NCBI GenBank assembly: GCA_044223515.1 | Contig: JBGALV010000012.1 | Coordinates: 368-64,367, forward strand | Reading direction: 5' to 3' | Source: Alphaproteobacteria bacterium | Lineage (GTDB): Bacteria; Pseudomonadota; Alphaproteobacteria; SHVZ01 | Length of the DNA stretch: 64,000 nucleotides | Shown: positions 1-64,000 of the stretch, piece after piece | Layout of the letters: every line of letters begins with the position of its first letter | Numbering within the stretch: the stretch's first letter is position 1 | Notes under the pieces: generated by a model | Told to the model about the DNA's origin: nothing | What the model saw: the letters and a program-made list of their open reading frames with translations, nothing else | Database searches by the model: none | Position numbers and translations under genes: made by a program

Positions 1-1320
1 CCGACCCTGAACGCGGTGACCTCGACCGTCTGGCCGCGCGCCGAGAAGGAGGCGAAGGCGGCCGAGCGCATGGTCATGAGCGGCGACTACCTGGGCCCGC
101 TCCACGGGCTGCCGCTCGGCGTGAAGGACCTCGACGATGCCGAGGGCATGCCCACCACGTCCGGCTCGCCAATCTTCGCCAAGAACTACCCGAAGCAGGA
201 CGGCATCATGGTCGCCTCCTGCCGGCGGGCGGGCGCCATCGTCGTCGGCAAGACCAACGTCCCCGAGTTCGGCGCCGGCGCCAACACCAACAACCCGGTC
301 TGGGGCCCGACCGGCAACCCGTTCGATCCGAAGCGGATCTGCGGCGGCTCCTCCGGCGGCTCGGCGGTCGCGCTTGCGACCTCGATGCTGCCGCTCTGCA
401 CGGGCTCAGACACCGGCGGCAGCTTGCGCATCCCGGCCGCGTTCTGCGGCGTCGTCGGCGTGCGCGGGTCGCCCGGCCTGGTGCCGTCGGAACGCCGCGG
501 CCTCGGCTGGACGCCGCTCTCGGTGCTGGGGCCGATGGGCCGCACCACGGCCGACGCCTCCCTGATGCTGTCGGCGATCGCGGTCTACGACAGCATGGAC
601 CCGTTCTCGACGCCGAACGATTCCCACTTCGCCGAGCTCAGGCCCGTCGACCTTGCGCAGCTGCGCGTCGCGGTCACCGAGGATTTCGGCTTCTGCCCCG
701 TCGACACGCGCATCCGGAAGACGTTCCGCGACCGCGTGAAGCGCTTCCGCTCGGTCTTCGCCAAGTGCGACGTGGCGACGCCCGACATGGGCGAGGCCGA
801 CCGCGCCTTCGAGATCCTGCGCGCCGTCAGCTTCCTCGCCGGGTTCAAGGACCACTACGAGAAGCGCCGCCACCATCTCGGTCCCAACCTGATCGCCAAC
901 TACGAGGAAGGGCTCCGCTACTCCGCATCCGACGTCGCCTGGGCGCATGCCGAGCAGACCCGCATCTTCCGCCGCGTGCAGGACTTCCATAAGGACTACG
1001 ACCTGATCCTGTCGCCGACGGTCTCGGTGCCGCCGTTCCCCTGGACCCAGCTCTATGCCGACAAGATCAACGGCAAGCCGACGCGCACCTATTTCCACTG
1101 GCTCGCGCTGACCTACGCGATGACCTTGACCGGCCATCCCTCGACCTCGATCCCCTGCGGCAAGGAGCCGACCGGCACGCCGTTCGGGCTCATGGTCACC
1201 GGTCCGCACCGCTCCGACCGCTTCACGCTCGAATGCGCGCATGCGCTCGAGCAGGTGTTCGCCGGCGATCCCGAGCTTCGCCGGCCGATCCCCGACATCA
1301 AGAAGCTGAGCCGCAGGTAG
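1..1320 (+). CDS. Amidase (amidase-signature, Ser-cisSer-Lys family; GatA-like), 5' truncated by window edge
   Basis: Open frame from nt 1, no upstream stop. Gly/Ser-rich signature GGSSGGSAVALA..GSDTGGSLRIPA. Confidence 0.85.
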   Translation, partial: PTLNAVTSTVWPRAEKEAKAAERMVMSGDYLGPLHGLPLGVKDLDDAEGMPTTSGSPIFAKNYPKQDGIMVASCRRAGAIVVGKTNVPEFGAGANTNNPVWGPTGNPFDPKRICGGSSGGSAVALATSMLPLCTGSDTGGSLRIPAAFCGVVGVRGSPGLVPSERRGLGWTPLSVLGPMGRTTADASLMLSAIAVYDSMDPFSTPNDSHFAELRPVDLAQLRVAVTEDFGFCPVDTRIRKTFRDRVKRFRSVFAKCDVATPDMGEADRAFEILRAVSFLAGFKDHYEKRRHHLGPNLIANYEEGLRYSASDVAWAHAEQTRIFRRVQDFHKDYDLILSPTVSVPPFPWTQLYADKINGKPTRTYFHWLALTYAMTLTGHPSTSIPCGKEPTGTPFGLMVTGPHRSDRFTLECAHALEQVFAGDPELRRPIPDIKKLSRR

Positions 1321-1324
1321 CGCG

Positions 1325-1735
1325 ATGGCGGCGCCGCATCCTTACGAGAACGTCAGCGTCCTCGTGATCGAGGACATGACGAGCGTGCGCAAGCTGATCA
1401 AGAACATGCTGCTGCAGCTCGGCATCCGCGGGATCCACGAAGCCGCCGACGGCAAGTCGGGCCTCGACGAGACGGTCCGCACCTGCCCGACCGTGGTGCT
1501 CTGCGACGTGCACATGGAGCCGGTCGACGGGCTTCAGTACCTGAAGCTGCTGCGCGGCCACCCGACGCGCATGGTCGCGATGACGCCCGTCATCATGCTG
1601 ACCAGCGACGGCAACAAGGAAACCGTCATGATGGCGAAGGAGCACCACGCCAACGGCTACCTGGTGAAGCCGGTGTCGCTGAATCACCTGAAATCCAGGA
1701 TCGACGCCGTGCTGAAGGGGTCCGCCCCCGGTTAA
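1325..1735 (+). CDS. Single-domain response regulator (CheY-like receiver only)
   Basis: Receiver domain with phospho-Asp (LCDVHME), conserved T (MLTSDG) and K (LVKP). No output domain. Starts 5 nt after the amidase stop. Confidence 0.85.
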   Translation: MAAPHPYENVSVLVIEDMTSVRKLIKNMLLQLGIRGIHEAADGKSGLDETVRTCPTVVLCDVHMEPVDGLQYLKLLRGHPTRMVAMTPVIMLTSDGNKETVMMAKEHHANGYLVKPVSLNHLKSRIDAVLKGSAPG

Positions 1736-1817
1736 CCATATAAAGCAATCATTTAGAAGCGTTCCGCGCAGTTTTAGGAAAATACCTATTATCGTCCCTG
1801 CGGCGTAATATCGCGCC

Positions 1818-4800
1818 ATGGGGTTGCGTCGCTGGATCACCGCCGAGCCGACCAGGATCGTGGTCGGGGCCTTCGCCGTCGTGCTGCTCGCCTCTGCCGG
1901 GGTGATCGGCCTGGTGGTCGAGCGCGACTATCGCGAGGCGCTGGCGCTGCGCCAGGAATCGGTCGAGAACGCCAAGAGCCAGCTCGAGATCAAGGTCCGC
2001 CGGGTAGAGGACCTGGTGACCCTGCTCCGGAGCCACGCCGAGGGCTTCCTTCGCGACCGCGCCTCGACCTCGGCGATCGCCACCGACGCCCGCGTGCTCC
2101 GTTGGCTCGCCGATCCCGTCGACGGCCTCCACAGCTTCGACCGCATCCCCGTCGAGGAACGCGGCCGCGAGTCCGGCAACCTGCTCGCCTTCGAGGACGA
2201 CCGCGCCAAGGCCGGCGGGTTCCAGCGCACGGGCTCCTCCGACATCGCCACGGACGCCGAGATCGCGATCGACCTGATGCGTCCGATCCGCACCGTGCAC
2301 GAGCGCAACAACTACGTCGGCTCGATCTACTTCATCACGCCGCGCGGCGTCGCCTACGCCTATCCATGGCGATCCTCGGCAATGTTCGACGAGGGCTTCT
2401 TCCTCAACGATTTCTTCCAGTACGGCGTACCGACGATGAATCCGTCGCGCGCGGCGTTCTGGACGCCCGCCTACAAGAGCGACACCAGCCTTTCCCACGT
2501 CGTCGTCCGCGGCGCGCCGGTCTACGACGGCGCCCGCTTCGCCGGCGTGGTCGCGATGGAGGTGGCCGTCGCCGACCTCCAGTCCTTCCTGCGCACGAAC
2601 GAGAGCGAAGGGCGGATGATGCTGGTCGACGGCCGCCGGCGGGTGCTGGCGGAGTCGGACACCACCGGCGTCGAGATGCCCGGCCTGACCCAGCGCCTGC
2701 CCGAGAACCTGCACGGGGCGGTTCTCGGCGCGATCTCGCTGCGCCGCTTCGGGCAGATCGTCGATGATGCCTTCGTCGTCACCTACCGCACCTTCGACGG
2801 CGCGCCGTGGATGCTGGTCGAGCTCATGCCGGTCCAGGCGATCCGCGCCGAAGTCGCCCGTTTCTACACGCTGCCGGCGGCCGTCTATTTCAGCGTGCTG
2901 GTCGGGCTCTTCGTCCTCACCTATGTCGTCGTCGGCCGCACCTTCCGGCAGGTGCAGAAGGCGAACGAGGACCTGAGCGTCGCCTACTTCACGCTCGAGA
3001 ACGCCACCGACGGCATCGTCTGGATCGACCGCGACGGCATCATCATCGAGGCCAACCGCATGGCCGCCGCGATCGCCGGGTACGCGCCCGGCGCGCTCCA
3101 CGGCCGCCATGCCGCGGAGCTGATACCGGCGCTGTCGCGCGAGCATTACGCCCGGCTCTGGCAGGCGGTCGTCGACGGCAAGCGCGAGACGCCGCTGGAA
3201 CGCGAGCTGCTTCGCTGCGACGGCACGACGGTCCCGATCGAATCCACCGCCAAGTACATCAAGACCGGCGAGCATGAGTTCGCCTGCAACTTCATCCGCG
3301 ACATCACGCGCCGCAAGCAGCACGACGACGAGCTGCGCGCCGCCAAGGAAGCCGCCGAGGACGCGACCAAGGCGAAGTCGTCCTTCCTTGCGATGATGAG
3401 CCACGAGATCCGCACGCCGATGAACGGCGTCATGAGCATGGCCGAGATGCTCGAGCAGACGAAGCTCTCATCCGACCAGCGCTCGATGAGCCAGGTGATC
3501 CGCGGATCGGCGCGGGCGCTGCTGACCATCATCAACGACATCCTCGACTTCTCGAAGATCGAGGCCGGCAAGCTCGACATCGAGACGGTCGAGTTCTCGC
3601 TGCTCGACGTGGTCGAGGTCGCGGGCGAGCTGGTCGCCGGACGCGCCGACGAGAAGGGCCTCGCCTTCGTCGTCGACCTCGACCCGCGCATCCCCGACCG
3701 CCTCATCGGCGATCCGACGCGGCTCCGCCAGATCCTGCTCAACCTGACGGGCAACGCGGTCAAGTTCACCGAGGCCGGCGGCGTGACGCTGAAGGTCGAG
3801 CGTCTTAACTCGATCGAGGGCGCCGAGCGGCTCCGCTTCGAGGTCGTCGACACCGGCATCGGCCTCACCAGCGAGCAATGCGGCCGGCTGTTCCAGGCCT
3901 TCGCCCAGGCCGACACCTCGACCTCGCGCAAATATGGCGGCACCGGGCTCGGCCTTTCGATCTGCAAGCGACTCGTCGACATGATGGGCGGCCGGATCGG
4001 CGTCGACTCCGTGCCGGGCGAAGGCTCGACCTTCTGGCTCGAGCTGCCGTTCCCGGTGGTGACGCCGGCCCTGGACCGGCCGGACCCGCCGATCGACGAC
4101 GCGCGCGTGGCCGCGCTCGGCTTCGAGGGATCGCAGCGGCGCGCGCTCGGACGGCTTCTCGCCGCGGCCGGGATCGAGGCAACCTTCGCCGGGCTCGACG
4201 AAGTGCCGGACGAGAGCGATCTCGTCCTGCTCGCCGCAACGTCGGATCGCGAGGCGGCGCTGGCGATCGGCCGCGCGCTCTCCGGCCAGGGCCGCAAGGC
4301 GGTGCTCGCGGCACCCCGCGCGATGGCCTCCACGCTCGCCGAGGCGGATCGGGCCGGCCTGTTCTCGACGATGACATTGCCGATCCGCCGGAAGCGGCTC
4401 TGGCTCACGATCGCGGCCGCGCTCGGCCGCGCCGACCTCGACGACGCCGGCGCCGAGGCCGGATCGGAAGAGACCGGGTTCGCGCCGCCTTCGGTCGAGG
4501 AGGCGCGGGCCGCCGGCGTGCTGGTCCTCGTCGCCGAGGACAACGCCACCAACCGCATCGTGGTCTCGCGCCTGCTCGGCCAGCGCGGATACGCGCACGA
4601 GCTGGCGGAGGACGGCCGCGAGGCGCTGGCGCGCTACGAGGCCGCCCCGGGCTACGGGTTGCTGCTGACCGACTTCCACATGCCGGAGATGGACGGCTTC
4701 GAGCTGACCGCGGCGATCCGCCGGCACGAGTCCGACGGGCGCATGCGACTGCCGATCGTGGCGCTGACGGCCGATGCGCTGCCCGGCACGGAACAGCGTT

Positions 4801-5306
4801 GCCTCGATTCCGGCATGGACGGATACCTCACCAAGCCGATCGATTCCGCGCGTCTCACCGCGACGCTGGCGAAGTTCCTTCCCGGAGCGAAGGCGCTCCG
4901 CCGCCGCGCGGACGACGAGGCGACGCCCGATGCGCCATCCACGCCCGCGGTGCCGGCGATCGATCCGCAGATACTCGACCTCGCCCGCATCGCCGAGACC
5001 TTCGGCGCGATCGACGCCGACGCCCGTGCCTTTCTCGGCAACTTCACCGGCGAGGCGCAGCGCATGGTCGCCGACGCGACGGCGGCGCTCGATGCGGGCG
5101 ATGCGAAGAAGGCACGCCACCATGTCCATGCGCTGAAGGGAGCCGCGCGCTCGACCGGCGCCACGCGCCTCGGCCAGCTCGCCTCCGACATCCAGGACTG
5201 CCTCGACGGCGACGACCTCGACTCCGCCCGTCTCTTCGCTGGCGGCCTCAAGAAGACCGCCGACGAGCTTGCCGATGCCGTCGCCTCCCTCCTCGAACCA
5301 GCATGA
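1818..5306 (+). CDS. Hybrid sensor histidine kinase (TM-periplasmic Cache-like domain-TM-PAS-HisKA-HATPase_c-pseudo-receiver-receiver-Hpt)
   Basis: H-box HEIRTPMNGV, G-boxes DTGIGL/GGTGLGLSI, receiver VLVAEDNATN..DFHMPEMDG..KP, C-terminal Hpt HHVHALKGAARSTG. Two hydrophobic segments bracket a ~300-aa periplasmic domain. Confidence 0.9.
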   Translation: MGLRRWITAEPTRIVVGAFAVVLLASAGVIGLVVERDYREALALRQESVENAKSQLEIKVRRVEDLVTLLRSHAEGFLRDRASTSAIATDARVLRWLADPVDGLHSFDRIPVEERGRESGNLLAFEDDRAKAGGFQRTGSSDIATDAEIAIDLMRPIRTVHERNNYVGSIYFITPRGVAYAYPWRSSAMFDEGFFLNDFFQYGVPTMNPSRAAFWTPAYKSDTSLSHVVVRGAPVYDGARFAGVVAMEVAVADLQSFLRTNESEGRMMLVDGRRRVLAESDTTGVEMPGLTQRLPENLHGAVLGAISLRRFGQIVDDAFVVTYRTFDGAPWMLVELMPVQAIRAEVARFYTLPAAVYFSVLVGLFVLTYVVVGRTFRQVQKANEDLSVAYFTLENATDGIVWIDRDGIIIEANRMAAAIAGYAPGALHGRHAAELIPALSREHYARLWQAVVDGKRETPLERELLRCDGTTVPIESTAKYIKTGEHEFACNFIRDITRRKQHDDELRAAKEAAEDATKAKSSFLAMMSHEIRTPMNGVMSMAEMLEQTKLSSDQRSMSQVIRGSARALLTIINDILDFSKIEAGKLDIETVEFSLLDVVEVAGELVAGRADEKGLAFVVDLDPRIPDRLIGDPTRLRQILLNLTGNAVKFTEAGGVTLKVERLNSIEGAERLRFEVVDTGIGLTSEQCGRLFQAFAQADTSTSRKYGGTGLGLSICKRLVDMMGGRIGVDSVPGEGSTFWLELPFPVVTPALDRPDPPIDDARVAALGFEGSQRRALGRLLAAAGIEATFAGLDEVPDESDLVLLAATSDREAALAIGRALSGQGRKAVLAAPRAMASTLAEADRAGLFSTMTLPIRRKRLWLTIAAALGRADLDDAGAEAGSEETGFAPPSVEEARAAGVLVLVAEDNATNRIVVSRLLGQRGYAHELAEDGREALARYEAAPGYGLLLTDFHMPEMDGFELTAAIRRHESDGRMRLPIVALTADALPGTEQRCLDSGMDGYLTKPIDSARLTATLAKFLPGAKALRRRADDEATPDAPSTPAVPAIDPQILDLARIAETFGAIDADARAFLGNFTGEAQRMVADATAALDAGDAKKARHHVHALKGAARSTGATRLGQLASDIQDCLDGDDLDSARLFAGGLKKTADELADAVASLLEPA

Positions 5307-5319
5307 ATGGCTTGTCTCC

Positions 5320-5721
5320 ATGAACGACAGGAACAACCCCTATGCCGGCGTCACCGTCCTCGTGATCGAGGATGAAGGCAACACGCGGCTCCTGATCAAG
5401 CGCCTGCTGCTTCAGATCGGCATCATCTCGGTGGTCGAGGCCGCGGACGGCAAGGCCGGCCTCGACGAGGCGATGCGGACTCGGCCCACGATCATCCTCT
5501 GCGACGTGCACATGGAGCCGGTCGACGGCCGCGCCTTCCTGAAGACGCTTCGCGGTCTCAAGGTGCGGGACCTCGCGAATACGCCCGTCATCTTCCTCAC
5601 CGCCGACGCCCAGACGGACACCGTGCTGTTCGCCAAGGAGCACAACGTCAACGGCTACCTGGTGAAACCGGTCTCGCTGACCCAGCTGAAGACCAGGGTG
5701 GACGCTATTCTGAAGCGCTGA
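5320..5721 (+). CDS. Single-domain response regulator, paralog of 1325..1735
   Basis: ~60% identical to the upstream receiver and same length (LCDVHMEPVDG, NGYLVKPVSL). In-frame ATG at 5320 chosen over ORF-track start 5269, which overlaps the kinase stop. Confidence 0.85.
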   Translation: MNDRNNPYAGVTVLVIEDEGNTRLLIKRLLLQIGIISVVEAADGKAGLDEAMRTRPTIILCDVHMEPVDGRAFLKTLRGLKVRDLANTPVIFLTADAQTDTVLFAKEHNVNGYLVKPVSLTQLKTRVDAILKR

Positions 5722-5762
5722 AGCCCTCCCTCGCGCGCGCAAAAAATGGTATCAGCGCGCCC

Positions 5763-6899
5763 ATGAACACCGCCGATTTCATCATCATCGGTGCCGGCAT
5801 CGCCGGCGCCTCCGCCGCCTACGAGCTCGCCAGCGACTCCAAGGTGATCGTCCTCGAACGCGAGTCCCAGCCGGGCTACCACACCACCGGCCGCTCGGCC
5901 GCGCTCTATACCGAGGTCTACGGCAACCGCGCGATCCGCGCGATCACCAGCGCGAGCCGCGCCTTCTTCGAGGCGCCGCCCGCGGGCTTCACCGAGCATC
6001 CGCTGCTAACGCCGCGCGGCACGCTGCTGATCGGGCGCGACGACCAAGAAGCCTCGCTCGCGATGGCGCTCGAGGAAGGCACGCGCACCGTCGACTCCGT
6101 CTCGATGATCAGCGCCAGCGACGTCGCGATGAAGGTGCCGTTCCTCAAGCCCGGATATGCCAAGGGCGCGGTCTGGGAGCCGGACGCCCGCGACATGGAC
6201 GTGCATGCGATCCACCAGGGCTTCCTGAAGGGCCTTCGCGCACGCGGCGGCAAGGTGATCACCGATGCCGAGGTTCTGGGCCTCTCGTCCTCGGGCGGCG
6301 ACTGGACGATCGAGACTCGCGCCGGCTCGTTCCGCGCCCCGGTCGTGATCAACGCCGCCGGCGCCTGGGCCGACGTGGTCGCGAAGATGGCCGGCGCCAG
6401 GATCGTCGGCCTGGTGCCCAAGCGGCGCACCGCCTTTACCTTCGACGTGCCCCAGGGCACGCATGTGGAGAAGGTGCCGGCGGTCATCGACGTCGACGAG
6501 ACCTGGTACATCAAGCCCGAGTCCGGCCGACTTCTCGGCAGCCCCGCGGACGAGACGCCGTCGGAGCCCTGCGACGCGCAGCCGGAAGAGCTGGATCTCG
6601 CGATCGCGATCGACCGCATCGAGCAGGCGATCGCCTTCGGCATCGGCCGGCTTCATTCGAAATGGGCGGGCCTCCGCTCCTTCGTCGCCGACAAGACGAT
6701 GGTCGCGGGCTTCGCGAAGAAGACACCGGGCTTCTTCTGGCTCGCGGGCCAGGGCGGCTACGGCATCCAGACCTGCCCCGGCATGGCGCGGATCGCGGCC
6801 GAGCTCGCGCGCGGACGGCCGTTCCCGCAGGAGGTCGCCGATCGCGGCGTCGATGCGTCCGACCTCTCGCCGGATCGGCTGAGCCTCGAGGTCGCCTAG
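5763..6899 (+). CDS. FAD-dependent oxidoreductase (DAO family, glycine/D-amino-acid oxidase-like)
   Basis: N-terminal dinucleotide fold DFIIIGAGIAGASAAYEL; 378 aa. Confidence 0.85.
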   Translation: MNTADFIIIGAGIAGASAAYELASDSKVIVLERESQPGYHTTGRSAALYTEVYGNRAIRAITSASRAFFEAPPAGFTEHPLLTPRGTLLIGRDDQEASLAMALEEGTRTVDSVSMISASDVAMKVPFLKPGYAKGAVWEPDARDMDVHAIHQGFLKGLRARGGKVITDAEVLGLSSSGGDWTIETRAGSFRAPVVINAAGAWADVVAKMAGARIVGLVPKRRTAFTFDVPQGTHVEKVPAVIDVDETWYIKPESGRLLGSPADETPSEPCDAQPEELDLAIAIDRIEQAIAFGIGRLHSKWAGLRSFVADKTMVAGFAKKTPGFFWLAGQGGYGIQTCPGMARIAAELARGRPFPQEVADRGVDASDLSPDRLSLEVA

Positions 6900-7307
6900 A
6901 TGTCGGCCGGGATGGACAACCGCGACATCGACAATCCCACGCTCGATCCCGAGCTCCGGAAGATCGACGACCTGTTCGTCCGCAGCTACTACGGCAAGGA
7001 CCTCGAGACGCTGTGGTCGAAGATCTTCGACCCGGGCTTCGTGTTCATGGACGGATCGGATGGTCGCAAGGTCGAGCGCGCGGAGTTCGACCGCGGCTGC
7101 CTGAGCCAGCCGCCGTACCGCAACCTCGTGCACGACCAGGTCTCGACGCGCATCGAAGGCGACACCGCGGTCGTCACCGCGCGCAATCGCTACGAACGCC
7201 AGATCGACGGCAAGTGGGTCGCGTTCAATACGCGGTATGTCGACGTGTTCAGGCGCGTCGGCGGCGAGTGGCGGTGCTTCTTCGCGACGGTCTACAAGGT
7301 CGCCTGA
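6900..7307 (+). CDS. SnoaL-like / DUF4440 (NTF2-fold) hypothetical protein
   Basis: ATG immediately follows the oxidoreductase TAG (coupled). NTF2-like length and pattern. Confidence 0.55.
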   Translation: MSAGMDNRDIDNPTLDPELRKIDDLFVRSYYGKDLETLWSKIFDPGFVFMDGSDGRKVERAEFDRGCLSQPPYRNLVHDQVSTRIEGDTAVVTARNRYERQIDGKWVAFNTRYVDVFRRVGGEWRCFFATVYKVA

Positions 7308-7331
7308 CGGCGACGCGGCGCGTCGACGAGA

Positions 7332-7595
7332 TCAGCCCCCGGTGGACACCGGGGTCGCTGTCGTCGTCTGCGACTGCACGTCAACGCCGGGTAGGACGCG
7401 GCGGATGGCGTCGGGAAGGTTGGTAACCGCGGGCGGGGCCGTCAGCTCCGGCGGCGGCGGCATGTCGCCGGCCTTGGGGGCCAGCAGGAACCCGACCGCG
7501 ACCGGACTCGCCAGGATCGCCACCAGAAGGACGCGAAGGGCCAGGCGGCCGAAGCGGCCGCCGATATCGTCGGATCGTTGCGCCAAGTCCGTCAT
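7332..7595 (-). CDS. Hypothetical small membrane protein
   Basis: Short ORF with one hydrophobic helix (LALRVLLVAILASPVAVGFLL), convergent with the previous gene. Weak support. Confidence 0.25.
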   Translation of the reverse strand: MTDLAQRSDDIGGRFGRLALRVLLVAILASPVAVGFLLAPKAGDMPPPPELTAPPAVTNLPDAIRRVLPGVDVQSQTTTATPVSTGG

Positions 7596-8020
7596 TCTCG
7601 GCCTTGCCCTCCCCATTGGGCGCCGGTCCCGGAATGTGTCTCGCTCCCGCCGTTCTTCATACTCGGGCCGCGCTTCCGGTCAAGATGCTCGCCGACGCTT
7701 TTCGCTTAGCTCAAAAGCATCAATATTTCTATGAGGTTATAGCCCCATTGTCATCTATTGCGTGAGAATAAGGAAAAATAGTGAATAAACACAAATGGTT
7801 AATAAGCACAACTAGGGCGATGCATTCACTGCTGCAGGCTGACGGCGCAGGATTCCGATTCGCTGCAACCGCGAAGATCCGCGACCCGGCGCGGCGATTT
7901 TCCGAAACAGCGGAGCGCGGCGTGCCGTTCCGCTGCGCCGGCGAAGGTCTGGCGCAGTGCAGCATCGGCTTGTAGGGTGCCCGGCGCCTCTCGCCTGGGG
8001 CCCATTCACCCGGACAGATC

Positions 8021-8536
8021 ATGGACCTGAAAGCCCATATCCGCGGCATCCCCGACTTCCCGAAGCCGGGCATTCTCTTCTACGACATCTCGACCCTGCT
8101 GAAGCATCCGGAGGCCTGGCGCGAGACCGTCGACCGCATGGCGGAGATCATCGGGCCGCATAAGCCGGATCTTCTGGCCGGCATCGAATCCCGCGGCTTC
8201 CTTCTGACCGCGCCGCTCGCCCTCAAGCTCGGCTGCGGCTTCGTCATGGTGCGGAAGAAAGGCAAGCTTCCGGGCAAGACGCGGAGCTTCGACTACAAGC
8301 TCGAATACGGCACCGACACGGTCGAGGTCCAGGCCGACGCGGTGAGTCCCGGCCAGCGCGTGGTCGTTCTCGACGACCTGCTGGCGACCGGCGGCACACT
8401 CGGCGCCGCGATCGGGCTGATCCGCGACATGGGCGGCGTCGTTCCGGCCGCGGCCTGCATCATCGAGCTCACCTTCCTCAACGGCAGGAAGCGTCTCGAC
8501 GTGCCGTTCTCCGCGCTCGTCGCCTACGACAGCTGA
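8021..8536 (+). CDS. apt: Adenine phosphoribosyltransferase
   Basis: PRPP-binding motif [16 protein letters not shown]. Full-length Apt-like N-terminus ([23 protein letters not shown]). Confidence 0.95.
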
Positions 8537-8655
8537 TCGATCGGAACATTTGATTGGCCAGGTGATACGGCGATAACCTTGTCGGTAATCCCGCGACGGC
8601 GGCCCACCCGCGCCGCGCGGTCATCACCCGACCCATGATCCCCCATGGAGGCACT

Positions 8656-9636
8656 ATGACCCGCTCGTTGATCGTCGCAGCAGCGCTCGCCGCTCTTGCC
8701 GCCGCCTCGCCCGCGTCCGCACAGGACAAGGTGACCAAGGCCACGAACTGGAAAGCCCAGGCCGAGCACGGCGGCTACTACCAGGCCGTCGCCAACGGCA
8801 CCTATGCGAAGTACGGCCTCGACGTGACCATCCGTCAGGGCGGGCCGAACATCGACAACAACCTTCTGATGCTCGCCGGCCGCATCGACTTCAACATGGG
8901 CGGCAACTCCGACAGCGTCTTCGCTTTCGCGGAGAAGAACATCCCGTTCCGCGCCGTCGCCGCGATCTTCCAGAAGGATCCGCAGATCCTGATGTCGCAT
9001 CCCGGCGTCGGCAACGACAGCCTGGCCGCGCTCAAGGGCAAGAAGGTCCTGATCTCGAAGGCGGGCCTGGTCAGCTTCTATCCGCATCTGAAGAAGATGT
9101 TCGGCTTCACCGACGACATGGTGGTGCCCTACACCTTCAACATGGCGCCGTTCCTCGCCGACAAGCAGATCAGCCAGCAGGGCTACGCGACGTCCGAGCC
9201 CTTCGCCGCGATCAAGGCCGGCGTGACCCCGGTCGTGCACCTGCTCGCCGACAACGGCTATCGCGCCTACTCGACGACGATCGAGGTCAGCCAGAAGCTG
9301 ATCGACGAGAAGCCGGACCTGGTCCAGCGCTTCGTCGACGCCTCGATCCTCGGATGGAAGGACTATCTCTACGGCAATCCGGCGCCGGGCAATGCCCTCA
9401 TCAAGAAGGACAACCCGGACATGACCGACGAGCAGATCGCGTTCTCGATCGAGGCGATGAAGAAGTACGGCATCGTCGATTCCGGCGACGCGAAGGAGCT
9501 CGGCATCGGCGCGATGACCGACAAGCGCTGGAAGGAAGCCTTCGACGACGCCCAGGCTCTCGGCGTCTACGCGCCCGGCACGGACTACACCAAGGCCTAC
9601 ACGACCAGGTTCGTGAACAAGAAGGTGGGGATGTAG
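8656..9636 (+). CDS. ABC transporter substrate-binding protein (NMT1/THI5-like; nitrate/sulfonate/taurine NitT/TauT family)
   Basis: Signal peptide MTRSLIVAAALAALAAASPASA. GGAGG RBS 7 nt upstream of ATG 8656 (ORF-track start 8635 trimmed). First of an SBP-ATPase-permease operon. Confidence 0.85.
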   Translation: MTRSLIVAAALAALAAASPASAQDKVTKATNWKAQAEHGGYYQAVANGTYAKYGLDVTIRQGGPNIDNNLLMLAGRIDFNMGGNSDSVFAFAEKNIPFRAVAAIFQKDPQILMSHPGVGNDSLAALKGKKVLISKAGLVSFYPHLKKMFGFTDDMVVPYTFNMAPFLADKQISQQGYATSEPFAAIKAGVTPVVHLLADNGYRAYSTTIEVSQKLIDEKPDLVQRFVDASILGWKDYLYGNPAPGNALIKKDNPDMTDEQIAFSIEAMKKYGIVDSGDAKELGIGAMTDKRWKEAFDDAQALGVYAPGTDYTKAYTTRFVNKKVGM

Positions 9637-9667
9637 TCGCCTCGGCGACTCCTCCCCGCTCGTCCCG

Positions 9668-10435
9668 ATGAACCCGCTCGTCCGGCTGACGGGCGTCGCC
9701 AAGCGTTTCCCCAACGGCACGCTGGCGCTCGACCGCGTCGATCTCGCGATCGAGCAAGGCAGCTTCGTCTCGCTGCTGGGCCCGTCGGGCTGCGGCAAAT
9801 CGACGATCCTCCGCATGATCGCGGGCTTGGTGCAGCCGACGTCGGGCCGCATCGACTGGCCCGGGCTGCCAGAGGCCGCGCGCAATAGCGCGCATCCCGA
9901 GCTGGGATTCGTGTTCCAGGAGCCGACGCTGATGCCCTGGGCATCCGTCGCCGATAACATCCGCCTGCCACTGAAAGTGACCGGCGTGGCGAAGGCCGAC
10001 GCGGACGCACGCATCAGCGAGGCGATCGGCATGGTCGGGCTCGACGGCTTCGCGCATGCCTTCCCGCGCGAGCTTTCCGGCGGCATGAAGATGCGGGTCT
10101 CGATCGCCCGCGCGCTGGTGACGCGCCCGAAGCTGCTGCTGATGGACGAGCCGTTCGCCGCGCTCGACGAGATCACGCGCTTCAAGCTCAACAACGACCT
10201 GCTCGAACTCTGGCAGCGCTTCGGCTGGACGGTGATCTTCGTCACGCACAGCGTCTTCGAGTCGGTCTATCTCTCGAACCGCATCCTGGTGATGTCGGCG
10301 CGTCCCGGGCGCATCGTCGAGGATGTGGCGATATCCGCGCCCTACCCGCGCGACGACCGCTTCCGCGTCTCCGACACGTATGGCGAGCTCTGCCGCGAGG
10401 TCTCGCGCAGCCTGCACCAGGCGATCGCCGCATGA
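9668..10435 (+). CDS. ABC transporter ATP-binding protein (NitT/TauT family)
   Basis: Walker A GPSGCGKST, signature LSGGMKMRVSIARAL, Walker B LLLMDEPF. Confidence 0.9.
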   Translation: MNPLVRLTGVAKRFPNGTLALDRVDLAIEQGSFVSLLGPSGCGKSTILRMIAGLVQPTSGRIDWPGLPEAARNSAHPELGFVFQEPTLMPWASVADNIRLPLKVTGVAKADADARISEAIGMVGLDGFAHAFPRELSGGMKMRVSIARALVTRPKLLLMDEPFAALDEITRFKLNNDLLELWQRFGWTVIFVTHSVFESVYLSNRILVMSARPGRIVEDVAISAPYPRDDRFRVSDTYGELCREVSRSLHQAIAA

Positions 10436-11250
10436 GCGACGAGACGCCGGCCCCCCGCGCGCGCCGCGACTCCTACTGGCTCAAGCTCGGCGCGCCGCTC
10501 GCGATCGGGATCCTGGTGCTGATCGGCTGGGAGGCGATGGTCCGGGTCAACGAGATCCCCTGGTACATCCTGCCGGGGCCGGTCGCGATCGGGCAGACCC
10601 TGGTGCGCGACTGGCACATGCTGTGGCCCTCGCTGGTCAACACGCTGCAGGTCACCGCGCTCGCGCTGGCGGTCGCCATCGTCGGCGGCTTCTCGCTGGC
10701 GATCCTGTTCGCCTCCGCACGCTGGATCGAGCTCAGCCTGTTTCCCTATGCGGTGATCCTGCAGGTGACGCCGATCGTCGCCATCGCGCCTTTGATCATC
10801 GTCTATGTCGACAACCTGACGATCGCGCTGCTGATCTGCGCCTGGATCGTCGCGTTCTTCCCGATCCTTTCCAACACGACGATCGGGCTCAACTCGGCCG
10901 ACCACAACCTGCTCGACCTGATGCGCCTCTACGGTGCCAAGCGTTGGCAGGTGCTGTGGTTCATCCGCATCCCCGGCGCGCTGCCGTTCTTCCTCGGCGG
11001 CCTTCGCATCTCGGGCGGACTCGCGCTCATCGGCGCGATCGTCGCCGAGTTCGTCGCCGGCGGCGCCGGCTCCGGCTCGGGACTCGCCTTCCGCATCCTG
11101 GAGGCGAGCTACCGCCTCGAGATCCCCCGCATGTATGCGGCCCTCTTCCTGATCTCCGCCGCCGGCATCCTGATCTTCCTGTTCTTCACCGGCCTCTCGC
11201 ACCTGCTGCTCAGGCGCTGGCACGAAAGCGCGATCAAGCGCGAGGGCTAG
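10432..11250 (+). CDS. ABC transporter permease (BPD_transp_1)
   Basis: ATGA start/stop overlap with the ATPase. Multi-TM protein. Confidence 0.9.
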   Translation: MSDETPAPRARRDSYWLKLGAPLAIGILVLIGWEAMVRVNEIPWYILPGPVAIGQTLVRDWHMLWPSLVNTLQVTALALAVAIVGGFSLAILFASARWIELSLFPYAVILQVTPIVAIAPLIIVYVDNLTIALLICAWIVAFFPILSNTTIGLNSADHNLLDLMRLYGAKRWQVLWFIRIPGALPFFLGGLRISGGLALIGAIVAEFVAGGAGSGSGLAFRILEASYRLEIPRMYAALFLISAAGILIFLFFTGLSHLLLRRWHESAIKREG

Positions 11251-11902
11251 GCTTCAGGAACCACCGGGCGACGGCGAACGCCGCGAGAGCGCCCACGATC
11301 TGGGCCGCGATGAAGGCCGGCGCGTCGATCGGGCGGATGCCGGCGAAGCTGTCGGTGAGGCTCCGCGCCAAAGTCACCGACGGATTGGCGAACGACGTCG
11401 ACGCGGTGAACCAGTACGCCGCGGTGATGTAGAGCGCCACCGCCGTCGGCACTGCCTCGCTTCGCGCGCGGAGCGTCATCAGGATCGTGACGACCAGGCC
11501 GAAGGTCGCCACCGCCTCGGCAAACCATTGGGATGGGCCGCTGCGAAACTTGACGCCGAGCTCGAGCAGCGGCCGGTCGAACATGAGATGCGCGATCATC
11601 ACGCCGGCGACCGCCCCTGCAACCTGCGCCAGGACGTAGACGATGCCGTCGCGGCCGCCGATCTCGCGCCGCATCAGGAAGACCAGCGTCACCGCCGGAT
11701 TGAAATGCGCGCCGGAGAGCGGGCCGAGCTGCGTGATCAGAACGTAGAGGATGGCACCGGTCGCAAGCGTGTTGCCGAGCAGCGCCAGCGCGACGTTCCC
11801 ACCTGAAAGGGTCTCAGCCATGATGCCGGAGCCGATCACCGTCGCCAGAAGGAAGGCGCTGCCGAGCGCTTCCGCCGCGATGCGACGCGCGAGATCAGGC
11901 AT
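11234..11902 (-). CDS. aqpS: MIP-family aquaglyceroporin (AqpS-like arsenite channel)
   Basis: NPA motif GAHFNPAVT plus second half-helix NPS variant. Directly downstream of arsC on the same strand. Confidence 0.8.
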   Translation of the reverse strand: MPDLARRIAAEALGSAFLLATVIGSGIMAETLSGGNVALALLGNTLATGAILYVLITQLGPLSGAHFNPAVTLVFLMRREIGGRDGIVYVLAQVAGAVAGVMIAHLMFDRPLLELGVKFRSGPSQWFAEAVATFGLVVTILMTLRARSEAVPTAVALYITAAYWFTASTSFANPSVTLARSLTDSFAGIRPIDAPAFIAAQIVGALAAFAVARWFLKPSPRA

Positions 11903-12401
11903 CGGCGGACTGGGCCTTGCCGATCGTGTCGAGTTCGCGCTTGAGCCTCATGCGGTCGAGCTTCGCGATCGGTAGGCTCGTGAACAGGCGGAGCCGGGAC
12001 TGCAGCGCGATCAGCGTGTCGCGGAATGCCTTGCGTCGAACCTCGATCGGCCCTTCGGCCGCGGCCGGATCGGGCAGGCCCCAATGCGCCGTCATCGGGT
12101 GGCCGGGCCACACCGGGCAGGTCTCGGCGGCGGCGTTGTCGCAGACGGTGAAGATGAAATCCATCTTCGGCGCGCCCGGCCGCTCGAACTCGTCCCAGCT
12201 CTTGCTGCGAAGGCCATCGGTCGGGAAACCCTGAACGTTCAGCAGCTCCAGCGCCAACGGATGGACCTCGCCCTTCGGCTGGCTGCCGGCGCTATGCGCG
12301 ACGAAGCGCCCTTCGCCCATGCGGTTGAGCGCGCTCTCGGCGAGGATCGAGCGCGCGGAGTTGCCGGTGCAGAGGAAGAGGACGTGGTGGAGAGTGCTCA
12401 T
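11895..12401 (-). CDS. arsC: Arsenate reductase, LMW-PTPase type (thioredoxin-coupled)
   Basis: P-loop LCTGNSARS plus Cys triad spacing (..CDNAAAETCP..). Confidence 0.9.
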   Translation of the reverse strand: MSTLHHVLFLCTGNSARSILAESALNRMGEGRFVAHSAGSQPKGEVHPLALELLNVQGFPTDGLRSKSWDEFERPGAPKMDFIFTVCDNAAAETCPVWPGHPMTAHWGLPDPAAAEGPIEVRRKAFRDTLIALQSRLRLFTSLPIAKLDRMRLKRELDTIGKAQSADA

Positions 12402-12452
12402 AATCCAATTGTGTCACATTGACATATTCAAATCTATTGATATATTTCTGCC
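12402..12452. promoter_or_regulatory. Divergent arsC/arsR control region: near-consensus sigma70 promoter (TTGACA-N16-TATATT) overlapped by dyads (TGTCA-CAT-TGACA; ATATTCAA-N5-TTGATATAT)
   Basis: AT-rich 51-bp spacer in a ~68% GC genome. The -10 ends 6 nt before the arsR ATG, so the mRNA would be leaderless. Palindromes fit an ArsR operator. Confidence 0.5.
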
Positions 12453-12776
12453 ATGGATCTCAGTTCCCAGCTCAAAGCCCTCGCCGATCCGGCACGGCTC
12501 CGCATCGTCGAGTTCCTGAAGCGCCCTGATGCGAGTTGTTGCGCTTTGCCCGACAAGGTCTGCGCCTGCGACATCGAGCGGCTGGTCGGGCTCTCGCAGC
12601 CCGCGATCAGCCACCACATGAAGATCCTGACCCAGGCGGGCCTGGTCAGCGGCGAGAAGCAGGGCCGCTGGATGTACTACCGCCTGGAGCCCTCGGCCTT
12701 CGCCGAGGTCGTCGCCTTCCTCAATCCCCTCGCGACCCCGCCGGCCGCCACCCCGCCGCGCGCTCGCGCCGCCTGA
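12453..12776 (+). CDS. arsR: ArsR/SmtB-family metalloregulator
   Basis: wHTH with vicinal-cysteine As(III) site (ASCCALPDKVCACDIERL). Divergent from arsC. Confidence 0.9.
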   Translation: MDLSSQLKALADPARLRIVEFLKRPDASCCALPDKVCACDIERLVGLSQPAISHHMKILTQAGLVSGEKQGRWMYYRLEPSAFAEVVAFLNPLATPPAATPPRARAA

Positions 12777-12787
12777 CGGAGCCTCAC

Positions 12788-14239
12788 ATGACTGCCCTCC
12801 CTGTTGCCGTGATCGGCGCCGGTCCGGTCGGCCTTGCCGCCGCAGCACACCTCAAGGAGCGCGGCCTCACGCCGCTCGTGCTCGAAGCCGGCCCGAATGT
12901 CGGCCACACCGTCCGCCAGTGGGCGCATGTGTCGATGTTCTCGCCGTGGGAGTTCACCACCGACAAGGCCGCGCGCCGACTGCTCGAAGCCTCCGGCTGG
13001 ACCGCGCCCGCCGGCAAAGAGGTGCCGACCGGCGGCGAGCTGGTCTCGCGCTACCTGGAGCCTCTGGCGAAGCTGCCGGCGATTGCGCCGCATCTTCGCT
13101 TCGACACGCGCGTCGTCGCCGTCGGCCGCAAGGGCTACGACAAGGTGAAGACGGCGGGCCGCGACGCGACGCCTTTCGTGGTCGAGATCGAGTCCGCCGA
13201 CGGCACGCGCTCGACGGTCGAGGCCTCGGCCGTGATCGACGCATCCGGCACCTGGAACGCGCCGAACCCGGTCGGATCCGGCGGCTTGCCGGTGCCGGGC
13301 GAAGCCGCCTGCGCCGACCGCATCGCGTATGGCATTCCCGACGTGCTCGGCAACGCGCGGGATATCTATCGCGACAAGGCGATCCTGATCGTCGGCAGCG
13401 GCCACTCCGCGCTGAACGCGCTGCTGGAGCTGACCGAGCTTCAGGAAACAGCGCCGGCGACCCGCATCCTCTGGGCGATGCGGCGCGAGCAGGTCGAAAG
13501 CGTCTATGGAGGGGGCGAGGCCGATGCGCTACCCGAGCGCGGCGCGCTCGGTACCCGCGCGCGACGGGCGGTCGCCGACGGCCGCATCGAGGTGCTGTCA
13601 CCGTTCCGCATCTCCGCGCTGGCGATGAAGCCGAACGGCCGCGTCGCGGTCACGGGCGCGCTGCGCGACCACGAGACCACGATCGAGGCCGATCGCATCA
13701 TCGTTGCGACCGGTTTCCGGCCCGACTTCGATTTCCTCCGCGAGATCCGCCTCGACCTCGACCCGTGGCTGGAATCCACGCGCGCTCTGGGCCCGCTGAT
13801 CGATCCGAACCTGCACAGCTGCGGCACCGTGCGCCCGCACGGCGCCAAGGAGCTCGCGCATCCCGAGAAGGACTTCTACATCGCCGGCATGAAGAGCTAC
13901 GGCCGCGCGCCGACCTTCCTGCTCGCGACCGGCCACGAGCAAGTGCGCTCGATCGCGGCGGCACTCGCCGGCGATCACGAAGCCGCGGCCCGCGTCGAGC
14001 TCGAGCTGCCGGAGACCGGCGTATGCAACGTGGCGCCGAAGGTCGGCAAGGTCGCGGCCGAGGAAGCCGGGTGCTGCGGCGGCCCCGCGCCAGCCGAGGC
14101 CGAGGCCTGCTGCGTCGCCGACGTCGAGGCGAAGGCGGCGGGCGAGGCCGGATGTGGCTGCGGCCCGGCATCGACGAAGGTCGTCGAGAAGGTGCGTGTC
14201 AAGGTACCGGCCGGCAGTTCATCCTGCTGCGGCGACTAG
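12788..14239 (+). CDS. FAD/NAD(P)-binding flavoprotein oxidoreductase (ArsO / flavin monooxygenase-like) with Cys-rich C-terminal tail
   Basis: Two Rossmann motifs (VAVIGAGPVG; ILIVGSGHSALNA). C-terminal ~60 aa carry CC, CC, CGCG and SSCCGD. In-frame ATG 12 nt after the arsR stop; ORF-track start 12536 overlaps arsR and is trimmed. Confidence 0.8.
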   Translation: MTALPVAVIGAGPVGLAAAAHLKERGLTPLVLEAGPNVGHTVRQWAHVSMFSPWEFTTDKAARRLLEASGWTAPAGKEVPTGGELVSRYLEPLAKLPAIAPHLRFDTRVVAVGRKGYDKVKTAGRDATPFVVEIESADGTRSTVEASAVIDASGTWNAPNPVGSGGLPVPGEAACADRIAYGIPDVLGNARDIYRDKAILIVGSGHSALNALLELTELQETAPATRILWAMRREQVESVYGGGEADALPERGALGTRARRAVADGRIEVLSPFRISALAMKPNGRVAVTGALRDHETTIEADRIIVATGFRPDFDFLREIRLDLDPWLESTRALGPLIDPNLHSCGTVRPHGAKELAHPEKDFYIAGMKSYGRAPTFLLATGHEQVRSIAAALAGDHEAAARVELELPETGVCNVAPKVGKVAAEEAGCCGGPAPAEAEACCVADVEAKAAGEAGCGCGPASTKVVEKVRVKVPAGSSSCCGD

Positions 14240-14336
14240 GAAGGCCGACCCGCTTGTCCCTGCTCCGCTTCGTCAACCTGGTGGTCATCATCGGCGTCGC
14301 CGTCGCCGTCGTCGCGACCCTGCTCGGTATCCGGCT

Positions 14337-14693
14337 CTAGCGCGTCGTCGTCCCCAGCAGCGGCGGCGAGTCCGGCAGGCCCAGAAGCGTGTCGATCCGC
14401 ATCACCGCCGCGGGCGTCAGCTGGCGGTTGGCGTGGAGCGCCAGGTTCGTGCGGGCGACGCCGATCGCGGTATTGCGCTTGTTCGGATCGGAGATCTTGA
14501 GCGCAATCCGCATCTCGCTTTCGTAAGCGTCGAGATGCTGCTGGATGCGGGCCTGCGGCTGGTTCTGGTCGGCCGCGGCCCGGGCTGGGCTCAGGATGCC
14601 GAGGACGCTCGCCGCGCGCGCGGTATCGCCGGCAGCGAGGGCCGTGTCGGCGACCACGAGCATCAGCGCGACGGCAAGGACGACGCGGATCAT
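14337..14693 (-). CDS. Hypothetical secreted protein
   Basis: Signal peptide MIRVVLAVALMLVVADTALAAG. Immediately downstream of the ECF sigma gene on the same strand. Confidence 0.45.
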   Translation of the reverse strand: MIRVVLAVALMLVVADTALAAGDTARAASVLGILSPARAAADQNQPQARIQQHLDAYESEMRIALKISDPNKRNTAIGVARTNLALHANRQLTPAAVMRIDTLLGLPDSPPLLGTTTR

Positions 14694-14727
14694 CCCGGAT
14701 GAACGCTCTCGCGCCCGCCTCGTTGCG

Positions 14728-15969
14728 CTACCGGAGCGCCTCGCGCCTTTCCTGCAGGAAGCGTCGGACGGCAGGATCGGCTTCGAGCCCGATCGCGCGC
14801 GCATAGGCTTCGTCCGCCTCGGCGATGTTCTTCGCCCGCGCCAGCAGCCCGGCGCGCGCCGCCCAATAGGGCTGATAGTCGTGAAGGCGCGCGTCCTCGG
14901 TCAGCAGATCGAGCGCGGCGAGACCCGCCTCCGCTCCCTCGACCTCGGAAAGCGCGACCGCGCGGTTGATCGCGACGACGGGCGAGTCCGTCATCGCCAT
15001 CAGCGCGTCGTAGAGGGAGACGATCGCCGCCCAGTCGGCATCACCGCCGCGCCGCCGGATGCTGTGCGCGGACTGCACCGCGGCCTCGAGCTGATAGCGG
15101 CCGGGAATCCTGAGTCGGCTCGCCTGGTGCAGAAGCCTCTCGGCCTCGTCGATCATCGCGTGGTTCCAGAGCGCGATGTCCTGCTCGGCAAGCGGCACGT
15201 AAGCGCCTTGGGCCGTTCGGCGCGCGGCGCGGCGCGCCTCCGCATGCAACATCAGCGCGAGCAGCCCGAGCGCCTCCGGCTCGTCGGGCAGCAGCGACGC
15301 GACGAGACGGCCGAGCCAGATCGCTTCCTCCGCGAGGTCGCGGCGACGCGCTTCGGTGCCGGCAGGATCGCTCCAGCCTTCAGCGAAGGCGGCATAGATC
15401 GCATCCAGCACCGCTTCGAGACGCTCCGGCAGGTCAGCGGCATCGGGCACGCGGAACGGAATGCCGGCATCCTTGATCCGCGTCTTCGCACGCACGAGGC
15501 GCTGGCCCATCGCCGCCGGCGAGACCAGGAACGCGGAGCCGATCGCCGCCGCATCGAATCCCAAGATCGTCTGCAGAATCAGCGGCGCGCGCACCGCGGG
15601 ATCGATCGCGGGATGGGCGCAGGCGAACATCAGGCCCAGACGCTCGTCGGGAAAGCGGGTGTCCATCGCGCTCGCTTCCAGCTCTTCGGCGATCAGCCGG
15701 ACATGGGGCTCGGCCTCGTCCGCCGTCTTCCGCCGCCGTGTCGCGTCGATCAGCTTTCGCCGTGCCGACTGCAGCAGCCAGGCGTCGGGATTGTCGGGAA
15801 CGCCCGCCGCCGGCCACGACGCGAGCGCCGAGGCGAAGGCCTCGGCGAGCGCGTCCTCGGACGCGGCGACGTCGCGCGAACGGGCGGCGAGGAAGGCGAC
15901 GAGCTTGCCGTAGCTGCGGCGGGCGACCGCTTCCGCGGTCGCGCGCGCCGTCTCGTCGCCGCCCCTCAT
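14728..15969 (-). CDS. ECF-type RNA polymerase sigma factor with long C-terminal extension (DUF6596/TPR-like)
   Basis: Sigma-70 regions 2 and 4 at the N-terminus, then a ~250-aa extension. 1-nt TGATG overlap with the upstream YciI gene. Confidence 0.85.
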   Translation of the reverse strand: MRGGDETARATAEAVARRSYGKLVAFLAARSRDVAASEDALAEAFASALASWPAAGVPDNPDAWLLQSARRKLIDATRRRKTADEAEPHVRLIAEELEASAMDTRFPDERLGLMFACAHPAIDPAVRAPLILQTILGFDAAAIGSAFLVSPAAMGQRLVRAKTRIKDAGIPFRVPDAADLPERLEAVLDAIYAAFAEGWSDPAGTEARRRDLAEEAIWLGRLVASLLPDEPEALGLLALMLHAEARRAARRTAQGAYVPLAEQDIALWNHAMIDEAERLLHQASRLRIPGRYQLEAAVQSAHSIRRRGGDADWAAIVSLYDALMAMTDSPVVAINRAVALSEVEGAEAGLAALDLLTEDARLHDYQPYWAARAGLLARAKNIAEADEAYARAIGLEADPAVRRFLQERREALR

Positions 15970-16316
15970 CACATTTCCCAGAGCGGCCGCACCTCGATCG
16001 CGCCATGCGAGGCGCCGGGGCACTTCGCCGCCCAGGACAGCGCCTGGTCGAGGTCAGGCACCTCGATCGTGAAATAGCCGCCGAGCTGCTCCTTGGTCTC
16101 GGCGTAGGGGCCGTCGAGCACCTTCGTCTTGCCGTCGGCAACGCGGACGGTGGACGCGGTCGAGACGGGCTTGAGGCGCTCGCCACCGCGCAGGATGCCG
16201 GCCTTCTGCATCGCCTGGGCATAAGCCATGTAGGCGCCGGTGCGCTGCTCGGCCTCGGCCTTGCTCATCTCGGCGTAGTCGGATTCGCGCGTGTGGATCA
16301 GGAGCATGTACTTCAT
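15969..16316 (-). CDS. YciI-like (YCII-related domain) protein
   Basis: 115-aa Dabb-fold pattern (MKYMLLIH..GPY). This family typically pairs with such sigma factors. Confidence 0.85.
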   Translation of the reverse strand: MKYMLLIHTRESDYAEMSKAEAEQRTGAYMAYAQAMQKAGILRGGERLKPVSTASTVRVADGKTKVLDGPYAETKEQLGGYFTIEVPDLDQALSWAAKCPGASHGAIEVRPLWEM

Positions 16317-16410
16317 GTCGGTTCCCTCAAGCTTCGAGGCGGGCTCGATTGCGCCGCCGACACGGTGACGCGCGAGGGCGGGCGGTTTCGACAGCGGTCG
16401 AAAAATTCTT

Positions 16411-16475
16411 ACCCCCTCCCCTGGCGCGAAGCGACGGATCGTACCCCCTCCCTCGTGCGAAGCTCGGGGGAGGGT
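16411..16475. repeat. REP-like palindromic element (CCCCCTCCC..GGGGGAGGG)
   Basis: Intergenic between YciI and Lrp. Member of the window-wide family. Confidence 0.7.
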
Positions 16476-16485
16476 TTTGATGACG

Positions 16486-16974
16486 TTACTCCGCCTGCTC
16501 CTCCGGCAGGTCGTAGCGGAACTCGAACTTCACGGGGTCAAGGACGACCATAGTCCGGAACTTGGCGACGTCGGGGTTCGAGTAGAGGAAGCGGCGGGTG
16601 AAGTTCTCGTAGGCGGCAACGTCGGGCACCTGGACCACGAGCGCGAAGTCGGGATCGCCGGTGACGAAGTAGCATTGCCGGACCACCGGCTCGGCGAGCG
16701 CGGCGCGCTTGAAGTTGTCGATCATGTCGATCCGGTCGCGCTCCATCGTCACCTCGACCAGGGCGGTCATGTACCTGCCGGCATAGGCCGGGTTGAGGAC
16801 CGACACGTCGCCCAGGATCACCCCGCCGTCGCGGAGGCGCCTGACCCGCCGGAGGCAGGCCGGCGGCGAGATCCCGACCGCCTCGGCCAGGTCCTGGTTG
16901 GTCTGCAGGTTGTTCTTCTGGAGCTGCTCCAGAATCCGCCGGTCGGTGGCGTCCAAGTCGATCATGGATTTCAT
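16486..16974 (-). CDS. Lrp/AsnC-family transcriptional regulator
   Basis: HTH plus RAM domain in the C-terminal 162 aa of a 467-aa ORF. The upstream extension is a GC artefact. Confidence 0.9.
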   Translation of the reverse strand: MKSMIDLDATDRRILEQLQKNNLQTNQDLAEAVGISPPACLRRVRRLRDGGVILGDVSVLNPAYAGRYMTALVEVTMERDRIDMIDNFKRAALAEPVVRQCYFVTGDPDFALVVQVPDVAAYENFTRRFLYSNPDVAKFRTMVVLDPVKFEFRYDLPEEQAE

Positions 16975-16985
16975 GGATCGGGAGT

Positions 16986-17002
16986 TTCCGGAATTTCCGG
17001 AA
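16986..17002. promoter_or_regulatory. Tandem palindromic octamers TTCCGGAA-T-TTCCGGAA
   Basis: Perfect repeat in the 84-bp divergent Lrp/dehydratase spacer. Candidate Lrp operator. Confidence 0.4.
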
Positions 17003-17058
17003 CGAAATCCACGCGAATGAGAAATCCGTCGAGCCCCGCCCCCTTCTAGCATCCACGC

Positions 17059-18054
17059 ATGACAGGGGATGTGGCCGCAGGCGTGAAGACGGTGACGGGG
17101 GCGGATGTCGAGGCCGCCGCCAGGCGGCTGGCGCCGCACATGTCCCAGACCCCGCTGATCTTCTCCGCCGCGCTTTCCGACCTTCTCGGCGCCGAGGTCT
17201 GGCTCAAGCTCGAGACCGCCTCCGAGATCGCGAGCTTCAAGCTGCGCGGCGCGCTCAACGCCCTCCTTCTGGCGGGTGCCAAGGACAGCGCGCTCACTTC
17301 CTCCACCGGCAACCACGGCCAGGGCGTCACGCTCGCGGCCAAGCGCCTCGGCATCGGCGCCGACATCTTCGTGCCCGACGATCCGAACCCGGTGAAGGTC
17401 AGGATGATCGAGCTCCTGGGCGGGCGCGTGCATGTCGGCGGCCACGACATCGACGCCGCCAAGGAGCGCGCCTACGCCTACCAGGCGAAGCACGGCGGCA
17501 CCTTCGTCGACGACGGCGAGAACCCCGACCTGATCGCCGGCGCTGGCACCGTCGGCCTGGAGATCGGTCAACAGCTCAAGGACATCGACGTCCTTTACGT
17601 GCCGATGGGATCGGGCTCGCTCGCCAGCGGCACCGCGACCGGCGTGAAGCACGTGCAGCCCAGGATCAAGGTCGTCGCGGTGCAGGCCACCGGCGCGCCG
17701 GCGATGGTCGAGAGCTTCCATGCGAAGCGCGCGATCGAGCGGCCGATCGACACCCGCGCCGACTGCCTGGTCTGCCGGATCCCGGCGGCGCAGGCGCTCT
17801 CGACCCTGATCGCCAACGTCGACGACGCGATGACGGTCTCCGACAAGGAGATGCTGTCGGCGGTGCATACGTATCTGGCGCGCGCCCATGTGCTGATCGA
17901 GCTGGGCTCGGCCGCACCGCTCGCCGCTGCCTACAACCGGCGCGCCGAGACCAGGGGCAAGCGCGTGGTGCTCGTGGTCTCCGGCGCCAACGCGATCCCC
18001 GAGATCATGATCGAGGCGCTGAAGTCCCCGATGCTCGGCGGAGAATTTGCGTGA
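17059..18054 (+). CDS. PLP-dependent threonine/serine dehydratase (fold-type II)
   Basis: PLP-lysine motif SFKLRGALN and glycine-rich loop STGNHGQG. Divergent from Lrp. Confidence 0.85.
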   Translation: MTGDVAAGVKTVTGADVEAAARRLAPHMSQTPLIFSAALSDLLGAEVWLKLETASEIASFKLRGALNALLLAGAKDSALTSSTGNHGQGVTLAAKRLGIGADIFVPDDPNPVKVRMIELLGGRVHVGGHDIDAAKERAYAYQAKHGGTFVDDGENPDLIAGAGTVGLEIGQQLKDIDVLYVPMGSGSLASGTATGVKHVQPRIKVVAVQATGAPAMVESFHAKRAIERPIDTRADCLVCRIPAAQALSTLIANVDDAMTVSDKEMLSAVHTYLARAHVLIELGSAAPLAAAYNRRAETRGKRVVLVVSGANAIPEIMIEALKSPMLGGEFA

Positions 18055-18065
18055 ACAGCCGACAC

Positions 18066-18182
18066 GGCGCCCCCCACCCTAACCCTCCCCCACAGAGGGG
18101 GGAGGGGATACGAGGTGCGGGCGTCGGGCGTCGTGCTCCTTCCCCCCGCGGAGCGTGGGGGAAGGTTGGGATGGGGGGTCTT
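18066..18182. repeat. Composite REP-like element (two inverted units)
   Basis: CGCCCCCCACCCTAACCCTCCCCCACAGAGGGGGGAGGGG followed by CCTTCCCCCCGCGGAGCGTGGGGGAAGGTTGGGATGGGGGG. Confidence 0.75.
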
Positions 18183-18188
18183 CGCCGC

Positions 18189-19178
18189 CTAGCTCCTTCG
18201 CCGCGTCTTCATGTCCTCGCAGGCCTGGGTGAGCGCCGCCATCAGCTCGGGCTCGCTCGCGTCGTGTCCTGCCGCATGGATGTAGCGGAGATCGGCTTCG
18301 GGCCAGCGCTGCTTGACCTCCCAGGCGTTCATCGGTCGCGTCACCACGTCGTAGCGGCCCTGCACGATGATGCAGGGAACGTTGCGGATCCTGGCGATGC
18401 CGTCGAGCAGCTGGCCGGGCTTCACGAAGAACTTGTTGGCGACGTAGTGGAAGAAGGTCAGCGTGCCTTGGCGCTTCTGCTCGGGCGTGGCGTCCGGCGC
18501 CTTCGCCGGCGTCTTGAAGCTGGAGATGCGGGTCGAGTACTCCCAGAACGCGTCCGCCGCGGGCTGCCAGATCTTCGGGTCGGGGTCGGTGATGCGCTTG
18601 CGATAGGCCTCGGCCATGTCGCCGCGCTCGGCCTCCGGAATGAAATTGAAGAACGGCGTCCACAGATCGGGAAAGAGATTGCCGACCTCGTGCGACCACC
18701 AGCGGATCGCGGCGTCCGCGCCGGTGGTGACGCCGCGCAGGATCAAGCCCGCGACGCTGTCCGGATGCGCCTCGGTGTAGGCGAGGCCGAGAAGCGCGCC
18801 CCAGGAGCCGCCGCTCACCACCCAGCGCTCGAATCCCAGATGCTTCCTCAACGCCTCGAGGTCGGCGATCAGCGACGGCGTGTCGTTGCCCTTCAGCTCG
18901 CCGAAGGGGAGCGATCGTCCGCCGCCGCGCTGATCGAACAGCACGAGATCGTAGTAGGCGGGATCGAAGGTGCGCCGGTTCGCCGGCGTGCAGCCGCGGC
19001 CCGGCCCGCCATGCAGGTGGACGGCAGGCACGCCGCCCTTCTTCCCGACGCGCTCCCAGTACAGCCGATGCGGCGGATCCACGTCGAGGAAGCCGGTCGC
19101 ATAGGGCTCGGTGTCGGGATAGGGGATCACGCCGCTCTCCGTTTCAATGAAGCGGAGCGACGATACTTTTCGTTTCAA
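18189..19178 (-). CDS. pip: Proline iminopeptidase (S33 prolyl aminopeptidase)
   Basis: HGGPG oxyanion motif and GGSWG nucleophile elbow. Start is uncertain: TTG 19178 chosen, and the ORF-track N-terminal extension to 19409 lies in an AT-rich spacer and looks non-coding. Confidence 0.8.
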   Translation of the reverse strand: MKRKVSSLRFIETESGVIPYPDTEPYATGFLDVDPPHRLYWERVGKKGGVPAVHLHGGPGRGCTPANRRTFDPAYYDLVLFDQRGGGRSLPFGELKGNDTPSLIADLEALRKHLGFERWVVSGGSWGALLGLAYTEAHPDSVAGLILRGVTTGADAAIRWWSHEVGNLFPDLWTPFFNFIPEAERGDMAEAYRKRITDPDPKIWQPAADAFWEYSTRISSFKTPAKAPDATPEQKRQGTLTFFHYVANKFFVKPGQLLDGIARIRNVPCIIVQGRYDVVTRPMNAWEVKQRWPEADLRYIHAAGHDASEPELMAALTQACEDMKTRRRS

Positions 19179-19254
19179 GTCGACGTCAAGGATCAACCTC
19201 GGCGAATACAATAAAACTCGACGATGACGTTGTAAAACACAGGAGGGACGATTG

Positions 19255-20832
19255 ATGATCTCGTCTTCACGTCTGGTATTCGGCGCCGCCGCGATCACCG
19301 CCGCCGCGCTCTCGTTCTCGCCGGCCTTCGCCCAGGAGAAGGTGCTGAAGGTCGTGCCGCACGCCGACCTCAAGGTGCTCGACCCGGTTAACGTCACCGC
19401 GGCGATCACCTACATCCACGGGCTGATGATCTACGACAGCCTGATGGCGCTCGACGCCAACCTGGTGCCGCAGCCGCAGATGGCCCAGGGCGTCGAGATC
19501 TCTCCCGACAAGCTGACCTACACCTTCACGCTGCGTCCCGGCCTCAAGTGGCATGACGGCACGCCCGTGACCTCGGCGGACCTGGTGCCGTCCTTGAAGC
19601 GCTGGATGGCCCGCGCGCCGGTCGGGCAGAAGCTCTCGCCGTCGATCGCGTCTCTCGAGGCGCCGAACCCGAACACCTTCGTGATCAAGCTCAAGGAGCC
19701 CTACGCGCTCACCCTCTACTCACTCGGCCTCGCGGGCCCGGTGTTCATGCCGCAGAAGGTGGCGGAGACCGATCCCAACACCTCGATCACAAGCTCGGTC
19801 GGCTCCGGGCCCTACAAGTTCGTGGCCTCCGAGTGGAAACCCGGTGCCAAGGTCCTCTACGAGAAGAACAAGGACTACGTGCCGCGCAGCGAGGCGCCCA
19901 GCTTCTTCTCCGGCGGCAAGGTGGTGAAGCTCGACAAGGTCGAGTGGACCATCCTCCCCGATGCCAACACCACCGCGGCGGCGCTCGGCCGCGGCGAGGT
20001 CGACTACTGGAACAACCCGCCGGCGGACTTCGTGAAGATCCTCTCGGCCAACCCCGAGATCACGCTGCAGATCCTGCATCCGCTGGGCTGGATCAACATC
20101 GGGCGTGTGAATGCGCTGCTGCCGCCGTTCAATAACGTCAAGGCGCGCCAGGCGCTGGCCTATGCCTTCGCCGACCAGACCGAGTTCATGCAGGCGGCTT
20201 ACGGCGATCAACGCTGGTGGCGGACCTGCGGCTCCTACTTCGTCTGCGGCACCGCCTACGGTACCGAAGCGGGATCCGAGCCCTATGCCAAGCGCGACAT
20301 CGCCAAGGCGAAGCAGCTGCTGGCCGAGTCAGGCTACAAGGGCGAGAAGATCGTCGTCGTCAACACCAAGGAAATCCCGGTCATCTTCGCGCTGACCTCG
20401 GTCGCGATTCCGAGGATGCGCGAGATCGGGCTCAACGTCGAAGAGCAGGTGGTCGACTGGAGCGGCTTCATCGGCCGCATCCAGAAGAAGGACCCGATCG
20501 ACCAGGGCGGCTGGAACTTCTTCACCACCAACGGCACCGGCATGACCTTCCACCATCCGCTGACCAACCTCGGCACGCCGATGCAGTGCGACGGCAAGAA
20601 CTGGTTCGGCTGGCCCTGCGACGAGGCGACGGAGGCGCTCCGGACCAAGTTCCTGAACGCTCCCGACGATGCGTCCCGGAAGGCGGCGATCGAGGTCTAT
20701 CACCGGGCATTGATGGAACAGCAGCCGGCGGTGAACCTGGGTCAGGCGGCATCGCCGGAGGCGTGGAGGAAGAACGTGACCGGCATGGTGTCGACGCATC
20801 TTCCGGTGTTCTGGAACGTGACGAAGAACTGA
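19255..20832 (+). CDS. ABC transporter substrate-binding protein, family 5 (DppA/OppA-like)
   Basis: Signal peptide, AGGAGGG RBS 7 nt upstream, 526 aa SBP_bac_5 pattern. Confidence 0.9.
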   Translation: MISSSRLVFGAAAITAAALSFSPAFAQEKVLKVVPHADLKVLDPVNVTAAITYIHGLMIYDSLMALDANLVPQPQMAQGVEISPDKLTYTFTLRPGLKWHDGTPVTSADLVPSLKRWMARAPVGQKLSPSIASLEAPNPNTFVIKLKEPYALTLYSLGLAGPVFMPQKVAETDPNTSITSSVGSGPYKFVASEWKPGAKVLYEKNKDYVPRSEAPSFFSGGKVVKLDKVEWTILPDANTTAAALGRGEVDYWNNPPADFVKILSANPEITLQILHPLGWINIGRVNALLPPFNNVKARQALAYAFADQTEFMQAAYGDQRWWRTCGSYFVCGTAYGTEAGSEPYAKRDIAKAKQLLAESGYKGEKIVVVNTKEIPVIFALTSVAIPRMREIGLNVEEQVVDWSGFIGRIQKKDPIDQGGWNFFTTNGTGMTFHHPLTNLGTPMQCDGKNWFGWPCDEATEALRTKFLNAPDDASRKAAIEVYHRALMEQQPAVNLGQAASPEAWRKNVTGMVSTHLPVFWNVTKN

Positions 20833-20861
20833 AGATAAGGGCCACGGTCCCTCGCTTGTGT

Positions 20862-21042
20862 GGTCGCTACGCTAGCGCTCTCGGTGCGCAAGCGCGCACC
20901 TGCCGCGTTAGCTAGGCGCCCACGCTCGGGGCCCCCACCCTGCCCTCCCCCGCTGACGCGGGGGAGGGTTTTCTTTTTTGGGTTCGAGAGCGCGGAACGC
21001 GAAAGCTTTTCGGTCGTCCGGAAAGCGGCAGCGTTACGCCAT
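20862..21042. repeat. Composite intergenic repeat block (module M3 + REP core R1 + module M2)
   Basis: M3 GTCGCTACGCTAGCG..GTGCGCAAGCGCGCAC..TTAGCTAGGCGCC; R1 GGCCCCCACCCTGCCCTCCCCCGCTGACGCGGGGGAGGG; M2 GAGCGCGGAACGCG..GCTTTTCGGTCGTCCGGAAAGCGG. Each recurs elsewhere in the window. Confidence 0.75.
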
Positions 21043-21060
21043 AAGCGAGCGTCCGTACTC

Positions 21061-21807
21061 TTACTTGCCCGCGCGCCGCTTCTTCGCCCTTCGCGCCATC
21101 ATGTTCAGGCCCTCCACCAAAGCGGAGAAACTCATCGCGGCGTAGATATACCCCTTCGGCACATGCACGCCGAAGCCGTCGGCGATCAGCACCATGCCGA
21201 TCATCAAGAGGAATCCCAGGGCCAGCATGACGATGGTGGGATTCGCCTGGATGAAGGCGGAGAGCGGGTTGACAGCGAGCATCATCACCGCGACCGCGAC
21301 CAGCACCGCGATCACCATCACCGGCACGTCGTCGGTCATGCCGACCGCGGTGATGATGGAGTCCACGGAGAACACGAGGTCGAGCATCAGGATCTGCACG
21401 ATCGCGGCGGAGAAGCCGAGCGACGCCGCCGACTTCGCGAACATGGAGTCGCCGTCGGGCTCGGGCTCGACCGTGTGATGGATCTCGCGCGTCGCCTTCC
21501 ACACCAGGAAGAGGCCGCCCGCGATCAGGATCAGGTCGCGCCAGGAGAAGCCGTGGTTGAACAGCGTGAAAAGCGGGTTCGTCAGCTGCACGATCCACGC
21601 GATCGTGCCCAGCAGCCCGATCCGCATGACCAAGGCGAGGCCGATGCCGATCCGCCGCGCCTGGGCCCGGTGCTCCTCCGGCAGCCGGTTGGTCAGGATC
21701 GAGATGAAGATCAGGTTGTCGATCCCGAGCACCACCTCCATGACGATCAACGTCGCGAGGGCCGCCCAGGCGGTGGGGTCTGAGGCGAGCAGGATCAGGT
21801 CAGCCAA
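21061..21807 (-). CDS. TerC/Alx-family integral membrane protein
   Basis: Multi-TM with LGIDNLIF motif. TTG start. Confidence 0.9.
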
Positions 21808-22028
21808 GGTCGGCTCCGGCAGGGAGATCGGGTCGACCGGACATGGCCCCGCGGAGCCAAAGAAGCAAGGGGGATCAAGGATTTCGCCCTAATTTGGGGC
21901 GCCGCGACCCGCCGAGGTCGCGGAAGCGTTAACCGCCGTATAGATGGGATTTAAGGCAACAGATTGACGCAGTGGATCTAAATTCATATTAATACTTTGT
22001 TCACTCGTCGGGCCCTAGAAAGGGAGCC

Positions 22029-22670
22029 ATGACCCTCGCCGCACCCTTCTCCAGTCCTATGAATGCGGGCCGCCAGGCTGCCTTCGGGCCGGTTCTGGCG
22101 AGCTCGCGTCTGCGTGTGCGCCAGATGGGCCGCGACGACGTGGCGAGGATCTACGAGGTCAACCGCAGCCTCAACCGCCGCTACCTCTCCGCGCCGCCGC
22201 TCGACCTCGAGGGGCTGGAGGAGCTGCGCCAAGTGTTCGAAGGCGAGTGGCGGAAATACGGTCTCGGTTACCTCATGGTCTGCCATGGCGACGAGAGCGT
22301 GGGTCACGTCCGCCTCAAATGCATCCCGGACTGCACCTCGGGCCGTGCCGCGGAACTCACCTACGCGATCGCGCCGGCACATCAGGACCAGGGCTACGCG
22401 ACCGAGGCGGTCGGGCTGGTGCTGCAGTTCGCGTTCGACGAAGCTGAGGTCGACTACGTCGTCGCCTGCGTCGAGCCCGACAACGCCGCCTCGCTCCGCG
22501 TGGTGGAGAAGAACGGCCTCGCATGGGTCGCCACGGGCAAGATGCATGGCCGGTTGATGCGGCGGTACATCCTGCCGGAGACGATGTGGCGTGCGCAGCG
22601 CCGGGCGATCAACGCGCAGCACCCTTCCATTTCGACCTCGCTCCGCTCGGAACTTTCGACGCGAGCTTAG
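22029..22670 (+). CDS. GNAT-family N-acetyltransferase
   Basis: AAAGGGAG RBS and acetyl-CoA motif pattern (QDQGYATEAVGLVLQFAF). Confidence 0.8.
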   Translation: MTLAAPFSSPMNAGRQAAFGPVLASSRLRVRQMGRDDVARIYEVNRSLNRRYLSAPPLDLEGLEELRQVFEGEWRKYGLGYLMVCHGDESVGHVRLKCIPDCTSGRAAELTYAIAPAHQDQGYATEAVGLVLQFAFDEAEVDYVVACVEPDNAASLRVVEKNGLAWVATGKMHGRLMRRYILPETMWRAQRRAINAQHPSISTSLRSELSTRA

Positions 22671-22739
22671 GGGCGTAAACGCCTCGTAAGTCGACCGCGC
22701 TCCAGCGCGGCGCGCCTTACTGTGCGTTTCCGCCGCTCG

Positions 22740-22815
22740 CGAAAACCGCGAGCGCGGAACGCGGCAGCTTTTCGGTCGTCCGAAAAGCGGGAGCGTTCTG
22801 CATCAAGCGAGCGTC
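22740..22815. repeat. Repeat module M2
   Basis: GAGCGCGGAACGCGGCAGCTTTTCGGTCGTCCGAAAAGCGGGAGCGTT. Contains a GCTTTTCGG/CCGAAAAGC hairpin. Confidence 0.7.
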
Positions 22816-23387
22816 CGCATTCTTTCTTTGACTCGCGCCAAGAACGCCGCCCGTTCCTCCGCGCTCACCGAATCCATCTTGTACAGCCGCAGCAACACCG
22901 GCCGCGCCTGCCTCGCCACCGCGATCCTCATCGCCCGCATGTGGACCCTCACGGGATCCAGCAAAGCCAGGGTCTGCAGCGGCGACGTGCCCGAGGTGGT
23001 GATGGTGACCCACGCGCGAAGCCTGGTGAGCTTGCCCCAGACCGGCCCTTGGTCGGTGAGCTCGAACGCGACGCCGGGGAGGAACACGCGGTCGAGCCAG
23101 CCTTTCAAGATCGCCGGCATGCCCGACCACCAGGTCGGGAACACGAAGACCAAGGCCTCCGCCCATTCCAGGTCCTGGACCATGGCTTCGACCGGCTTCC
23201 GGTTCTCCGGCACGTCGGCGTTGGTGCGCCACTCCGGTTCCGACAGCCTCGCCTCGAACCCCTCGCCATAGAGATCGAGCACCCGGACCTCGTGGCCACC
23301 TTCGCGCAAGCCCGCGAGGGCCTCGGTGAGGACCTGGGCGTTGAAGCTCTTGGGGCCGGGATGGGCGATTACCGCGAGGACGTGCAT
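22803..23387 (-). CDS. Flavodoxin-like NAD(P)H dehydrogenase (quinone) family protein
   Basis: Flavodoxin_2 pattern MHVLAVIAHPGPKSFN..VFVFPTWW. Confidence 0.8.
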   Translation of the reverse strand: MHVLAVIAHPGPKSFNAQVLTEALAGLREGGHEVRVLDLYGEGFEARLSEPEWRTNADVPENRKPVEAMVQDLEWAEALVFVFPTWWSGMPAILKGWLDRVFLPGVAFELTDQGPVWGKLTRLRAWVTITTSGTSPLQTLALLDPVRVHMRAMRIAVARQARPVLLRLYKMDSVSAEERAAFLARVKERMRTLA

Positions 23388-23472
23388 GGGTGAGGAAATG
23401 CGGGACCGGAGGATGAGGTTCCTGGCACGGGACGGCCGGCGGGCTCAGGGGCGTGCGCTCCCGCGCCTCTTA

Positions 23473-23600
23473 TTCCCTCCCCCCACGCGCAGCGTGTGGG
23501 GGAGGGGACACGAGATGCGCGTCGTGAAGATCGCGAGCGCGGAACGCGGCGGCTTTTCGGTCGTCCGAAAAGCGGGAGCGTTCCGCCGTCAGCTCGCGTC
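23473..23600. repeat. REP core R1 + module M2
   Basis: TTCCCTCCCCCCACGCGCAGCGTGTGGGGGAGGGG followed by GAGCGCGGAACGCGGCGGCTTTTCGGTCGTCCGAAAAGCGGGAGCGTT. Confidence 0.75.
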
Positions 23601-23628
23601 GTGAGGTCGTCTTCGCGCAGCGAAGACG

Positions 23629-24798
23629 TCAGGACTTCAGCGGCTCCAGGATGCTCACGTAGTTCGCCACCGCCGCGCCGCCCATGTTGAAGATCCCCGC
23701 GAGCTTGGCATTCGGCACCTGGATCGCGCCCGCGGTTCCCGTCACCTGCATCGCGCCCATGACGTGCATGGAAACGCCGGTGGCGCCGACCGGATGGCCC
23801 TTCGACTTGAGCCCGCCCGACGGATTGACCGGGAGCTTGCCGGTCTTCTCCGTCCAGCCTTCCTGGATCGCGCGGAAGCCTTGCCCGCGCGGCGTGAGGC
23901 CCATGGCCTCGTACTCGATCAGCTCCGCGACCGTGAAGCAGTCATGAGTCTCCACCAGCGAGAGATCGGAGAGGCCGAGCTTCGCGTTCGAGAGCGCACG
24001 CTTCCACGCGACCTCGCAGCCTTCGAAGAGCGTGATGTCGCGGCGCGACATCGGCAGGAAGTCGTTGACGTGCTCGGCCGCGCGGAACGCGACGGCCTTC
24101 TTGGACGCGAGCGCGGTGTCGAGATCGGCCAGCACCACGGCCGCCGCGCCGTCGGAGACCAGCGAGCAGTCCGAGCGCTTGAGCGGCCCCGCGACGAACG
24201 GGTTCTTCTCCGAGGCGTTGCGGCAGAACTCGTAGCCGAGATCCTTCTTCATGTGCGCCAGCGGATTGACGGCGCCGTTCTTGTGGTTCTTCGCCGCGAT
24301 GCGGGCGAGCGCGTCCGACTGGTCGCCGTGCTTCTGGAAGTAGCGCTGCGTGATGCCGCCGAAGATTCCGGCGAAGCCGCCTTGGGTGTCACCCTCTTCC
24401 TTGAGATAGGACGCGCGGATCAAACACTCGCCGACCTGCTGCCCGGTGACCTCGGTCATCTTCTCCACGCCGACCACGAGCACGCGCTTCGCCTTGCCGG
24501 CGCCGATCGCGTTCAGCCCCTGGTGGATCGCGGCCGACCCCGTCGCGCACGCGTTCTCCACGCGCGTCGCCGGCTTGAAGCGCCACTCGTCGAACGCCTG
24601 CAGCGTGAGCGACGACGGAAACTCCTGGCGCACGAAGCCCGCGTTGAGGTGGCCCAAGTAGATCGCGTCGATGTCCTTGGGCTCCAGCCCCGCATCCGCG
24701 ACGGCTTCGCGCGCGACCTTGACGATCAACGTCTCGAGATCGAGCGCGTCATGCTTCCCGAACGGGGTATGCGACCAGCCGATGATGCAGGCGGACAT
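23629..24798 (-). CDS. Thiolase-family protein (SCP-x type, non-canonical acetyl-CoA C-acyltransferase-like)
   Basis: 389-aa thiolase fold, with active-site-region Cys (ENACATGS) and a C-terminal Gly-rich region. Confidence 0.85.
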   Translation of the reverse strand: MSACIIGWSHTPFGKHDALDLETLIVKVAREAVADAGLEPKDIDAIYLGHLNAGFVRQEFPSSLTLQAFDEWRFKPATRVENACATGSAAIHQGLNAIGAGKAKRVLVVGVEKMTEVTGQQVGECLIRASYLKEEGDTQGGFAGIFGGITQRYFQKHGDQSDALARIAAKNHKNGAVNPLAHMKKDLGYEFCRNASEKNPFVAGPLKRSDCSLVSDGAAAVVLADLDTALASKKAVAFRAAEHVNDFLPMSRRDITLFEGCEVAWKRALSNAKLGLSDLSLVETHDCFTVAELIEYEAMGLTPRGQGFRAIQEGWTEKTGKLPVNPSGGLKSKGHPVGATGVSMHVMGAMQVTGTAGAIQVPNAKLAGIFNMGGAAVANYVSILEPLKS

Positions 24799-24946
24799 GG
24801 GGGAGTGCTCCGAGTAGCGATTTGTTCGGACAATCTAGCATGACCTTTCTCGGCAAAGGTGGGGAGGTCGACAAAGCACCACTACTTTGAGCTGCATTAA
24901 GTCAGCGTGCTCCGCTAGGATTGAGCTACTTTCGAGAGGAGCGCAC

Positions 24947-25831
24947 GTGCTTTCGATTCGACTCAAGTCCCTCGTGCAAAATCCGCCATGGAAAGCATGG
25001 GGAAGAGAGGCTCTCGTTTCTTTAGGTACACTGTGGCTTGTTCTTGAATTATCGAGCTGGGCTCTTCCTAATATTTACGATGACATACTTAAAATATACG
25101 CCTTAACTGGGGCATCTATTATTTCTTTTATTTGGGCCACTTATCGGTCTATTCCTCCGGTTCAATATAAAAAGAGATTCAAATCGCGAAGCACGACTAT
25201 TGAATTGCGCGTCGACGATCTAATTGAAAATGCGAAATCTCGCCACATTGGCATCTTAAGCAGCAACTACTTCGATTCGTGCACTAATACGGCAATCTCG
25301 GCCCACAGCCTTAAGGGAAAACTCATCACATCTTACTATTCCGGCCTTATGGCTTCCTTTGATAGCGCTGTGGACCAGTCGTTAAACAAGAACGGAATTG
25401 TAGGCGTGGAAAATCCAGGCAAGCAGCGAGGCGTAAACAGACTGCGTAGGTATGAGATTGGAACTGTTGCTGCCGTCCCGGTTGGATCGTTCAAAGCCAT
25501 TCTGGTTGTCGGTGCTGAGTTCGAAGATTCATCCTCATTCACCAGCACGAATGCGATGGGCTTTTGGGCCTCGCTCCTAGCGCTTTGGAGAGGCGCCCAG
25601 CTAGAGGGACACCGACAGCCGATAGCTGTTCCAATTTGGGGTGCAAATTTGGGGAATGCGCCCGGGAGTCGCTTGGTGAAATTTCAGACGCTCTTGTGCT
25701 CGTTTGCTGTCGCATCGGCGGCAGCCAATCAACCTCCCACGACCGACCTCCACATCGTGGTCTGGAAAGGGGACTATGATCCCGAGGAATTTAGAACAAT
25801 GGCAGAAGTGCTATCCGAGTTCGAAATGTAG
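24947..25831 (+). CDS. Horizontally acquired 2-TM membrane protein with cytoplasmic Rossmann-like domain (macro/SLOG-like, tentative)
   Basis: About 45% GC versus ~68% around it. GAGGAG RBS 6 nt before GTG 24947 (alternative ATG 24887). Two N-terminal TM helices, and a C-terminal IAVPIWGANLGNAP motif resembling the macro-domain IAFPAISTGIYG loop. Confidence 0.7.
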   Translation: MLSIRLKSLVQNPPWKAWGREALVSLGTLWLVLELSSWALPNIYDDILKIYALTGASIISFIWATYRSIPPVQYKKRFKSRSTTIELRVDDLIENAKSRHIGILSSNYFDSCTNTAISAHSLKGKLITSYYSGLMASFDSAVDQSLNKNGIVGVENPGKQRGVNRLRRYEIGTVAAVPVGSFKAILVVGAEFEDSSSFTSTNAMGFWASLLALWRGAQLEGHRQPIAVPIWGANLGNAPGSRLVKFQTLLCSFAVASAAANQPPTTDLHIVVWKGDYDPEEFRTMAEVLSEFEM

Positions 25832-25845
25832 ACTCTCCTCGTCCA

Positions 25846-26430
25846 ATGCTCGCCTTCTACTTCGCCCCCGGTTCATCCTCGATGGCGGCGCATATCGCGC
25901 TGCACGAGGTCGGCTGTCCGTTCGAAAGCCGGCCGGTGTCTCTGGCGAAGAGCGAGACCAGGACGCCGGAGTTCCTGAAGGTCAATCCCAGGGGCAAGGT
26001 GCCGACGCTGGTGGTCGACGGCCGCGTGCTGACCGAGGTCGCAGGCATCCTGTTCTATCTCGCGCGGCGCTATCCGGAGGCGAAGCTGCTGCCCGAAGAT
26101 GATCCGTTCCTCGAGGCCGACGTCGTGTCCTGGATGTCGTTCCTGGCGTCGGGCGTGCACCCCGCGCGGAGCGAGGGGCCGGAGGCGGCGCGCGCGATCT
26201 GGGAGATCGCGGAGCAGCGGCTGGGCACGAGGGACTGGGCAGTCGGCGACAGGTACTCGATCGCGGACATCCACCTGTTCCGCTTGTTCTGGCGCTTCGG
26301 CACCCCTTTGATCGCGAAGCCCGGCGACCTCGCGAACTTGAAGCGGCATCACGACAGGATGCTGGAGAGGGTGGCGGTGAAGCGGACGATCGAGGTGGAG
26401 AAGCAGGTGGGATATCAGCTGCCTGCATGA
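25846..26430 (+). CDS. Glutathione S-transferase
   Basis: GST N/C domains (FYFAPGSSS..VPTLVVDG..). Starts 14 nt after the low-GC gene stop with no SD. Confidence 0.85.
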   Translation: MLAFYFAPGSSSMAAHIALHEVGCPFESRPVSLAKSETRTPEFLKVNPRGKVPTLVVDGRVLTEVAGILFYLARRYPEAKLLPEDDPFLEADVVSWMSFLASGVHPARSEGPEAARAIWEIAEQRLGTRDWAVGDRYSIADIHLFRLFWRFGTPLIAKPGDLANLKRHHDRMLERVAVKRTIEVEKQVGYQLPA

Positions 26431-26461
26431 GAGAAGATTTGCGGACGCGAGCTGAGTGCGG

Positions 26462-26632
26462 CTCGCTACGCTAAGGCTGTCGTGCGCAAGCGCGCACTTG
26501 CGCCTTAGCTAGGCGCCCGCGCTCGCGGGCGGAATGCGAAAGTAAGATCGGCGGAGCGAAGCGGAGACGGCTTACGGCAGCATTGCGCCCTTAAGCGAGC
26601 CTCGGGAGTTCCGAGCGTAGCGAGGTCAATGC
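26462..26632. repeat. Repeat module M3 (second copy) plus partial inverted unit
   Basis: GCTCGCTACGCTAAGG..GTGCGCAAGCGCGCAC..TTAGCTAGGCGCCCGCGCTCG closely matches 20862-20928. Confidence 0.7.
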
Positions 26633-26832
26633 TCGACAGCGTCCCGTTCCTCGACCCTGACCACGCGAAGGTGCTCCACGGTCTCCGCCAGGTGTTCATA
26701 AGCCGTGGCCAAGCTGGCGAAGCTCGACCGCGCGAGCGCGCTGGTGTGCGCGGCGTCGGCCTGGGCGCGGAGGGAGGCCGCCATCCGGCGGTATTGGGCG
26801 ACGCGTTCCCTTGGCTGCGCGAGGTCGACCAT
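26626..26832 (-). CDS. Hypothetical small protein
   Basis: 68-aa ORF that partly overlaps the repeat. Weak support. Confidence 0.2.
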   Translation of the reverse strand: MVDLAQPRERVAQYRRMAASLRAQADAAHTSALARSSFASLATAYEHLAETVEHLRVVRVEERDAVEH

Positions 26833-26966
26833 CGTGGGTTAAACGCCGGTGCGACGAAGTGGCCGCGTCCGCGCACAACAAGGACACAGGGCGGTTCGCG
26901 AGCCTGAGCCGGAAGACGGCGCGCGCGGCGGGCGCTAGGCTTCCGCGGTCTCTGAGGGAGGCCCAC

Positions 26967-27431
26967 ATGACCGCACGCATTGACAACAAGCTCGCCGAGC
27001 TCGGCCTCGTGCTGCCGCCGGCGAACGCGCCGTTCGCCTCGTTCCAGCCCGCGGTGATCGCCAACGGGCTCGCCTTCGTCGCCGGCCAGCCGCCGGTCGA
27101 CGGCGACAAGCGGCCCTATCTCGGCCGCCTCGGCATCGAGCTCACGCTGGAGCAGGGTCAGGCCGCGGCCAGGCTCTCCGCGCTCAACGTGATCGCGCAG
27201 CTCCGCGCGGCGCTCGACGGCGATCTCGACCGCGTGGTGCGCTGCGTGAAGCTCGGCGTGTTCGTGAACTCCGGCCCCGACTTCAAGAGCCAGCCGCAGG
27301 TCGCCAACGGCGCCTCCGACCTCGTGGTGCAGGTCTGGGGCGAGGCCGGTCGCCATGCACGCTTCGCCGTCGGCACCATCGGCCCGATGGACTTCGCGTG
27401 CTCGGTCGAGGCGATCTTCCAGGTGAGCTAG
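26967..27431 (+). CDS. RidA/YjgF-family enamine/imine deaminase
   Basis: GAGGGAGG RBS and a ~154-aa chorismate-mutase-like fold pattern. ORF-track upstream extension trimmed. Confidence 0.85.
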   Translation: MTARIDNKLAELGLVLPPANAPFASFQPAVIANGLAFVAGQPPVDGDKRPYLGRLGIELTLEQGQAAARLSALNVIAQLRAALDGDLDRVVRCVKLGVFVNSGPDFKSQPQVANGASDLVVQVWGEAGRHARFAVGTIGPMDFACSVEAIFQVS

Positions 27432-27455
27432 GAGAGCGTCACCGCCGCGGCGCGT

Positions 27456-27680
27456 TCACGCCGGGCGATGGAAGCGCAGCCCCGGGTCCTCGTGGGCCTC
27501 GATGCGCGGCGAGCCGGCCTTCTCCGTCCGCAGGCGTTCGAGGAAGCGCACGGCCTCCTCTTCCGTCATCGGCGCCGAGCGCCGTTCCTGGCAGCCCGTG
27601 CTCCACAGCACCGCGAAGCGCCGGCGGGCGACCAGGACGGACTTCTTGGTGCCGGCCGGATTGGGATTCTTCATCGTCAT
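27456..27680 (-). CDS. Hypothetical small basic protein (module gene B, copy 1)
   Basis: 74 aa with RRRFAVLW..RRSAPMTEEEA..RLRTEKA. Paralog at 29760..29987. 3-nt gap after gene A1. Confidence 0.55.
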   Translation of the reverse strand: MTMKNPNPAGTKKSVLVARRRFAVLWSTGCQERRSAPMTEEEAVRFLERLRTEKAGSPRIEAHEDPGLRFHRPA

Positions 27681-27683
27681 GGG

Positions 27684-28097
27684 TCAGCTCTCTCCGATGA
27701 TCCGCCGGATCACCTTGGTCTCGATGGTGGTGGGCGAAAGCTCGACGCCGGTCGGCGCGACCTCGAACACGCCGCGGAACTCGACCAGGTTGCGGCCGGT
27801 CTCCCCCTTCTCGCGCTGACGCGCGACCGCGACGACGAAGGGCTGCGGCGTGGCAATCAGCTTCGCCCTCTCCTCGGAATCCTTCACCGCGATCGCGAGG
27901 TATGCATCGCGCGGCGCCGCCTTCTTCCGGCTGGCCTTCGCCGGCAGCGCATCGGGCTCCTTCGGAGGCGGCACGCTGCGCCAGGTGTCCGCCCAGGCGA
28001 CGCGCACGCTGTCGATGAGGCGGCCATTCAGGCGCCGTTCCGCCGACTGCGTGCGGCTCACGAACTTCAGGCCGTATCCATCGACAAGGCTCGACAT
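27684..28097 (-). CDS. Hypothetical protein (module gene A, copy 1)
   Basis: 137 aa starting MSSLVDGYGLKFVSRTQSAERRL, with GAGGTAG RBS. About 55% identical to the paralog at 29990..30391. Confidence 0.6.
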   Translation of the reverse strand: MSSLVDGYGLKFVSRTQSAERRLNGRLIDSVRVAWADTWRSVPPPKEPDALPAKASRKKAAPRDAYLAIAVKDSEERAKLIATPQPFVVAVARQREKGETGRNLVEFRGVFEVAPTGVELSPTTIETKVIRRIIGES

Positions 28098-28195
28098 CGG
28101 CTACCTCACGGGCGAAAGCCGCGGGCCGGCGGGCGGCCGCGGACGGAAAGGCTGGGACGGGGATGGCCGCGACGCGGGCGCCCCGGCCGGGTTCG

Positions 28196-28522
28196 TCAGA
28201 CCGAGAGCTTGCTCGAGCAGAGCCCCACGATCTCGTAGTCGACGTCGCCGTTGGCGCGGGTCGCGGCGAACTTGGCCGCGAGGTCGCGCCGCGCGTTGCT
28301 GTCGAGCTTCGCGGACTCCGGGTTCTCCGCCCTCGCCTTCACCTCGCAGAGCTGGGCCTGCACGGCGACGATGCCGTCGCGCATCTCCCCGGCGGCGGTC
28401 CGGGTGGTCACCGTCACGCCGAAATAGCTGAGGGCGATCGGGCCGATGACGAGGCCGGCGATGAACGCGGGGATCATCCCCTTCCGCGGCTTCCATTTCG
28501 GCTGGGTGCTGGCGGCTTCCAT
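28196..28522 (-). CDS. Hypothetical N-terminally anchored small protein
   Basis: AAGGAG RBS and one TM (MIPAFIAGLVIGPIALSYFGV). Upstream TATAAT box. Confidence 0.5.
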   Translation of the reverse strand: MEAASTQPKWKPRKGMIPAFIAGLVIGPIALSYFGVTVTTRTAAGEMRDGIVAVQAQLCEVKARAENPESAKLDSNARRDLAAKFAATRANGDVDYEIVGLCSSKLSV

Positions 28523-28639
28523 CGGGGTCTCCTTGCGGCAGCGTGGGGTAAGGCTCTGATGGAATGACGCTTACCGGCGTGCCCTCGGAGGCAGCCGGAC
28601 GATTTCGTCGTCCCAGATTCTCTAAATATTTTTGGCTGA

Positions 28640-28700
28640 GTCGCCGGACTCCCGCTGTATTCGCGGGAGTGTCCGGTTTATTTAAGAAGGTAATTATACT
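28640..28700 (-). promoter_or_regulatory. Promoter -10 (TATAAT) and 5' leader hairpin for gene 28196..28522
   Basis: TATAAT on minus strand (28693-28698). Leader has a 13-bp stem CCGGACACTCCCGC..GCGGGAGTCCGG (28647-28680). Confidence 0.35.
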
Positions 28701-29037
28701 TTGCCGCCTGCATCTAAACCATCGGCAAATCATGAGACGCCCAGGCTAGACGAAAATAAAAATACCGAATTAATTGAATATTTCCTGACCGAAGGCGGCG
28801 GACATGCTAGAAGAGATCCGCCGGTCGGCGCCGCGCGGGCGTAGACAGGATTCCATTCCCGAGGTTGCGGCGGAGGGGGAGCGATAGCCGAAAGGCTGGC
28901 GCCCGTTATCTCCGCTGCGGCACCGGCGGCGGGCGAAAGCCCACGCCGGCGTGTGGAGCCCGGAGCGGCCGAAAGGCCCTTCGGGCTCCACCCATTTCCG
29001 GGATGGGCGCCGATCGGCGAAGGCGGACGCCGCGTCC

Positions 29038-29715
29038 CTAGAAACGAAGCGTGGCGCCGAGCGTGATGCGGTTGGAGCGCGCCTGGGTCACGTTGCGTCC
29101 CAGGATGAGGTCGAGATCGAGGCGGCCGTCGAGCAGGGTCGGGCGGATGCCGACCTGCATGCCGGGGCGGGCACCGCGGTCGCGCCCGAAGACCTCGGCG
29201 ATCGCGGTGAGATCCTCCCGGATCTGCACGTCGGTGCCGGCGCCGAAGGTCGTTGTGTCGCGCGGCACCGTGCGGTCGCGTTCCCAGCCGAGGTTGAGAT
29301 TGATGCGGGCCTCCGACACCGGCTGCCAGCTCACCGGGATCTGCGCCGCCAGCGTGTCCGCCTTGCGGGTGCGGGTCGCAATGCCGGCGCCGGCGGCGAT
29401 GCCGACACCGATGCCGTGGCGTTCCACCGGCAGCAGGGTCGCCTTGGCCTTCGGGCTGACGGACGTCGCCCAGGCGCCATCGGCACGGGAGCGATCGAGC
29501 GCGGCCCCAACCTCGACGAAGGAGACCACGCAGGCCGGTGCGGCGACGAAGCTCCACTCGCGATCCCGGGCCGCCGCGGCCCAGGTCTCGAGCTTGCATT
29601 CGCCGGCCGCGCCGATCTCGGAATCATCGACGACATAGGCACCGCCGGCGGCGAAGGCCGGAGGTGCCGAGAGCAGCGCGCCAATCAGAAGAGAGAAGAA
29701 CCGGAGAGCCACCAA
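29038..29715 (-). CDS. Outer-membrane beta-barrel protein
   Basis: Signal peptide, alternating amphipathic strands, C-terminal ..GATLRF. TTG/GTG start. Confidence 0.7.
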   Translation of the reverse strand: MVALRFFSLLIGALLSAPPAFAAGGAYVVDDSEIGAAGECKLETWAAAARDREWSFVAAPACVVSFVEVGAALDRSRADGAWATSVSPKAKATLLPVERHGIGVGIAAGAGIATRTRKADTLAAQIPVSWQPVSEARINLNLGWERDRTVPRDTTTFGAGTDVQIREDLTAIAEVFGRDRGARPGMQVGIRPTLLDGRLDLDLILGRNVTQARSNRITLGATLRF

Positions 29716-29759
29716 CCCCGTCTAGCATGCGGGGCGAGGCGGCGCGACACACGGACGCG

Positions 29760-29987
29760 CTAGCGTCCGGTGCCGCGAAGGACGGGGCCTTCCTCGATCT
29801 CGATCCGGACGTTCTGGGCCTTCTCCACGCGAAGCCGCGCGGCGAAGTTCTCGGATTCCTGATCGGTCATCGGCGCGGAGCGCCGGTCCTGGTGGTTCGC
29901 CGTCCACATCACCACGAAGCGGCGGCGGCTCGCCGGCGTCGCCGCCCTGACCACGCCGCCGCTCTTGTCGGCCTTCGTCGCTGTCAT
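29760..29987 (-). CDS. Hypothetical small basic protein (module gene B, copy 2)
   Basis: 75 aa with RRRFVVMW..RRSAPMTDQES..RLRVEKA. 2-nt gap after gene A2. Confidence 0.55.
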   Translation of the reverse strand: MTATKADKSGGVVRAATPASRRRFVVMWTANHQDRRSAPMTDQESENFAARLRVEKAQNVRIEIEEGPVLRGTGR

Positions 29988-29989
29988 GC

Positions 29990-30391
29990 TCAGGCCTCGC
30001 TCGCGGTGACGCGGCGGAGCACCCGCGTTTCCAGGCTCGTCGGCGACGGGTCGACGCCGGTCGGGCTCACCTCGAACACGCCGCGGAAATCGGCGAGGCT
30101 GCCGCGCTTGCCTTCCGAGCGCGTCTCGGCGAGCGCGACGACGAACGGCGCCGGCTTCGCCTTCTGCGCGGCCATCGCCGCCGCATCGGGGAACGAGATC
30201 TCGACGAACACCTCGCGCGCCGTCTTGCGGGCCGCCTTGCCCGCGGCCATGGCGTCGTCGGGCACCGGTGCGCTCCGCCAGCTCGCGACCCACGCGACCG
30301 GGATCGTGTCGATCAATCGACCATGCAGACGACGCTCCGCGCTCTGCGTGCGGCTCAGGAATTTCAGATCGAAACCGTCGACGAGACTCAC
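29990..30391 (-). CDS. Hypothetical protein (module gene A, copy 2)
   Basis: GTG start with GGAGGTGG RBS. Starts VSLVDGFDLKFLSRTQSAERRL and ends ..FRGVFEVSPTGV. Confidence 0.6.
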   Translation of the reverse strand: MSLVDGFDLKFLSRTQSAERRLHGRLIDTIPVAWVASWRSAPVPDDAMAAGKAARKTAREVFVEISFPDAAAMAAQKAKPAPFVVALAETRSEGKRGSLADFRGVFEVSPTGVDPSPTSLETRVLRRVTASEA

Positions 30392-30634
30392 GCGACCACC
30401 TCCGGAACAAAAGCGAAGGCACGCCCACCCGGGAACGGCGTGCGGCAGCGACAACAGAACGCAAGCACGCACCCCGTTCCGGGCCCGGCTCGCTCTGCAC
30501 TCGATTTCTCGCTGATACGTCGGCCGCGGCTATTGCGGCGGCCGAACTCGACCAGGAATCCCACCCTACGTGGGCGCGGTGCGAAAGACCATTCCTAAAT
30601 GGGTATGGAGGCAGCGTCTTTCCAGGCCGCGCGC

Positions 30635-31327
30635 CTACAGCAGCGTCATCACCGCCGCGTAGTGGGTCGCCGCGCCGACAAGCACGAACACGTGCCACAC
30701 CGCGGTCGAGAACTTGAGCCTCTCCCACAGGTGGAACACCACGCCGGTCGTGTACACGACGCCGCCGGCCGCGATCAGCATCAGCGTCTCCTCGGGCACC
30801 ACCTTCGACAGCGGATCCACGGCGACGACGAAGAGCCAGCTGATCGCGAGGTAGAGCGGGATCCACAGGCGCTCTGGCCACGACCAGTTGCAGAGCTTGG
30901 CGACGATGCCGAGCGACGCCAGCGACCACACCAGCGCGGTCAGCCCCCAGCTCCAGTATCCGGTGAGTCCCAGCGCCGTGAACGGCGTGTAGGTGCCGGC
31001 GATCATCGCGAAGATCGCGGCCTGGTCGATGCGGCGGAGCAGCGGCCGGTGCCGGCAGCGCGGACGCATGTTGTAGACGGCGGAGCAGGTCAGCATCACG
31101 ACCGCGCAGGCGACGTAGATCGCGATCGGCCAGAAAGCGTTCAGCTCTCCTCGCGATGACGCGTCGAGAAGGAGAAGCGCGGCCGCGATCGGCGCAAGTA
31201 CCAGGCCAAGCACATGAACAGCAGCATCGGTGAGTAGCTCGGCTCGTGTCGGTTCTCGGGAACAGAACTGAATGGTGCTCGTGGTCACGGTTAGGCGGTC
31301 CCGGTGCAGGTACTGATGGACCAACAC
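30635..31327 (-). CDS. Hemolysin-III / PAQR-family membrane protein
   Basis: Seven TM segments with a conserved His-rich pattern (HVLGLVLAP..HVFVLVGAATHY). Confidence 0.8.
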   Translation of the reverse strand: MLVHQYLHRDRLTVTTSTIQFCSREPTRAELLTDAAVHVLGLVLAPIAAALLLLDASSRGELNAFWPIAIYVACAVVMLTCSAVYNMRPRCRHRPLLRRIDQAAIFAMIAGTYTPFTALGLTGYWSWGLTALVWSLASLGIVAKLCNWSWPERLWIPLYLAISWLFVVAVDPLSKVVPEETLMLIAAGGVVYTTGVVFHLWERLKFSTAVWHVFVLVGAATHYAAVMTLL

Positions 31328-31420
31328 CAGAGGCGATGGCTGACGTTCCTGAGTTCGCAGTGACCGATGCGTGCGGTGTGACCGATGCGTGTCTTCGTTG
31401 TCGCGGAAGGAACTTGCGCT

Positions 31421-31878
31421 CGTATCCCCTCCCTCGCGTCGTACGCGGGGGAGGGCTAGGGTGGGGGCTCTAAATGGCGAGAATTCCGGAACGCATCACC
31501 CGTCGCGCCCGCGCGCTCCGCTCGGACATGACCGAGGCCGAGACTCGCCTCTGGCATCGCTTGCGGAATCGTCAGTTTGATGGCTGGCGCTTCCGTCGCC
31601 AGCATCCGATCGACCCTTATGTGGCGGACTTCGCTTGTCCCGACGCGATGCTCGTGGTCGAAGTCGACGGTGGGCAGCATGCGGACTCCGCGCGCGACGC
31701 GGAGCGCGATGCGAGTCTCGTGACGCGCGGATGGAAAGTGCTGAGATTCTGGAACAACGACGTGCTCGCGAATATCGACGGCGTGCTCGCGACGATCGCG
31801 GCGACGCTGGCGCCGTTACGGAAGGCCGAAGAGCCCCCACCCTGACCCTCCCCCGCGTACGACGCGAGGGAGGGAACT
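31421..31878. mobile_element. MITE-like cassette: DUF559 gene bounded by ~45-bp inverted REP-like terminal repeats
   Basis: Left repeat CCCCTCCCTCGCGTCGTACGCGGGGGAGGGCTAGGGTGGGGGCTC. Right repeat is its near-perfect reverse complement GAGCCCCCACCCTGACCCTCCCCCGCGTACGACGCGAGGGAGGG. The ORF stop codon lies inside the right repeat. Confidence 0.5.
31474..31845 (+). CDS. DUF559 endonuclease-domain protein (Vsr/restriction-endonuclease-like fold)
   Basis: Full DUF559 pattern: TEAETRLWHRLRNRQF.GWRFRRQHPI..YVADFAC....LVVEVDGGQH....D..RD..L...GWKVLRFWNNDV. Confidence 0.85.
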   Translation: MARIPERITRRARALRSDMTEAETRLWHRLRNRQFDGWRFRRQHPIDPYVADFACPDAMLVVEVDGGQHADSARDAERDASLVTRGWKVLRFWNNDVLANIDGVLATIAATLAPLRKAEEPPP

Positions 31879-32014
31879 CGAGGCGCTCGCGCGAGCGCGA
31901 AACGCGGCAGCTTTTCGGCGCCGCGAGGCGGGCGCACCGGAAAGCGGGAGCGTTTCGCCGCAAGGCGAGCATCGTGAGTTCCTTCGCGAAGCGAAGTCCG
32001 TATAGTCTCATGCG

Positions 32015-32956
32015 ATGACACGCAGCCTCACCCTCGCCGCCCTCCAGATGGGCCCCACGCAGCGCGCGGACTCCCGCGCGCGCACCCTCGACCGCATGAT
32101 CGCCTTGCTCGAACGCGCGGCCTCTTCCGGCGCGCGCTTCGTCGTGTTCCCCGAGCTCGCGTTCACCACGTTCTTCCCGCGTTGGGCGATGGACGACGCG
32201 GAGCTTCTGGGCTTCTTCGAGCGCGAGATTCCTTCCCCGCAGACCGAGGCGCTGTTCGCCCGGGCGCGCGAGCTCGGGATCGGATTCCATGTCGGCTACG
32301 GCGAGCTGACGCCGGCGGGCAAGCGCTTCAACGCCGCGGTCATCGTCGGTCGCGACGGCCGCATCCTCGCGAAGTACCGCAAGGTGCATCTGCCGGGCAC
32401 GACCGAGCCCAAGCCGGGCCTCGCCTACCAGCAGCTGGAGAAGCGCTACTTCGAGTATGGCGATCTCGGCTTCTCGACCTTCCGCGCCCCGTCCGATCTC
32501 GGCGATGCGGTCATGGGCATGCTGATCTGCAACGACCGCCGCTGGCCCGAGGCGTGGCGCGTGCTGGGACTCAAGGGCGTCGAGCTCGTGTGCTGCGGCT
32601 ACAACTCCGCCGCCTACGATCCTTTCGGGCGGAAGAACGAGGACCAGGCGCTCCGCACCTTCCACTCGACGCTGGTGGCGCAGGCGAACGCCTACATGAA
32701 CTCGACCTTCGCGGTCTGCGTCGCCAAGGCCGGCGTCGAGGACGGCGCAGGGCTGATCGGCGGCTCGGTGATCGTCGATCCCAACGGCCGCGTCGTCGCG
32801 GACGCGAAGACGCTCGAAGACGAGGCGATCGTCGCCGAGATCGATCTCGATCTCTGCCGCCACGGCAAAGAGAAGATGTTCGACTTCGCCGCGCATCGTC
32901 GCATCGGCGCCTACGATCTCATCACCACGCAGACCGGCGTGACGTCGCCGGATTGA
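32015..32956 (+). CDS. Carbon-nitrogen hydrolase family protein (nitrilase/N-carbamoyl-amino-acid amidohydrolase-like)
   Basis: Catalytic E-K-C context (VVFPEL.., ..RKVHLP.., LICNDRRWPE). Confidence 0.9.
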   Translation: MTRSLTLAALQMGPTQRADSRARTLDRMIALLERAASSGARFVVFPELAFTTFFPRWAMDDAELLGFFEREIPSPQTEALFARARELGIGFHVGYGELTPAGKRFNAAVIVGRDGRILAKYRKVHLPGTTEPKPGLAYQQLEKRYFEYGDLGFSTFRAPSDLGDAVMGMLICNDRRWPEAWRVLGLKGVELVCCGYNSAAYDPFGRKNEDQALRTFHSTLVAQANAYMNSTFAVCVAKAGVEDGAGLIGGSVIVDPNGRVVADAKTLEDEAIVAEIDLDLCRHGKEKMFDFAAHRRIGAYDLITTQTGVTSPD

Positions 32957-33172
32957 ATTCCCGTTCGGGTCGACCCGGCAGCAGGTTCAAATCTGTTGCC
33001 GAAAAATCACACCCGTCCTCGACGTCGCGCGCCTAGTCTTGCGAGCCGGAACTCTCGCGCGCCCGAGGGTTCCTTCGTGCAGGGTTTCCAAGGCCCTGAG
33101 CCGCCTTGCACCGAGCTCGGCACCGTCCACGTGACGGCGCCCGAGGTCGCCAGCTCCAAGTTGCGACCTAGA

Positions 33173-33211
33173 GAACCCCCGCGCGGAGAGATCCACGCGG
33201 GGGTTCTTTAT
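33173..33211 (+). terminator. Rho-independent terminator
   Basis: GAACCCCCGCG-loop-CGCGGGGGTTC followed by TTTAT. Located 215 nt after the CN-hydrolase stop. Confidence 0.5.
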
Positions 33212-33352
33212 GTCCGGCGCCAGCGGGCTCCCACCTCGCGGTAACTCGTTCCCGCACCGCGCAAATCCGCCGCGTATTTCCCTCGCGAGCGGCAACGCGC
33301 GCCGGCCGCTCGCGTTCTTCTCACGCGATCTCACTCATGAAAGGACTGCGCC

Positions 33353-33799
33353 ATGCGCAAGATTCTCGGCGCCGCGGCGGTGCTCGCCATCGCTCTTCCG
33401 GCGCTCGCCCAGACCACGCCGCCCGGACCGCCCTCCCCGACCGTGCCGGCTCCCGCCGGACAGGCCCAGAACGGCACCGCGCCGACGCTGCCGAGCGCCG
33501 CGACGCCCGGCGGCACCGCGCCCAGCACCGCGACCGTTCCCGGCACCGTGCTGAAGCCGGGCACGCCGGACTCGACGGCGACCGCGCCGATGCCATCGAA
33601 GGCCGTTCCCGGCGCGCCGGTCGCCGGCGCCAACAGCTTCACCGAATCCCAGGCCAAGGCGCGCATCGAAGCCAACGGCTTCGCCAACGTGACCGGCCTC
33701 AAGAAGGACGACCAGTCGATCTGGCGCGGCACCGCGACCAAGGACGGCAAGCAGGTGTCCGTCGCGCTCGACTACCAGGGCAACGTCGTCGGCCAGTAG
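33353..33799 (+). CDS. Secreted PepSY-domain protein with Pro-rich linker
   Basis: Signal peptide, low-complexity TPPGPPSPTVPAP region, C-terminal PepSY pattern (..ANGFANVTGLKKDDQSIWRGTATKDGKQVSVALDYQGNVV). Confidence 0.6.
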   Translation: MRKILGAAAVLAIALPALAQTTPPGPPSPTVPAPAGQAQNGTAPTLPSAATPGGTAPSTATVPGTVLKPGTPDSTATAPMPSKAVPGAPVAGANSFTESQAKARIEANGFANVTGLKKDDQSIWRGTATKDGKQVSVALDYQGNVVGQ

Positions 33800-33826
33800 C
33801 GGCTGGCGAACAAGAAGGAGCTTTTC

Positions 33827-34438
33827 ATGCCTCGCATCTATCCCGGTCTCTACGACCGCTATGACGACGCGAACCGCGCCGTCGCCGATCTCCATGCCGC
33901 CGGCGTGCCGGTGGACGACATCAGCCTGATCCGCTCGAACGCGGATGCGGCCTACGTGCCCACCACGACCGAGCCGACCCCGGCCGGCACCGGCGCCAAG
34001 ATCGGCACCGTGCTCGGCGGCGGCGTCGGGCTGCTCACCGGCCTCGGCCTGATGGCGATCCCGGGCGTCGGCCCGGTGGTCGCCGCCGGCTGGCTCGCCT
34101 CGACCATCGCGGGCGCCGCGGTCGGCGCGGTCGCGGGCGCCGCGACCGGCGGCATCGTCGGCGCGCTGACCGAGCACGGCGTCTCCGAAGAGCACGCGCA
34201 TGTCTATGCCGAAGGCGTGCGTCGCGGCGGCACGCTGGTGACCGCGCGCGGCGACGAGACCCTCGGCTCGACGCTGGATCCGATCTACCGCCGCACCGGC
34301 GCCGTCGACCTCGACGCGCGCGCCCGCGCCTACAAGGGCGAGGGCTGGAGCCGCTTCGATCCCGACGCGCCGCCCTACACCCCCGAAGAGGTCAAGCGCG
34401 AACGCGACCGCTACCTCCCGCCGAAGGCGGCGGAGTAG
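33827..34438 (+). CDS. General stress protein 17M-like (YflT domain) with glycine-zipper membrane segment
   Basis: N-terminus MPRIYPGLYDRYDDANRAVADLHAAGVPVDDISLI resembles YflT/Gsp17M. Central GxxxG repeats. Confidence 0.55.
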   Translation: MPRIYPGLYDRYDDANRAVADLHAAGVPVDDISLIRSNADAAYVPTTTEPTPAGTGAKIGTVLGGGVGLLTGLGLMAIPGVGPVVAAGWLASTIAGAAVGAVAGAATGGIVGALTEHGVSEEHAHVYAEGVRRGGTLVTARGDETLGSTLDPIYRRTGAVDLDARARAYKGEGWSRFDPDAPPYTPEEVKRERDRYLPPKAAE

Positions 34439-34567
34439 CGCTTAACAGTTCGTTCGGCGAAATCGATACGCTGCCCACCTTGCCCTCCCTCGCGCACCGC
34501 GCGGGGGAGGGCTTTGTTTTGTGGACGGTCATACGAGTCCTCTTCGGCTCTGCTTCGCCGGGGAGGG

Positions 34568-34930
34568 TCAGGTGGGGCCGAGCGTGGTCGCGATCACGCT
34601 CACGACTCCATCCGTGTTCGACAAAACGTCGCTGTTCCAAAACCGCAACACACGCCACCCCGCTTCCTGCATGCTTCGATCGCGCCGCGCATCAGTTCGA
34701 GACCCGCGTGCTGTCCCCCATCCACCTCGACGACGAGCTTGGCTTCGATACAGGCGAAGTCGACAACGTATTCGTCGATCGGATGCTGACGCCGGAATCT
34801 CCATCCGCCGATCTGCTTTCGATTGAGCCGATTCCACAGCCGACGTTCCGAGTCCGTCGACTCCATCCGCAGTCGCCGCGCCCGACGTGTCGTGGTCAGA
34901 GGTGTCTTCGCCATCGGGCCAAGCCCCCAC
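34568..34930 (-). pseudogene. DUF559 endonuclease-domain gene, frameshifted second copy, flanked by REP-like units (34473-34511 and 34921-34966)
   Basis: N-terminal two thirds in frame 34600..34914 (TDSERRLWNRLNRKQIGGWRFRRQHPIDEYVVDFAC..VVEVDGGQHAG). C-terminal GWRVLRFWNSDVL in frame 34568..34930. Confidence 0.7.
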
Positions 34931-34973
34931 CCTGCCCTCCCCCGCGTACGACGCGAGGGAGGGTTCTGAACAG

Positions 34974-36326
34974 CTAAGCGCCGAGCGTGATCGTCGCCTT
35001 CAATCCTGGATGATTGTCTTCCAGCGCCAAGGTGCCGCCGTGGAGGCGGGCGACCGCGGCGACGACGCTCAGTCCCAGGCCGACGCCCGACGTCGCGCGG
35101 GCCGCGTCGCCGCGGAAGAAGCGTTCGGTGACCCGGGGCTTTTCGTCGTCCGGAATGCCGGGGCCGCGATCGGCGACCTGGATGCGCGCGCGCCCGGCGT
35201 CATCGGCGACGGTGAGCGTGACGACGCTGCCTCGGGGCGCCACCTTGGCCGCGTTGTCGAGCAGGTTGGCAACGGCCTGCGCGATCAGGAACGGGTCGCC
35301 GTCGATCGCAAGGTTGGTCGGCGCCTCGACCGCCAGCGCGGCGCCGCGCTCCTCGACGATCGGCCGGTAGAGCTCGGCGGCCTCGGCCGCGACCTTCGCC
35401 AGATCGACGGTGCGGAAGCCCGAGCGCCGCGTGCCTGAATCGATCTCGGCGAGGCGCAGCAGCGCGTTGAAGATCTCGATCACGCGGTCGACGTCGACGA
35501 CCGCCTCCTGCACCTCGTCGATCATCGCCTCCTGCGAGGGCCGCGTGCGCAGCAGCGCCTCGAGGCGCCCGCGCAGCTCGGCGAGCGGCGTCCTCAGATC
35601 ATGCGCGACCGCGTGCGTCGTCGCCTGCAGGCCTTCGATCAGCTGCTGGATCTGGTCCAGCATGCCGTTGATGGTGAGCGCCAGCTGGTCGAACTCGTCG
35701 CCGGAATCGCGCGACGGCAGGCGGCGCTTGAGATCGCCCCGCACGATGTCGGAGGCGGTGCGGTTGATCGCCTCGATGCGGCCGAGCGCGGCGCGGCGCA
35801 CCAGGAACCCGCCGCCGATGGCGAGCGCGAGCGCCGCCGCCGCCGTCCATCCCAGCGCATTGAAGATCAGCTCGCGCAGCGCCTCGCGATCCTGCACGTC
35901 GCGGCCGACGAGAAGACGATAGCCGTTCGGCAGTCGCGCGAAATAGACGCGGATCGCATGGCGGCGCTCGTCGCGTACCAGGCTCGCCATGTACCAGCCG
36001 ATCTCCTCGCCGACATCGGGCGGCCAGGCTGTCAGGTTGCCGGTGACCGGGCGCTTCTGCGCGTCGGCCAGCAGGTAGATGGCGCGCTCGTCGCCGGCGC
36101 GGCGGATCCGCGTGTTGATTGTCTCGACCGCACCAGCGAGGCCGAAGTCGCGGAGCCGGTCGCCGATCGCGCGCGTGTCCGAGGCGATCACCGCCTCGGT
36201 CTCCTGGTCCAGCGTCAGCGTTGCGCGCCACCAGAGGAGCCCGCCCAGCACCACCGACGAGAGAATGAAGAGGAGCGCGTAGCCGAGCGCCAGGCGCACC
36301 GACGTCGAGCGGAGGAGACGGGTCAT
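34974..36326 (-). CDS. Two-component sensor histidine kinase (TM-periplasmic-TM-HAMP-HisKA-HATPase_c)
   Basis: H-box HAVAHDLRTPLAEL, G2 GVGLGLSVVAAVARLHGG. 4-nt overlap with the upstream response regulator. Confidence 0.9.
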   Translation of the reverse strand: MTRLLRSTSVRLALGYALLFILSSVVLGGLLWWRATLTLDQETEAVIASDTRAIGDRLRDFGLAGAVETINTRIRRAGDERAIYLLADAQKRPVTGNLTAWPPDVGEEIGWYMASLVRDERRHAIRVYFARLPNGYRLLVGRDVQDREALRELIFNALGWTAAAALALAIGGGFLVRRAALGRIEAINRTASDIVRGDLKRRLPSRDSGDEFDQLALTINGMLDQIQQLIEGLQATTHAVAHDLRTPLAELRGRLEALLRTRPSQEAMIDEVQEAVVDVDRVIEIFNALLRLAEIDSGTRRSGFRTVDLAKVAAEAAELYRPIVEERGAALAVEAPTNLAIDGDPFLIAQAVANLLDNAAKVAPRGSVVTLTVADDAGRARIQVADRGPGIPDDEKPRVTERFFRGDAARATSGVGLGLSVVAAVARLHGGTLALEDNHPGLKATITLGA

Positions 36327-37000
36327 CCGGCCGTCAGCTTGTAGCCGACGCCGCGCAACGTCTGCAGGAGCGGCCTCTCGAACGGCGCGTCGATCTTCTG
36401 GCGGAGCTTCGAGATGTGCGCGTCGATCACGTTGGTCTGCGGGTCGAAGTGGTAGTCCCAGACGTTCTCGAGCAGCATGGTGCGCGTCACCGCCTGCTCG
36501 GCATGCCGCATCAGGTATTCGAGCAGCTTGAACTCGCGCGGCTGCAGGTCGATCGGCTTGCCGGCGCGCAACACCTCGCGGGCCAGGAGGTCCATCCTCA
36601 GGTCGCCGACGGCGAGCGAGGTCGCAGCCGCAACCGGTTGCGCGCGGCGGACCAGCGCATCGAGGCGGGCGACGAGCTCGCCGAAGGCGAAGGGCTTGGT
36701 GAGATAATCATCGCCGCCGGCGCGAAGCCCGCGGATGCGGTCGTCGACCTCGGCCAGAGCCGAGAGGATCAGGATCGGCGTCTTGTTCCCGGTCTTGCGC
36801 AGCGCCTCGATGATGCCGAGGCCGTCGATGCCGCCGGGCAGCATGCGGTCGAGGACCATCGCGTCGTAGGCCTCGGTCGTCGCCATGAACAGCCCGTCGC
36901 GGCCGTTGCCGGCATGATCGACGACATGGCCCGACTCCTTCAGGCCCTTGACGACGAAGTCGGCGACGCGGTCGTTGTCCTCGACCAGCAGGATCTTCAT
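36323..37000 (-). CDS. OmpR-family response regulator
   Basis: Receiver (LLVEDN..DAMVLDRMLPG..KP) plus winged-helix trans_reg_C. Confidence 0.9.
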   Translation of the reverse strand: MKILLVEDNDRVADFVVKGLKESGHVVDHAGNGRDGLFMATTEAYDAMVLDRMLPGGIDGLGIIEALRKTGNKTPILILSALAEVDDRIRGLRAGGDDYLTKPFAFGELVARLDALVRRAQPVAAATSLAVGDLRMDLLAREVLRAGKPIDLQPREFKLLEYLMRHAEQAVTRTMLLENVWDYHFDPQTNVIDAHISKLRQKIDAPFERPLLQTLRGVGYKLTAG

Positions 37001-37069
37001 GACGCCTCGAGCATAAGAAAGCGGCCGGACGTTATCGCCCGGCCGCTTCCGTCCACCTGAAGTCGGAGG

Positions 37070-38620
37070 TCAGCCCTGGGCGAGCTGGAGCGCCACATAG
37101 TAGGTGGCGCCCTCGCGCATGACCAGCAGCGGCACCGCCTCGCGCTTCTCGTCCTGGGCCTTGCGGATCTTGGCGATCGCGTCCTGCGGGGACGCCACCG
37201 CGTCGTCGCCGACGCGGACGATCACGTCGCCGCGCTCGATGCCGCTTTCGGCCGCCTGGCTGTCCGGCGTCACGCGCTGGACGACGACGCCCTTGGCAGT
37301 CGACGGCAGGGAGAGCTCCTTCCGCTTCTCGTTGGAGAGCGGGGCGAGCGCCAGGCCGACGGCAGCGCGGCCGGTGGCCGACTGGTCGTCGTTGTCGTTG
37401 CTCGACGCCGACACCTGCTTCTCCGCCTTGGGCGTACCGACGGTCACGCTGAGCGTCTGCTCCTTGCCGTCGCGCCACACCGTCATGCGGGCGCTCTGGC
37501 CGGCCTTGGAGTCGCCGACCGCGACCGCGAGGTCGCGCGGGCTCTTGATGGAGCGGTTGCCGAATTGGGTGATTACGTCACCCTGCTGCAGCTTGGCGCG
37601 CGCCGCCGGCGAGTCGTCCTCGACCCGGTTGATCAGCACGCCGTCCGAGTTCGGCCGGCCCATCGCACGGGCGAGCTGGTCGGTCAGGGGCTGCATCTGC
37701 ACGCCGAGCCAGCCGCGGTTGACCGAGCCGTGCTCGCGAAGCTCGCCCACGACCTTCGAGACCAGGTTCGAGGGGATCGCGAAGCCGATGCCGACGCTGC
37801 CGCCCGACGGCGAGTAGATCGCGGTCGAGATGCCGATCACCTGGCCCTGCTGGTTGAACAGCGGGCCGCCGGAGTTGCCGGGGTTGATCGGCGCGTCAAT
37901 CTGAAGGAAGTCGTCGTACGGACCCGCATGCAGGTTGCGATTGTGCGCCGAGATGATGCCGGCGGTGACCGAGCCGCCGAGGCCGAACGGGTTGCCGACC
38001 GCGATCACCCAGTCGCCGACGCGCGCGGCGTCGGAGTTGCCGAAGGGCAGGTACGGCAGCGGCCGCGGGGCCTCGATCTTGAGCAGCGCCAGGTCGACCT
38101 TGTCGTCGCGGCCCTTCACCGTCGCCTGATAGCTCGACCCGTCGTCCATGGTGACGGTGATCTTGGTGGCACCCTCGACCACGTGGTTGTTGGTCACGAT
38201 CCATCCGGCCGGATCGACGATGAAGCCGGAGCCCGCCGAGCGCTTGGTGCGGCCGCGGCCCTCCTCGTCGTCGCCGCCCTGCCCGCGCTGCTGCTGGTCG
38301 AAGTAGCGCTTGAACATCTCTTCCATCTGCTTCGGCATCTTCGGCAGGTTGCGCATGTCAGCGCTGGTGCCGCCGCCGACCCGCTCCTGGGTCGAGATGT
38401 TGACGACCGCCGGCTTCACCTTGTCGGCGAGGTCGGCGAATCCCAGCTGCGGAATGCCGTAGGGGGCCGGCACAGTGGACGGCGCCGCTACCGGCGGCGC
38501 AACGGTCGCCTGCGACCAGGCGTGGGTGGCGACGCCGCCGCCCAGGATGGTGGTGATCAGGAGGGCGGCCGCCAGGGCCTTGGCCTTCGGCGAACGCGCC
38601 CGATCGGTGGACTGAGTCAT
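37070..38620 (-). CDS. degP: Periplasmic serine endoprotease DegP/HtrA (Do family, two PDZ domains)
   Basis: Signal peptide, catalytic triad context (TNNHVV, D, GNSGGPL), two PDZ-like regions. Confidence 0.9.
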   Translation of the reverse strand: MTQSTDRARSPKAKALAAALLITTILGGGVATHAWSQATVAPPVAAPSTVPAPYGIPQLGFADLADKVKPAVVNISTQERVGGGTSADMRNLPKMPKQMEEMFKRYFDQQQRGQGGDDEEGRGRTKRSAGSGFIVDPAGWIVTNNHVVEGATKITVTMDDGSSYQATVKGRDDKVDLALLKIEAPRPLPYLPFGNSDAARVGDWVIAVGNPFGLGGSVTAGIISAHNRNLHAGPYDDFLQIDAPINPGNSGGPLFNQQGQVIGISTAIYSPSGGSVGIGFAIPSNLVSKVVGELREHGSVNRGWLGVQMQPLTDQLARAMGRPNSDGVLINRVEDDSPAARAKLQQGDVITQFGNRSIKSPRDLAVAVGDSKAGQSARMTVWRDGKEQTLSVTVGTPKAEKQVSASSNDNDDQSATGRAAVGLALAPLSNEKRKELSLPSTAKGVVVQRVTPDSQAAESGIERGDVIVRVGDDAVASPQDAIAKIRKAQDEKREAVPLLVMREGATYYVALQLAQG

Positions 38621-38742
38621 CTTGTTCCTCTCCTCGAAGGGGCGCTCCTGCGCCCGGAAGTCTCGGAGGAGAGAATGGGGTCGAGCCCCTCGCCGTTGCC
38701 TTGCCGCCGGATTAAGAAAAATTGAGAAAGGGAAAGAGGTGC

Positions 38743-39366
38743 CTAGTTACCGGCGACGCGGTTCCTGAACCGGATCAGCTTGATGTAGCCGCCGATGCCG
38801 GCATCCTCGATGCCGGCGACGTCGATTCCCGCGGTCTCGACGACCGTCGCCAGCCTGAGATCCGAGCGGATCGCCATCGCGCGGGTCGCCGGTGCCACCA
38901 TTCGGTCGAACGCGCCGAGCAGACCGGTCTCCGCCGCGACGTGGTTGACCACGATGATGTGACCACCGGGAACGCAGACCCGTCGCAGCTCTTGAAACAA
39001 TTTCGTCATATTCGGCACGACCGCCGCGACGTACATCGCGACGACCGCTTCGAAGCTCGCGTCCGCGAATCTCATCGCCTGCGCGTCCATCTCATGCAGG
39101 CCCTGGACGTTGGGCAGGCTTTCGGCGCGATGCCGCGCGCGCTCGAGCATCTCGGGTGAAAGGTCGATGCCGGTCACCTCGATGTCGGGCCGATAGAGCG
39201 GCAGCGAGAGCCCGGTGCCGACCCCGACCTCGAGCACGGACTTCGCGCCGGTCGCGTTCGCCGCCTCGACCGCCATCCGCCGGCCGCGATCGAGCAGCGG
39301 GCCGAAGACGGCATCGTAGACCTTCGCGCCCTTGCCGTAGACGCGACGGATCAGGTCGAGATCCAT
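38743..39366 (-). CDS. Class I SAM-dependent methyltransferase (possibly Rhodobacter-type phospholipid N-methyltransferase-like)
   Basis: Motif I VLEVGVGTG, ~208 aa. Start at MDLDLIRR; ORF-track extension trimmed. Confidence 0.75.
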   Translation of the reverse strand: MDLDLIRRVYGKGAKVYDAVFGPLLDRGRRMAVEAANATGAKSVLEVGVGTGLSLPLYRPDIEVTGIDLSPEMLERARHRAESLPNVQGLHEMDAQAMRFADASFEAVVAMYVAAVVPNMTKLFQELRRVCVPGGHIIVVNHVAAETGLLGAFDRMVAPATRAMAIRSDLRLATVVETAGIDVAGIEDAGIGGYIKLIRFRNRVAGN

Positions 39367-39373
39367 GGGAGCC

Positions 39374-40015
39374 CTAGGCGTGCGCCGGCTCGGCCGGTGC
39401 GTTGCGGAAATGGACCAGGCGCCAGTAGCCGCCGAGATTGACCCGCCGCACCTGGACGATCTGCAGGCGCGCGCCATCGGCGAGGTGCATCAGTCGCACG
39501 TCGGGGCGGAAGCCGATCACCTCGGCAAAAGGCCCGCACGCCTTCTCGATCATGCGCAAAGGCCCGCCGGACGAGGCAAAATGATTGACCACGACGATGT
39601 CGCCGCCGGGCACGCAGACCCGCTTCATCTCGGCGATCAGCTTCATCGGATCGGGCACGACCGAGGCGACGTGCATGGCGACGACCGCATCGAAGCTACG
39701 GTCGGCGAAGGCCATGTTCATCGCGTCCATCTCGAGCAGGCCGGCGACGTTCGAGAGCCGCTTGCGGCGCACGCGCGCCTTGGCCCGCTTCAGCATCTCG
39801 GGCGAGGCGTCGATGCCCACGACCCAGGCGTCGCTGCGGTAGAGCGGCAATGCCAGGCCGGTGCCCACGCCGACGTCGAGGATGCGCTGGCTGGCCCGCT
39901 TGTTGGCGAGCGCCACCGCGTCCTTGCGGCCGGAATGGAAGATCGCGCCTTCCAGCACATCGTAGAGTGGCGAAAGGCGTCGATAGCTGGCGCGGATGAC
40001 GGAAAGGCTGTCCAT
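39374..40015 (-). CDS. Class I SAM-dependent methyltransferase, tandem paralog of 38743..39366
   Basis: Motif I ILDVGVGTG, collinear with neighbor (..DLSPEML.RA..R; VVNH). Confidence 0.75.
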   Translation of the reverse strand: MDSLSVIRASYRRLSPLYDVLEGAIFHSGRKDAVALANKRASQRILDVGVGTGLALPLYRSDAWVVGIDASPEMLKRAKARVRRKRLSNVAGLLEMDAMNMAFADRSFDAVVAMHVASVVPDPMKLIAEMKRVCVPGGDIVVVNHFASSGGPLRMIEKACGPFAEVIGFRPDVRLMHLADGARLQIVQVRRVNLGGYWRLVHFRNAPAEPAHA

Positions 40016-40151
40016 TTTCTCGGGGTGCGGTCTGTCGGCGATGGGGAGGTCCGGACGGACGGCGCGGCTCAGCGAGCCGAAAATAAGTGCATCACAGATT
40101 CGGGGGCTTAGGAAGCGCGAAACGGGTTTTCACGGGATATAGTCGGCATCG

Positions 40152-40808
40152 ATGGACCCCCTCCGTGACCTCTACGCGGCCAAGCCGGCCGGGTACTTTG
40201 CCAATGCCCGTGACGCCGAGGTGGTTCCGTTGCTGAACCGTCCGGCCGACCGCGCGCTGGAGCTCGGATGCGGCGATGGCGCGACGCTCGGGCGCCTGCA
40301 GGAACGCGGCCTCGTGCGCTGGGCCGCGGGCATCGAGATCGATGCCGAGGCCGCCGAGCGCGCCCGTTCCCGCCTCGACCGGGTCCTGGTCGGCAACGTC
40401 GAGGCGATCGCGGACGAAGTTCTTCCGGTGGATCTCGACCTGATCCTCTGCCTCGACGTGCTCGAGCATCTGGTCGATCCGTGGGCCGTCGTGCGTCGGC
40501 TCTCGCCGTGCCTTCGGCCCGGCGGCGTCCTGATCGCCTGCATTCCGAATATCCGTCATGTCGGGACGCTGATGCCGCTCTTGCTGAAGGGACGTTTCGA
40601 TTACGCCGACGCCGGCACGCTCGATCGCGGCCATCTCCGCTTCTTCACGCGATCCACGATCCGCGCGCTGTTCGAGCAGGCGGGCCTGCGCGTCGCGCGC
40701 ATCGATGCGCCGGTGATGGGAAAGTCGGCGCTGCTGAACACGCTGACCCTCGGCCTCGCCCGCGACCTCTGCGCCTATCGCTATCTCGTGCGGGCGGAAG
40801 CGCGATGA
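40152..40808 (+). CDS. SAM-dependent methyltransferase (Methyltransf_23-like), polysaccharide-cluster associated
   Basis: Motif I LELGCGDG and acidic loop LCLDVLEH. Confidence 0.75.
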   Translation: MDPLRDLYAAKPAGYFANARDAEVVPLLNRPADRALELGCGDGATLGRLQERGLVRWAAGIEIDAEAAERARSRLDRVLVGNVEAIADEVLPVDLDLILCLDVLEHLVDPWAVVRRLSPCLRPGGVLIACIPNIRHVGTLMPLLLKGRFDYADAGTLDRGHLRFFTRSTIRALFEQAGLRVARIDAPVMGKSALLNTLTLGLARDLCAYRYLVRAEAR

Positions 40809-40821
40809 GCTTGCCGGCGAC

Positions 40822-42039
40822 ATGATCTTCGGCGCGCTTCTCGGCACGGCGGCGACGCAGGCCGCGAACCTGGCGACGGCGATGATCGTCGCGCGGGCGC
40901 TGCTGCCGGAAGGACGCGGCGATCTGCAGCTCGTCGTGCTGTGGCCGATGCTGGCCGCGCAGGTCGCGTCGCTGTCGCTCAACGAGGCGCTGCTGGTCAT
41001 GACCGCCTCGGGCGACGGCGACAAGCGGCGGCTGTTCGGAGCGGGACTTTGGATCACGCTCGCGCTCGCCGCGATCGCCACCGCGGTCGCGGGATTCTGG
41101 CTGGTCCCAAGCGCGCTGGGACTTCGGCCCGACGAGGTGAAGGAGGCGGGACGCCTCTGTCTCTGGCTCGTGCCGGCGACGATGCTCTCGACATTCTTTC
41201 TCGATGCGCTCCGCGGCCGGCTCGACCACCAGGGATGGATCGTGCTGCGCACCGTGCAGGCGCTGTCCTATCTCGCCGGCACCGTGATCGCCTGGCGTCT
41301 CGGCAGCGGCGTTTTCGGATTCGCGCTCGCCTTCGTCGTCTCGCATGTCTGCGCCATGGCGGCATCGGGCCTGCGCCTGGCGCGGCTCGGCGGACTCTCG
41401 GCGCAAGCGCCCGACAAGGAGACGGTCCAGCCGCTGGTGTCGCTCGGCCTCCGTCTCCACACCGGCTTCGTCATCCAGGTGCTCGGCGGACGCATCGACC
41501 AGATCGCGATCGCGATCCTGCTCGATCCCGCCTCGCTCGGCCTCTATGCCGCGGCGATGACGCTGGTCTTGGGATTGCTGCAGCTCGCGCAGTCGGTCTC
41601 GCAGGCGATGTTCCCGCGCGTGCTGGCGCTGCCCGAGCGGCCGGCGAAAGCGCGTCAGGTGCGGCATACGCTGGCGCTCGTCCTCGGCGGTGTCGCGATC
41701 GCCGCGATCGCCCTGTTCGCGGTGGCCGACGTCGTGATCCGGATCCTGTTCGGCGCCGCCTTCGCGCCGGCGGCCGATCTCGTGCGCGTGCTGCTGATCG
41801 GCATCGTGCCGCATGCGAGCCGCGAGGTGTTCATGCTGGCGCTCAAGGTCGAGGGACGCCCGCTCGCGATCGGCCGCGCCGAGGCGATGAGCCTCGGCTT
41901 CTTTGCAGCGTTGCTGTTCCTGCTGGTGCCGCGCCATGGCGCCGCCGGCACCGCGGCCGCCTATGCCGCGACCCAGTGGCTGGTCGCCGGCGTCATGGCC
42001 TGGCAGTGCCGCGGCCTGCTCACGCTTCGCGGCGGCTGA
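40822..42039 (+). CDS. wzx: Polysaccharide/O-antigen flippase (Wzx, PST family)
   Basis: ~12-TM, 405-aa protein with PST pattern. Adjacent to GT genes. Confidence 0.75.
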   Translation: MIFGALLGTAATQAANLATAMIVARALLPEGRGDLQLVVLWPMLAAQVASLSLNEALLVMTASGDGDKRRLFGAGLWITLALAAIATAVAGFWLVPSALGLRPDEVKEAGRLCLWLVPATMLSTFFLDALRGRLDHQGWIVLRTVQALSYLAGTVIAWRLGSGVFGFALAFVVSHVCAMAASGLRLARLGGLSAQAPDKETVQPLVSLGLRLHTGFVIQVLGGRIDQIAIAILLDPASLGLYAAAMTLVLGLLQLAQSVSQAMFPRVLALPERPAKARQVRHTLALVLGGVAIAAIALFAVADVVIRILFGAAFAPAADLVRVLLIGIVPHASREVFMLALKVEGRPLAIGRAEAMSLGFFAALLFLLVPRHGAAGTAAAYAATQWLVAGVMAWQCRGLLTLRGG

Positions 42040-43318
42040 ACAGCACCTTGTCGACCCGCCGGCCACCGAGGTCGGTGTCCAGCACCTCGACCTTCCAGTG
42101 GTCGCTGACGTCGGCCGCGTCGCCTTCCTTCGGCATGCGCTGCAGCCGGTCGAGCACGAGGCCCGCCACGGTGTGGAAGCGCCCGCCGGTCTCGAGCTTG
42201 AGGCCGAGCGCGGCGTCGATCTCGTCGATCGTGGTAGTGCCGTCGACGAGATAGGACCCGTCGGCACGCGGCGTGATGCTGGGTGCCAGCTGCCCGCCTT
42301 CCTCGGCGAGGTCGCCCGCGATCGACTCGACGATGTCGGTCAGCGTCAGCAGCCCTTCGAAGCCGCCGAACTCGTTGACGATGAAGGCGATGTGCACCGG
42401 GCTCTTCTTCATCGCCTTCAGCGCGTCGAGGATCGAGCTGCCCTCGGGCAGGAACAGCGGCTGGCGCATGTCGCGGGTGATGTCGATCGGCTCGCCGGCG
42501 ATCATGCGGTCGAGCAGGTCCTTCTTCTGGACGATGCCGAGCGGTTCGTCGAGGTTGCCGGCACGCGCGACGACGACGCGCGAGTACGGAATCTGGCGAA
42601 GCTCGGCGGTCACCGACTTCGGATCGTCGGCGACGTCGATCCAGGCGACCGCGCGCCTCGGCGTCATGATCCCGGCGACGGGCCGGTCGTCGAGACGCAG
42701 CAGGCGGGTCATCATGTCCTTGCCGGCCGGATCGATGACGCCGGCCTCGGCCCCCTCGGCGATCACGGTCGAGACTTCCTCGGCGGTCACGACCGACGCA
42801 TCCACCTCGCGGACGCGCAGCAGCGTCAGGATGAGCGAGGTCGACGCGCTCAGGACCACGACGAAAGGCCGGCCGAGCGCCGCCATCTTCGAGAGCGGCC
42901 GGGCGATCCGCGCTGCGACCGTATCGGCATGGACCAGCGCGATCCGCTTAGGCGCCAGTTCGCCGATCACCAGCGAGGCATAGGTGATGGCGACGACGGT
43001 TATGCCGAAGGCGACTTTGTCCCCGTAAGGCGCGATCAGAGGAAAGGTGTCGAGCCAGGCGCCGAGCTTGGTCGCCAGCGTGGCGCCCGAGAAGGCGCCG
43101 GCCAGGATGCCGATCAGCGTGATGCCGATCTGGACGGCCGAGAGGAAACGGCTGGGATCGTCCTTGAGGAGGATCGCCGCCTCGGCTCCCTTGTCGCCGG
43201 CCTGGGCCATCGCCGACAGGCGCGGGCGGCGGGAGGAGACGATCGCCAGCTCCGACATCGCGAATACGCCGTTGAGAACGATCAGAAAGAAGACGACCGC
43301 GAGCTCGAATCCGATCAT
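42020..43318 (-). CDS. HlyC/CorC-family transporter (DUF21-CBS pair-CorC_HlyC)
   Basis: N-terminal DUF21 TMs, tandem CBS, C-terminal transporter-associated domain. Confidence 0.9.
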   Translation of the reverse strand: MIGFELAVVFFLIVLNGVFAMSELAIVSSRRPRLSAMAQAGDKGAEAAILLKDDPSRFLSAVQIGITLIGILAGAFSGATLATKLGAWLDTFPLIAPYGDKVAFGITVVAITYASLVIGELAPKRIALVHADTVAARIARPLSKMAALGRPFVVVLSASTSLILTLLRVREVDASVVTAEEVSTVIAEGAEAGVIDPAGKDMMTRLLRLDDRPVAGIMTPRRAVAWIDVADDPKSVTAELRQIPYSRVVVARAGNLDEPLGIVQKKDLLDRMIAGEPIDITRDMRQPLFLPEGSSILDALKAMKKSPVHIAFIVNEFGGFEGLLTLTDIVESIAGDLAEEGGQLAPSITPRADGSYLVDGTTTIDEIDAALGLKLETGGRFHTVAGLVLDRLQRMPKEGDAADVSDHWKVEVLDTDLGGRRVDKVLFSRREA

Positions 43319-43514
43319 GGGTCCTTATGTGCCGGCCGACCATGCGGCCCGGGACCCGGAAGACTAACAGGACGGGGAGGCCAATGGAGCCGCGTCCGGG
43401 CAATATCCGGAAAGAAAATCGCCCGGACGAGCCATTTTAATAAACAAACAGACGAAATCGGCGGCCGGCAACCGGCCTCGACGGACCCCCGCCCGGTCCC
43501 TATCCTCCGGCCGG

Positions 43515-44516
43515 ATGGCCTCCCTGCCCCACCTCGACATCGTCATCGTCAACTGGAACTCCGGGCCGCAACTTCGCCGCTGCCTCGAATCGATCCTCCC
43601 GGTCGACCGGACCGGCTTCGAGCTTTCGCGGGTCGTCGTGGTCGACAACGGCTCGGTCGACGCCTCGCTCGACGGGGTCCAGGGTCTCGGCCTGCCGCTG
43701 AGCGTCATCGAGCTCGGGCTCAATGCCGGCTTCGCCGCCGCCTGCAACGCCGGCGCGGCCGGGTCGACCGCCGACTACGTCCTGTTCCTCAACCCGGACG
43801 CCGCGCTCTACCGGGACTCGCTGTCGCGGCCGCTCGTCTTCCTCGAGGCGCCCGAAAACGCCCAGATCGGCATCCTCGGCGTCCAGCTCGTCGACGACGA
43901 CGGCGAGATCAGCCGGAGCTGCGCGAACTTCCTCAGGCCGCGCCACATCATCGCGCACACCACCGGCCTCAATCACCTGGCGCCCAAGGTCTTCCCCAAT
44001 CACTTCATGGTCGAGTTCGACCATCGCACCAGCCGGGTCGTCGACCAAGTGATGGGCGCCTTCTTCCTGATGCGCCGGCGCGTGCTCGACGAGCTCGGCG
44101 GCTGGGACGAGCGCTTCTTCGTCTATCTGGAAGACGTCGATCTCGCCTATCGCGCGCGGCTGCACGGATGGCTCTCGTACTTCTACGCCGAGGTCCGCGC
44201 CTTCCATCGCGGCGGCGGTGTCTCGCGCCAGGTCAAGGCGGCACGCCTCTTCTATTCGCTGCGCAGCCGCATCCTCTACGCCTTCAAGCACTTCCACCCG
44301 GCGGTCGCCGTGCTCGTGCTCTGCGGCACGCTGTTCCTGGAGCCGGTGACGCGCATCGTCTATGCCGCGCTCGGCAACTCGCCGACCACCGGCAGCGAGA
44401 CGCTGAAGGCGTATTGGCTGCTGCTCAGAGACCTTCCCTTCGTCCTCTCGCTTGCCTGGACCTTGAGACACCATGCGGATACTTCTGCTCGCGCGCTACG
44501 GCCGGCTGGGCGCTAG
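43515..44516 (+). CDS. Family 2 glycosyltransferase
   Basis: IVIVNWNSG..VVVDNGSVD..DxD context. Confidence 0.85.
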   Translation: MASLPHLDIVIVNWNSGPQLRRCLESILPVDRTGFELSRVVVVDNGSVDASLDGVQGLGLPLSVIELGLNAGFAAACNAGAAGSTADYVLFLNPDAALYRDSLSRPLVFLEAPENAQIGILGVQLVDDDGEISRSCANFLRPRHIIAHTTGLNHLAPKVFPNHFMVEFDHRTSRVVDQVMGAFFLMRRRVLDELGGWDERFFVYLEDVDLAYRARLHGWLSYFYAEVRAFHRGGGVSRQVKAARLFYSLRSRILYAFKHFHPAVAVLVLCGTLFLEPVTRIVYAALGNSPTTGSETLKAYWLLLRDLPFVLSLAWTLRHHADTSARALRPAGR

Positions 44517-45555
44517 CAGCCGCGTCCGGTTCGAGCAGTTCCTGCCGCATCTGCAGGCGGCGGGGCACGAGGTCGTGTCGGCGCCGCTGTTCGACGACGA
44601 CTACCTGACCTCGCTCTACGACGAGGGCAAGCGCAAGACCACGGCGGTGCTGGCGGCCTATGCCAACCGTCTCGGCGTGATCCGCACGCGCGGCCACTAC
44701 GACCTCGTGTGGATGGAGAAGGAGGCGCTGCCCTGGATGCCCGCCTCCTTCGAGGCGTGGCTTCTCCGCGGCGGCCCGCCGATGATCGTCGACTACGACG
44801 ACGCGGTGTTCCATCGCTACGACCAGCATCCGAGCCCGCTGGTGCGCGGATTGCTGCACAACAAGATCGACCGCGTGATGGAGGCGGCCGCGGTCGTGGT
44901 CGCCGGCAACGACTATCTCGCCGACCGCGCGCGCGAGGCCGGCGCCAAGCGCGTGATGGTGCTGCCGACCGTGGTAGATCTCGACCGCTACCGCGCGCCG
45001 CCGCCGGCCAACGAGGGACCGCCGGTGATCGGCTGGATCGGCACGCCGCTGACCGGCGCCTATCTCGAGAACGTGCGCGATTCCCTCGCGCGCTTCGCCG
45101 AGACGGGTGCTGCGAAGGTGACGCTGATCGGCGCCGGCAACGACGTGCTGCCGGGCGTTCCGGTCGAGCGCGTCGAATGGCGCGAGGCCTCGGAAGCGAC
45201 CGACATCGCCAAGCTCGACATCGGCATCATGCCGATCCCCGACGAGCCGTTCGAGCGCGGCAAGTGCGGCTACAAGCTGATCCAGTACATGGCGCAGGCG
45301 CGCCCGTTCGTGGCGTCCCCGGTCGGCGTCAACGTGAAGCTGGTCAAGGAGACCCATGCCGGCTTCCTCGCGACGAGCCCGCAGGAGTGGTGGGACGCGC
45401 TGCTCAAGCTCGTCTCCGACGGCCTGCTTCGGCGCAAGATGGGCATGGACGGGCGGCGCGAGGTCGAGCGCAGGTACTGCGTTCAGGTGATCGCCCCCCA
45501 GCTGATCACGCTGTTCCGCGAGGTCGCGGGTCAGGCCGAGAAGGCGCGCCGATAG
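44473..45555 (+). CDS. Family 4 (GT-B, group 1) glycosyltransferase
   Basis: C-terminal E..E motif region (FVASPVGVNVKLVKETHAGF). Confidence 0.85.
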   Translation: MRILLLARYGRLGASSRVRFEQFLPHLQAAGHEVVSAPLFDDDYLTSLYDEGKRKTTAVLAAYANRLGVIRTRGHYDLVWMEKEALPWMPASFEAWLLRGGPPMIVDYDDAVFHRYDQHPSPLVRGLLHNKIDRVMEAAAVVVAGNDYLADRAREAGAKRVMVLPTVVDLDRYRAPPPANEGPPVIGWIGTPLTGAYLENVRDSLARFAETGAAKVTLIGAGNDVLPGVPVERVEWREASEATDIAKLDIGIMPIPDEPFERGKCGYKLIQYMAQARPFVASPVGVNVKLVKETHAGFLATSPQEWWDALLKLVSDGLLRRKMGMDGRREVERRYCVQVIAPQLITLFREVAGQAEKARR

Positions 45556-46667
45556 ACGTCCAGCGTCGCGGCCGCGACCGCGACGTCGGTGTGATGCGTC
45601 TCGACATTGGCGCGTGCCGCACGCCCGAGCCGCGCGCGGAGAGCCGGATCCTCGGCGAGCTTGCGCAGCGCCTCGGCGAGCGCCGCCGGCGACTTCGGCG
45701 GCACCACGAATCCGTCGACGCCGTCGGACACCAGCTCGCGGCAGCCCGGCACGTCGGTCGTCACCAGCGGACGGCCGCAGGCGCCGGCTTCGAGCAGGCT
45801 CTTCGGGATGCCTTCGCCACCGCGCGAGGGCTGCACCGCGATATGCGCCTCGGCCCACACCTTCGGGATGTCGTTGCGCTGACCCCACCATTCGACGGCG
45901 CCTTCGGCGACCCAGGACTCGATCTGCGCCTGGCCGATCGCGGTCGGATTGTAGGGATCGAGCGCGCCCACCAGCGCCACGCGGATCGGCGTTCCCTCGC
46001 GCTTGAGATGGCGCGCGGCCTCGACGAGATCGGGCACGCCCTTCAAGCCGACCAGGCGCGAGACCATCGCCGCGACCGGCACGCCGTCCGCTTCCGGCCG
46101 CGGCGAGAATTTGGAGATGTCGACGCCCGATCCGCGGATCAGCACCGTGCGCTCGGGCACGCCGATGCCGGCATCGCGGATCGTGTTCAGATCGTCTGAA
46201 TTCTGCACCAGCGTCCAGCGGCCCGGCGCCTTCATGAGGCGTCGCAGCATCGCCGTCACCGGCCCGCGCACCAATCGCGCGATCCCGCCGCCCTCGCCGG
46301 TATAGAGGATGCCGAGCCCGGTCAGCGCGTTGACGACCAGAGGCAGGCGGACGACGCGTGCCGCGATCGATCCCAGCAGCACCGCCTTCAGCGACAGGTG
46401 ATGGACGATGTCCGGCGCCTCGTCGCGATAGATCCGCACGAGCTCGGCGATAGTGCGGAGATCGGCGACGGGGTTGCGCAGCCCGCGCTTGAGCGCGATC
46501 GGCACGACGCGGAAGCCTTCCTTCTCGATCGTCTCGCGATGCGTCGAGACCGGCGTCGCGACGACGACGCGATACCCGGCCTCGCGCGCCATCCGCGCCA
46601 AGGTCATGCGGTGGGAGACAAAGAAATAGTCCTCGGCGACGGTGAAGAGGAGCGTTTTGTCCGTCAC
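45531..46667 (-). CDS. Family 4 (group 1) glycosyltransferase
   Basis: GTG 46667 chosen. The upstream 186 codons of the track ORF run through REP elements. Pattern RGGEGIPKSLLEAGACGRPLVTTDVPG. Confidence 0.8.
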   Translation of the reverse strand: MTDKTLLFTVAEDYFFVSHRMTLARMAREAGYRVVVATPVSTHRETIEKEGFRVVPIALKRGLRNPVADLRTIAELVRIYRDEAPDIVHHLSLKAVLLGSIAARVVRLPLVVNALTGLGILYTGEGGGIARLVRGPVTAMLRRLMKAPGRWTLVQNSDDLNTIRDAGIGVPERTVLIRGSGVDISKFSPRPEADGVPVAAMVSRLVGLKGVPDLVEAARHLKREGTPIRVALVGALDPYNPTAIGQAQIESWVAEGAVEWWGQRNDIPKVWAEAHIAVQPSRGGEGIPKSLLEAGACGRPLVTTDVPGCRELVSDGVDGFVVPPKSPAALAEALRKLAEDPALRARLGRAARANVETHHTDVAVAAATLDVYRRAFSA

Positions 46668-46680
46668 GCGACGCTGCCTC

Positions 46681-46830
46681 GTACTCCCTCCCTCGGCGAA
46701 GCCGGGGGAGGGACGGGGTGGGGGCATGGCCGTGAAGGTGCAATGTACTCGATAGAGCTCGCCTGCCTCGAACAGCGGAGTAGCGCCCCCACCCTGCCCT
46801 CCCCCGCGTAAGACGCGAGGGAGGGTTCCG
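46681..46830. repeat. Inverted pair of REP-like units with ~50-bp spacer (cargo-less MITE-like element)
   Basis: Same terminal repeats as the DUF559 cassette: ..CGGGGGAGGGACGGGGTGGGGGC / GCCCCCACCCTGCCCTCCCCCGCG... Confidence 0.7.
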
Positions 46831-46932
46831 AAGATTCGTTCCAGCTCCCCGCGCGGCGAAAGGCGGCAGTTTGATCGCGCAGCGATCCAACGAGAGCCTT
46901 TCGCCCCCAAGCGCGGGGTCCGTGGCCTTCTT

Positions 46933-48825
46933 TCATCCCCATCGCTTGACCCAAGCCTGGAACATGAGAACGCACCACAGCCGGTGCTGATGGTTGCGCG
47001 TGCCGGCGAGATGCTCGTCCCACGCCGCACGGATGGGATCGGGCGACAGCGCCGCATGCAGAGCTGTCGGCGCCAGCAGCGACTCCGCCCAGTCACGCAG
47101 AGGGCCGCGCAGCCAGTCCGCGAGCGGCAGCGCAAAGCCGGTCTTGGGCCGCTCGACGAGATTACGCGGCACGTAGCGGTCGAGCACGCGGCGCAGCGCC
47201 CATTTTCCGGTCGATCCACGCACACGCATCGAGCGCGGCAGCGACCACGCGAACTCGATCACGCGGTGGTCGAGCAGCGGCGCGCGCGCTTCGAGACCGA
47301 CCGCCATGCTGGCGCGGTCGACCTTGGCGAGGATATCGTCGGGGAGGTAGTCGAGGCTGTCGCGGAGCTGCATGCGCTCGACCGGATCGGCGAGCGCGGC
47401 GCCGGGCACCGGCGGCGGCGGATAGGCCGACACCATCGGCGGCGGATCCCACTGGGTCAGCAGCTGCTCGTGCATCTGCTCGGCACTCTCGGCGCCGAGC
47501 ACTGATGTCAGCTTCTGCACCTTGTCACTCAGCTCGCGCGGGCGCACCGACTCCGGCAGGAACGACGCGGCCTCGTCCCAGAAGCGGCCGGGCACCGAGG
47601 CCGCGAGTCCGGCGGCGAAGCCGCGCAGGCCTTTCGGAATGTCGAGCACGGGGGCGAGCTGCGCCATCGCGACATGGCGATTGTATCCGGCGAACACCTC
47701 GTCGCCGCCGTCGCCCGAGAGCACGACGATGACATGCTCGCGGGCGAGTTTGCTCACCATGTGCGTCGGGATCTGGGAGGAATCCGCGAAGGGCTCGTCG
47801 TAGATCTCGGCCATCGCCGGCACGAGATCGAGCGCATCCTTGGACGAGGCGGTCAGCGTCACATGGTCGGTGCCGAGATGGCGCGCGACGGCTTCCGCAT
47901 GCTGAGACTCGTCGTGGCTCGCCTCGCCGAAGCCGATGGTGAAGCTCTTCGCCTTGGCGGTCGAGGTCGCCTGCATCAGCGCCGCGACCGCCGAGGAGTC
48001 GATGCCGCCGGAGAGCAGCACGCCGAGCGGGCGGTCGGCGATCGAGCAGCGCTTGACCGCGTCTCTGAGCAGCGCGTCGAGACGCTCGATCGCCTCGTCC
48101 TCGCCGATATGGGCGCGCGGGCGCGCGGCGATCTCGGCGAGGCTCCAATAGGGCTCGATCACCGGTTCCGCATCCGGCGCCAGCGTCATCATGTGCGCGG
48201 GTGGCAGCTTCCTCACGCCGGCATGGATCGTCAGCGGCGCCGGCACATAGGCGCGGCGGAAGAAATGCGAGAGTGCGACGGGATCGATCGCGGTCGGGCA
48301 ATCGGGATGCGCGCGCAGTCCCTTCAGCTCCGAGCCGAAGAGCAGCAGGCCGTTGTTCCACGCATAATAGAGTGGCTTCTCGCCCATGCGGTCGCGCGCG
48401 AGCATGAGCGTCCTGGTCTCGCGGTCCCAGAGCGCGATCGCGAACATGCCGACGAGCTTCTGCAGCGCCGCCTTCGCGCCCCACTGCCCGACAGCGGCGA
48501 GCATGACCTCGGTGTCGGACTGGCTCTGGAAGCGATGGCCGAGCGCCGAGAGCTCCGCCTTCAGCTCACGGTAGTTGTAGACCTCACCGTTGAAGATTGC
48601 GACGAAGCGCCCGTTCGCCGAGACCATCGGCTGGTGCCCGCCCGGCGAGAGGTCGATGATCGCGAGCCTGCGGAACCCGAGCGCGACACCGGACGGCCCA
48701 TCGACCCAGTCGCCGTCGTCGTCTGGCCCGCGATGGCGGATCGCGTCCATCATCGCGCGCACGGTGCCGCTCAACGCGTCCTGCGACGCGCCCCGCCGAT
48801 CGAGAATGCCGACCACCCCGCACAT
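46933..48825 (-). CDS. asnB: Asparagine synthase (glutamine-hydrolysing), AsnB-like
   Basis: N-terminal nucleophile MCGVVGI and PP-loop SGGIDSS. Common in O-antigen clusters. Confidence 0.9.
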   Translation of the reverse strand: MCGVVGILDRRGASQDALSGTVRAMMDAIRHRGPDDDGDWVDGPSGVALGFRRLAIIDLSPGGHQPMVSANGRFVAIFNGEVYNYRELKAELSALGHRFQSQSDTEVMLAAVGQWGAKAALQKLVGMFAIALWDRETRTLMLARDRMGEKPLYYAWNNGLLLFGSELKGLRAHPDCPTAIDPVALSHFFRRAYVPAPLTIHAGVRKLPPAHMMTLAPDAEPVIEPYWSLAEIAARPRAHIGEDEAIERLDALLRDAVKRCSIADRPLGVLLSGGIDSSAVAALMQATSTAKAKSFTIGFGEASHDESQHAEAVARHLGTDHVTLTASSKDALDLVPAMAEIYDEPFADSSQIPTHMVSKLAREHVIVVLSGDGGDEVFAGYNRHVAMAQLAPVLDIPKGLRGFAAGLAASVPGRFWDEAASFLPESVRPRELSDKVQKLTSVLGAESAEQMHEQLLTQWDPPPMVSAYPPPPVPGAALADPVERMQLRDSLDYLPDDILAKVDRASMAVGLEARAPLLDHRVIEFAWSLPRSMRVRGSTGKWALRRVLDRYVPRNLVERPKTGFALPLADWLRGPLRDWAESLLAPTALHAALSPDPIRAAWDEHLAGTRNHQHRLWCVLMFQAWVKRWG

Positions 48826-48844
48826 GCGGCCGGACCTTAAGGGT

Positions 48845-49378
48845 TCAAGGCCGTGTCGGCGAGACCCGATAGGAGAGCACCGGCCCGTTCCACGCCGGCG
48901 AGTTCAGGTCGTGCTCCACGAGATCGCGCACGCGCGGATGCGCCGAGATCGCCTTCCGCCAGAAAGCGAGCGCGCTCACGTTCTTGCGGGCGACCGCGGT
49001 CTCCCACTCTCCCGGATACCGATCGAAGATCGCGTTCACCGCCGCCGAGCCGATTCCGCCACGCCGGTATTTCCTGAGCACGAAGAACTCGGCCATGTTG
49101 CGCTCGACCTGCGCCTTAGCGTGGCCGTGGCGGTTCAGCAGGGCGAATCCGGCGATCGCGCCTCCGACGCGGAGCAGCAGCGGCACGCGGCCTTCCTCCT
49201 GCCAGTAGGCGTCGAGATGGGGATACGCCGGGAAGCGCCCCTCCTCGTCGACGTCGCCGCGCGGCAGCCCGGCCCAGAACTCCGAGAAGTCGTGGGTGTA
49301 GAGCTGGAGCAGGTTGTCGAAGACGGGGCGCTGGGCGAGGCGCGCGACCTCGAGGGTGACCGGATTGGAGCCAAGCAT
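48845..49378 (-). CDS. GNAT-like acetyltransferase (predicted)
   Basis: Acetyl-CoA-binding-like RKYRRGGIGSAAV. Confidence 0.6.
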   Translation of the reverse strand: MLGSNPVTLEVARLAQRPVFDNLLQLYTHDFSEFWAGLPRGDVDEEGRFPAYPHLDAYWQEEGRVPLLLRVGGAIAGFALLNRHGHAKAQVERNMAEFFVLRKYRRGGIGSAAVNAIFDRYPGEWETAVARKNVSALAFWRKAISAHPRVRDLVEHDLNSPAWNGPVLSYRVSPTRP

Positions 49379-49433
49379 GGGCCGCGGACCTTGGCGGTCG
49401 CGCGTCACGCGGTCAACGAGGACGACGGGAGGC

Positions 49434-49664
49434 CTAGCCGGTGGCGCCGCTGGCGCCGATGCCGAGCGAAGGCTCGGCGAGCCTGGCGGCGAACCAGCTT
49501 TCGGTGCGGTCGAGCTCGGTCACCGCGTCGGCCAGCATCTCGTAGGAGATGGCGAGCCGGAGATAGCCGTCGCGAAGCTCGGGATCGCCGGTCAGCGTCG
49601 CCTGGTGGCGATTGGCTGCCGCCTTTTCGCGGCATCGCTCGGCATCGTGCGTGGTGACCGGCAT
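49434..49664 (-). CDS. Hypothetical small protein
   Basis: 76-aa ORF with no SD. Weak support. Confidence 0.3.
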   Translation of the reverse strand: MPVTTHDAERCREKAAANRHQATLTGDPELRDGYLRLAISYEMLADAVTELDRTESWFAARLAEPSLGIGASGATG

Positions 49665-49761
49665 TGGGCGAAAAACCCCGCATACGGCGGACAGTTCCGC
49701 CTTCTTTGAAGGAAATTATCGGCACACCCGATCACCGCATTGAGCTGTGTCAAAAGCGCAT

Positions 49762-49792
49762 TTCGATATATCTTGAAATACGATATATCGAA
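49762..49792. promoter_or_regulatory. Perfect 11-bp inverted repeat TTCGATATATC-N9-GATATATCGAA
   Basis: AT-rich, 57 nt upstream of the PadR start. Candidate PadR operator. Confidence 0.45.
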
Positions 49793-49848
49793 ACCTATCT
49801 TAGACATGTCGGACCCATGTTGGATCCGACCAACTGATTGGAAAGACT

Positions 49849-50436
49849 ATGTTTCATCGACATCATGACCATGACCACCCTCGCTCTCACGGGTCCCGCG
49901 ACGAGCGTCACGGGAGCCGGGGCGAGCGCGGGATGCGCGGATTCGGCGGGCGCGGCTTCGGCCGGCATCGCCACGGCCGCGGCGGACGCGGACGGCCCTT
50001 CGAGCACGGGGAGCTCCGATTCGTGCTGCTCAAGCTGCTGGCCGAGACCCCGCGCCACGGCTACGAGCTGATCAAGGCGATCGAGGAAGGGATGGGCGGC
50101 GCCTATTCGCCGAGCCCGGGCGTCATCTACCCGACGCTGACCATGCTGGAGGAGCTGGGCTTCGCCACCGTCCGGGAGAGCGACGGCAAGAAGCTCTATG
50201 CGGTGACGGCGGAAGGCCAGGCCTTCCTTGAGGCCAACCGCGCGACCGTCGACGCGATCTTCGAGCGCATGCAGGGAGCCCGCGGCAGCTTCGCCGCGCC
50301 GCCGATCCTGCGCGCAGTCGAGAACCTGAAGATGGCGCTGAGCCTCAAGCTCGCCGAGCCGAACCTCGACGAGGCGCGCATCCGCAAGATCGCCGCGGCG
50401 ATCGACGCGACCGCGGTCGAGATCGAGCGCAGCTAG
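49849..50436 (+). CDS. PadR-family transcriptional regulator with His/Arg/Gly-rich N-terminal extension
   Basis: wHTH GYELIKAIEE..GVIYPTLTMLEELG. First ~60 aa MFHRHHDHDHPRSHGSRDERHGSRGERG.. are low-complexity. Confidence 0.8.
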   Translation: MFHRHHDHDHPRSHGSRDERHGSRGERGMRGFGGRGFGRHRHGRGGRGRPFEHGELRFVLLKLLAETPRHGYELIKAIEEGMGGAYSPSPGVIYPTLTMLEELGFATVRESDGKKLYAVTAEGQAFLEANRATVDAIFERMQGARGSFAAPPILRAVENLKMALSLKLAEPNLDEARIRKIAAAIDATAVEIERS

Positions 50437-50439
50437 CGC

Positions 50440-50784
50440 TCAGCCGTGGCGTCCCCGGCTGTCGGGTGGCGCCTCGGCGCGATCGATCATGCCGTAGTTG
50501 CGGATCACGCCAGCGATCCTGAGCCGGTAGTCCCGGAAGATGCCGCCGCGCCCGGCTTCCTGCGCGAGCCGATGCTGCTCGACGTTGCGCCAGGCCTGCA
50601 CGGCCGCCTCGTCGCGCCAGAACGACAGCGAGAGAAGCTTGCGCGGCTCCGCCAGGCTCTCGAAGCGCTCGACCGAGATGAAGCCGTCGATCTCGGCCAG
50701 GCGCGGCTTCAGCGACGCCGCGATGTCGAGATAGGCCGCGCGCTTCCCCTCGGCCAGCCAGACTTCGAAGATGACGGCGATCAT
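50440..50784 (-). CDS. Antibiotic-biosynthesis-monooxygenase (ABM) domain protein
   Basis: ~110-aa ferredoxin-like ABM pattern. Confidence 0.8.
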   Translation of the reverse strand: MIAVIFEVWLAEGKRAAYLDIAASLKPRLAEIDGFISVERFESLAEPRKLLSLSFWRDEAAVQAWRNVEQHRLAQEAGRGGIFRDYRLRIAGVIRNYGMIDRAEAPPDSRGRHG

Positions 50785-50799
50785 GGGCGCTCCTGCGCT

Positions 50800-50998
50800 C
50801 GTACTTCCTCCCCCCGATCCTTTCGGCCCCCTCTCCCGCGAAGCGGGGGAGGGTTGGGGCGGGGGCCGAGCGTAAGCGAGGTCGGATCGGAATCGCCACT
50901 GCGCTGCTCCTCGCTGTGCTCGGCCCCCACCCTGCCCTCCCCCGCGGGGGACGCGGGAGAGGGTTCCAAAGGTGCGCGCGCGGGGGGGAGGGAATCAG
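50800..50998. repeat. Inverted pair of REP-like units (cargo-less) plus extra G-rich unit
   Basis: ..CGAAGCGGGGGAGGGTTGGGGCGGGGGCC .. GGCCCCCACCCTGCCCTCCCCCGCGGGGGACGCGGGAGAGGG. Confidence 0.7.
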
Positions 50999-51300
50999 AC
51001 GACCTTCTGCAGGAACGTCCGCTCCTCCGACAGGATGAACCTCTCCTTCTTCGCGAACTCGAAGTTCGCCTTGCCCCGGGCATCCGCCTTGATGCGGGCG
51101 CGGTAGGCCTCGTAGGCGGCGAGGCTCTCGAAGCCGATCAGCGCCCAGCCGATGTTGTTGGTGCCCTCGTGCGGCAGGAAGTAGCCCAGGAGATCCCCGC
51201 CGCAGCGGGGGATGATCTCGAGCCAGGCCCGGCTATAGGCCTCGAAGGCATCCCGCTGGAACGGGTCGATCACGTAGCGGATGAGCACGGTCACGGTCAT
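50995..51300 (-). CDS. NIPSNAP-family protein
   Basis: 101-aa dimeric alpha/beta-barrel pattern. Confidence 0.7.
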
Positions 51301-51435
51301 CGGCGTCCCCTCAGATGGAGCGCGGACCCTAGGGGTACGGCCGGCGCCGATGCTTCGGTTCCGGCCGAAGGGAAGCCTTCCCGGAGCCTACAGCTCCTGA
51401 TATCGTTGCTATCAACGCTATCGGAGACTGCCCCC

Positions 51436-51687
51436 GTGCCCAGGAGCATGGTGATCCGCAACATCGAGGACGAGGTCATGTTCAAGCTGCGCCTGCGCGC
51501 GGCCCGGCATGGCCGCTCGATGGAGGCGGAAGTCCGGGAAATTCTGAGGGTTACGGCCGCCGGCGAGCCCGGGACGGACTTCTGGGAGCGGGCGGCGAAG
51601 CTGCGCGAGGCGACCAAGGGCCGGCCCCAGACTGCGGCGGAAGCCCTGCTGCGCGTGGCGAGGGATACCCCCGAGGACCGGCGATGA
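51436..51687 (+). CDS. vapB: Type II antitoxin (FitA/VapB-like ribbon-helix-helix)
   Basis: N-terminal RHH (MVIRNIEDEVMFKLRLRAARHGRSMEAEVREIL). ATGA overlap with the downstream PIN gene. Start is GTG 51436 or ATG 51448. Confidence 0.75.
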   Translation: MPRSMVIRNIEDEVMFKLRLRAARHGRSMEAEVREILRVTAAGEPGTDFWERAAKLREATKGRPQTAAEALLRVARDTPEDRR

Positions 51688-52157
51688 GGACGACGCCGAT
51701 GAGGCAGGGCCTGGCCGGCACCATCGCCAAGGGGTGCGTCGTCGACGCCAGCGTCGTCATCAAGTGGTTCGCCGACGATCCCTTGAGCCGCGCCGCGCTG
51801 GCGCTCCGCAACGTGCCGCTGCATGCGCCCGACGTGCTGGCCGCCGACTGCGCCGAGATCCTGTGGCGCAAGGAACTCCTCAATGAAATGAGCGAGGCCG
51901 AGGTCGACGAAGCGTCCGAGCTGCTGCAGCAGGCCCAGATCGGGCTGCACCCGACTCGCGCGCTGACCGACCAGATCTTAGGGTTCGCCCGGTCGCTCAG
52001 GCACCCGACCCGCGACTGCGCCTACCTCGCCACCGCCTGGCTGCTCGAGATCCCTCTGGTCACCGCCGACGAGCGCCTGGCGGCTTTCGTCCGCGCCGGG
52101 TCCGCCGAGCAGACCAACCTGCCCCAGGTGCTGCCGCTCCGGATCTTCCAGGCCTAG
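51684..52157 (+). CDS. vapC: PIN-domain ribonuclease toxin VapC
   Basis: PIN acidic residues (VVDASVVIKW..D, ..E.., TADERL). Confidence 0.8.
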   Translation: MRTTPMRQGLAGTIAKGCVVDASVVIKWFADDPLSRAALALRNVPLHAPDVLAADCAEILWRKELLNEMSEAEVDEASELLQQAQIGLHPTRALTDQILGFARSLRHPTRDCAYLATAWLLEIPLVTADERLAAFVRAGSAEQTNLPQVLPLRIFQA

Positions 52158-52253
52158 GTTTCGGGCCGGGATCGGGCGTCCCCGCCTTGCCCGTTGTTGC
52201 AGCTGCGTGATATAGCCCGCCGGCTTCAAATTCCTCAGAAATCCGGCCGGTTC

Positions 52254-52820
52254 ATGGACATCCAGGCGACCTCGATCCCCGAGGTCAAGATCATCGCGCC
52301 CAAGAAGTTCGGCGACGCCCGCGGGTTCTTCTCCGAGACCTATAACCAGCGCGCGTTCCACGACGCCGGCATCACCGATGTCTGGATCCAGGACAATCAT
52401 TCGATGTCCGGTCCGCGCGGCACCGTGCGCGGTCTCCACTACCAGATTGCGCCGACGGAGCAGGCGAAGCTGGTGCGCGTGGTGAAGGGCGCGATCCTCG
52501 ACGTCGCGGTCGACATCCGCAAAGGCTCGCCGACCTATGGCCGCCACGTGGCGTGCGAGATCTCGGCCGAGAAGTGGAACCAGATCTACGTGCCGTCGGG
52601 ATTCGCGCACGGCTTCTGCACGCTGACCCCCGACACCGAGGTCCTCTACAAGGTGACGGCGCTCTATTCGAAGAACGACGAGTTCGGGGTCCTCTGGAAC
52701 GATCCGGCGCTCGGCATCGACTGGCCGGTGAAGCCGGCCGAGGCACTCCTCTCCGACAAGGACAAGGTGCAGCCGACCTTCGCCAACGCGCCGGTCCACT
52801 TCACCTACGCAAAGCCATGA
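52254..52820 (+). CDS. rmlC: dTDP-4-dehydrorhamnose 3,5-epimerase
   Basis: Cupin pattern [20 protein letters not shown]. Start at MDIQ; ORF-track extension trimmed. Confidence 0.9.
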
Positions 52821-53869
52821 GCACCATTCTCGTCACCGGCGGCGCCGGCTTCATCGGCTCGGCGGTCGTCCGCCAGCTCCTCAAGGAAGGCGCGTCCAAG
52901 GTCGTGAACCTGGACAAGCTGACCTATGCGGCGAACCTCGCCTCGATCCCCGGCACGGAAGGCAATCCTCGCTACGTGCTCGAGCGCGTCGACATCTGCG
53001 ACGCGGCCGAGGTGCAGCGCGTGTTCAGCATCCACAAGCCCGACGCGGTGATGCACCTCGCGGCCGAGAGCCATGTCGACCGCTCGATCGACGGGCCCGG
53101 CGCCTTCATCCACACCAACGTCATCGGCACCTTCAACCTGCTGCAGTCGGCGCTCGGCCATTGGCGCGCGCTCGAAGGCCAGGCGAAGGACGCGTTCCGC
53201 TTCCTTCACGTGTCGACAGACGAAGTCTACGGTTCGCTCGGTCCGACCGGCGCCTTCACCGAGTCCACGCGCTACGACCCGCATTCGCCGTACTCGGCCT
53301 CCAAGGCGTCGTCGGACCACCTGGCGCGCGCGTGGGGCGACACCTATGGCCTCCCGGTGATCGTCACCAACTGCTCGAACAATTACGGGCCGTACCAATT
53401 CCCGGAGAAGCTGATCCCGCTGATGGTGCTGAAGGCCATGCGCGGCGAGAAGCTGCCGGTCTACGGCAAGGGCGACAACATCCGCGACTGGCTCTACGTC
53501 GAGGATCACGCCGCCGCGCTGCGCCTCGTCGTGAAGCGCGGCAAGCCCGGCGAGACCTACAACATCGGCGGCCGCGCCGAGATGCAGAACATCCAGGTGG
53601 TGAAGACCATCTGCAAGCTGGTCGACGAGCTTCGCCCGGGCAACGCGCCGCGCGAGGAGCTCATCACCTACGTAAAGGACCGCCCGGGCCACGACCAGCG
53701 CTACGCGATCGACGCGTCCAAGATCGAGCGCGAGCTCGGATGGAAGCCGTCGCTCGGATTCGACCAGGGCATCCGCCAGACGGTCGAGTGGTATGTCGGC
53801 CGCGAGGACTGGTGGCGTCCGATCCTCGACGGCCGCTATCAAGGCGACCGCCTCGGCCTGAAGTCATGA
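52817..53869 (+). CDS. rmlB: dTDP-glucose 4,6-dehydratase
   Basis: [18 protein letters not shown] (Y-x3-K). ATGA overlap with rmlC. Confidence 0.95.
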
Positions 53870-54732
53870 AGCTGCTGGTCACCGGCGGCACGGGCCAGGT
53901 CGGCGAGGCGCTGAAGCGCCTGGCGCCGAGGCTCGGCGTCACGGTGATCGCGCCCGGACGCGCCGATCTCGATCTCTCGAACCCAGGTGCGATCAAGCTG
54001 CCGGATGGCATCGACGGCGTGATCAACGCCGGCGCCTACACCGCGGTCGACAAGGCGGAGTCGGAGCCGGCGCTGGCCGAGACCGTCAACGGCACCGCTC
54101 CCGGCGTGATCGCGCGTCTGGCGGCGAAGCGCGACCTGCCGATCGTGCAGATCTCGACCGACTACGTCTTCGACGGCACCAAGACCGCGCCTTACGTCGA
54201 GACCGATCCGGTCGCCCCGGTCTCCGTCTATGGCCGCACCAAGGAGGCCGGCGAGCGTGCCGTGCGCGAGGCCAACCCGGTCCACGCGATCATGCGGACG
54301 AGCTGGGTCTACGCCGTCCACGGCAACAACTTCGTCAAGACGATGCTGCGCCTCGGCAAGGAGCGCGACCAGCTCAAGGTCGTCGCCGACCAGACCGGCG
54401 CCCCGACATTGGCCGACGACATCGCCGCAGCCGCGGTGCTGATCGCCAAGTCGCTGACGACGGCTAATGCTGGGACCTACCACTACACGGCCGAGGGTGC
54501 CGTCACCTGGCACGGCTTCGCGAGCGCGATCTGGGCCAAGGCCGGGCCGAAGCTGGGCCGGGCGCCGAAGATCGATCCGATCCCCACCTCGGGCTATCCG
54601 ACGCCGGCAAAACGGCCGCAGAATTCCCGTCTCGACTGCTCGAAGATCGTCCGGACCTTCGGGGTCGTCCGCCGTCCCTGGGAACGGGCGCTGGACGAGA
54701 CGCTCATCCGCCTCCTAGAAGAAAAGCCATGA
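53866..54732 (+). CDS. rmlD: dTDP-4-dehydrorhamnose reductase
   Basis: [11 protein letters not shown], 288 aa. ATGA overlap. Confidence 0.9.
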
Positions 54733-55601
54733 AGGGCATCATCCTCGCCGGCGGCAGCGGCACCAGGCTCCATCCGCTGACCTTGGCCACGTCCAAGCAG
54801 CTCCTGCCGGTCAACGACAAGCCGATGATCTACTATCCCCTGACCACGCTGATGCTGGCGGGGATCAAGGACATCCTGATCATCACCACGCCCGAGGACC
54901 AGGCCGCCTTCCAGCGCCTGCTCGGCGACGGCAACCAGTGGGGCATCCGAATCTCGTACGCCGTGCAGCCGGTGCCGAACGGCCTCGCCCAGGCCTTCGT
55001 GATCGGCAAGGACTTCGTCGGCGGCGAGAAGGCCGCGCTCGTGCTTGGCGACAACATCTTCTTCGGCCACGGCCTGACGGACTCCCTCAAGCGCGCGGCG
55101 GCCGAGGACAGCGGCGCCACCGTGTTCGGCTACTGGGTCAAGGATCCGGAGCGCTACGGCGTCGTCGCCTTCGACGAAGCCGGCAAGCCGTCCTCGATCG
55201 AGGAGAAGCCGAAGCAGCCGAAGAGCCATTGGGCGGTGACCGGCCTCTACTTCTACGACGCGCGCATCTGCGACATCGCGGCCAGGATCGAGCCTTCGGC
55301 TCGGGGCGAATACGAGATCACCGACGTCAACCGCGCCTATCTCGAGATGGGCCAGCTCCATGTCGAGAAGCTCGGCCGCGGCTTCGCCTGGCTCGACACC
55401 GGCACCTTCGACTCCCTCCTCCAGGCGGGCGAGTTCGTCCGCGCGGTCGAGGAACGCCAGGGCCTCAAGATCGCCTGCCCGGAAGAGATCGCCTATCTGC
55501 AGGGCTGGATCGACGCCAGGCAGATGAAGGCGCTCGCCGAGAAGCTGCTCAAGTCCGGCTACGGCACCTACCTCCTCGGCGTTCTCGCCGATCACCCGTG
55601 A
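54729..55601 (+). CDS. rmlA: Glucose-1-phosphate thymidylyltransferase
   Basis: [20 protein letters not shown] overlap. Confidence 0.95.
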
Positions 55602-55602
55602 G

Positions 55603-57390
55603 ATGACGATGCATTCCTACCGCACGCATACCTGCAACGCGCTTCGCTCGGCGGAAGTCGGCCAGACCGTCCGGATCTCCGGCTGGGTCCATCGCAAGCG
55701 CGACCATGGCCAGCTGCTGTTCATCGATCTCCGCGACCACTACGGCATCACGCAATGCGTGACCGATGCCTCGAAGCCGATGTTCAAGGCCGTCGAGGAC
55801 ACGCGCGTCGAAAGCGTGGTCACGATCACCGGCCGCGTCGTCAAGCGCACGCCCGAGACCGTCAACGCGCAGATCCCGACCGGCGAGATCGAGGTCGTGA
55901 TCGACGAGTATTCGATCCAGTCGGCCGCCGAGCTGGTGCCGCTGCAGGTCAACGCGGTCGAGGACTCGGGCGAGGAGACGCGGCTCCGCTACCGCTTCCT
56001 CGATCTCCGCCGCGATCGCATCCACAAGAACATCATCCTGCGCTCCAAGGTGATCGCGTCGATCCGGCGCCGCATGATCGATCAGGGCTTCACCGAGTTC
56101 CAGACGCCGATCCTGACCGCGTCGTCGCCGGAGGGTGCGCGCGACTTCCTGGTGCCGAGCCGCCTGCATGCCGGCAAGTTCTACGCGCTGCCGCAGGCCC
56201 CCCAGCAGTTCAAGCAGCTGCTGATGGTCGCGGGCTTCGACCGCTACTTCCAGATCGCGCCCTGCTTCCGCGACGAGGACTCCCGCGCCGACCGCTCGCC
56301 GGGCGAATTCTACCAGCTCGACTTCGAGATGAGCTTCGTCACGCAGGAAGACGTGTTCGCCGCGATCGAGCCCGTCATCGCCGGCGTGTTCGAGGAGTTC
56401 GCCGACGGCCGCGGCGTCACCAAGCCGCCGTTCCCGCGCATCCCCTTCGCCGAGTCGATGCTGAAATACGGCAACGACAAGCCGGACCTCCGCAACCCGC
56501 TGGTCATCGCCGACGTGACCAAGGTGTTCGAGGGCTCGGGCTTCGGCATCTTCGCCAAGGCGATCGAGAAGGGCGGCGTGGTGCGAGGGATTCCCGCGCC
56601 GAAGACCGCCGACAAGCCGCGCAGCTTCTTCGACAAGATGAACGACTGGGCACGCGAACAGGGCTTCCCGGGGCTCGGATACATCGTCTTCGAGAAGGGC
56701 GAGGCCAAGGGCCCCATCGCCAAGTTCCTCGATGCCGATCGGTTGGCAACGCTGAAGGCCGCGACCGGTGCGGGCGACGGCGATGCCGTGTTCTTCTCCG
56801 CCGGCAAGGCCGCCGACGCGGCGAAGCTCGCCGGCCTCGCGCGCACGCGCATCGGCACCGAGCTGGAACTCATCGAGCAGAAGGCATTCAAGTTCTGCTG
56901 GATCGTCGACTTCCCGATGTACGAGCAGAACGAGGACACGGGCGCGATCGAGTTCAGCCACAACCCGTTCTCGATGCCGCAGGGCGGCCTCGAAGCGCTG
57001 ACCACGAAGAACCCGCTCGACATCCTGGCCTACCAGTACGACATCGTCTGCAACGGCGTGGAGCTCTCCTCGGGTGCGATCCGGAACCACAAGCCGGACA
57101 TCATGCTGAAGGCCTTCGAGATCGCGGGCTACGGCCCCGAGGTGGTCGAGAAGAAGTTCGGCGGCATGCTGAACGCCTTCCGCTACGGCGCCCCGCCGCA
57201 TGGCGGCTCGGCGCCCGGCATCGACCGCATCGTCATGCTGATCGCCGACGAGCCCAACATCCGCGAGGTCATCCTCTTCCCGATGAACCAGCGCGCCGAG
57301 GACCTGATGATGGGCGCGCCCTCGGAAGTCACCGAGAAGCAGCTCCGCGAGCTCTCGATCCGCATCGCGGCGCCGGCGCCGAAAGCATGA
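55603..57390 (+). CDS. aspS: Aspartate--tRNA ligase
   Basis: Class II motifs, 595 aa ([19 protein letters not shown]; GGSAPGIDR). Starts 2 nt after the rmlA stop. Confidence 0.95.
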
Positions 57391-57391
57391 C

Positions 57392-58120
57392 GTGACCCGG
57401 CCGAAGGCGATCCTCTTCGATCTGGACGACACGCTGATCTCCTCGTCCGGAGATCGGCACCAGGTGTGGACGGATACCTTCGCGCCGCACCTCCATCGCC
57501 TGAACGGCCGCAGCTCCGACGAGGCGGTGAAGGCGCTGGAGGCTGAGCTCCGCTGGTTCTGGTCGGATCCGGTGCGCCATCGCGAGGGCCGCCTCGACAT
57601 GGAGCGCACCCGGCTTCGCATCGTCGGCGGCGTGCTGGGCAAGCTCGGCGTCGAGGACGCGTCCCTGGCACCTGACATCGCCGAGAACTTCCGCCGCATC
57701 CGCGACGAGCGCACGCGGCTGTTCGACGATGCGCACCACGTCATCGACACGCTGAAGGCCGACGGGTTCAAGCTCTGCCTGATCACCAACGGCGAAGGCC
57801 CGGTGCAGCGCGCCAAGGTCGAGCGCTTCGATCTCGGCCATCGCTTCCATCACATCCAGATCGAAGGCGAGCATCCCTTCGGCAAGCCCGAGCCGGCCGC
57901 CTATGCCCATGCGCTCGAGAAGCTCGGCGCCCGCCACGAAGAGGCCTGGATCGTCGGCGACAATCTCGAATGGGAAGTCGCGGTCCCCCAGCAGCTCGGC
58001 TTCGGCCGCGCGATCTGGTACGACGCCTTCGGCCACGGCCTGCCGAAGAGGACGACGGTGACGCCGACGCACAGCCTGACGCGCCTGAAGGATATCCTCG
58101 CCATGCTGGCGCCGGCGTGA
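57392..58120 (+). CDS. HAD-superfamily hydrolase
   Basis: Motif I ILFDLDDTL. GTG start 1 nt after the aspS stop. Confidence 0.85.
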   Translation: MTRPKAILFDLDDTLISSSGDRHQVWTDTFAPHLHRLNGRSSDEAVKALEAELRWFWSDPVRHREGRLDMERTRLRIVGGVLGKLGVEDASLAPDIAENFRRIRDERTRLFDDAHHVIDTLKADGFKLCLITNGEGPVQRAKVERFDLGHRFHHIQIEGEHPFGKPEPAAYAHALEKLGARHEEAWIVGDNLEWEVAVPQQLGFGRAIWYDAFGHGLPKRTTVTPTHSLTRLKDILAMLAPA

Positions 58121-58581
58121 GCGACGACGCGCCTCCGGGCCTGGGGCCGCGCGGCGAGATCGCGCTTGCCTACTGGCAGGGGCTGCGCCGGGGCCGGCAT
58201 CTGCCGGCGCGGACCGACATCGACCCGGCCGAGATCCCGAAGCTGCTGCCGGGAACCATCCTGGTCGACGTGCTGCGCGAGCCGCTCGATTTCCGCTACC
58301 GGCTCGTCGGGTCCGAGATCGACCAGATCTCGCATCGCAACTTCCGCGGCATCCGCTTCTCCGAGATCCTGCACATGCGCCGTGGCAACCGGCTCTGGGC
58401 GCAGTTCCAGGAAGTGGCCGAGACGCGGAAGCCGCTGTGGTCGGAGGTGCCCTATGTCGGCGCCGACCCGTTCATCCGCCGCATCCGCCATTGCCTGATG
58501 CCGCTGGGGGCCGACGGCGAGACCGTCGACATGATCTTCGTCGTGACCGACATCGACCGCATCGCCTCGGCGGTCGCCTAA
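58117..58581 (+). CDS. PAS_5-like (DUF1457-type) small sensory-domain protein, copy 1
   Basis: GTGA overlap with the HAD gene. Motif FRYRLVGSEI is shared with copy 3. Confidence 0.65.
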   Translation: MSDDAPPGLGPRGEIALAYWQGLRRGRHLPARTDIDPAEIPKLLPGTILVDVLREPLDFRYRLVGSEIDQISHRNFRGIRFSEILHMRRGNRLWAQFQEVAETRKPLWSEVPYVGADPFIRRIRHCLMPLGADGETVDMIFVVTDIDRIASAVA

Positions 58582-58637
58582 GGAAAATCGCGGGGCGCGT
58601 TAACCCCGCCGCAAGGATTGGCGCCGATACTGGCGTC

Positions 58638-59189
58638 ATGTCGCTGCCCGCCACCTTCCCCGACTATCTCCGCGTCCTCTACGCCCTCTGGGACACCAAG
58701 CGCGGGATCCGGGCCATGCCGTCCCGGCGCGATTTCGCCACCGTCGAGCTGCAGCCGTGGCTGAACGAACTCCACCTGGTCGCGGTCTGCCCCGAGGGGC
58801 TCCGCTTCGTCGTCTTCGCGTCCGGCCCGGCCAGCCGCTACGGCGCCGAGATGACCGGACGCTACGTCGCCGACCTGCAGCCGGCCACCATGGCCGACGA
58901 GGTCGAGCGCGCCTACCTGACCGCCGTCGAGACCCGCGCCCCGGTGTTCGGCACCCACGCCAACCGCGGCTTCGGGACCGACTCCCAGACGTGGTCGCGC
59001 CTGATCCTGCCCCTCTCCGACGACGGGGTCATGGTCGACCGGCTGTTCGTTGCGGTCTGGGAAGGCTCGACCGGCTTCGGCCCGCGCAGCCGCGCTCACC
59101 AGGCCCTCCTCACCTCCAAATGGGCGCTCGCCGAGACTTTCGAGGCGCCGGCGCCCCACGCTTCCACCCCGGATCTCGCCGCCGACTAG
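58638..59189 (+). CDS. PAS_5-like small sensory-domain protein, copy 2 (divergent)
   Basis: Same ~150-aa architecture and collinear with copies 1 and 3. Followed by a strong terminator. Confidence 0.6.
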   Translation: MSLPATFPDYLRVLYALWDTKRGIRAMPSRRDFATVELQPWLNELHLVAVCPEGLRFVVFASGPASRYGAEMTGRYVADLQPATMADEVERAYLTAVETRAPVFGTHANRGFGTDSQTWSRLILPLSDDGVMVDRLFVAVWEGSTGFGPRSRAHQALLTSKWALAETFEAPAPHASTPDLAAD

Positions 59190-59247
59190 CGGCACCGGCT
59201 CGTCGTCGTCTCCAAGTCTCCAGCTGCGTTTCCTCCCGTCCTTCCTG

Positions 59248-59281
59248 GGCCCGCGGCCAGCGACCGCGGGCCTTTTTCTTG
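59248..59281 (+). terminator. Rho-independent terminator
   Basis: GGGCCCGCGG-CCAGCGA-CCGCGGGCC followed by TTTTTCTT. Confidence 0.65.
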
Positions 59282-59548
59282 GCCGCCGATCAGTCGGGCT
59301 CAAGGGCTCCCCGATCAGCAGTCCGGCTGCCGAAGAAGATCCGGGACAACTCAAGATAACGGGCAGTCCAGGCCGACAGCATTGGCGGCAAAGTCCGACT
59401 CATTACCAGGGTCGTCGGTTTCAGGCCTTTGCAGGATGCTTGACCTCGCATAACATCCCGGCCGCGGTGTCTTTCAGGTTACAAAAGACATACGCGCGAA
59501 GGTTGTGGAGCCGGAGGTGGTGCCGCAGCCGACGTCCGTGCTGGGGGG

Positions 59549-60046
59549 GTGATGGCTTCGCAATTCGGCGATGGGCGCCTCGCGCGCCTCTATCGCTACT
59601 GGTGGGACAAGAGGGGAAGCCGGCCGGCGCCGAACCGCGCCGATCTCAATCCCACCGAGATCCCCGACCTGTTGCCGATCGTCCATCTGATCGACGTCAG
59701 CTGGAATCCGGTCTCGTTCCGCCATCGTCTCGTCGGGACCGAGCTCGTCGAGCGGCTCGAGCGCGACGTCACCGGCAAGGCCGTGGACGGCTCGCTCTAT
59801 GGCGAGGCGACCGAGAAGATCGTCGCGGCGCTGACCCGCATCGCGACCGAGGTCAGGCCCTATCGCCGCCAGGCGCGGCTCGCCTGGCACGCGCGCGACT
59901 GGCTGATGATCGAATCGATCGAGATGCCGCTGATCGACGACGACGGCCGGGTCGCGATGATCCTCGCCGGCCGCGCCGTGTCGATCCCCAACAGGTCGGC
60001 GGCGGATACGACCGAGTTCGAGCCCCTGGGTCCGCCGACAGGTTGA
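59549..60046 (+). CDS. PAS_5-like small sensory-domain protein, copy 3
   Basis: FRHRLVGTELVERLE, ~165 aa. Confidence 0.65.
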   Translation: MMASQFGDGRLARLYRYWWDKRGSRPAPNRADLNPTEIPDLLPIVHLIDVSWNPVSFRHRLVGTELVERLERDVTGKAVDGSLYGEATEKIVAALTRIATEVRPYRRQARLAWHARDWLMIESIEMPLIDDDGRVAMILAGRAVSIPNRSAADTTEFEPLGPPTG

Positions 60047-60084
60047 AGGGACGACGGCCTCGCGGCCGACGCCCCTCCTTGCCG

Positions 60085-60591
60085 TCAATCGGCAGCGTCC
60101 TGGAGACGCCGCGCCGCATCGAGATTGGCCAGGGTCCGCCAGCAGGCATTCGCCGCCTCCGCGCCCTTCACCAGGAAGTGCTCGCGGAAGAATTTGCGGT
60201 GCTCGTGGTGCTCGTGGAAGGCCTGCGGGGTCAGCACCGCCGAGATCACGGGAACCTCGGTCTGGAGCTGGACCTGCATCAATCCGGAGATGACCGTCTC
60301 CGAGACGAACTCGTGGCGATAGATGCCGCCGTTGACGACGAAGCCGGCCGCGACGATCGCCGCATAGCGGCCGGACTGCGCAAGCAGCTTCGCCTCCAGC
60401 GGAATCTCGAAGACGCCGGGCACCTCGTAGACGTCGATGCGATCCTCCGGGTGACCGAGGCGGACGATCTCGGCGAGGAAGGCCTTCCGGCATTCGTCGA
60501 CGATGTCCCTGTGCCAGCAGGACTGGACGAAGGCGATGCGGTTGCTGGTGGTGGTGGTTGGGTGGCGCTGATTCATCGGGCTTCCTTTCAT
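60085..60591 (-). CDS. ribH: 6,7-dimethyl-8-ribityllumazine synthase (RibH2-type)
   Basis: Lumazine synthase fold pattern (RIAFVQS..VPGVFEIP..AAGFVVNGGIYRHEFV). FMN riboswitch in the leader. Confidence 0.9.
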   Translation of the reverse strand: MKGSPMNQRHPTTTTSNRIAFVQSCWHRDIVDECRKAFLAEIVRLGHPEDRIDVYEVPGVFEIPLEAKLLAQSGRYAAIVAAGFVVNGGIYRHEFVSETVISGLMQVQLQTEVPVISAVLTPQAFHEHHEHRKFFREHFLVKGAEAANACWRTLANLDAARRLQDAAD

Positions 60592-60649
60592 GAAGCGTTT
60601 GAATCAGGGCGCACGGGCTTGAACCCGACAGAGCATGGCTCCGCCGGGC

Positions 60650-60805
60650 GACCCGTTCTCTTTCATCCGGACTGTGACCGTCGGCTCCGGAATCGCACCG
60701 GATCTGCTGTCCTAAGTGGTCCGCAAGGACCGCGAAGCGCTCGCGGGCTTAAGGCCGAAGCCTCTCACCGCCGGTGGGGACTTTCACCCCGCCCCGAGAA
60801 CGTGC
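60650..60805 (-). ncRNA. FMN riboswitch (RFN element)
   Basis: Minus-strand transcript contains CUCGGGGCGGGGUGAAAGUCCCCACCGGCGGU .. CCGGAGCCGACGGUCACAGUCCGGAUGAAAGAGAAC, matching the RFN consensus. Immediately 5' of ribH. Confidence 0.85.
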
Positions 60806-60867
60806 CACCCGCGGGATGCGGACGGCGAGAGGATCATAGTCCGACGCGTGCGAAGAACAGAAGACCT

Positions 60868-60980
60868 CGCTTCGCTCGCCCCCTCCCTAACCCTCCCCCG
60901 CTTTGCGGGAGAGGGGACTCGACCTCGTGCCCCCTCTCCCGGCGCGTAGCGACGGGGGAGGGACGGGGTGGGGGCGAGCG
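60868..60980. repeat. Head-to-head pair of REP-like units
   Basis: CGCCCCCTCCCTAACCCTCCCCCGCTTTGCGGGAGAGGGG .. CCCCCTCTCCCGGCGCGTAGCGACGGGGGAGGGACGGGGTGGGGGCG. Confidence 0.7.
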
Positions 60981-61058
60981 CAGCGAGAATTGCTCAATTC
61001 AGAAGCAACAGAAATTCAGATCACTCACCCTCGAACACCGATACACTTGGAGCACACC

Positions 61059-61748
61059 ATGACCATCACGATGTACGACCTTGCCGGCGCCGATCCGATG
61101 CGGCGTTTCAGTCCGTTCTGCTGGCGCACGCGTCTCGCGCTCGCGCACAAGGGCCTCGACGTCGAGACGGTGCCGCTGCGCTTCGGCGAGAAGGACAAGA
61201 TCGCCTTCTCCGGCCAGCAGCTGGTGCCGGTCATCGTCGACGGCGCGAACGTCGTCTCCGACTCCTGGAAGATCGCGCAGTACCTCGAAGCGACCTATCC
61301 CGATCGTCCCTCGCTGTTCGGCGACAACGCGCTGCCGCAGATCCGCTTCATCCAGGGCTGGACCGACACCATCCTGCACGTCGGCATCGGGCGCGCGCTG
61401 ATGGCCGACATCCCCGCGGTGCTCCACCCGGCGGACGTTCCCTATTTCCGCGAGAGCCGCGAGAAGCGCTTCGGCATGACGCTGGAGGCGATCGCCGCCG
61501 ACCGCGAGCAGCGCCTGCCGGACTTCCGCCGGAGCCTGCAGCCGATCCGCGTTCCGCTCGCCGACTATCCCTTCCTCGGCGGCGCGGCGCCGACCTATGC
61601 CGACTACATCGTCTTCGGCGCCTTCCAGTGGGCGCGCTGCGCAAGCCCGTTCCGGTATCTCGCCGACGACGATCCCGTGCTCGCCTGGTGCAAGCGCATC
61701 GAGGGCCTGTTCGGCGGACTCGCCCGCGACGTGCCCGCCTTCTACTGA
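61059..61748 (+). CDS. Glutathione S-transferase-family protein (GST_N_3-type)
   Basis: GGAG RBS. Thioredoxin-like N-terminus (MYDLAG..PFCWRTRLALAHKGL) plus helical C-terminus. Confidence 0.8.
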   Translation: MTITMYDLAGADPMRRFSPFCWRTRLALAHKGLDVETVPLRFGEKDKIAFSGQQLVPVIVDGANVVSDSWKIAQYLEATYPDRPSLFGDNALPQIRFIQGWTDTILHVGIGRALMADIPAVLHPADVPYFRESREKRFGMTLEAIAADREQRLPDFRRSLQPIRVPLADYPFLGGAAPTYADYIVFGAFQWARCASPFRYLADDDPVLAWCKRIEGLFGGLARDVPAFY

Positions 61749-62701
61749 TGGCGACCGACGCCGGCGGACATCCCGGAGAGACCGAAGCCGAAGCGAAGAA
61801 GCGCGTCCGCCTCGGCATCGCGCTCGGCATCGCGATGGCGCTGATGGCGGCCTCGTCGTTCTCGGTCGCGCGCGGCGGCATCCTTCGCGGTGTCCGGCCC
61901 GAGGACATCACGTTGCTGCGCTTCGGCGTCGCCGGGCTGATCTTCCTGCCGGTCCTGATCAGGCACGGCATCGGCAATCTCGGCGGCATCGGCTGGGGAC
62001 GCGGACTGGCACTGGTGCTGACCGCGGGCCCGCTGGCGGCGTTCAGCCAGGCCGCGGGGTACATGTTCGCGCCCCTCGCCCACGGCGCGGTGCTGGTACC
62101 GATGTCGGTCACCGTCTTCTGCTCGGTGCTCGCGGTGATGCTGCTGAAGGAGCATCACGGGCTCGCGCATGCGCTCGGCACCGGCGGCATCATCCTGGGC
62201 CTCGGCCTCATCGGCATCGAAGGCCTGCTGGCCTCCTCGGGCGGCGCCAATGTCTGGATCGGCGACCTGATCTTCCTGTTCGCAGGTTTGCTGTGGGCCG
62301 CCTACACGATCCTGTTCCGCATCTGGCGGCTCGAGTCGGTGGTCGCGATGGCCGCCGTCTGCGTGCTCTCGCTCGTCATCATGGCCGTCGTCTATCCGCT
62401 CGCCTTCTCGATCGAGCACCTGCTCACGCTTCCCTGGCAGGAGCTCGCCTTGCAGGGCCTGGTCCAGGGCCTCTTGAGCGGCACGCTCGCGACGCTCGCC
62501 TACAACCGCATCGTCGTGCTGCTCGGCGCCGGCCGTGCCGTCCTGTTCCCGGCGATGGTGCCGGGGCTGGCGATCGTCTTCGGCATCCCGATCCTCGGCG
62601 AGTACCCGACCTGGACCCAACTCCTCGGCCTCGCCTCGGCGATGATCGGCCTGCTGGTGGCGCTGGGCATCTTCCGCCTGCCGGGCGTGCGCCGGCACTA
62701 G
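61748..62701 (+). CDS. DMT-superfamily (EamA) transporter
   Basis: 10 TM, two EamA repeats. 1-nt overlap with the GST-like gene. Confidence 0.85.
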   Translation: MATDAGGHPGETEAEAKKRVRLGIALGIAMALMAASSFSVARGGILRGVRPEDITLLRFGVAGLIFLPVLIRHGIGNLGGIGWGRGLALVLTAGPLAAFSQAAGYMFAPLAHGAVLVPMSVTVFCSVLAVMLLKEHHGLAHALGTGGIILGLGLIGIEGLLASSGGANVWIGDLIFLFAGLLWAAYTILFRIWRLESVVAMAAVCVLSLVIMAVVYPLAFSIEHLLTLPWQELALQGLVQGLLSGTLATLAYNRIVVLLGAGRAVLFPAMVPGLAIVFGIPILGEYPTWTQLLGLASAMIGLLVALGIFRLPGVRRH

Positions 62702-62755
62702 GACCGCGCCAGGGGACCGCGCTAGGATCGGCCTCCCCGTTCTGCCGGAGGCCCC

Positions 62756-63625
62756 ATGGAGATCGTGCCGATTGCCAACGCCGCGCTCGGCGTCGAGGTG
62801 CGCGGGATCGATGCTGCGAAAGGCGTCGGCGACGCCGACTTCGCGCGCATCCGGAAGGCCTGGGCCGAGAACGGCCTGCTCCTGATCCGCGGCCAGAAGA
62901 TGGACGAGCCGAGCCTGGTCAGGTTCAGCCAAGGCTTCGGCGTGCTGGAGATGCCGCCGGCCTCGGCCGAGCGCAGCTACGGCGACGGCGGTGCGCGCCG
63001 GCCGGAGATCTGGATCATCTCGAACGTCGTCGTCGACGGGAAGGCGATCGGCGGCCTCGGATACGGCGAGGCCGAGTGGCACACCGACATGTCCTATATC
63101 CCGGCCCCGCCGATGGCGAGCGTGCTCTATTCGGTCGAGGTGCCGCCATCGGGCGGCGACACGTCGTTCGCCAGCATGATCAAGGCCTATGCGACGCTGC
63201 CCGACGATCTCAAGTGCGCGATCGCGGGCAAGACCGCGAAGCACGACTCCTCCTACACCAGCGTCGGCGAGCTCCGCCGCGGCTCGAAGGAGATCGTCGA
63301 TCCCAGAGAGGCACCGGGCGCCTCGCATCCGATCGTGCGCCTGCATCCGGACACCGGCGTCCCGGCGATCTATCTCGGCCGCCGCCGCAACGGCTACATC
63401 GACGGCCTCTCGCTGGAAGAGAGCGAGAAGCTTCTCGACCGGCTCTGGGCGCATTGCACCGACCCGAAGCTCGCCTATGCGCACAAGTGGAAGCAGGGCG
63501 ACATCCTGGTCTGGGACAACCGCTCGGTGATCCACCGCCGCGAGGCCTTCGATCCCAACGCGCGCCGCATCATGCTGCGCACGCAGATCCAGGGCGAGAC
63601 GCCGGTCGCCGCGAGGGCGGCATGA
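62756..63625 (+). CDS. TauD/TfdA-family Fe(II)/2-oxoglutarate dioxygenase
   Basis: His-x-Asp..His triad context (EWHTDMSY .. IHRR). Confidence 0.9.
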   Translation: MEIVPIANAALGVEVRGIDAAKGVGDADFARIRKAWAENGLLLIRGQKMDEPSLVRFSQGFGVLEMPPASAERSYGDGGARRPEIWIISNVVVDGKAIGGLGYGEAEWHTDMSYIPAPPMASVLYSVEVPPSGGDTSFASMIKAYATLPDDLKCAIAGKTAKHDSSYTSVGELRRGSKEIVDPREAPGASHPIVRLHPDTGVPAIYLGRRRNGYIDGLSLEESEKLLDRLWAHCTDPKLAYAHKWKQGDILVWDNRSVIHRREAFDPNARRIMLRTQIQGETPVAARAA

Positions 63626-63816
63626 GCGATCCGAAGCCGATGGACCGCGCCGAGGTCGAGGCGCGTCTTGCCCGCGCCGGGCTCAAGCTCAGCAAGGCGC
63701 AGATCGACGAGCTGCACGGCGTCTCGGGCTACCTGCAGCAATGGGTCGACATCGTGAACGCGCCGCGCGAGATGGCGGCGGAGCCGGCGACCATCTTCAC
63801 GCGCGAGCCGACCTGA
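63622..63816 (+). CDS. DUF4089/AtzG-like small protein (GatC-like partner of the downstream amidase)
   Basis: 64 aa. ATGA overlap with TauD and TGATG overlap with the amidase. The size and genomic arrangement suggest an AtzG-type small subunit. Confidence 0.5.
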   Translation: MSDPKPMDRAEVEARLARAGLKLSKAQIDELHGVSGYLQQWVDIVNAPREMAAEPATIFTREPT

Positions 63817-64000
63817 TGTCCGAGATCCTTTCCATCGCCGACGCCGCGCGGCTGATCCAGTCGAAGGCGCTCTCGCCCGTGGCGCTCGCCGAGCAGTGCC
63901 TCGAACGCATCAGGACCTACGATGCGAAGCTCAACGCCTTCCTGCTGGTGACCGAGAAGGAAGCGCTCGCGCAGGCCGAGCGGGCCGCGAAAGACATCGC
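63816..64000 (+). CDS. Amidase-signature family amidase (AtzE/GatA-like), 3' truncated by window edge
   Basis: Typical amidase N-terminus MSEILSIADAARLIQSKALSPVALAEQCLERIRTYD..NAF. Confidence 0.8.
   Translation, partial: MSEILSIADAARLIQSKALSPVALAEQCLERIRTYDAKLNAFLLVTEKEALAQAERAAKDI

Follow-up and report, generated by a model that had tools for sequence, protein, structure and literature searches.

The insert and its surroundings

A thsA-like gene lies between a thiolase gene and a GST gene in a 64-kb stretch of alphaproteobacterial DNA, referred to here as the window. The genes, signals and boundaries of this region are as follows.

23629..24798, minus strand: native thiolase gene, left flank (Pfam Thiolase_N and Thiolase_C; 94% protein identity to P0011 of the sister genome L013)
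24805..25843, no strand: foreign segment of ~1.04 kb, delimited by blastn to L013 and L014 and by junction alignments (GC 0.496 vs 0.68)
24934..24941, plus strand: Shine-Dalgarno sequence GAGAGGAG, read from the sequence, 5 nt upstream of the GTG start
24947..25831, plus strand: thsA-like coding sequence, 294 aa, with a GTG start and a TAG stop (25829-25831), encoding a TM hairpin and a ThsA-type Macro domain
25832..25845, plus strand: spacer ACTCTCCTCGTCCA of 14 nt from the thsA-like stop to the GST start, with no Shine-Dalgarno sequence and no terminator
25846..26430, plus strand: native GST gene, right flank (Pfam GST_N and GST_C; 78-83% DNA identity to L013 and L014)

The exact protein encoded by the thsA-like gene is already on record (P0001). 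The interval 24799-25845 is precisely the gap between the thiolase start and the GST start, and its GC content of 0.498 lies far below that of background windows of 1047 nt (mean 0.680, sd 0.021, minimum 0.622; z = -8.8). The original prediction of a low-GC island in a background of ~68% GC therefore stands, but its figure of ~45% GC for the whole island does not, as such a value (~0.44) is reached in the 5' half of the ORF only. GC3 is 0.51 in the thsA-like ORF versus 0.76-0.97 in every other likely gene of the window, and this is the sole gene of foreign composition in the 64 kb.

Homology to the empty site of L013 and to L014, as detected by blastn, ends at 24804 and restarts at 25844-25846, and the foreign segment has taken the place of ~92 bp of the native spacer between the thiolase and GST genes. 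The right edge lies at most ~14 nt from the stop codon. On the left, some similarity to the native spacer persists and places the edge no more precisely than within 24805-24885, so that the foreign DNA begins ~5-85 nt past the thiolase start and not necessarily at it, as had been proposed. A comparison of sister genomes for presence or absence of the insert, suggested with the original prediction, gave a clear result: the insert is absent from L013, in which the GST gene and a thiolase gene encoding a 94% identical protein are 100 bp apart, and L014 holds other cargo in the same gap. Since the site is empty in a sister genome, the thsA-like gene arrived alone. It is a single-gene cassette, acquired horizontally by insertion.

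The insertion left few other marks. No credible TSD or IR was found at the island, where short direct and inverted repeats occur at chance level only; no integrase, transposase or recombinase gene adjoins it, and the 64-kb window contains no tRNA gene and no Rfam family. Searches for phage carriage were negative: 50,697 phage records gave no tblastn match, and IMG/VR yielded no relative. In one sister genome, this variable-cargo thiolase-GST site carries a TA-like pair.

The abrupt compositional break, in a contig evidently derived from an uncultured organism, is what would be expected if a metagenomic assembler had joined a low-GC kilobase to a high-GC contig. However, an independent assembly (L010; 2684 bp, run SRR28480390) spans the thiolase gene, the insert and the GST gene, including both junctions, at 99.8% identity. 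All five mismatches fall in the thiolase gene and L010 is therefore not the same consensus as the window contig, while the thsA-like gene is identical in the two assemblies. Moreover, the Pseudomonas copy of the gene is likewise a low-GC single-gene island, found on 16 contigs from several samples. We consider the chance of an assembly chimera to be negligible.

The inserted gene has a strong Shine-Dalgarno sequence of its own, GAGAGGAG, 5 nt ahead of the GTG at 24947, and the GST ATG follows 14 nt past the foreign stop, both as described in the original prediction. A scan for sigma-70 promoters and intrinsic terminators detected no promoter-like or terminator-like site between the two genes. 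Because the spacer ACTCTCCTCGTCCA lacks both a Shine-Dalgarno sequence and a terminator, the thsA-like and GST genes are probably co-transcribed.

Family, fold and topology of the encoded protein

The features of the 294-aa protein, in the order in which they are encoded, are the following.

25007..25063, plus strand: TM helix 1, ~residues 21-39 (Kyte-Doolittle peak 22-40; AlphaFold helix 15-39)
25085..25141, plus strand: TM helix 2, ~residues 47-65 (Kyte-Doolittle peak 47-65; AlphaFold helix 46-68)
25193..25819, plus strand: ThsA-type Macro domain, residues 83-291 (Pfam PF20016, family profile against the PDB, Foldseek)
25259..25276, plus strand: SSNYFD loop, residues 105-110, with an F-D pair nearly invariant across the family
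25631..25672, plus strand: remodelled diphosphate/ligand loop PIWGANLGNAPGSR, residues 229-242 (residue mapping onto 8r66; clade-specific residue analysis)

The two N-terminal TM helices, which had been proposed from the sequence, coincide with hydropathy peaks and with AlphaFold helices of pLDDT above 90. The flanks of the hairpin are rich in K/R, including the segment that follows TM helix 2 (six in residues 67-85), and the Macro domain is therefore predicted to be cytoplasmic.

The resemblance of this TM plus macro architecture to type II Thoeris ThsA, the core of the original prediction, is borne out by four approaches that all agree. Pfam assigns residues 85-271 to PF20016 ThsA_Macro (82.8 bits vs a cut-off of 25; E 3.3e-23; profile positions 1-181 of 183), and the PADLOC ThsA2/ThsA1 models match at 1e-28 over profile positions 13-265 of 282, covering both the TM and Macro regions. 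A family profile searched against the PDB retrieved ThsA Macro structures only (8v6q, 9uuz, 8r66 and 8v6s; E 1e-32 to 3e-38). The AlphaFold model (pLDDT 96.1, pTM 0.90) has a macro fold, and its eight best Foldseek matches are ThsA Macro crystal structures (8v6q, 8r66, 8v6r and 8v6s; E 5e-11 to 1e-9; target-normalised TM 0.74-0.78), followed by a second tier of classical macrodomains (macroH2A, Af1521 and OiMacroD). An NCBIfam search of the 294-aa protein gave no match. By family, fold and topology, it is a ThsA-family TM-macro protein.

It shares with the characterised type II ThsA proteins (B. amyloliquefaciens Y2, 8r66; E. coli CFT073 EcThsA, 8v6q and 8v6r; PcThsA, 8v6s) the Pfam family PF20016, the TM hairpin, a C-terminal Macro domain of ~210 aa and a total length of ~290 aa, but is just 16-19% identical to the crystallised ThsA proteins. 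A SLOG-type effector, offered earlier as an alternative, is rejected: no SLOG/LOG Pfam match appears even at E<=10, and there is none among the 50 best Foldseek matches listed. All 50 are macrodomains, whether of ThsA or of other proteins, apart from a few spurious matches to SPX domains (rmsd 6-16 A). Classical macrodomains, which read or erase ADP-ribosylation as soluble proteins, have no TM anchor and are without the additional beta elements and lengthened pocket loops specific to ThsA (10.1101/2024.01.03.573942). The MacroD catalytic Asp (D40 in OiMacroD) is reported to be absent from ThsA Macro domains (10.1101/2024.01.03.573942).

The second Foldseek tier raises the possibility of a membrane macrodomain protein with no part in defence, such as an ADP-ribose sensor or hydrolase acting in NAD/ADPR homeostasis or in reversal of ADP-ribosylation at the membrane. 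Macrodomains often bind or hydrolyse ADPR derivatives, the classical ones have the same alpha/beta/alpha fold and adenine-binding logic (target-normalised TM ~0.63-0.76), the flanking genes are metabolic, and co-transcription with one of them, GST, is probable. However, in both sequence and structure the protein is matched best by ThsA Macro domains and not by MacroD or PARG types. Mono-ADPR, poly-ADPR and OAADPr are reportedly not processed in the macro pockets of ThsA (PMC11204291). The gene's foreign composition, its patchy distribution and its location at a variable-cargo site that holds a TA-like pair in a sister genome are hallmarks of defence or accessory genes, and insertion into a pre-existing gap accounts for the housekeeping flanks. 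A non-defence role is thus very improbable.

A remodelled pocket in a TIR-less subclade

Three local motifs singled out in the original prediction are true pocket elements when aligned to their canonical counterparts: NYFD is the canonical NEYFD, ILVVGAEF is the FLVAFSKF strand bearing S194, and PIWGANLGN is the PLLGSGITR diphosphate loop. In the characterised pocket, His-ADPR is contacted by D100, Y277, R240, N133 and S194, of which R240 contacts the histidine carboxylate and N133 and S194 contact the N-ribose (bioRxiv 10.1101/2024.01.03.573942). Mapped onto 8r66, the adenine contacts are kept (D100 to D91, and the stacking aromatic Y277 to W273), and the same holds for the F-D motif and for the first Gly in the diphosphate loop. 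In contrast, the His-ADPR-specific contacts are not kept in the 294-aa protein: N133 is replaced by K123, S194 by A190 and R240 by N237. G237 is likewise replaced by N234, so that the canonical GSG becomes GAN in a loop reading GANLGN. The N133 and S194 positions vary across the ThsA family anyway. Clade-specific residues cluster in the pocket loops at 104-116 and 231-248, those flanking the SSNYFD loop being L104, S105, C112, T115 and A116, and R242, which is close by and conserved in the clade, might take over from R240. The departure of this pocket from the His-ADPR-binding one was absent from the earlier reading of the sequence.

In type II Thoeris, thsA has a TIR gene (thsB) as its neighbour or operon partner. 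There is no such gene within the window: Pfam detects no TIR domain among the ten nearest genes, PADLOC finds no ThsB or TIR among the 68 window proteins, and seven ThsB/TIR probes searched by tblastn against all six frames of the 64 kb gave no match at E<=1, with controls at 1e-56 to 1e-62. The predicted lack of an adjacent TIR partner is thus confirmed and extended to the whole window, and the empty site in the sister genome further agrees with the gene's predicted orphan status.

The solo state belongs to the whole subclade, defined here as members at >= 45% identity, and not to the window locus alone. All six independent contexts seen (the window, L001, L007, L008, L009 and L026) are without a TIR neighbour, most of these being short metagenomic contigs with 5-12 kb of flank. 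Scans for the pattern of the clade alignment gave just two loci in genomes and one in metagenomes. Pfam and PADLOC searches of unannotated neighbours in the window, L007, L009, L026 and L028 disclosed no hidden TIR. The subclade is monophyletic (NJ bootstrap 62/100), and its outgroups (L019, four plasmids and a fusion in L011) are TIR-linked. The novelty here is this TIR-less clade, as the sister lineage and more distant relatives have TIR neighbours.

In the sister lineage L019, the operon consists of a TIR_2 gene, two small ORFs and then a ThsA_Macro gene (P0132). The window gene is a 1-kb single-gene insert, unlike the two- or three-gene operon of type II Thoeris. The P0132 operon keeps its TIR gene, which matches the PADLOC 'TIR-TM' model (6e-63) and not the ThsB models. 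P0132 is 38% identical to the window protein over its full length, has the same architecture and shares both the R240-to-Asn and the Y277-to-Trp changes, differing at the G237 position, where it has Ser and the window protein Asn. As the loss of R240 is common to this TIR-linked relative, it predates the loss of the TIR gene, and the Arg-to-Asn change on its own would be no signature of solo function.

Could the cognate ThsB be encoded elsewhere in the genome? The gene would then be one half of a canonical type II Thoeris system split across the genome, with a distant ThsB sensing phage and making the His-ADPR that activates this ThsA as in B. amyloliquefaciens, E. coli and P. aeruginosa. Neither architecture nor fold distinguishes the protein from canonical ThsA, the adenine contacts are retained, and a diffusible signal makes action in trans physically possible; furthermore, the 64 kb, from a contig of 64,466 bp, are the only visible part of the genome. 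Nonetheless, to judge from the empty site in a sister genome, the insertion brought in this gene alone, and both R240, the contact to the histidine carboxylate, and the GxG loop have changed, to Asn and GAN respectively. On balance, we regard a split canonical system as unlikely, though it deserves more weight than the other rivals considered here.

An effector that has lost its partner might also be a functionless remnant, drifting toward a pseudogene with no current role. There is no partner in cis, and the family is rare, a search of 5.8 billion clusters having yielded 10 close homologues. A seventh copy, L012 from Rhodocyclaceae, is a pseudogene with many stop codons that adjoins a transposase gene, and solo copies can therefore decay. 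Against this, the window ORF is intact, with a strong Shine-Dalgarno sequence and a fold predicted with high confidence; two independent assemblies give the same gene sequence, and unrelated genomes have repeatedly acquired the gene as a fresh low-GC island of its own. Across hosts as distant as Pseudomonas and the window alphaproteobacterium, 63 columns are invariant, and pN is just 0.21-0.41 where pS is saturated at ~0.8; the two are given separately because dS is saturated in every pair, precluding a dN/dS ratio. The thsA-like gene has been under long-term purifying selection, and a functionless orphan is a poor fit that we hold to be quite unlikely.

Proposed mode of action and relation to known systems

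Our preferred explanation, held with moderate confidence, is that this horizontally acquired cassette encodes a ThsA-family TM-macro effector of a small monophyletic subclade that lost its adjacent TIR (ThsB) gene, and that the effector is nucleotide-gated by a signal made in trans. The two-helix hairpin would anchor the protein in the inner membrane, and the Macro domain, on the cytoplasmic side, would bind a nucleotide of the adenine-diphosphate-ribose type. By analogy with characterised ThsA TM-macro proteins, ligand binding may drive higher-order oligomerisation and clustering of the TM helices, which would perturb the membrane or arrest growth and so block phage propagation. Type II ThsA is activated by His-ADPR (10.1101/2024.01.03.573942); because there is no thsB in cis and the histidine-recognising Arg is absent, the activating ligand here is probably something other than canonical His-ADPR supplied by a cognate ThsB. 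A more likely candidate would be an ADPR-type molecule made in trans, either by another cellular TIR/NADase or as a by-product of infection. The Arg-to-Asn and GxG-to-GAN changes point to a further candidate class of ADPR-derived ligand. One type II system has been reported to cause growth arrest without membrane depolarisation (10.64898/2026.01.22.701046), and the effector mechanism is therefore unsettled even for canonical ThsA.

A bolder version of this proposal, which we advance tentatively and consider rather doubtful, is that in the solo clade a single gene suffices as an anti-phage module, a mobile 'eavesdropping' effector with no need of a dedicated sensor. Its remodelled pocket would sense a generic NAD+-derived product (ADPR or a non-His ADPR conjugate) released when any resident TIR/SIR2 NADase fires or when phage enzymes consume NAD+, leading to TM clustering and growth arrest, and it would spread as a ~1-kb promoter-less cassette that exploits the promoters of its host at variable gaps between genes.

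In Thoeris, CBASS and Pycsar, a sensor is understood to be paired with an effector, and genome annotation tools discard unpaired parts. The TIR-less ThsA lineage is conserved, monophyletic and repeatedly transferred, and it may work without a dedicated sensor. If so, a membrane effector gated by a nucleotide does not need a signal generator of its own in order to persist and, presumably, to function, and might plug into signals from other systems or from infection itself. This would bear on the evolution of modular immune signalling, on cross-talk between defences and on defence capacity missed by pair-based detection. At 294 aa, the window protein is a compact construct that should be easy to test.

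CBASS provides two points of comparison. Its two-TM effectors (PMC11204291) have a two-helix TM domain and form nucleotide-triggered oligomers in membrane-disrupting clusters, matching the principle proposed here; however, their sensing domains and ligands, which are cyclic oligonucleotides, are unrelated, and no such matches appeared for the window protein in Pfam, PADLOC or Foldseek. A conceptual precedent for action without a partner is the standalone TIR-SAVED effector of Haloferax, a CBASS effector able to defend without its cognate synthase, a cyclase, by sensing a host nucleotide (10.1101/2025.06.19.660554). It differs in its domains, its ligand (c-di-AMP) and its output (NAD+ depletion). 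Furthermore, the Haloferax cyclase occurs naturally and was removed experimentally, whereas the whole natural clade of the window protein is without a partner.

Composition and product of the island

The island at 24799–25845 fills exactly the interval between two gene starts, that of a thiolase and that of a GST; its GC content is 0.498, compared with 0.677 for the window as a whole. Same-length background windows average 0.680 (sd 0.021, minimum 0.622), placing the island 8.8 sd lower. It contains a thsA-like ORF with a GC3 of 0.51 versus 0.76–0.97 elsewhere, the sole gene without the host codon signature among the ~68 likely genes in 64 kb. The features of the locus are as follows.

23629–24798, minus strand: thiolase gene, left flank
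24934–24941, plus strand: Shine-Dalgarno GAGAGGAG, 5 nt before GTG 24947
24947–25831, plus strand: thsA-like ORF, the GTG at 24947 being most plausibly its start
25829–25831, plus strand: TAG stop of the thsA-like ORF, read from the sequence
25846–26430, plus strand: GST gene with an ATG start, right flank

The original prediction of ~45% GC applies to the 5' half of the ORF (0.44) but not to the whole stretch. The GC content of the gene rises to ~0.54 in the 3' half and is lowest (0.30–0.42) around 25020–25180; the transmembrane (TM) region falls in the 5' half. As had been described, the GST ATG lies 14 nt past the thsA-like stop and the spacer lacks a Shine-Dalgarno sequence. Because a sequence scan found no terminator or promoter-like site between the two genes, they are probably co-transcribed.

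The 294-aa product, of which an identical sequence is on record (P0001), belongs to the ThsA TM-macro family. Its one Pfam match is ThsA_Macro (PF20016; 82.8 bits, E 3.3e-23, residues 85–271, nearly the whole profile), and the full-length ThsA "Macro domain" models of PADLOC align to residues 15–278 (1e-28); an NCBIfam search of the protein gave no match. Hydropathy places two helices at residues 22–40 and 47–65, and the K/R-rich helix flanks (4 and 6 residues) and the acidic loop joining the helices imply a hairpin with both termini inside (N-in/C-in) and the Macro domain in the cytoplasm. The AlphaFold2 model, for which 70 family sequences were aligned, has very high confidence (pLDDT 96.1, pTM 0.90), with helices at 15–39 and 46–68 and an alpha/beta domain at 73–291. 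When it was searched against the PDB with Foldseek, ThsA Macro crystals took the first eight places (EcThsA 8v6q/8v6r, Bacillus amyloliquefaciens Macro with signalling molecule 8r66, and PcThsA 8v6s; target-normalised TM-scores 0.74–0.78), followed by the classical macrodomains macroH2A, Af1521, and OiMacroD, while a family profile run against the PDB sequence set matches ThsA Macro entries only (E 1e-32 to 3e-38). The Pfam, PADLOC, topology, and structure results confirm the TM-plus-macro, ThsA-like architecture first proposed. The SLOG-type effector offered as an alternative was rejected, as the Foldseek matches listed are ThsA Macro structures and then classical macrodomains, with no SLOG fold among them.

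Insertion site and absence of a TIR partner

Homologues of the window thiolase show the host to be an uncultured alphaproteobacterium; the named relatives are from Stella and Stellaceae (78–80% identity). In the closest relative (contig L013, thiolase 94% identical), the divergent GST and thiolase genes are 100 bp apart, and this gap is an empty site. A third relative (L014, 90%) carries five small ORFs in the same gap (L014 2937–5000), including a DUF433 and PIN_10/DUF5615 toxin-antitoxin-like pair. The comparison with sister genomes that had been suggested for the 1-kb insert revealed one empty site and one with other cargo, which makes the thiolase–GST gap a site of variable cargo in this lineage. 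DNA homology between the window and these two contigs ends at 24804 and restarts at 25844–25846, so that ~1,039 bp of the window stand in place of ~92 bp. At the left edge, a weak residual likeness to the native spacer extends up to ~24880; at the right edge, native-like sequence is back within 14 nt of the thsA-like stop codon. We found no target-site duplication, tRNA, recombinase, or Rfam element at the island, and no terminal repeats above chance. An assembly chimera is excluded, since a contig from an independent assembly (L010, run SRR28480390) spans the thiolase, insert, and GST at 99.8% identity, with its five differences all inside the thiolase gene.

The ten nearest genes encode a TerC protein, a GNAT, a flavodoxin-like reductase, the thiolase, the GST, a RidA-like protein, and four small proteins without Pfam matches. 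No ThsB or TIR model was matched when the 68 window proteins were scanned with PADLOC, and tblastn of seven bona fide ThsB/TIR proteins against the window returned nothing at E≤1; these probes came from relatives' loci and cross-match one another's loci at 1e-56 to 1e-62. The predicted lack of an adjoining TIR gene therefore extends across 64 kb. Because the defining thsB partner was sought in this window and not found, the locus does not qualify as a type II Thoeris system. The same PADLOC scan matched mad2 (three proteins, best 3e-13), mad3 (1.5e-26), mad8 (7.6e-13), RT-Protease_XI (9e-19), SduA (two proteins, 6.5e-6), and others; these matches may reflect generic domains and not defence genes.

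A partnerless ThsA subclade

The family is modest in size, comprising 528 clusters (50% identity level) at E≤1e-3 and 8 at E≤1e-30, with only ~10 proteins at least 47% identical to the window protein. In a neighbour-joining tree these and P0131 form a monophyletic solo clade (bootstrap 62/100); support is 88/100 for the larger group that also takes in the next sequence, P0132. None of six contexts has a nearby TIR gene.

Window: thiolase–GST gap
Uncultured Pseudomonas (16 contigs, up to 87.7 kb): flanked by a cytochrome c gene and a transglutaminase cluster
L007: adjoins a patatin gene
L008: adjoins a SIR2_2-TPR gene
L009: contig with a clade copy
L026/L027: contigs with a clade copy

Gene GC is lower than that of the flanks in five of the six, and the Pseudomonas copy, too, forms an island of one gene (36–49% GC in a ~61–63% GC background). 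No relatives were found in phage records or viral contigs. The 5'-low, 3'-higher GC gradient is common to the Pseudomonas, L007, L008, and L026 copies and absent in L009. The L008 neighbour (4007–5941, convergent to the clade member) is a 644-aa SIR2_2 and TPR protein weakly matching the PADLOC type I ThsA SIR2 model (8e-4) and also PDC-S25; it is a possible NADase source of ADPR-type products.

It could be argued that the thsA-like gene is a decaying orphan, as a seventh copy (L012 8001–8872, Rhodocyclaceae MAG JAWKYX010000032.1), adjoining an HTH_33/DDE_3 transposase, is a pseudogene interrupted by numerous in-frame stops and frame changes, and individual solo copies can therefore decay. However, among the six intact clade genes with available DNA sequence pS is saturated (0.76–0.87) and non-synonymous differences are only 0.21–0.41, while 63 alignment columns are invariant across ten clade proteins, which points to lasting purifying selection on the protein once the lineage had lost its TIR linkage. 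This conservation and the repeated fresh acquisitions disfavour decay. The specific affinities to ThsA and the accessory-gene behaviour disfavour a non-defence membrane macrodomain. We found no description of solo TM-macro ThsA genes in the open-access literature; what is new here is a horizontally mobile ThsA subclade that has no partner gene and whose ligand loop is remodelled.

Outside the solo clade, TIR linkage is the rule. Unlike the clade, P0132 (38% identical to the window protein) has a TIR_2 protein in its operon, and annotated TIR genes adjoin plasmid relatives in Brucella, Synechococcus, Vibrio, and Priestia (three in Priestia). The P0132-associated TIR protein (L019 1240–1980) matches PADLOC "TIR-TM" at 6e-63 and ThsB models at only 4.5e-3, and two short ORFs without annotation (118 and 59 aa) separate its gene from the ThsA_Macro gene; this arrangement may represent a distinct Thoeris-like system. 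The more distant TM-macro genes on Nostoc and Calothrix plasmids lie beside a convergent gene for a DUF4062 protein, DUF4062 being what we take to be a TIR-like STIR-clan domain. This conserved ~484-aa neighbour (L021 4324–5781, L023 4251–5699) has its DUF4062 at the N terminus and matches PDC-S60 (1.4e-42). A tyrosine recombinase is next door in these Nostocales loci, and a CyanoTRADDas_TM protein is upstream in Calothrix. In Kofleriaceae (L011 7317–8639, MAG JAGPCY010000010.1), a 440-aa protein with ThsA_Macro at residues 233–405 (E 1.5e-27), a weak TIR_2 match at 86–161 (E 1e-3, under the Pfam cut-off), and no TM hairpin noted is a candidate TIR-Macro fusion; a 989-aa TIR-NB-ARC-TPR protein (4520–7489) is encoded directly before it.

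Ligand pocket and prospective signal

In B. amyloliquefaciens ThsA, D100 and Y277 touch the adenine of His-ADPR, Q135 reaches the ligand through water, the N-ribose is contacted by N133 and S194, and the histidine carboxylate by R240 (bioRxiv 10.1101/2024.01.03.573942). We mapped these positions with an alignment of three crystallised ThsAs and 160 family members (163 sequences), having verified for 8r66 that chain index = residue − 80.

Canonical pocket residues and their window-protein counterparts, by alignment to 8r66
D100: D91
Y277: W273
N133: K123
Q135: K125
S194: A190
G237: N234
R240: N237

By this alignment, the adenine end of the pocket is kept and the histidine-ribose-recognising end is not, the His-ADPR-specific Arg contact being replaced (R240 to N237). 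The R240 column is Arg in 101 of the 163 sequences and Asn in 14, and Asn at both G237 and R240 positions occurs only in close relatives of the window protein; the N133 and S194 positions vary across the whole family, and the TIR-linked sister P0132 also has R240 to Asn and Y277 to Trp. Clade-specific residues (≥90% conserved within the solo clade, <15% outside) cluster in pocket loops 104–116 and 231–248 (motif WGANLGNAPGNR), plus W273/G275. A clade-conserved R242 might compensate for the lost Arg.

A membrane pore or abortive infection has been described downstream of characterised ThsA, and one E. coli type II system causes growth arrest without depolarisation (10.64898/2026.01.22.701046). 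In the characterised TM-macro ThsA, the Macro dimer binds ADPR, binds imidazole adenine dinucleotide ~30-fold more strongly, and does not bind 2'/3'cADPR; ligand drives assembly into open-ended higher-order oligomers, which brings the TM hairpins together in clusters (PMC11204291). The physiological signal is ThsB-made His-ADPR (bioRxiv 10.1101/2024.01.03.573942). By homology, the cytoplasmic Macro domain of the window protein would bind an adenine-diphosphate-ribose nucleotide and oligomerise, and the oligomer would perturb the membrane or arrest growth. Because the gene travels alone, its clade lacks a dedicated TIR, and the pocket has lost the histidine-recognising Arg, the activating signal would be made in trans and probably differs from canonical His-ADPR; another TIR or NADase in the cell could supply it, or it could be an ADPR-type infection product. 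There is precedent in a standalone TIR-SAVED that senses host c-di-AMP, an effector working without a cognate synthase (bioRxiv 10.1101/2025.06.19.660554). A dedicated ThsB elsewhere in the genome could instead make His-ADPR, as the partner search spans 64 kb only, but the single-gene insertion, clade-wide solo state, and pocket changes disfavour this.

Two further features of the window were observed. Segments 27474–28088 and 29758–30385, containing minus-strand ORFs 27684–28097 and 29990–30472 without Pfam matches, both match L013 3681–4305 (70–73% identity), a pair of unannotated ORFs of 134 and 74 aa; since both match this one stretch, the window holds a diverged tandem-like duplication of a two-gene module to which no function is assigned. 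Short sequences (~65–195 nt) between genes or at gene ends (20845–20928, 22634–22765, and 26433–26625) match several intergenic places in L014 at 79–90% identity, which suggests a lineage-specific family of REP-like dispersed repeats.

Follow-up and report, generated by a model that had tools for sequence, protein, structure and literature searches.

Two gene pairs and their surroundings in the window

The window, a 64,000-nucleotide stretch of alphaproteobacterial DNA, carries two pairs of small genes on the minus strand. A1 (27,684–28,097) encodes a basic protein of 137 amino acids (pI 10.05) from an unnamed family, and the translationally coupled B1 (27,456–27,680) encodes a basic protein of 74 amino acids (pI 10.8). 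The second pair comprises A2 (29,990–30,391; 133 amino acids, pI 9.68), which is paralogous to A1 and for which a GTG start was picked from the alignment with homologues, and the coupled B2 (29,760–29,987; 75 amino acids, pI 11.1). Direct reading of the sequence places 3 nucleotides (ccc) between the TGA stop of A1 and the ATG of B1, 2 nucleotides (gc) between the TGA stop of A2 and the ATG of B2, and Shine-Dalgarno motifs ahead of A1 (GAGG) and A2 (GGAGG), in agreement with the gaps and start signals described in an earlier note on this DNA.

That note had also proposed that the pairs are diverged paralogues, and BLASTP confirms it: A1 and A2 are 56% identical over 132 amino acids (E 1e-44), and B1 and B2 are 56% identical over 52 amino acids (E 3e-19). 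At the DNA level the two copies are 72–75% identical, at an offset of ∼2300 nt. The motifs quoted for A and B are present in the window and conserved across homologues. A1 combines a β-rich core with a disordered insert at residues ∼44–61, and the conserved core of B reads RR(F/Y)xVxW...(R/H)SA(P/Q)M(T/S)xxE..F..RL...(E/D)(K/S)...R(I/V). The core positions do not vary among B sequences and hardly vary among A sequences.

Two further minus-strand genes separate the pairs. The small membrane-protein gene reported there is TM108 (28,196–28,522), the first gene of a TM108–A1–B1 unit; its 108-amino acid bitopic product has a basic N-tail and one transmembrane helix, followed by a C-terminal domain in which two cysteines are conserved. 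An OMP gene had been claimed as well. A gene does lie between the units (29,038–29,715), and its 225-amino acid product has a signal peptide and ends in ...LRF, but the assignment of this protein as an OMP is putative, as it has no match in Pfam; we call it OMP-like. The hemolysin-III neighbor was correctly named (HlyIII, 30,635–31,327; Pfam, 2.4e-27). A DUF559 endonuclease-like gene follows 150 nt past hlyIII, and a slot for a third unit is filled by a low-GC ThsA-type TM+Macro gene. No tRNA was found in the window, and no integrase was found among the ORFs read in the array region. On the minus strand at 26,626–26,832, a helical ORF of 68 amino acids (p68) is 63% identical to positions 1309–1515 of the related locus L001, where it also accompanies the array; whether p68 is part of the A–B system is uncertain.

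Both units are preceded by a stable minus-strand hairpin. That of TM108–A1–B1 (28,644–28,676; ΔG −22.5 kcal/mol, z −6.5) lies ∼17 nt downstream of a −10-like GTATAAT (28,693–28,699), inside an AT-rich tract, and that of A2–B2, TCGGCCGC-N10-GCGGCCGA (30,520–30,545; ΔG −21.3 kcal/mol, z −3.7), lies downstream of a −10-like GTAGGGT (30,563–30,569). Since each copy has its own promoter-like region and 5′ leader hairpin, the two are probably independent transcription units. Equivalent hairpins occur in 11 unit leaders, with an arm spacing of 4–16 nt; the stem is conserved with almost no covariation (1 of 7 pairs compensatory, RNAalifold), and the element is either an RNA structure or a DNA palindrome. 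The leaders have no Rfam match at E ≤ 1, and two sub-threshold matches to CRISPR-DR models fall inside the B genes and are noise. An EcfG stress promoter 5′ of A2 was rejected: such a promoter was defined as GGAAC-N16–17-CGTT conserved in orthologues, and the sole nearby match (30,458–30,480) has a 14-nt spacer and showed no conservation in L011. EcfG-type matches in the window number 2, with 1.6 expected by chance.

The array in related genomes

The same chromosomal site in related alphaproteobacterial MAGs, bounded by hlyIII/CN-hydrolase on one side and GST/RidA/thiolase on the other, carries A–B, TM108–A–B, and TM111–B–p88 units in varying combinations, between housekeeping flanks that are 75–95% identical among relatives. 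At every locus of the A–B-carrying clade, B lies directly 3′ of A, with spacings from a 3-nt gap to a 4-nt overlap. Orthologues of TM108 lie directly upstream of A in five loci (L001, L004, L007, L029, and L031); the 108-amino acid membrane protein is part of a recurring unit, which the earlier note had missed.

A and B give congruent neighbor-joining trees, indicating that they were duplicated as one unit, and the idea of a conserved partner pair holds for this clade. The partnership is not obligatory, since a sister clade (L014–L018) has A but no B and the TM111–B–p88 units have B but no A. L012 and L028 have the OMP-like gene and L001 and L004 lack it; it is a variable neighbor outside the core.

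The duplication is older than the split between the lineages of the window and of L001, and both copies have been kept. In ∼15 loci all copies retain intact frames, start signals, and A–B coupling. Between closest orthologues, dN/dS (NG86) is 0.22 for A2, 0.29 for B2, 0.41 for A1, 0.50 for B1, and 0.36 for TM108; comparisons among paralogues of B give 0.7–1.1. Selection on A, B, and TM108 is purifying but relaxed. B is extremely rare: a scan of 241 million metagenome records returned it at 4 loci, all from one clade, and a single-sequence search with B returned B itself as the sole match. The array is rare, fast-evolving, and lineage-specific, belonging to one clade of freshwater Alphaproteobacteria.

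At 68–71% GC, long spurious ORFs abound here in all six frames, and A and B might be non-coding chance ORFs of a GC-rich genome. The conservation data refute this and leave it a vanishingly small probability: the paralogue matches are significant, 26 to 113 clusters of homologues share conserved motifs, orthologue dN/dS is below 1, starts are coupled and preceded by Shine-Dalgarno motifs, and a member of the A family yields a confident structure model (see below).

Variation among the loci also bears on the proposal that A and B are a transcriptional regulator and its partner controlling the neighboring envelope genes (hlyIII, the OMP-like gene, and the small TM protein gene). Both proteins are basic, membrane-protein genes adjoin them in the window, and the palindromic GC hairpins conserved in all unit leaders could be operators. 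However, several relatives that keep A–B lack the OMP-like gene, and in L017 A adjoins an aminotransferase gene and a DUF6481 gene rather than envelope genes. With hairpin arms at such variable spacing, a hairpin in RNA or DNA is a better fit than an operator bound by a dimer. A search for HTH, RHH, AbrB, and other regulator domains found none. The envelope link drawn by the earlier note is not supported; hlyIII and the OMP-like gene are no more than syntenic or variable neighbors, and we regard such a regulator as quite unlikely.

Family and fold comparisons of A, B, and TM108

Searches of A1, A2, B1, B2, and TM108 against Pfam, NCBIfam, PHROGs, and PADLOC gave nothing or noise (E ≥ 0.05, far below cut-offs), and neither the sequences of A, B, and TM108 nor a profile of B matched any PDB sequence. 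The one lower E-value came from TM108, which matched a homing-endonuclease model of PADLOC (E 0.0017, 15 bits) over a fragment only; this match is not credible. The absence of a known family for A or B, as previously stated, was borne out by Pfam and NCBIfam; both are undescribed families of small basic proteins.

A is predicted to be an autonomous domain: a short member of its family was modeled with confidence (pLDDT 93.4, pTM 0.85). Foldseek found no significant match of this model in PDB or BFVD. Weak matches include RsmE PUA-like domains, AbaSI, and the SRA domain of SUVH9; for reader domains of the PUA-like/SRA type, the best TM-scores are 0.32–0.42 and all E-values exceed 0.02. A likeness to phage tail tubes, a weak scatter of matches seen with a first model of A1 (pLDDT 76.6), disappeared with the pLDDT-93 model. 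Weak matches to SPARDA, EcoRV, and DpnI raised the candidate of a PD-(D/E)xK nuclease, which was rejected as no catalytic motif is conserved; the E-T-K of ...SIETKV... becomes L-x-C-x-V in a large A subfamily.

Two assignments of B were likewise rejected. DUF2188 (PF09954), a family for which we know of no function, resembles B in length and has a W..V...R.S..x.T..EA..A pattern, presumably reflecting a strand-helix layout like that of B; B has no Pfam match even at E ≤ 1. For a Tat substrate we looked for a twin-arginine motif followed by a hydrophobic h-region of 12–20 residues and a cleavage site, and in B the RRRFVVMW segment gives way to the polar TANHQDRRS after only ∼7 hydrophobic positions. 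None of the families or folds tested accommodates A or B, though this does not demonstrate a new kind of system.

The wider A family comprises 113 clusters at 50% identity, typically of ∼120 amino acids, with a median pI of 9.45 (118 sequences). Neither this family nor the sister clade with A only nor the unit type with B only had been recognized in the earlier note. One glycine and one tryptophan are the only residues invariant across the family, and the aromatics Trp-36, Phe-71, and Phe-95 are conserved family-wide. The subfamily of the window lacks the tryptophan (Trp-18) of an otherwise conserved S-W-K-A motif, and judging from this sequence change its function may have diverged from that of members borne on mobile elements.

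In two of the 113 clusters, A is fused to a nuclease-like domain. P0054 consists of an N-terminal A, a ScoMcrA-head-like segment, and an HNH nuclease (Pfam HNH, 1.4e-5; PADLOC type IV mREase, 5.9e-6; EcoKMcrA HNH, 2.6e-4), and P0078 of A and a C-terminal domain with a D...ExK-like motif and a weak PDDEXK_9 match below the Pfam threshold (E 0.0034). No nuclease domain was found in A1 or A2 themselves, HNH being confined to the distant P0054.

Distant members of A occur in an integrase/AlpA/GmrSD island of Rhizobium herbae, in an Abi_2/PLDc_2/DUF499/SNF2 region, near a helicase-DUF559/MTES_1575 gene and a DUF4145 gene, and in prophages, where A and a ∼77-amino acid partner lie between integrase/regulatory and structural modules. 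A frameshifted A pseudogene lies in an R-M island of a Devosia plasmid. This association of the A family with mobile elements and defense rests on ∼10 contexts, taken without a background statistic. Downstream of A in L021, L033, and L035 comes a different small basic protein of ∼77 amino acids, which in P0087 and P0100 forms a single polypeptide with A. Homology between B and this phage-borne partner was rejected (hhalign probability 0.1%), despite a patch of R.SA.MT in the one and ARAEKMT in the other. Two pattern scans of IMG/VR found no relatives, nor did tblastn against INPHARED with one phage-borne member as query.

Possible nucleic-acid binding and possible roles of the array

We tentatively favor nucleic-acid binding as the function of A, with B as its stoichiometric partner. 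The locus belongs to the lineage-specific, fast-evolving array of orphan small genes that this freshwater clade carries at a single fixed site of the chromosome, and A would be a stand-alone version of a basic, β-rich domain not described before. A may bind nucleic acid, most likely DNA, since the same domain is found on prophages and islands and as the N-terminal module of restriction-type nucleases in rare relatives. B, a small basic protein with a putative strand-helix-strand layout, would complete the complex of A with nucleic acid or modulate it; its translation coupled to and right after that of A, together with their co-duplication, suggests a stoichiometric partner. TM108 would provide a membrane-anchored third component in one type of unit. 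The possibility of nucleic-acid binding had been raised before, and it gains indirect support from the basic character of the proteins (pI 9.7–11.1) and from the HNH and PD-(D/E)xK-like fusions, but neither sequence nor fold comparison recognized a DNA- or RNA-binding domain in A or B. The data show that the genes are real, paired, co-duplicated, and rare, and they establish the family membership of A, its contexts and fusions, and the lack of a match to known families or folds; from these observations we infer nucleic-acid binding, an A–B complex, and any role in mobile-element conflict or regulation.

Among the closest parallels to A are the reader domains of type IV restriction enzymes (such as the N-terminal domain of EcoKMcrA, the SBD/SRA domains of ScoMcrA, and PUA-like EVE, ASCH, and SRA domains). 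Like them, A is small (∼120 amino acids), autonomous, and β-rich, and it stands N-terminal to a McrA-type HNH domain in P0054 and to a PD-(D/E)xK-like domain in P0078. It is typical of DNA readers of this kind to be joined to nuclease domains of unrelated types. In contrast to these readers, A has no significant match to them in sequence or fold, A1 and A2 carry no nuclease, and the subfamily of the window is short of one conserved tryptophan.

Alternatively, the array may be a defense, abortive-infection, or toxin–antitoxin-like module at a chromosomal hot spot for such genes, with A, B, and TM108 serving to detect incoming DNA or phage or to keep it out. Close genomes differ in how many units the array has and of which types, selection is relaxed, the ThsA-type and DUF559 genes lie at or near the array, and distant A genes lie near GmrSD, Abi_2, PLDc_2, and R-M genes and in accessory regions of prophages. 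As in type II toxin–antitoxin systems, A and B are small proteins from a translationally coupled two-gene operon (2–3-nt gaps), paralogous copies occur in one genome, and relatives of A sit on mobile elements. However, A and B match no toxin or antitoxin family, and both are basic, whereas a toxin is usually teamed with an acidic antitoxin. A is frequently found by itself, and B can also be paired with small proteins other than A. A, B, and TM108 have no PADLOC match, and no enzymatic or pore-forming effector is recognizable. The array is inherited vertically at a fixed site between conserved housekeeping flanks, with no integrase beside it and no tRNA in the window. We consider such a module doubtful.

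The units may instead be domesticated or decaying cargo of phages or islands (“morons”), maintained by drift or hitchhiking with a minor or conditional function and duplicated non-adaptively. Accessory pairs of temperate phages and islands resemble the array in that a distant A and its ∼77-amino acid partner lie in prophages and a distant A lies beside an island integrase/AlpA; the plasmid pseudogene and the fairly high dN/dS among B paralogues point the same way. The copies in the window differ from such pairs in being chromosomal, vertically inherited, and set between housekeeping genes, and no homology was detected between B and the phage-borne partner. Intact frames, start signals, and coupling across the loci, a closest-orthologue dN/dS of 0.2–0.5, conserved core residues, and two copies kept since before the lineage split also argue against decaying cargo, which we judge distinctly unlikely.

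Beyond the nucleic-acid-binding module that we favor, A could represent a new nucleic-acid-reader fold that forms, with B and TM108, a three-component system for sensing or excluding foreign DNA. Restriction-type nucleases and phage or island loci would then have recruited A, and one clade would have fixed and expanded it together with B and TM108. This more specific proposal seems unlikely. Should A prove to have a new fold for recognizing nucleic acid, it would add a reader module to those of modification-dependent restriction enzymes and of phage and island genes and open a way into 113 clusters of proteins that cannot at present be annotated. If the proteins are ordinary lineage-specific accessory proteins, a clean account of three orphan families and of their operon logic remains. 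The array itself shows small genes of a mobile-element type fixed, duplicated, and recombined at one site in uncultured freshwater Alphaproteobacteria, a site that in this genome has also taken in the ThsA-type gene of the Thoeris kind.

A duplicated pair of small genes

The minus strand of the window carries two copies of a tightly coupled gene pair, and all four genes were recovered from the ORF list and the sequence exactly where the earlier note had placed them. A1 (27684–28097; 137 amino acids) is followed by B1 (27456–27680; 74 amino acids), and A2 (29990–30391; 133 amino acids, GTG start) by B2 (29760–29987; 75 amino acids). The stop–start gap is 3 nt in A1–B1 (TGA-ccc-ATG) and 2 nt in A2–B2 (TGA-gc-ATG), and Shine–Dalgarno motifs precede A1 (GAGG) and A2 (GGAGG). 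The similarity that had been read as a duplication is far above chance: A1 and A2 share 56% identity (E 1e-44), B1 and B2 56% across a 52-amino acid core (E 3e-19), and the DNA of both copies 72–75% at an offset of ~2300 nt. Between the copies lie the genes for TM108 (28196–28522; 108 amino acids, a single TM helix), which heads a TM108–A1–B1 unit, and for an OMP-like protein with a signal peptide (29038–29715; 225 amino acids). A Pfam match confirms the hemolysin-III neighbor (hlyIII, 30635–31327).

Searches of Pfam-A, NCBIfam, PHROGs, and PADLOC gave no credible match for A1, A2, B1, B2, TM108, or the OMP-like protein, in line with the earlier note, which could place neither A nor B in a known family; likewise, family profiles of A and B returned nothing significant against PDB sequences. 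The families of A, B, and TM108 are thus outside every library tested and undescribed there. Because, in addition, the predicted fold of A is unmatched at the available sensitivity, we would place these families outside every known kind; we do not claim a new kind of system, as function is only inferred.

B consists of a variable N terminus and a conserved core of ~44 amino acids (RR(F/Y)xVxW, a loop, (R/H)SA(P/Q)M(T/S)xxE..F..RL...(E/D)(K/S), and R(I/V)), which we read as strand–helix–strand. A and B are both basic (pI 10.8 for B1, 11.1 for B2, 10.05 for A1, and 9.68 for A2). In TM108, a basic N-terminal tail (KWKPRKG) precedes the sole TM helix, and the C-terminal domain (~70 amino acids) has two cysteines that are kept in all paralogues. 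By the positive-inside rule, the topology of TM108 is probably N-in/C-out with a periplasmic disulfide.

A variable array at a common chromosomal site

Among 5.8 billion proteins, homologues of A1 make up only 26 clusters, and when 185,579 species genomes were scanned by pattern, the window-type A subfamily turned up at nine loci, all in alphaproteobacterial MAGs (Rhodospirillaceae, Alphaproteobacteria, and "Rhizobium" bins). The organisms are uncultured, and several loci stem from lake metagenomes, as judged by isolate names. Contigs and a tblastn map show one common site: CN-hydrolase, hlyIII, the array, RidA and/or GST, thiolase, flavodoxin-like, acetyltransferase, and TerC genes. Three types of unit, each recurring, make up the array. 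Type I, leader–A–B directly after hlyIII, is represented by A2–B2 and in related loci L001, L010, L011, L012, and L028; type II, leader–TM108–A–B, by TM108–A1–B1 and in L001, L004, L007, L029, and L031. Type III consists of a sigma70-like promoter followed by the small ORFs TM111–B70–p88 (L001, L004, L005, and L012), and akin to it are B–p88 and B–p99 pairs in L031 and L007. Between one and three units are present per genome, and three genes encode B in L031. The earlier note, pointing to the envelope-related neighbors, had proposed a regulator/partner pair; the idea of an envelope regulator lacks support, since the OMP-like gene is only a variable neighbor and no regulator domain was found.

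Within the A–B clade, every A is followed by B, the two genes either lying +2/+3 nt apart or overlapping by 4 nt. In a sister clade (L014–L018; 45–49% identity), A occurs without B, and the A gene of L017 has an aminotransferase gene on one side and one for DUF6481 on the other. B is rarer than A, with four loci in 241 million metagenome records, each adjoined by A and/or TM. TM108 recurs beside A–B and beside B alone, which ties it to the system.

The arginine-rich orphan ORFs p88 and p99, absent in the window, often follow and sometimes overlap B (L004, 7808–8283; L007, 6435–6984; L031, 3022–4046), so that B pairs with several different small proteins. The window has p68, a 68-amino acid helical ORF between GST and RidA (26626–26832, minus strand), with 63% identity to an ORF within the L001 array (1309–1515). 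The small ORFs accompanying the array in relatives (p68, p88, p99, and p161) have no family match either.

Neighbor-joining gave congruent trees for A and B, in which A1/B1 fall beside the L001 copies of type II, and A2/B2 beside those of type I from L001, L011, and L012. It follows that A and B were duplicated together, ahead of the divergence of these lineages, and that both copies have been retained. Against the closest orthologues, NG86 dN/dS values, approximate at 70% GC and such divergence, are 0.22 (A2), 0.29 (B2), 0.41 (A1), 0.50 (B1), and 0.36 (TM108), which points to relaxed purifying selection.

Upstream of TM108, a spacer of 515 bp includes an AT-rich tract (~28690–28800), a −10-like GTATAAT (28693–28699), and, ~17 nt downstream of the latter, a stable hairpin (28644–28676, minus strand; ΔG −22.5 kcal/mol, z −6.5). 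The leader of A2 is organized in the same way, with a −10-like GTAGGGT (30563–30569) and the hairpin TCGGCCGC-N10-GCGGCCGA (30520–30545, minus strand; ΔG −21.3 kcal/mol, z −3.7). The duplication thus took in the regulatory region, giving two separate transcription units. An equivalent hairpin is present in 11 type I and II leaders of the clade, with loops of 4–16 nt; the stem sequence of the TM108 leader in the window is wholly different. The hairpins, which have no match in Rfam and whose covariation is too sparse to establish an RNA structure, may represent either stem-loops in the 5′ part of the mRNA or palindromes in the DNA.

The wider A family and its partners

An exhaustive profile search extended the A family to 113 clusters at 50% identity, mostly of ~120 amino acids (median pI 9.45), with the pattern xHxVDGFxLKFTxRxSWKAE..G..ID.PVTW ... 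PFVVALAxAKD ... F.EF.GVFEV..TG..LS..SIETKVLRRV. A second subfamily has LxCxV in place of the C-terminal ETK, so that no catalytic-looking motif is common to the whole family. The window subfamily lacks the tryptophan conserved in the rest, a loss suggesting that its function may have diverged.

The model of A1 (pLDDT 76.6) has a β-rich core with a disordered insert at residues ~44–61. That of the short member P0023, from a 38-sequence alignment (pLDDT 93.4, pTM 0.85), shows one helix and nine strands, some of which form a long C-terminal hairpin. Foldseek found no match to the latter in the PDB at E < 0.001 and none in BFVD; the top PDB match was a SPARDA chain (E 0.026, TM 0.32), and weak matches (TM ≤ 0.42) comprised RsmE PUA-like domains, AbaSI, EcoRV, DpnI, and flavin-reductase split barrels.

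Two members are fused to nuclease domains. P0054 joins A to a ScoMcrA-head-like segment and a McrA-type HNH domain, and P0078 joins A, through a middle region, to a PD-(D/E)xK-like domain (a weak, sub-threshold Pfam match, E 0.0034). Type IV restriction enzymes combine a reader with a nuclease, as in McrA, ScoMcrA, and SRA/EVE enzymes.

In three phage- and island-borne members, A is followed by a protein of ~77 amino acids, B′ (L021, 8347–8574; L033, 7367–7606; L035, 500–733), with genes overlapping or 3 nt apart. B′ (KRPxDVIGNAV..EEEDE..GRRGGKARAEKMTxxxRSEIAKKAAKxRW) has no family in Pfam or NCBIfam and a sole PHROG match, phrog_2384, of unknown function (E 6e-5). P0087 and P0100 end in an extension that corresponds to the basic C-terminal part of B′, and in one of the two the N-terminal part is present as well. 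No homology of B to B′ was detected (hhalign probability 0.1%); A with a coupled small basic protein therefore recurs with different partners.

The mobile-element and defense association of distant family members derives from ~10 retrievable contexts, taken without a background statistic. They include a Rhizobium herbae island (integrase, AlpA, GmrSD, and transposases), a prophage (DnaA_C, DUF1376, and TerL), a P2-like prophage (gpD, gpU, tail X, and integrase), an integrase/HipA/terminase element, a region with Abi_2, PLDc_2, DUF499, SNF2 helicase, and FtsH-like/DUF6634 genes, a helicase-DUF559/MTES_1575 gene with a DUF4145 gene nearby, an IS110-rich region, and one neutral context.

We tentatively read A as a nucleic-acid-binding module and B as its partner, a reading that, taken as a whole, we consider possible rather than probable. 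That A would bind nucleic acid is suggested by its basic charge, by fusions that link it to two unrelated nuclease domains in an arrangement like that of restriction enzymes, by the short, strongly basic proteins that repeatedly accompany it or are fused to it, and by the integrases, restriction genes, and phage accessory genes that surround it. B would be the protein that acts with A, as its translation is coupled to that of A, the two genes are strictly adjacent in the clade, and they were duplicated together.

Defense-like genes beside the array

Between GST and thiolase, the exact slot of the TM111–B70–p88 unit in relatives, the window holds a ThsA-type gene (24887–25831, plus strand) in a 51% GC stretch of the ~68% GC contig. 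Its product (314 amino acids) combines a Macro domain (Pfam ThsA_Macro, 4e-23; PADLOC ThsA2, 1.6e-28) with two predicted TM helices. As no TIR/ThsB gene adjoins it, the gene seems to be an orphan Thoeris ThsA that was acquired horizontally and took the place of part of the array. This low-GC occupant of the type III slot and the variable composition of the array support the main rival to a nucleic-acid-binding A, namely a defense, exclusion, or toxin–antitoxin-like module, which we regard as unlikely. Just past hlyIII lies a gene with a DUF559 (Vsr-like endonuclease) domain (31474–31845, plus strand), and a second, apparently broken copy is found 3 kb beyond the first (~34574–34863, minus strand).

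Follow-up and report, generated by a model that had tools for sequence, protein, structure and literature searches.

To our knowledge, the BoxC repeat, or intrastrand triplex motif (TM), is abundant in hundreds of bacterial genomes and has had no origin, function, or associated gene reported for it, and we likewise know of no function on record for stand-alone DUF559 proteins, which form a very large family for which a structure has been solved. In these repeats, earlier named PIT motifs and designated TMECO in E. coli, a C-rich arm and a G-rich arm enclose a loop, and a 3-nt linker joins the G-rich arm to a second G-rich block (Holder et al., NAR 2015, PMC4666352). TMECO was counted in 3610 copies across 262 proteobacterial genomes, and its single strand formed a triplex in vitro, while none was detected in vivo (PMC4666352). 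Promoter or terminator activity was absent from PIT/TMECO motifs in earlier work, whereas motif-bearing loci vary more between strains, TM is tied to local indels and instability, and palindromic TM pairs tend toward trimming that leaves a hairpin (Holder 2015, PMC4666352). In the same work, no gene was associated with TM, mobility functions were explicitly not found, and DUF559 is unmentioned (PMC4666352).

In the present study, we analyzed a 64-kb stretch of DNA, referred to as the window, in which a preliminary description made from the sequence had placed a DUF559 gene between REP-like repeats as a MITE-like cassette. Regarding a link between DUF559 and BoxC/TM, no report was found in open-access papers and bioRxiv, and an earlier report in a subscription journal is possible.

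Results

Structure of the cassettes and their repeats

As had been described, the intact DUF559 gene of the window (cassette 1, Table 1) lies between inverted arms, for which a repeat search gave a length of 53 nt, a complementarity of 91%, and a separation of 358 nt. In the left unit, a hairpin (31427-31455) with a 13-bp stem, including one G-T pair, and a loop at 31440-31442 is followed by the linker CTA and the G-rich mirror tail GGGTGGGGGC (31459-31468), which stops 5 nt upstream of the DUF559 ATG. The right unit is composed of the C-rich tail GCCCCCACCC (31833-31842), the linker TGA (31843-31845), and a hairpin (31846-31874); the linker is at the same time the stop codon of the gene, which agrees with the earlier proposal that the stop is supplied by the repeat. 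The architecture of cassette 1 is hairpin, mirror tail, gene, tail, and hairpin. When folded as single-stranded DNA, the two arms formed 13-bp hairpins of -15.2 and -13.8 kcal/mol (z -3.7 and -4.2), and none of 200 shuffles folded as well. A scan of the cassette found no promoter-like or terminator-like site inside it, and the search against Rfam returned an FMN riboswitch alone for the whole window and chance-level matches only in a permissive scan of 31250-32100.

Table 1. Cassettes and TM units located in the window
Feature	Position	Strand	Remark
Solo TM unit	16410..16475	-	Extra spacer separating tail from hairpin
Tails-outward TM pair	18064..18180	.	Second unit (18137-18180) of the CCTTCCCCC subtype
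Solo TM unit	20929..20969	-	Motif match
Hairpin-only unit, without tail	23473..23510	.	Hairpin motif
Left TM unit of cassette 1	31419..31471	+	Outer motif CTCGTAT at 31419-31425
Intact DUF559 ORF, 123 aa, Vsr-like PD-(D/E)XK nuclease (predicted)	31474..31845	+	Pfam DUF559 match
Right TM unit of cassette 1	31830..31882	-	Reverse complement of left unit
Cassette 2, whole (second DUF559 cassette)	34483..34963	-	Frameshifted
Units 3' of the cassette 2 gene	34483..34580	.	Outer hairpin with degenerate C-rich tail (34470-34511); decayed unit (34546-34580)
Second DUF559 copy, frameshifted	34568..34930	-	Bracketed by TM units like cassette 1
TM unit 5' of the cassette 2 gene	34923..34963	-	Identical to the unit of the orthologous L082 cassette
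Gene-free tails-inward TM doublet	46681..46830	.	59-nt spacer
Gene-free tails-inward TM doublet	50800..50967	.	Spacer of ~55 nt
Tails-outward TM pair	60878..60975	.	Motif match

The preliminary description was correct in that the flanking units are palindromes with an oriented tail; by calling them REP-like, it did not recognize the published family to which, judging from their layout, they are assigned here, namely, as a subtype of BoxC/TM that is not strict TMECO. The window unit reads CCCTCCCTCGCG-TCGTA-CGCGGGGGAGGG-CTA-GGGTGGGGGC, which follows the generic TM plan of a pyrimidine arm, loop, purine arm, short linker, and a tail mirroring the purine arm. The strict TMECO consensus CCCTCNCCC-N3-6-GGGNGAGGG-N3-GGGNGAGGG was not matched by the window units, the stem of which differs in sequence and length. 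The purine arm GGGGGAGGG is mirrored by the tail GGGTGGGGG, in which T takes the place of A, and this mirror relation was present in every asymmetric TM subtype examined; in a rough count allowing one mismatch or fewer, the mirror model fitted 163 times and the direct-repeat model 86 times.

The window contains at least 15 TM units, which are dispersed and intergenic and include inverted doublets. The hairpin motif was seen 9 times against 0.76 expected and the tail motif 8 times against 0.54 expected, with no shuffle as high in either case, and the same TM unit was present in three unrelated metagenome contigs. Two gene-free pairs had been regarded as identical to the arms of cassette 1; they are of the same family and face tails-inward, but their loops and linkers differ, and only one right unit (46785-46825) is near-identical. 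The solo units, tails-outward pairs, and hairpin-only unit in Table 1 had been missed. The spacers of the gene-free pairs showed no similarity to the cassette interiors.

While the packaging of the intact gene had been noted, the second cassette had escaped attention. Its DUF559 gene is disrupted by a frameshift, with residues 18-70 encoded at 34863-34705 and residues 75-114 at 34693-34574 in a different frame, and its orthologs in the related genomes L142 and L082 are intact ORFs. The TM unit 5' of this gene and the right unit of cassette 1 are nearly identical; the coding DNA of the two window paralogs is 62% identical, yet their right units are ~98% identical.

The DUF559 protein

The window protein matched Pfam PF04480 over residues 7-112 (E 3.4e-39, 133.5 bits against a cutoff of 20.6). 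D52, E63, Q68, and H69 were invariant and D65 was at least 90% conserved among 22 homologs, and all are present in the window protein; on the basis of Vsr, we take these D...ExD..QH residues to be catalytic. The family profile matched the structure 3HRL (Neisseria gonorrhoeae NGO0050), a close homolog, with an E of 9.4e-40, followed by the homing endonuclease I-Bth0305I (3R3P, E 0.006) and Vsr (1CW0, E 0.05). A Vsr orthologue was ruled out by TIGR00632 (22 bits against a cutoff of 97.85) and a YcjD equivalog by NF007294 (104.2 bits against 218). By these scores, the protein is a bona fide DUF559 member and a predicted nuclease that is an orthologue of neither Vsr nor YcjD. Y1_Tnp was absent from its Pfam matches, and an exact-protein look-up returned no record. 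DUF559-like domains also occur, at the domain level only, in the anti-phage proteins Hhe, ProA, and DpdF.

Recurrence of the arrangement in other genomes

The comparison set, which contained one genome per GTDB species, provided 80 loci, which had amino-acid identities of 48-66% and came, among other groups, from Alpha-, Beta-, and Gammaproteobacteria, Myxococcota, and Chloroflexota; these loci are the closest relatives of the window protein, and the Pfam family as a whole may look different. Inverted arms were sought by local alignment of the upstream flank with the reverse complement of the downstream flank, with a score at least 6 points above the best of 20 shuffles being required. Strong inverted arms were obtained at 60 of the 80 evaluated loci, about a quarter being without a clear inverted pair, and the arms of these loci follow one plan with the tails toward the gene. 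An independent detector placed an adjacent TM unit at 74 loci and the full left-plus-right arrangement at 50; the TM density was 6.0 per kb in the immediate flanks and 0.116 per kb in the remaining 618 kb, a difference of ~50-fold.

TM-flanked DUF559 genes were also found in Deinococcus, Synechocystis, Picosynechococcus, and Sinorhizobium, with the tails being directed outward at the Deinococcus and Synechocystis loci. With regard to phages as a possible vehicle, a search of 2.9 million viral contigs identified only 33 relatives, mostly on small contigs or at contig edges; 25 of 27 DUF559 relatives on viral contigs were TM-flanked, and new repeat subtypes were among them. The enclosure of DUF559 by TM units recurs from Proteobacteria to Chloroflexota, Deinococcota, and Cyanobacteria.

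Gene and repeat are tightly packed: the median distance from the last core codon to the right tail was 13 nt, 76% of the ORFs ended in or beyond the right unit, and many DUF559 homologs end in P-x-P-x-P-P-P...G-E-G in the family alignment, which is a translated TM unit. Among inward-facing pairs separated by 200-1600 nt, 69 enclosed DUF559 and only 4 distinct pairs did not, with no other recurrent gene, while gene-free pairs elsewhere were mostly tails-inward with 23-35-nt spacers. The identity of the protein core tracked the TM subtype across classes (permutation p < 0.0005), and this effect was stronger than that of taxonomic class (p = 0.026).

Filled and empty sites, inheritance, and copy number

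The neighboring genes of the window cassettes are syntenic in related alphaproteobacterial MAGs, which allowed alleles to be compared. At site A (HlyIII / CN-hydrolase), the window carries a cassette and L084, 83% identical to the window in the CN-hydrolase gene, carries neither hairpin nor gene. A comparison by hand with two closer relatives, L142 and L143, which are ~92% identical to the window, showed one solo tail-less hairpin at the exact position in each. Since the flanks match base-for-base among these three genomes, the alleles differ by the block of tail, gene, tail, and inverted hairpin, which is 419 nt in length. In this comparison, there was no target-site duplication beyond the palindromic hairpin itself, and the palindrome is intact on both sides of the gene in the filled allele. 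The change could be an insertion at the hairpin or a deletion between two near-identical hairpins, which explain it equally; the remark of Holder et al. on the trimming of TM pairs to a hairpin fits the deletion route (PMC4666352).

At site B (203-aa gene / histidine kinase), the window is filled with the frameshifted copy, L142 and L082 are filled with an intact ORF, and L143-L148 and L084 are empty with a plain terminator only. L142 and L143 are 98.4% identical in the gene next to this site, yet one is filled and the other empty. The differences at the two sites therefore indicate that gain or loss affects the cassette as a whole and takes place over short time scales, and the presence/absence variation that had been anticipated among relatives was indeed observed.

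Regarding copy number, one DUF559 place was found on each of the Azospirillum replicons (1.7-2 Mb), and E. coli genomes with ycjD carried a median of one copy. Two identical proteins that were followed across contigs, P0013 (20 contigs) and P0033 (9 contigs), each occurred in a single genomic context with the same neighbors, by which recent multi-locus transposition was ruled out. Cassettes were syntenic across species and genera, even between Dyella and Rhodanobacter, and dN/dS over 108 core codons of orthologs was 0.06-0.21. Present in few copies, the DUF559 gene is inherited vertically and is subject to purifying selection, and its behavior is not that of an insertion sequence. Of 9 ortholog pairs, 6 had arms that were better conserved than the coding sequence (82-100% against 61-85%), and the same was noted for the site B ortholog. 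The gene was below the GC of its own locus in 73 of 77 cases; low GC3 as a sign of recent arrival was rejected because long-resident DUF559 copies have a still lower GC3.

ycjD and TMECO in E. coli

In E. coli K-12, the stop codon of ycjD is located inside a degenerate BoxC hairpin, and TMECO #9 lies ~170 nt downstream of the gene, beyond a duplicated piece of the ycjD 3' end. The gene was present in 3378 of 5426 complete E. coli genomes, strain 042 being one of its carriers. Using a joint query of ycjD and a TMECO unit on 60 evenly spaced genomes, 10-25 matching places (median 16, the gene's own place counted) were obtained in the 37 genomes with ycjD and 1-13 (median 3.5) in 22 chromosomes without it. 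O157:H7-type strains are without ycjD and have kept ~12 matching places, which shows that TM units survive the absence of the gene. The presence of ycjD is associated with TM number in the predicted direction; this association runs along phylogroups, so that it reflects few independent events.

Holder Table S7 gives counts of 18-30 for K-12, B, B1-type, and related strains, 10-11 for O157:H7 and O55:H7, 6-7 for IAI39, CE10, and SMS-3-5, and 0-2 for B2 strains (PMC4666352). ycjD itself was reported in phylogroups A, B1, and C plus ST69 and ST182, with the eefRABCD operon occupying the same site elsewhere (PMC12817139, 2026).

Discussion

Considering the above findings, the cassette is most likely a protein-coding member of the BoxC/TM repeat family that is engaged in a RAYT/REPIN-like partnership with a Vsr-fold DUF559 nuclease, a reading in which we place about even confidence. 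The preliminary description had raised the idea that the nuclease acts on these palindromes; this is now the best-supported reading, and we infer the enzymatic link only from the co-location and co-variation of gene and repeat. In such a partnership, the DUF559 nuclease would bind and then nick or cut its own repeat, the candidate target being the ~29-bp palindromic hairpin sequence or a hairpin/triplex on single-stranded DNA. Repair of the break from other copies would spread and homogenize the TM units, and would now and then move or delete the gene-bearing unit, with gene-free doublets, solo units, and tail-less hairpins representing possible non-coding offspring or scars of the nick/repair process.

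The partnership would explain why there is one gene copy and many repeats, why homogeneous repeats surround divergent paralogs, why protein and repeat subtype co-vary, and why inheritance is vertical with purifying selection. Also counted in its favor are the TM flanks of both DUF559 copies in the window and the nearest characterized relatives of the family, which by profile comparison are the nicking repair enzyme Vsr and the homing endonuclease I-Bth0305I. The hairpins on either side of the gene are both intact, and a palindrome-cutting nuclease would consequently cleave the locus that encodes it, unless this locus is protected or the enzyme only nicks. Against the partnership stand the persistence of TM units without the gene, the quarter of loci without a clear inverted pair, and the outward tails in some lineages.

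We extend this reading tentatively, and with somewhat less than even confidence, to stand-alone DUF559 proteins in general, which may be the cognate nucleases of BoxC/TM and thereby constitute a second, independent RAYT/REPIN-like system, in which a Vsr-fold enzyme would recognize hairpin-plus-triplex DNA and propagate it by nick- or break-induced copying. If true, the pairing gives a function to a repeat family that has lacked one since its description, as well as to a very large family of proteins. The physical link across phyla provides a hypothesis for both that is testable in E. coli K-12, a strain with ycjD and 23 TMECO sites. Should the link hold, it would represent a second repeat family co-evolving with a resident nuclease, with a chemistry unrelated to that of RAYTs, and a natural protein that recognizes a triplex-forming DNA motif.

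As an alternative to the partnership, the cassette may be a selfish homing-type element, which we regard as unlikely. Here, the block of tail, gene, tail, and hairpin would enter existing TM hairpins or doublets when an empty palindrome is cut and repaired from a filled copy, and the TM units would be landing sites and footprints, not elements propagated by the nuclease. The exact difference between the alleles at site A, with a single palindromic hairpin in the empty allele, is as expected for such an element, but the deletion between two near-identical hairpins explains it equally well, and the target palindrome is not disrupted by insertion. The polymorphism of site B between 98% identical genomes, the weak similarity of the family to I-Bth0305I, the GC of the gene below that of the host locus, and the decay of one window copy into a pseudogene are also consistent with homing, whereas synteny across genera, purifying selection, the small number of gene copies relative to TM units, and the failure to find near-identical gene copies at different loci argue against it.

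It is similarly improbable, in our judgment, that no enzymatic link exists and that TM units are cis-acting structural or regulatory elements (such as mRNA-end stabilizers, translation control via a G-rich tail by the start codon, or insulators), or recombination hot spots around a small horizontally acquired repair or defense nuclease gene. The G-rich left tail just before the ATG could serve as a Shine-Dalgarno sequence, and the interior of the cassette is devoid of promoter-like or terminator-like sites; however, promoter or terminator activity was absent from PIT/TMECO (PMC4666352). The retention of TM units in E. coli lineages without ycjD, their ties to local instability (Holder 2015, PMC4666352), and the DUF559-like domains, at the domain level only, in Hhe, ProA, and DpdF are also compatible with this explanation. 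It nevertheless leaves unexplained why DUF559 is the sole gene bracketed in TM fashion, why protein similarity tracks the TM subtype across classes, and why TM units are locally enriched by ~50-fold.

The interpretation as a non-autonomous MITE, in which DUF559 is passive cargo, the transposase is elsewhere, and empty pairs are internal-deletion derivatives, is very unlikely. The terminal inverted repeats and the same polarity of the gene-free pairs resemble those of a MITE, and with the genome being seen only in the 64-kb window, a RAYT or other transposase may be encoded elsewhere. The cassette-with-cargo view put forward in the preliminary description conflicts, however, with the absence of a target-site duplication at site A and of identical copies at other loci, with paralogs that are only 62% identical, with identical proteins confined to one context, and with low copy number, synteny, and purifying selection; empty-pair spacers are unrelated to the cassette interiors. 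Moreover, whatever the phylum or TM subtype, DUF559 is the cargo in every case, which would not be the case for a passive passenger. Coincidence, with REP-like elements having simply occupied the intergenic DNA to either side of a short gene, has a negligible probability despite the frequency of TM units in the window (at least 15 in 64 kb), as both window copies and 74 of 80 loci elsewhere have adjacent units, enrichment is ~50-fold, and the units are fixed in orientation and overlapped by the ORF; the earlier view that the packaging exceeds chance is upheld in the window and across phyla.

Among known systems, BoxC/TM is similar in its three-part unit, its intergenic, dispersed, and often inverted doublet occurrence, and its link to local indels. 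The window subtype differs in its sequence, CCCTCCC(T/C)CGCG...GGGAGGG plus GGGTGGGGG, in its longer 13-bp stem, and in the DUF559 gene inside the doublet, whereas Holder et al. reported no associated gene (2015, PMC4666352). MITEs and insertion sequences share the terminal inverted repeats and the shorter gene-free versions; the present cassette is distinguished from them in that it has no transposase, no target-site duplication, and no identical copies, and its gene-free versions are not deletion derivatives. Vsr-like EDxHD homing endonucleases (I-Bth0305I, 3R3P) have a distantly related catalytic core, filled and empty alleles, and, as a counterpart, a palindromic candidate target, whereas the DUF559 gene is located outside an intron or intein, its target is undisrupted, and its inheritance is mostly vertical. 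Vsr, 3HRL, and YcjD belong to the same fold family with the same conserved acidic/His motif, and ycjD also abuts BoxC units.

The cassette is not itself a RAYT/REPIN system because its enzyme is not a Y1 transposase: a predicted Vsr-like PD-(D/E)XK nuclease takes the place of the HUH/Y1 transposase, and the TM repeat carries a mirror (triplex-type) tail and lacks a GTAG tag. The likeness to REP/REPIN-RAYT lies in the organization, in that both have a low-copy, vertically inherited nuclease gene between inverted copies of a dispersed palindromic repeat, with the inverted doublet as the common non-coding form and a repeat type that co-varies with the gene (PMC3116915, PMC3337134, PMC3479197).

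DUF559 reading frames and their annotation

In some genomes, the reading frame of DUF559, the small Vsr-fold nuclease gene carried between two inverted TM (intrastrand triplex motif) units, continues across the right unit into the neighbouring gene, as in locus L010 (4995-6599), where it is fused in-frame with a long downstream ORF via that unit. This read-through is probably the reason why DUF559 proteins bear source names as odd as "primosomal protein N'", "2-isopropylmalate synthase" and "BirA". Furthermore, intact 128-aa ORFs at site B, the gap between the gene for a 203-aa protein and the histidine kinase gene, were left uncalled in the source records of two alphaproteobacterial relatives, L082 and L142, and protein databases may therefore under-count the family. 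Of 77 cases among the 80 DUF559 loci, 73 had a gene poorer in GC than its host locus, with a mean gap of 5.5 points; copies whose residence predates species splits are among them.

Repeat arrays and a second palindromic element

In the close relative L142 (7460-8030), two further units enclose the site B cassette, so that the array reads R [L gene R] L; in the window, just a decayed form of the outer left unit persists. Alongside the dominant CCCTCCC subtype, the window carries one unit of the CCTTCCCCC / GGGGGAAGG subtype, which elsewhere brackets DUF559 genes in Pseudoxanthomonas, Noviherbaspirillum, Dongia and a SAR202 Chloroflexota MAG.

Distinct from the TM units is another dispersed element, approximately 90-110 nt long and with nested palindromes (GCGCGGAACGCG..GCTTTTCGGTCGTCCGAAAAGCGG..). 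It frequently adjoins TM units, and the window has three matches to it where 0.00 are expected. In orthologous loci, a related sequence is conserved as the CN-hydrolase gene leader (upstream of the gene in L082, L083 and L084). This element has no counterpart in Rfam; the sole match at the gathering score in the window was an FMN riboswitch, which is immediately adjoined by a pair of TM units (60878-60975).

Features of the window and of related loci
Feature	Locus	Position	Strand	Remarks
TM unit, CCTTCCCCC / GGGGGAAGG subtype	window	18137-18180		tail GGGATGGGG
Second nested-palindrome element	window	20990-21028
Second nested-palindrome element	window	22752-22790
Second nested-palindrome element	window	23537-23575
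Second nested-palindrome element	window	31895-31975
FMN riboswitch (RF00050)	window	60651-60805	-	Rfam, 112.7 bits
Intact 128-aa DUF559 ORF, site B	L082	7425-7815	-	uncalled in source record
Intact 128-aa DUF559 ORF, site B	L142	~7540-7930	-	uncalled in source record

Comparison with other lineages

In E. coli K-12 (NC_000913.3, 1351040-1351407), the interval from the stop codon of ycjD, the DUF559 gene of this species, to TMECO #9, one of the E. coli TM units, contains a duplicated piece of the ycjD 3' end, which looks like what is left of a rearrangement at this repeat. Outside the proteobacteria, the tails of the flanking units face away from the DUF559 gene on plasmid pDEIPR03 of Deinococcus proteolyticus, in which the inverted repeat reaches 18 nt past the unit, and on a plasmid of Synechocystis sp. 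B12; this outward orientation is the reverse of the proteobacterial arrangement, in which the tails point toward the gene.
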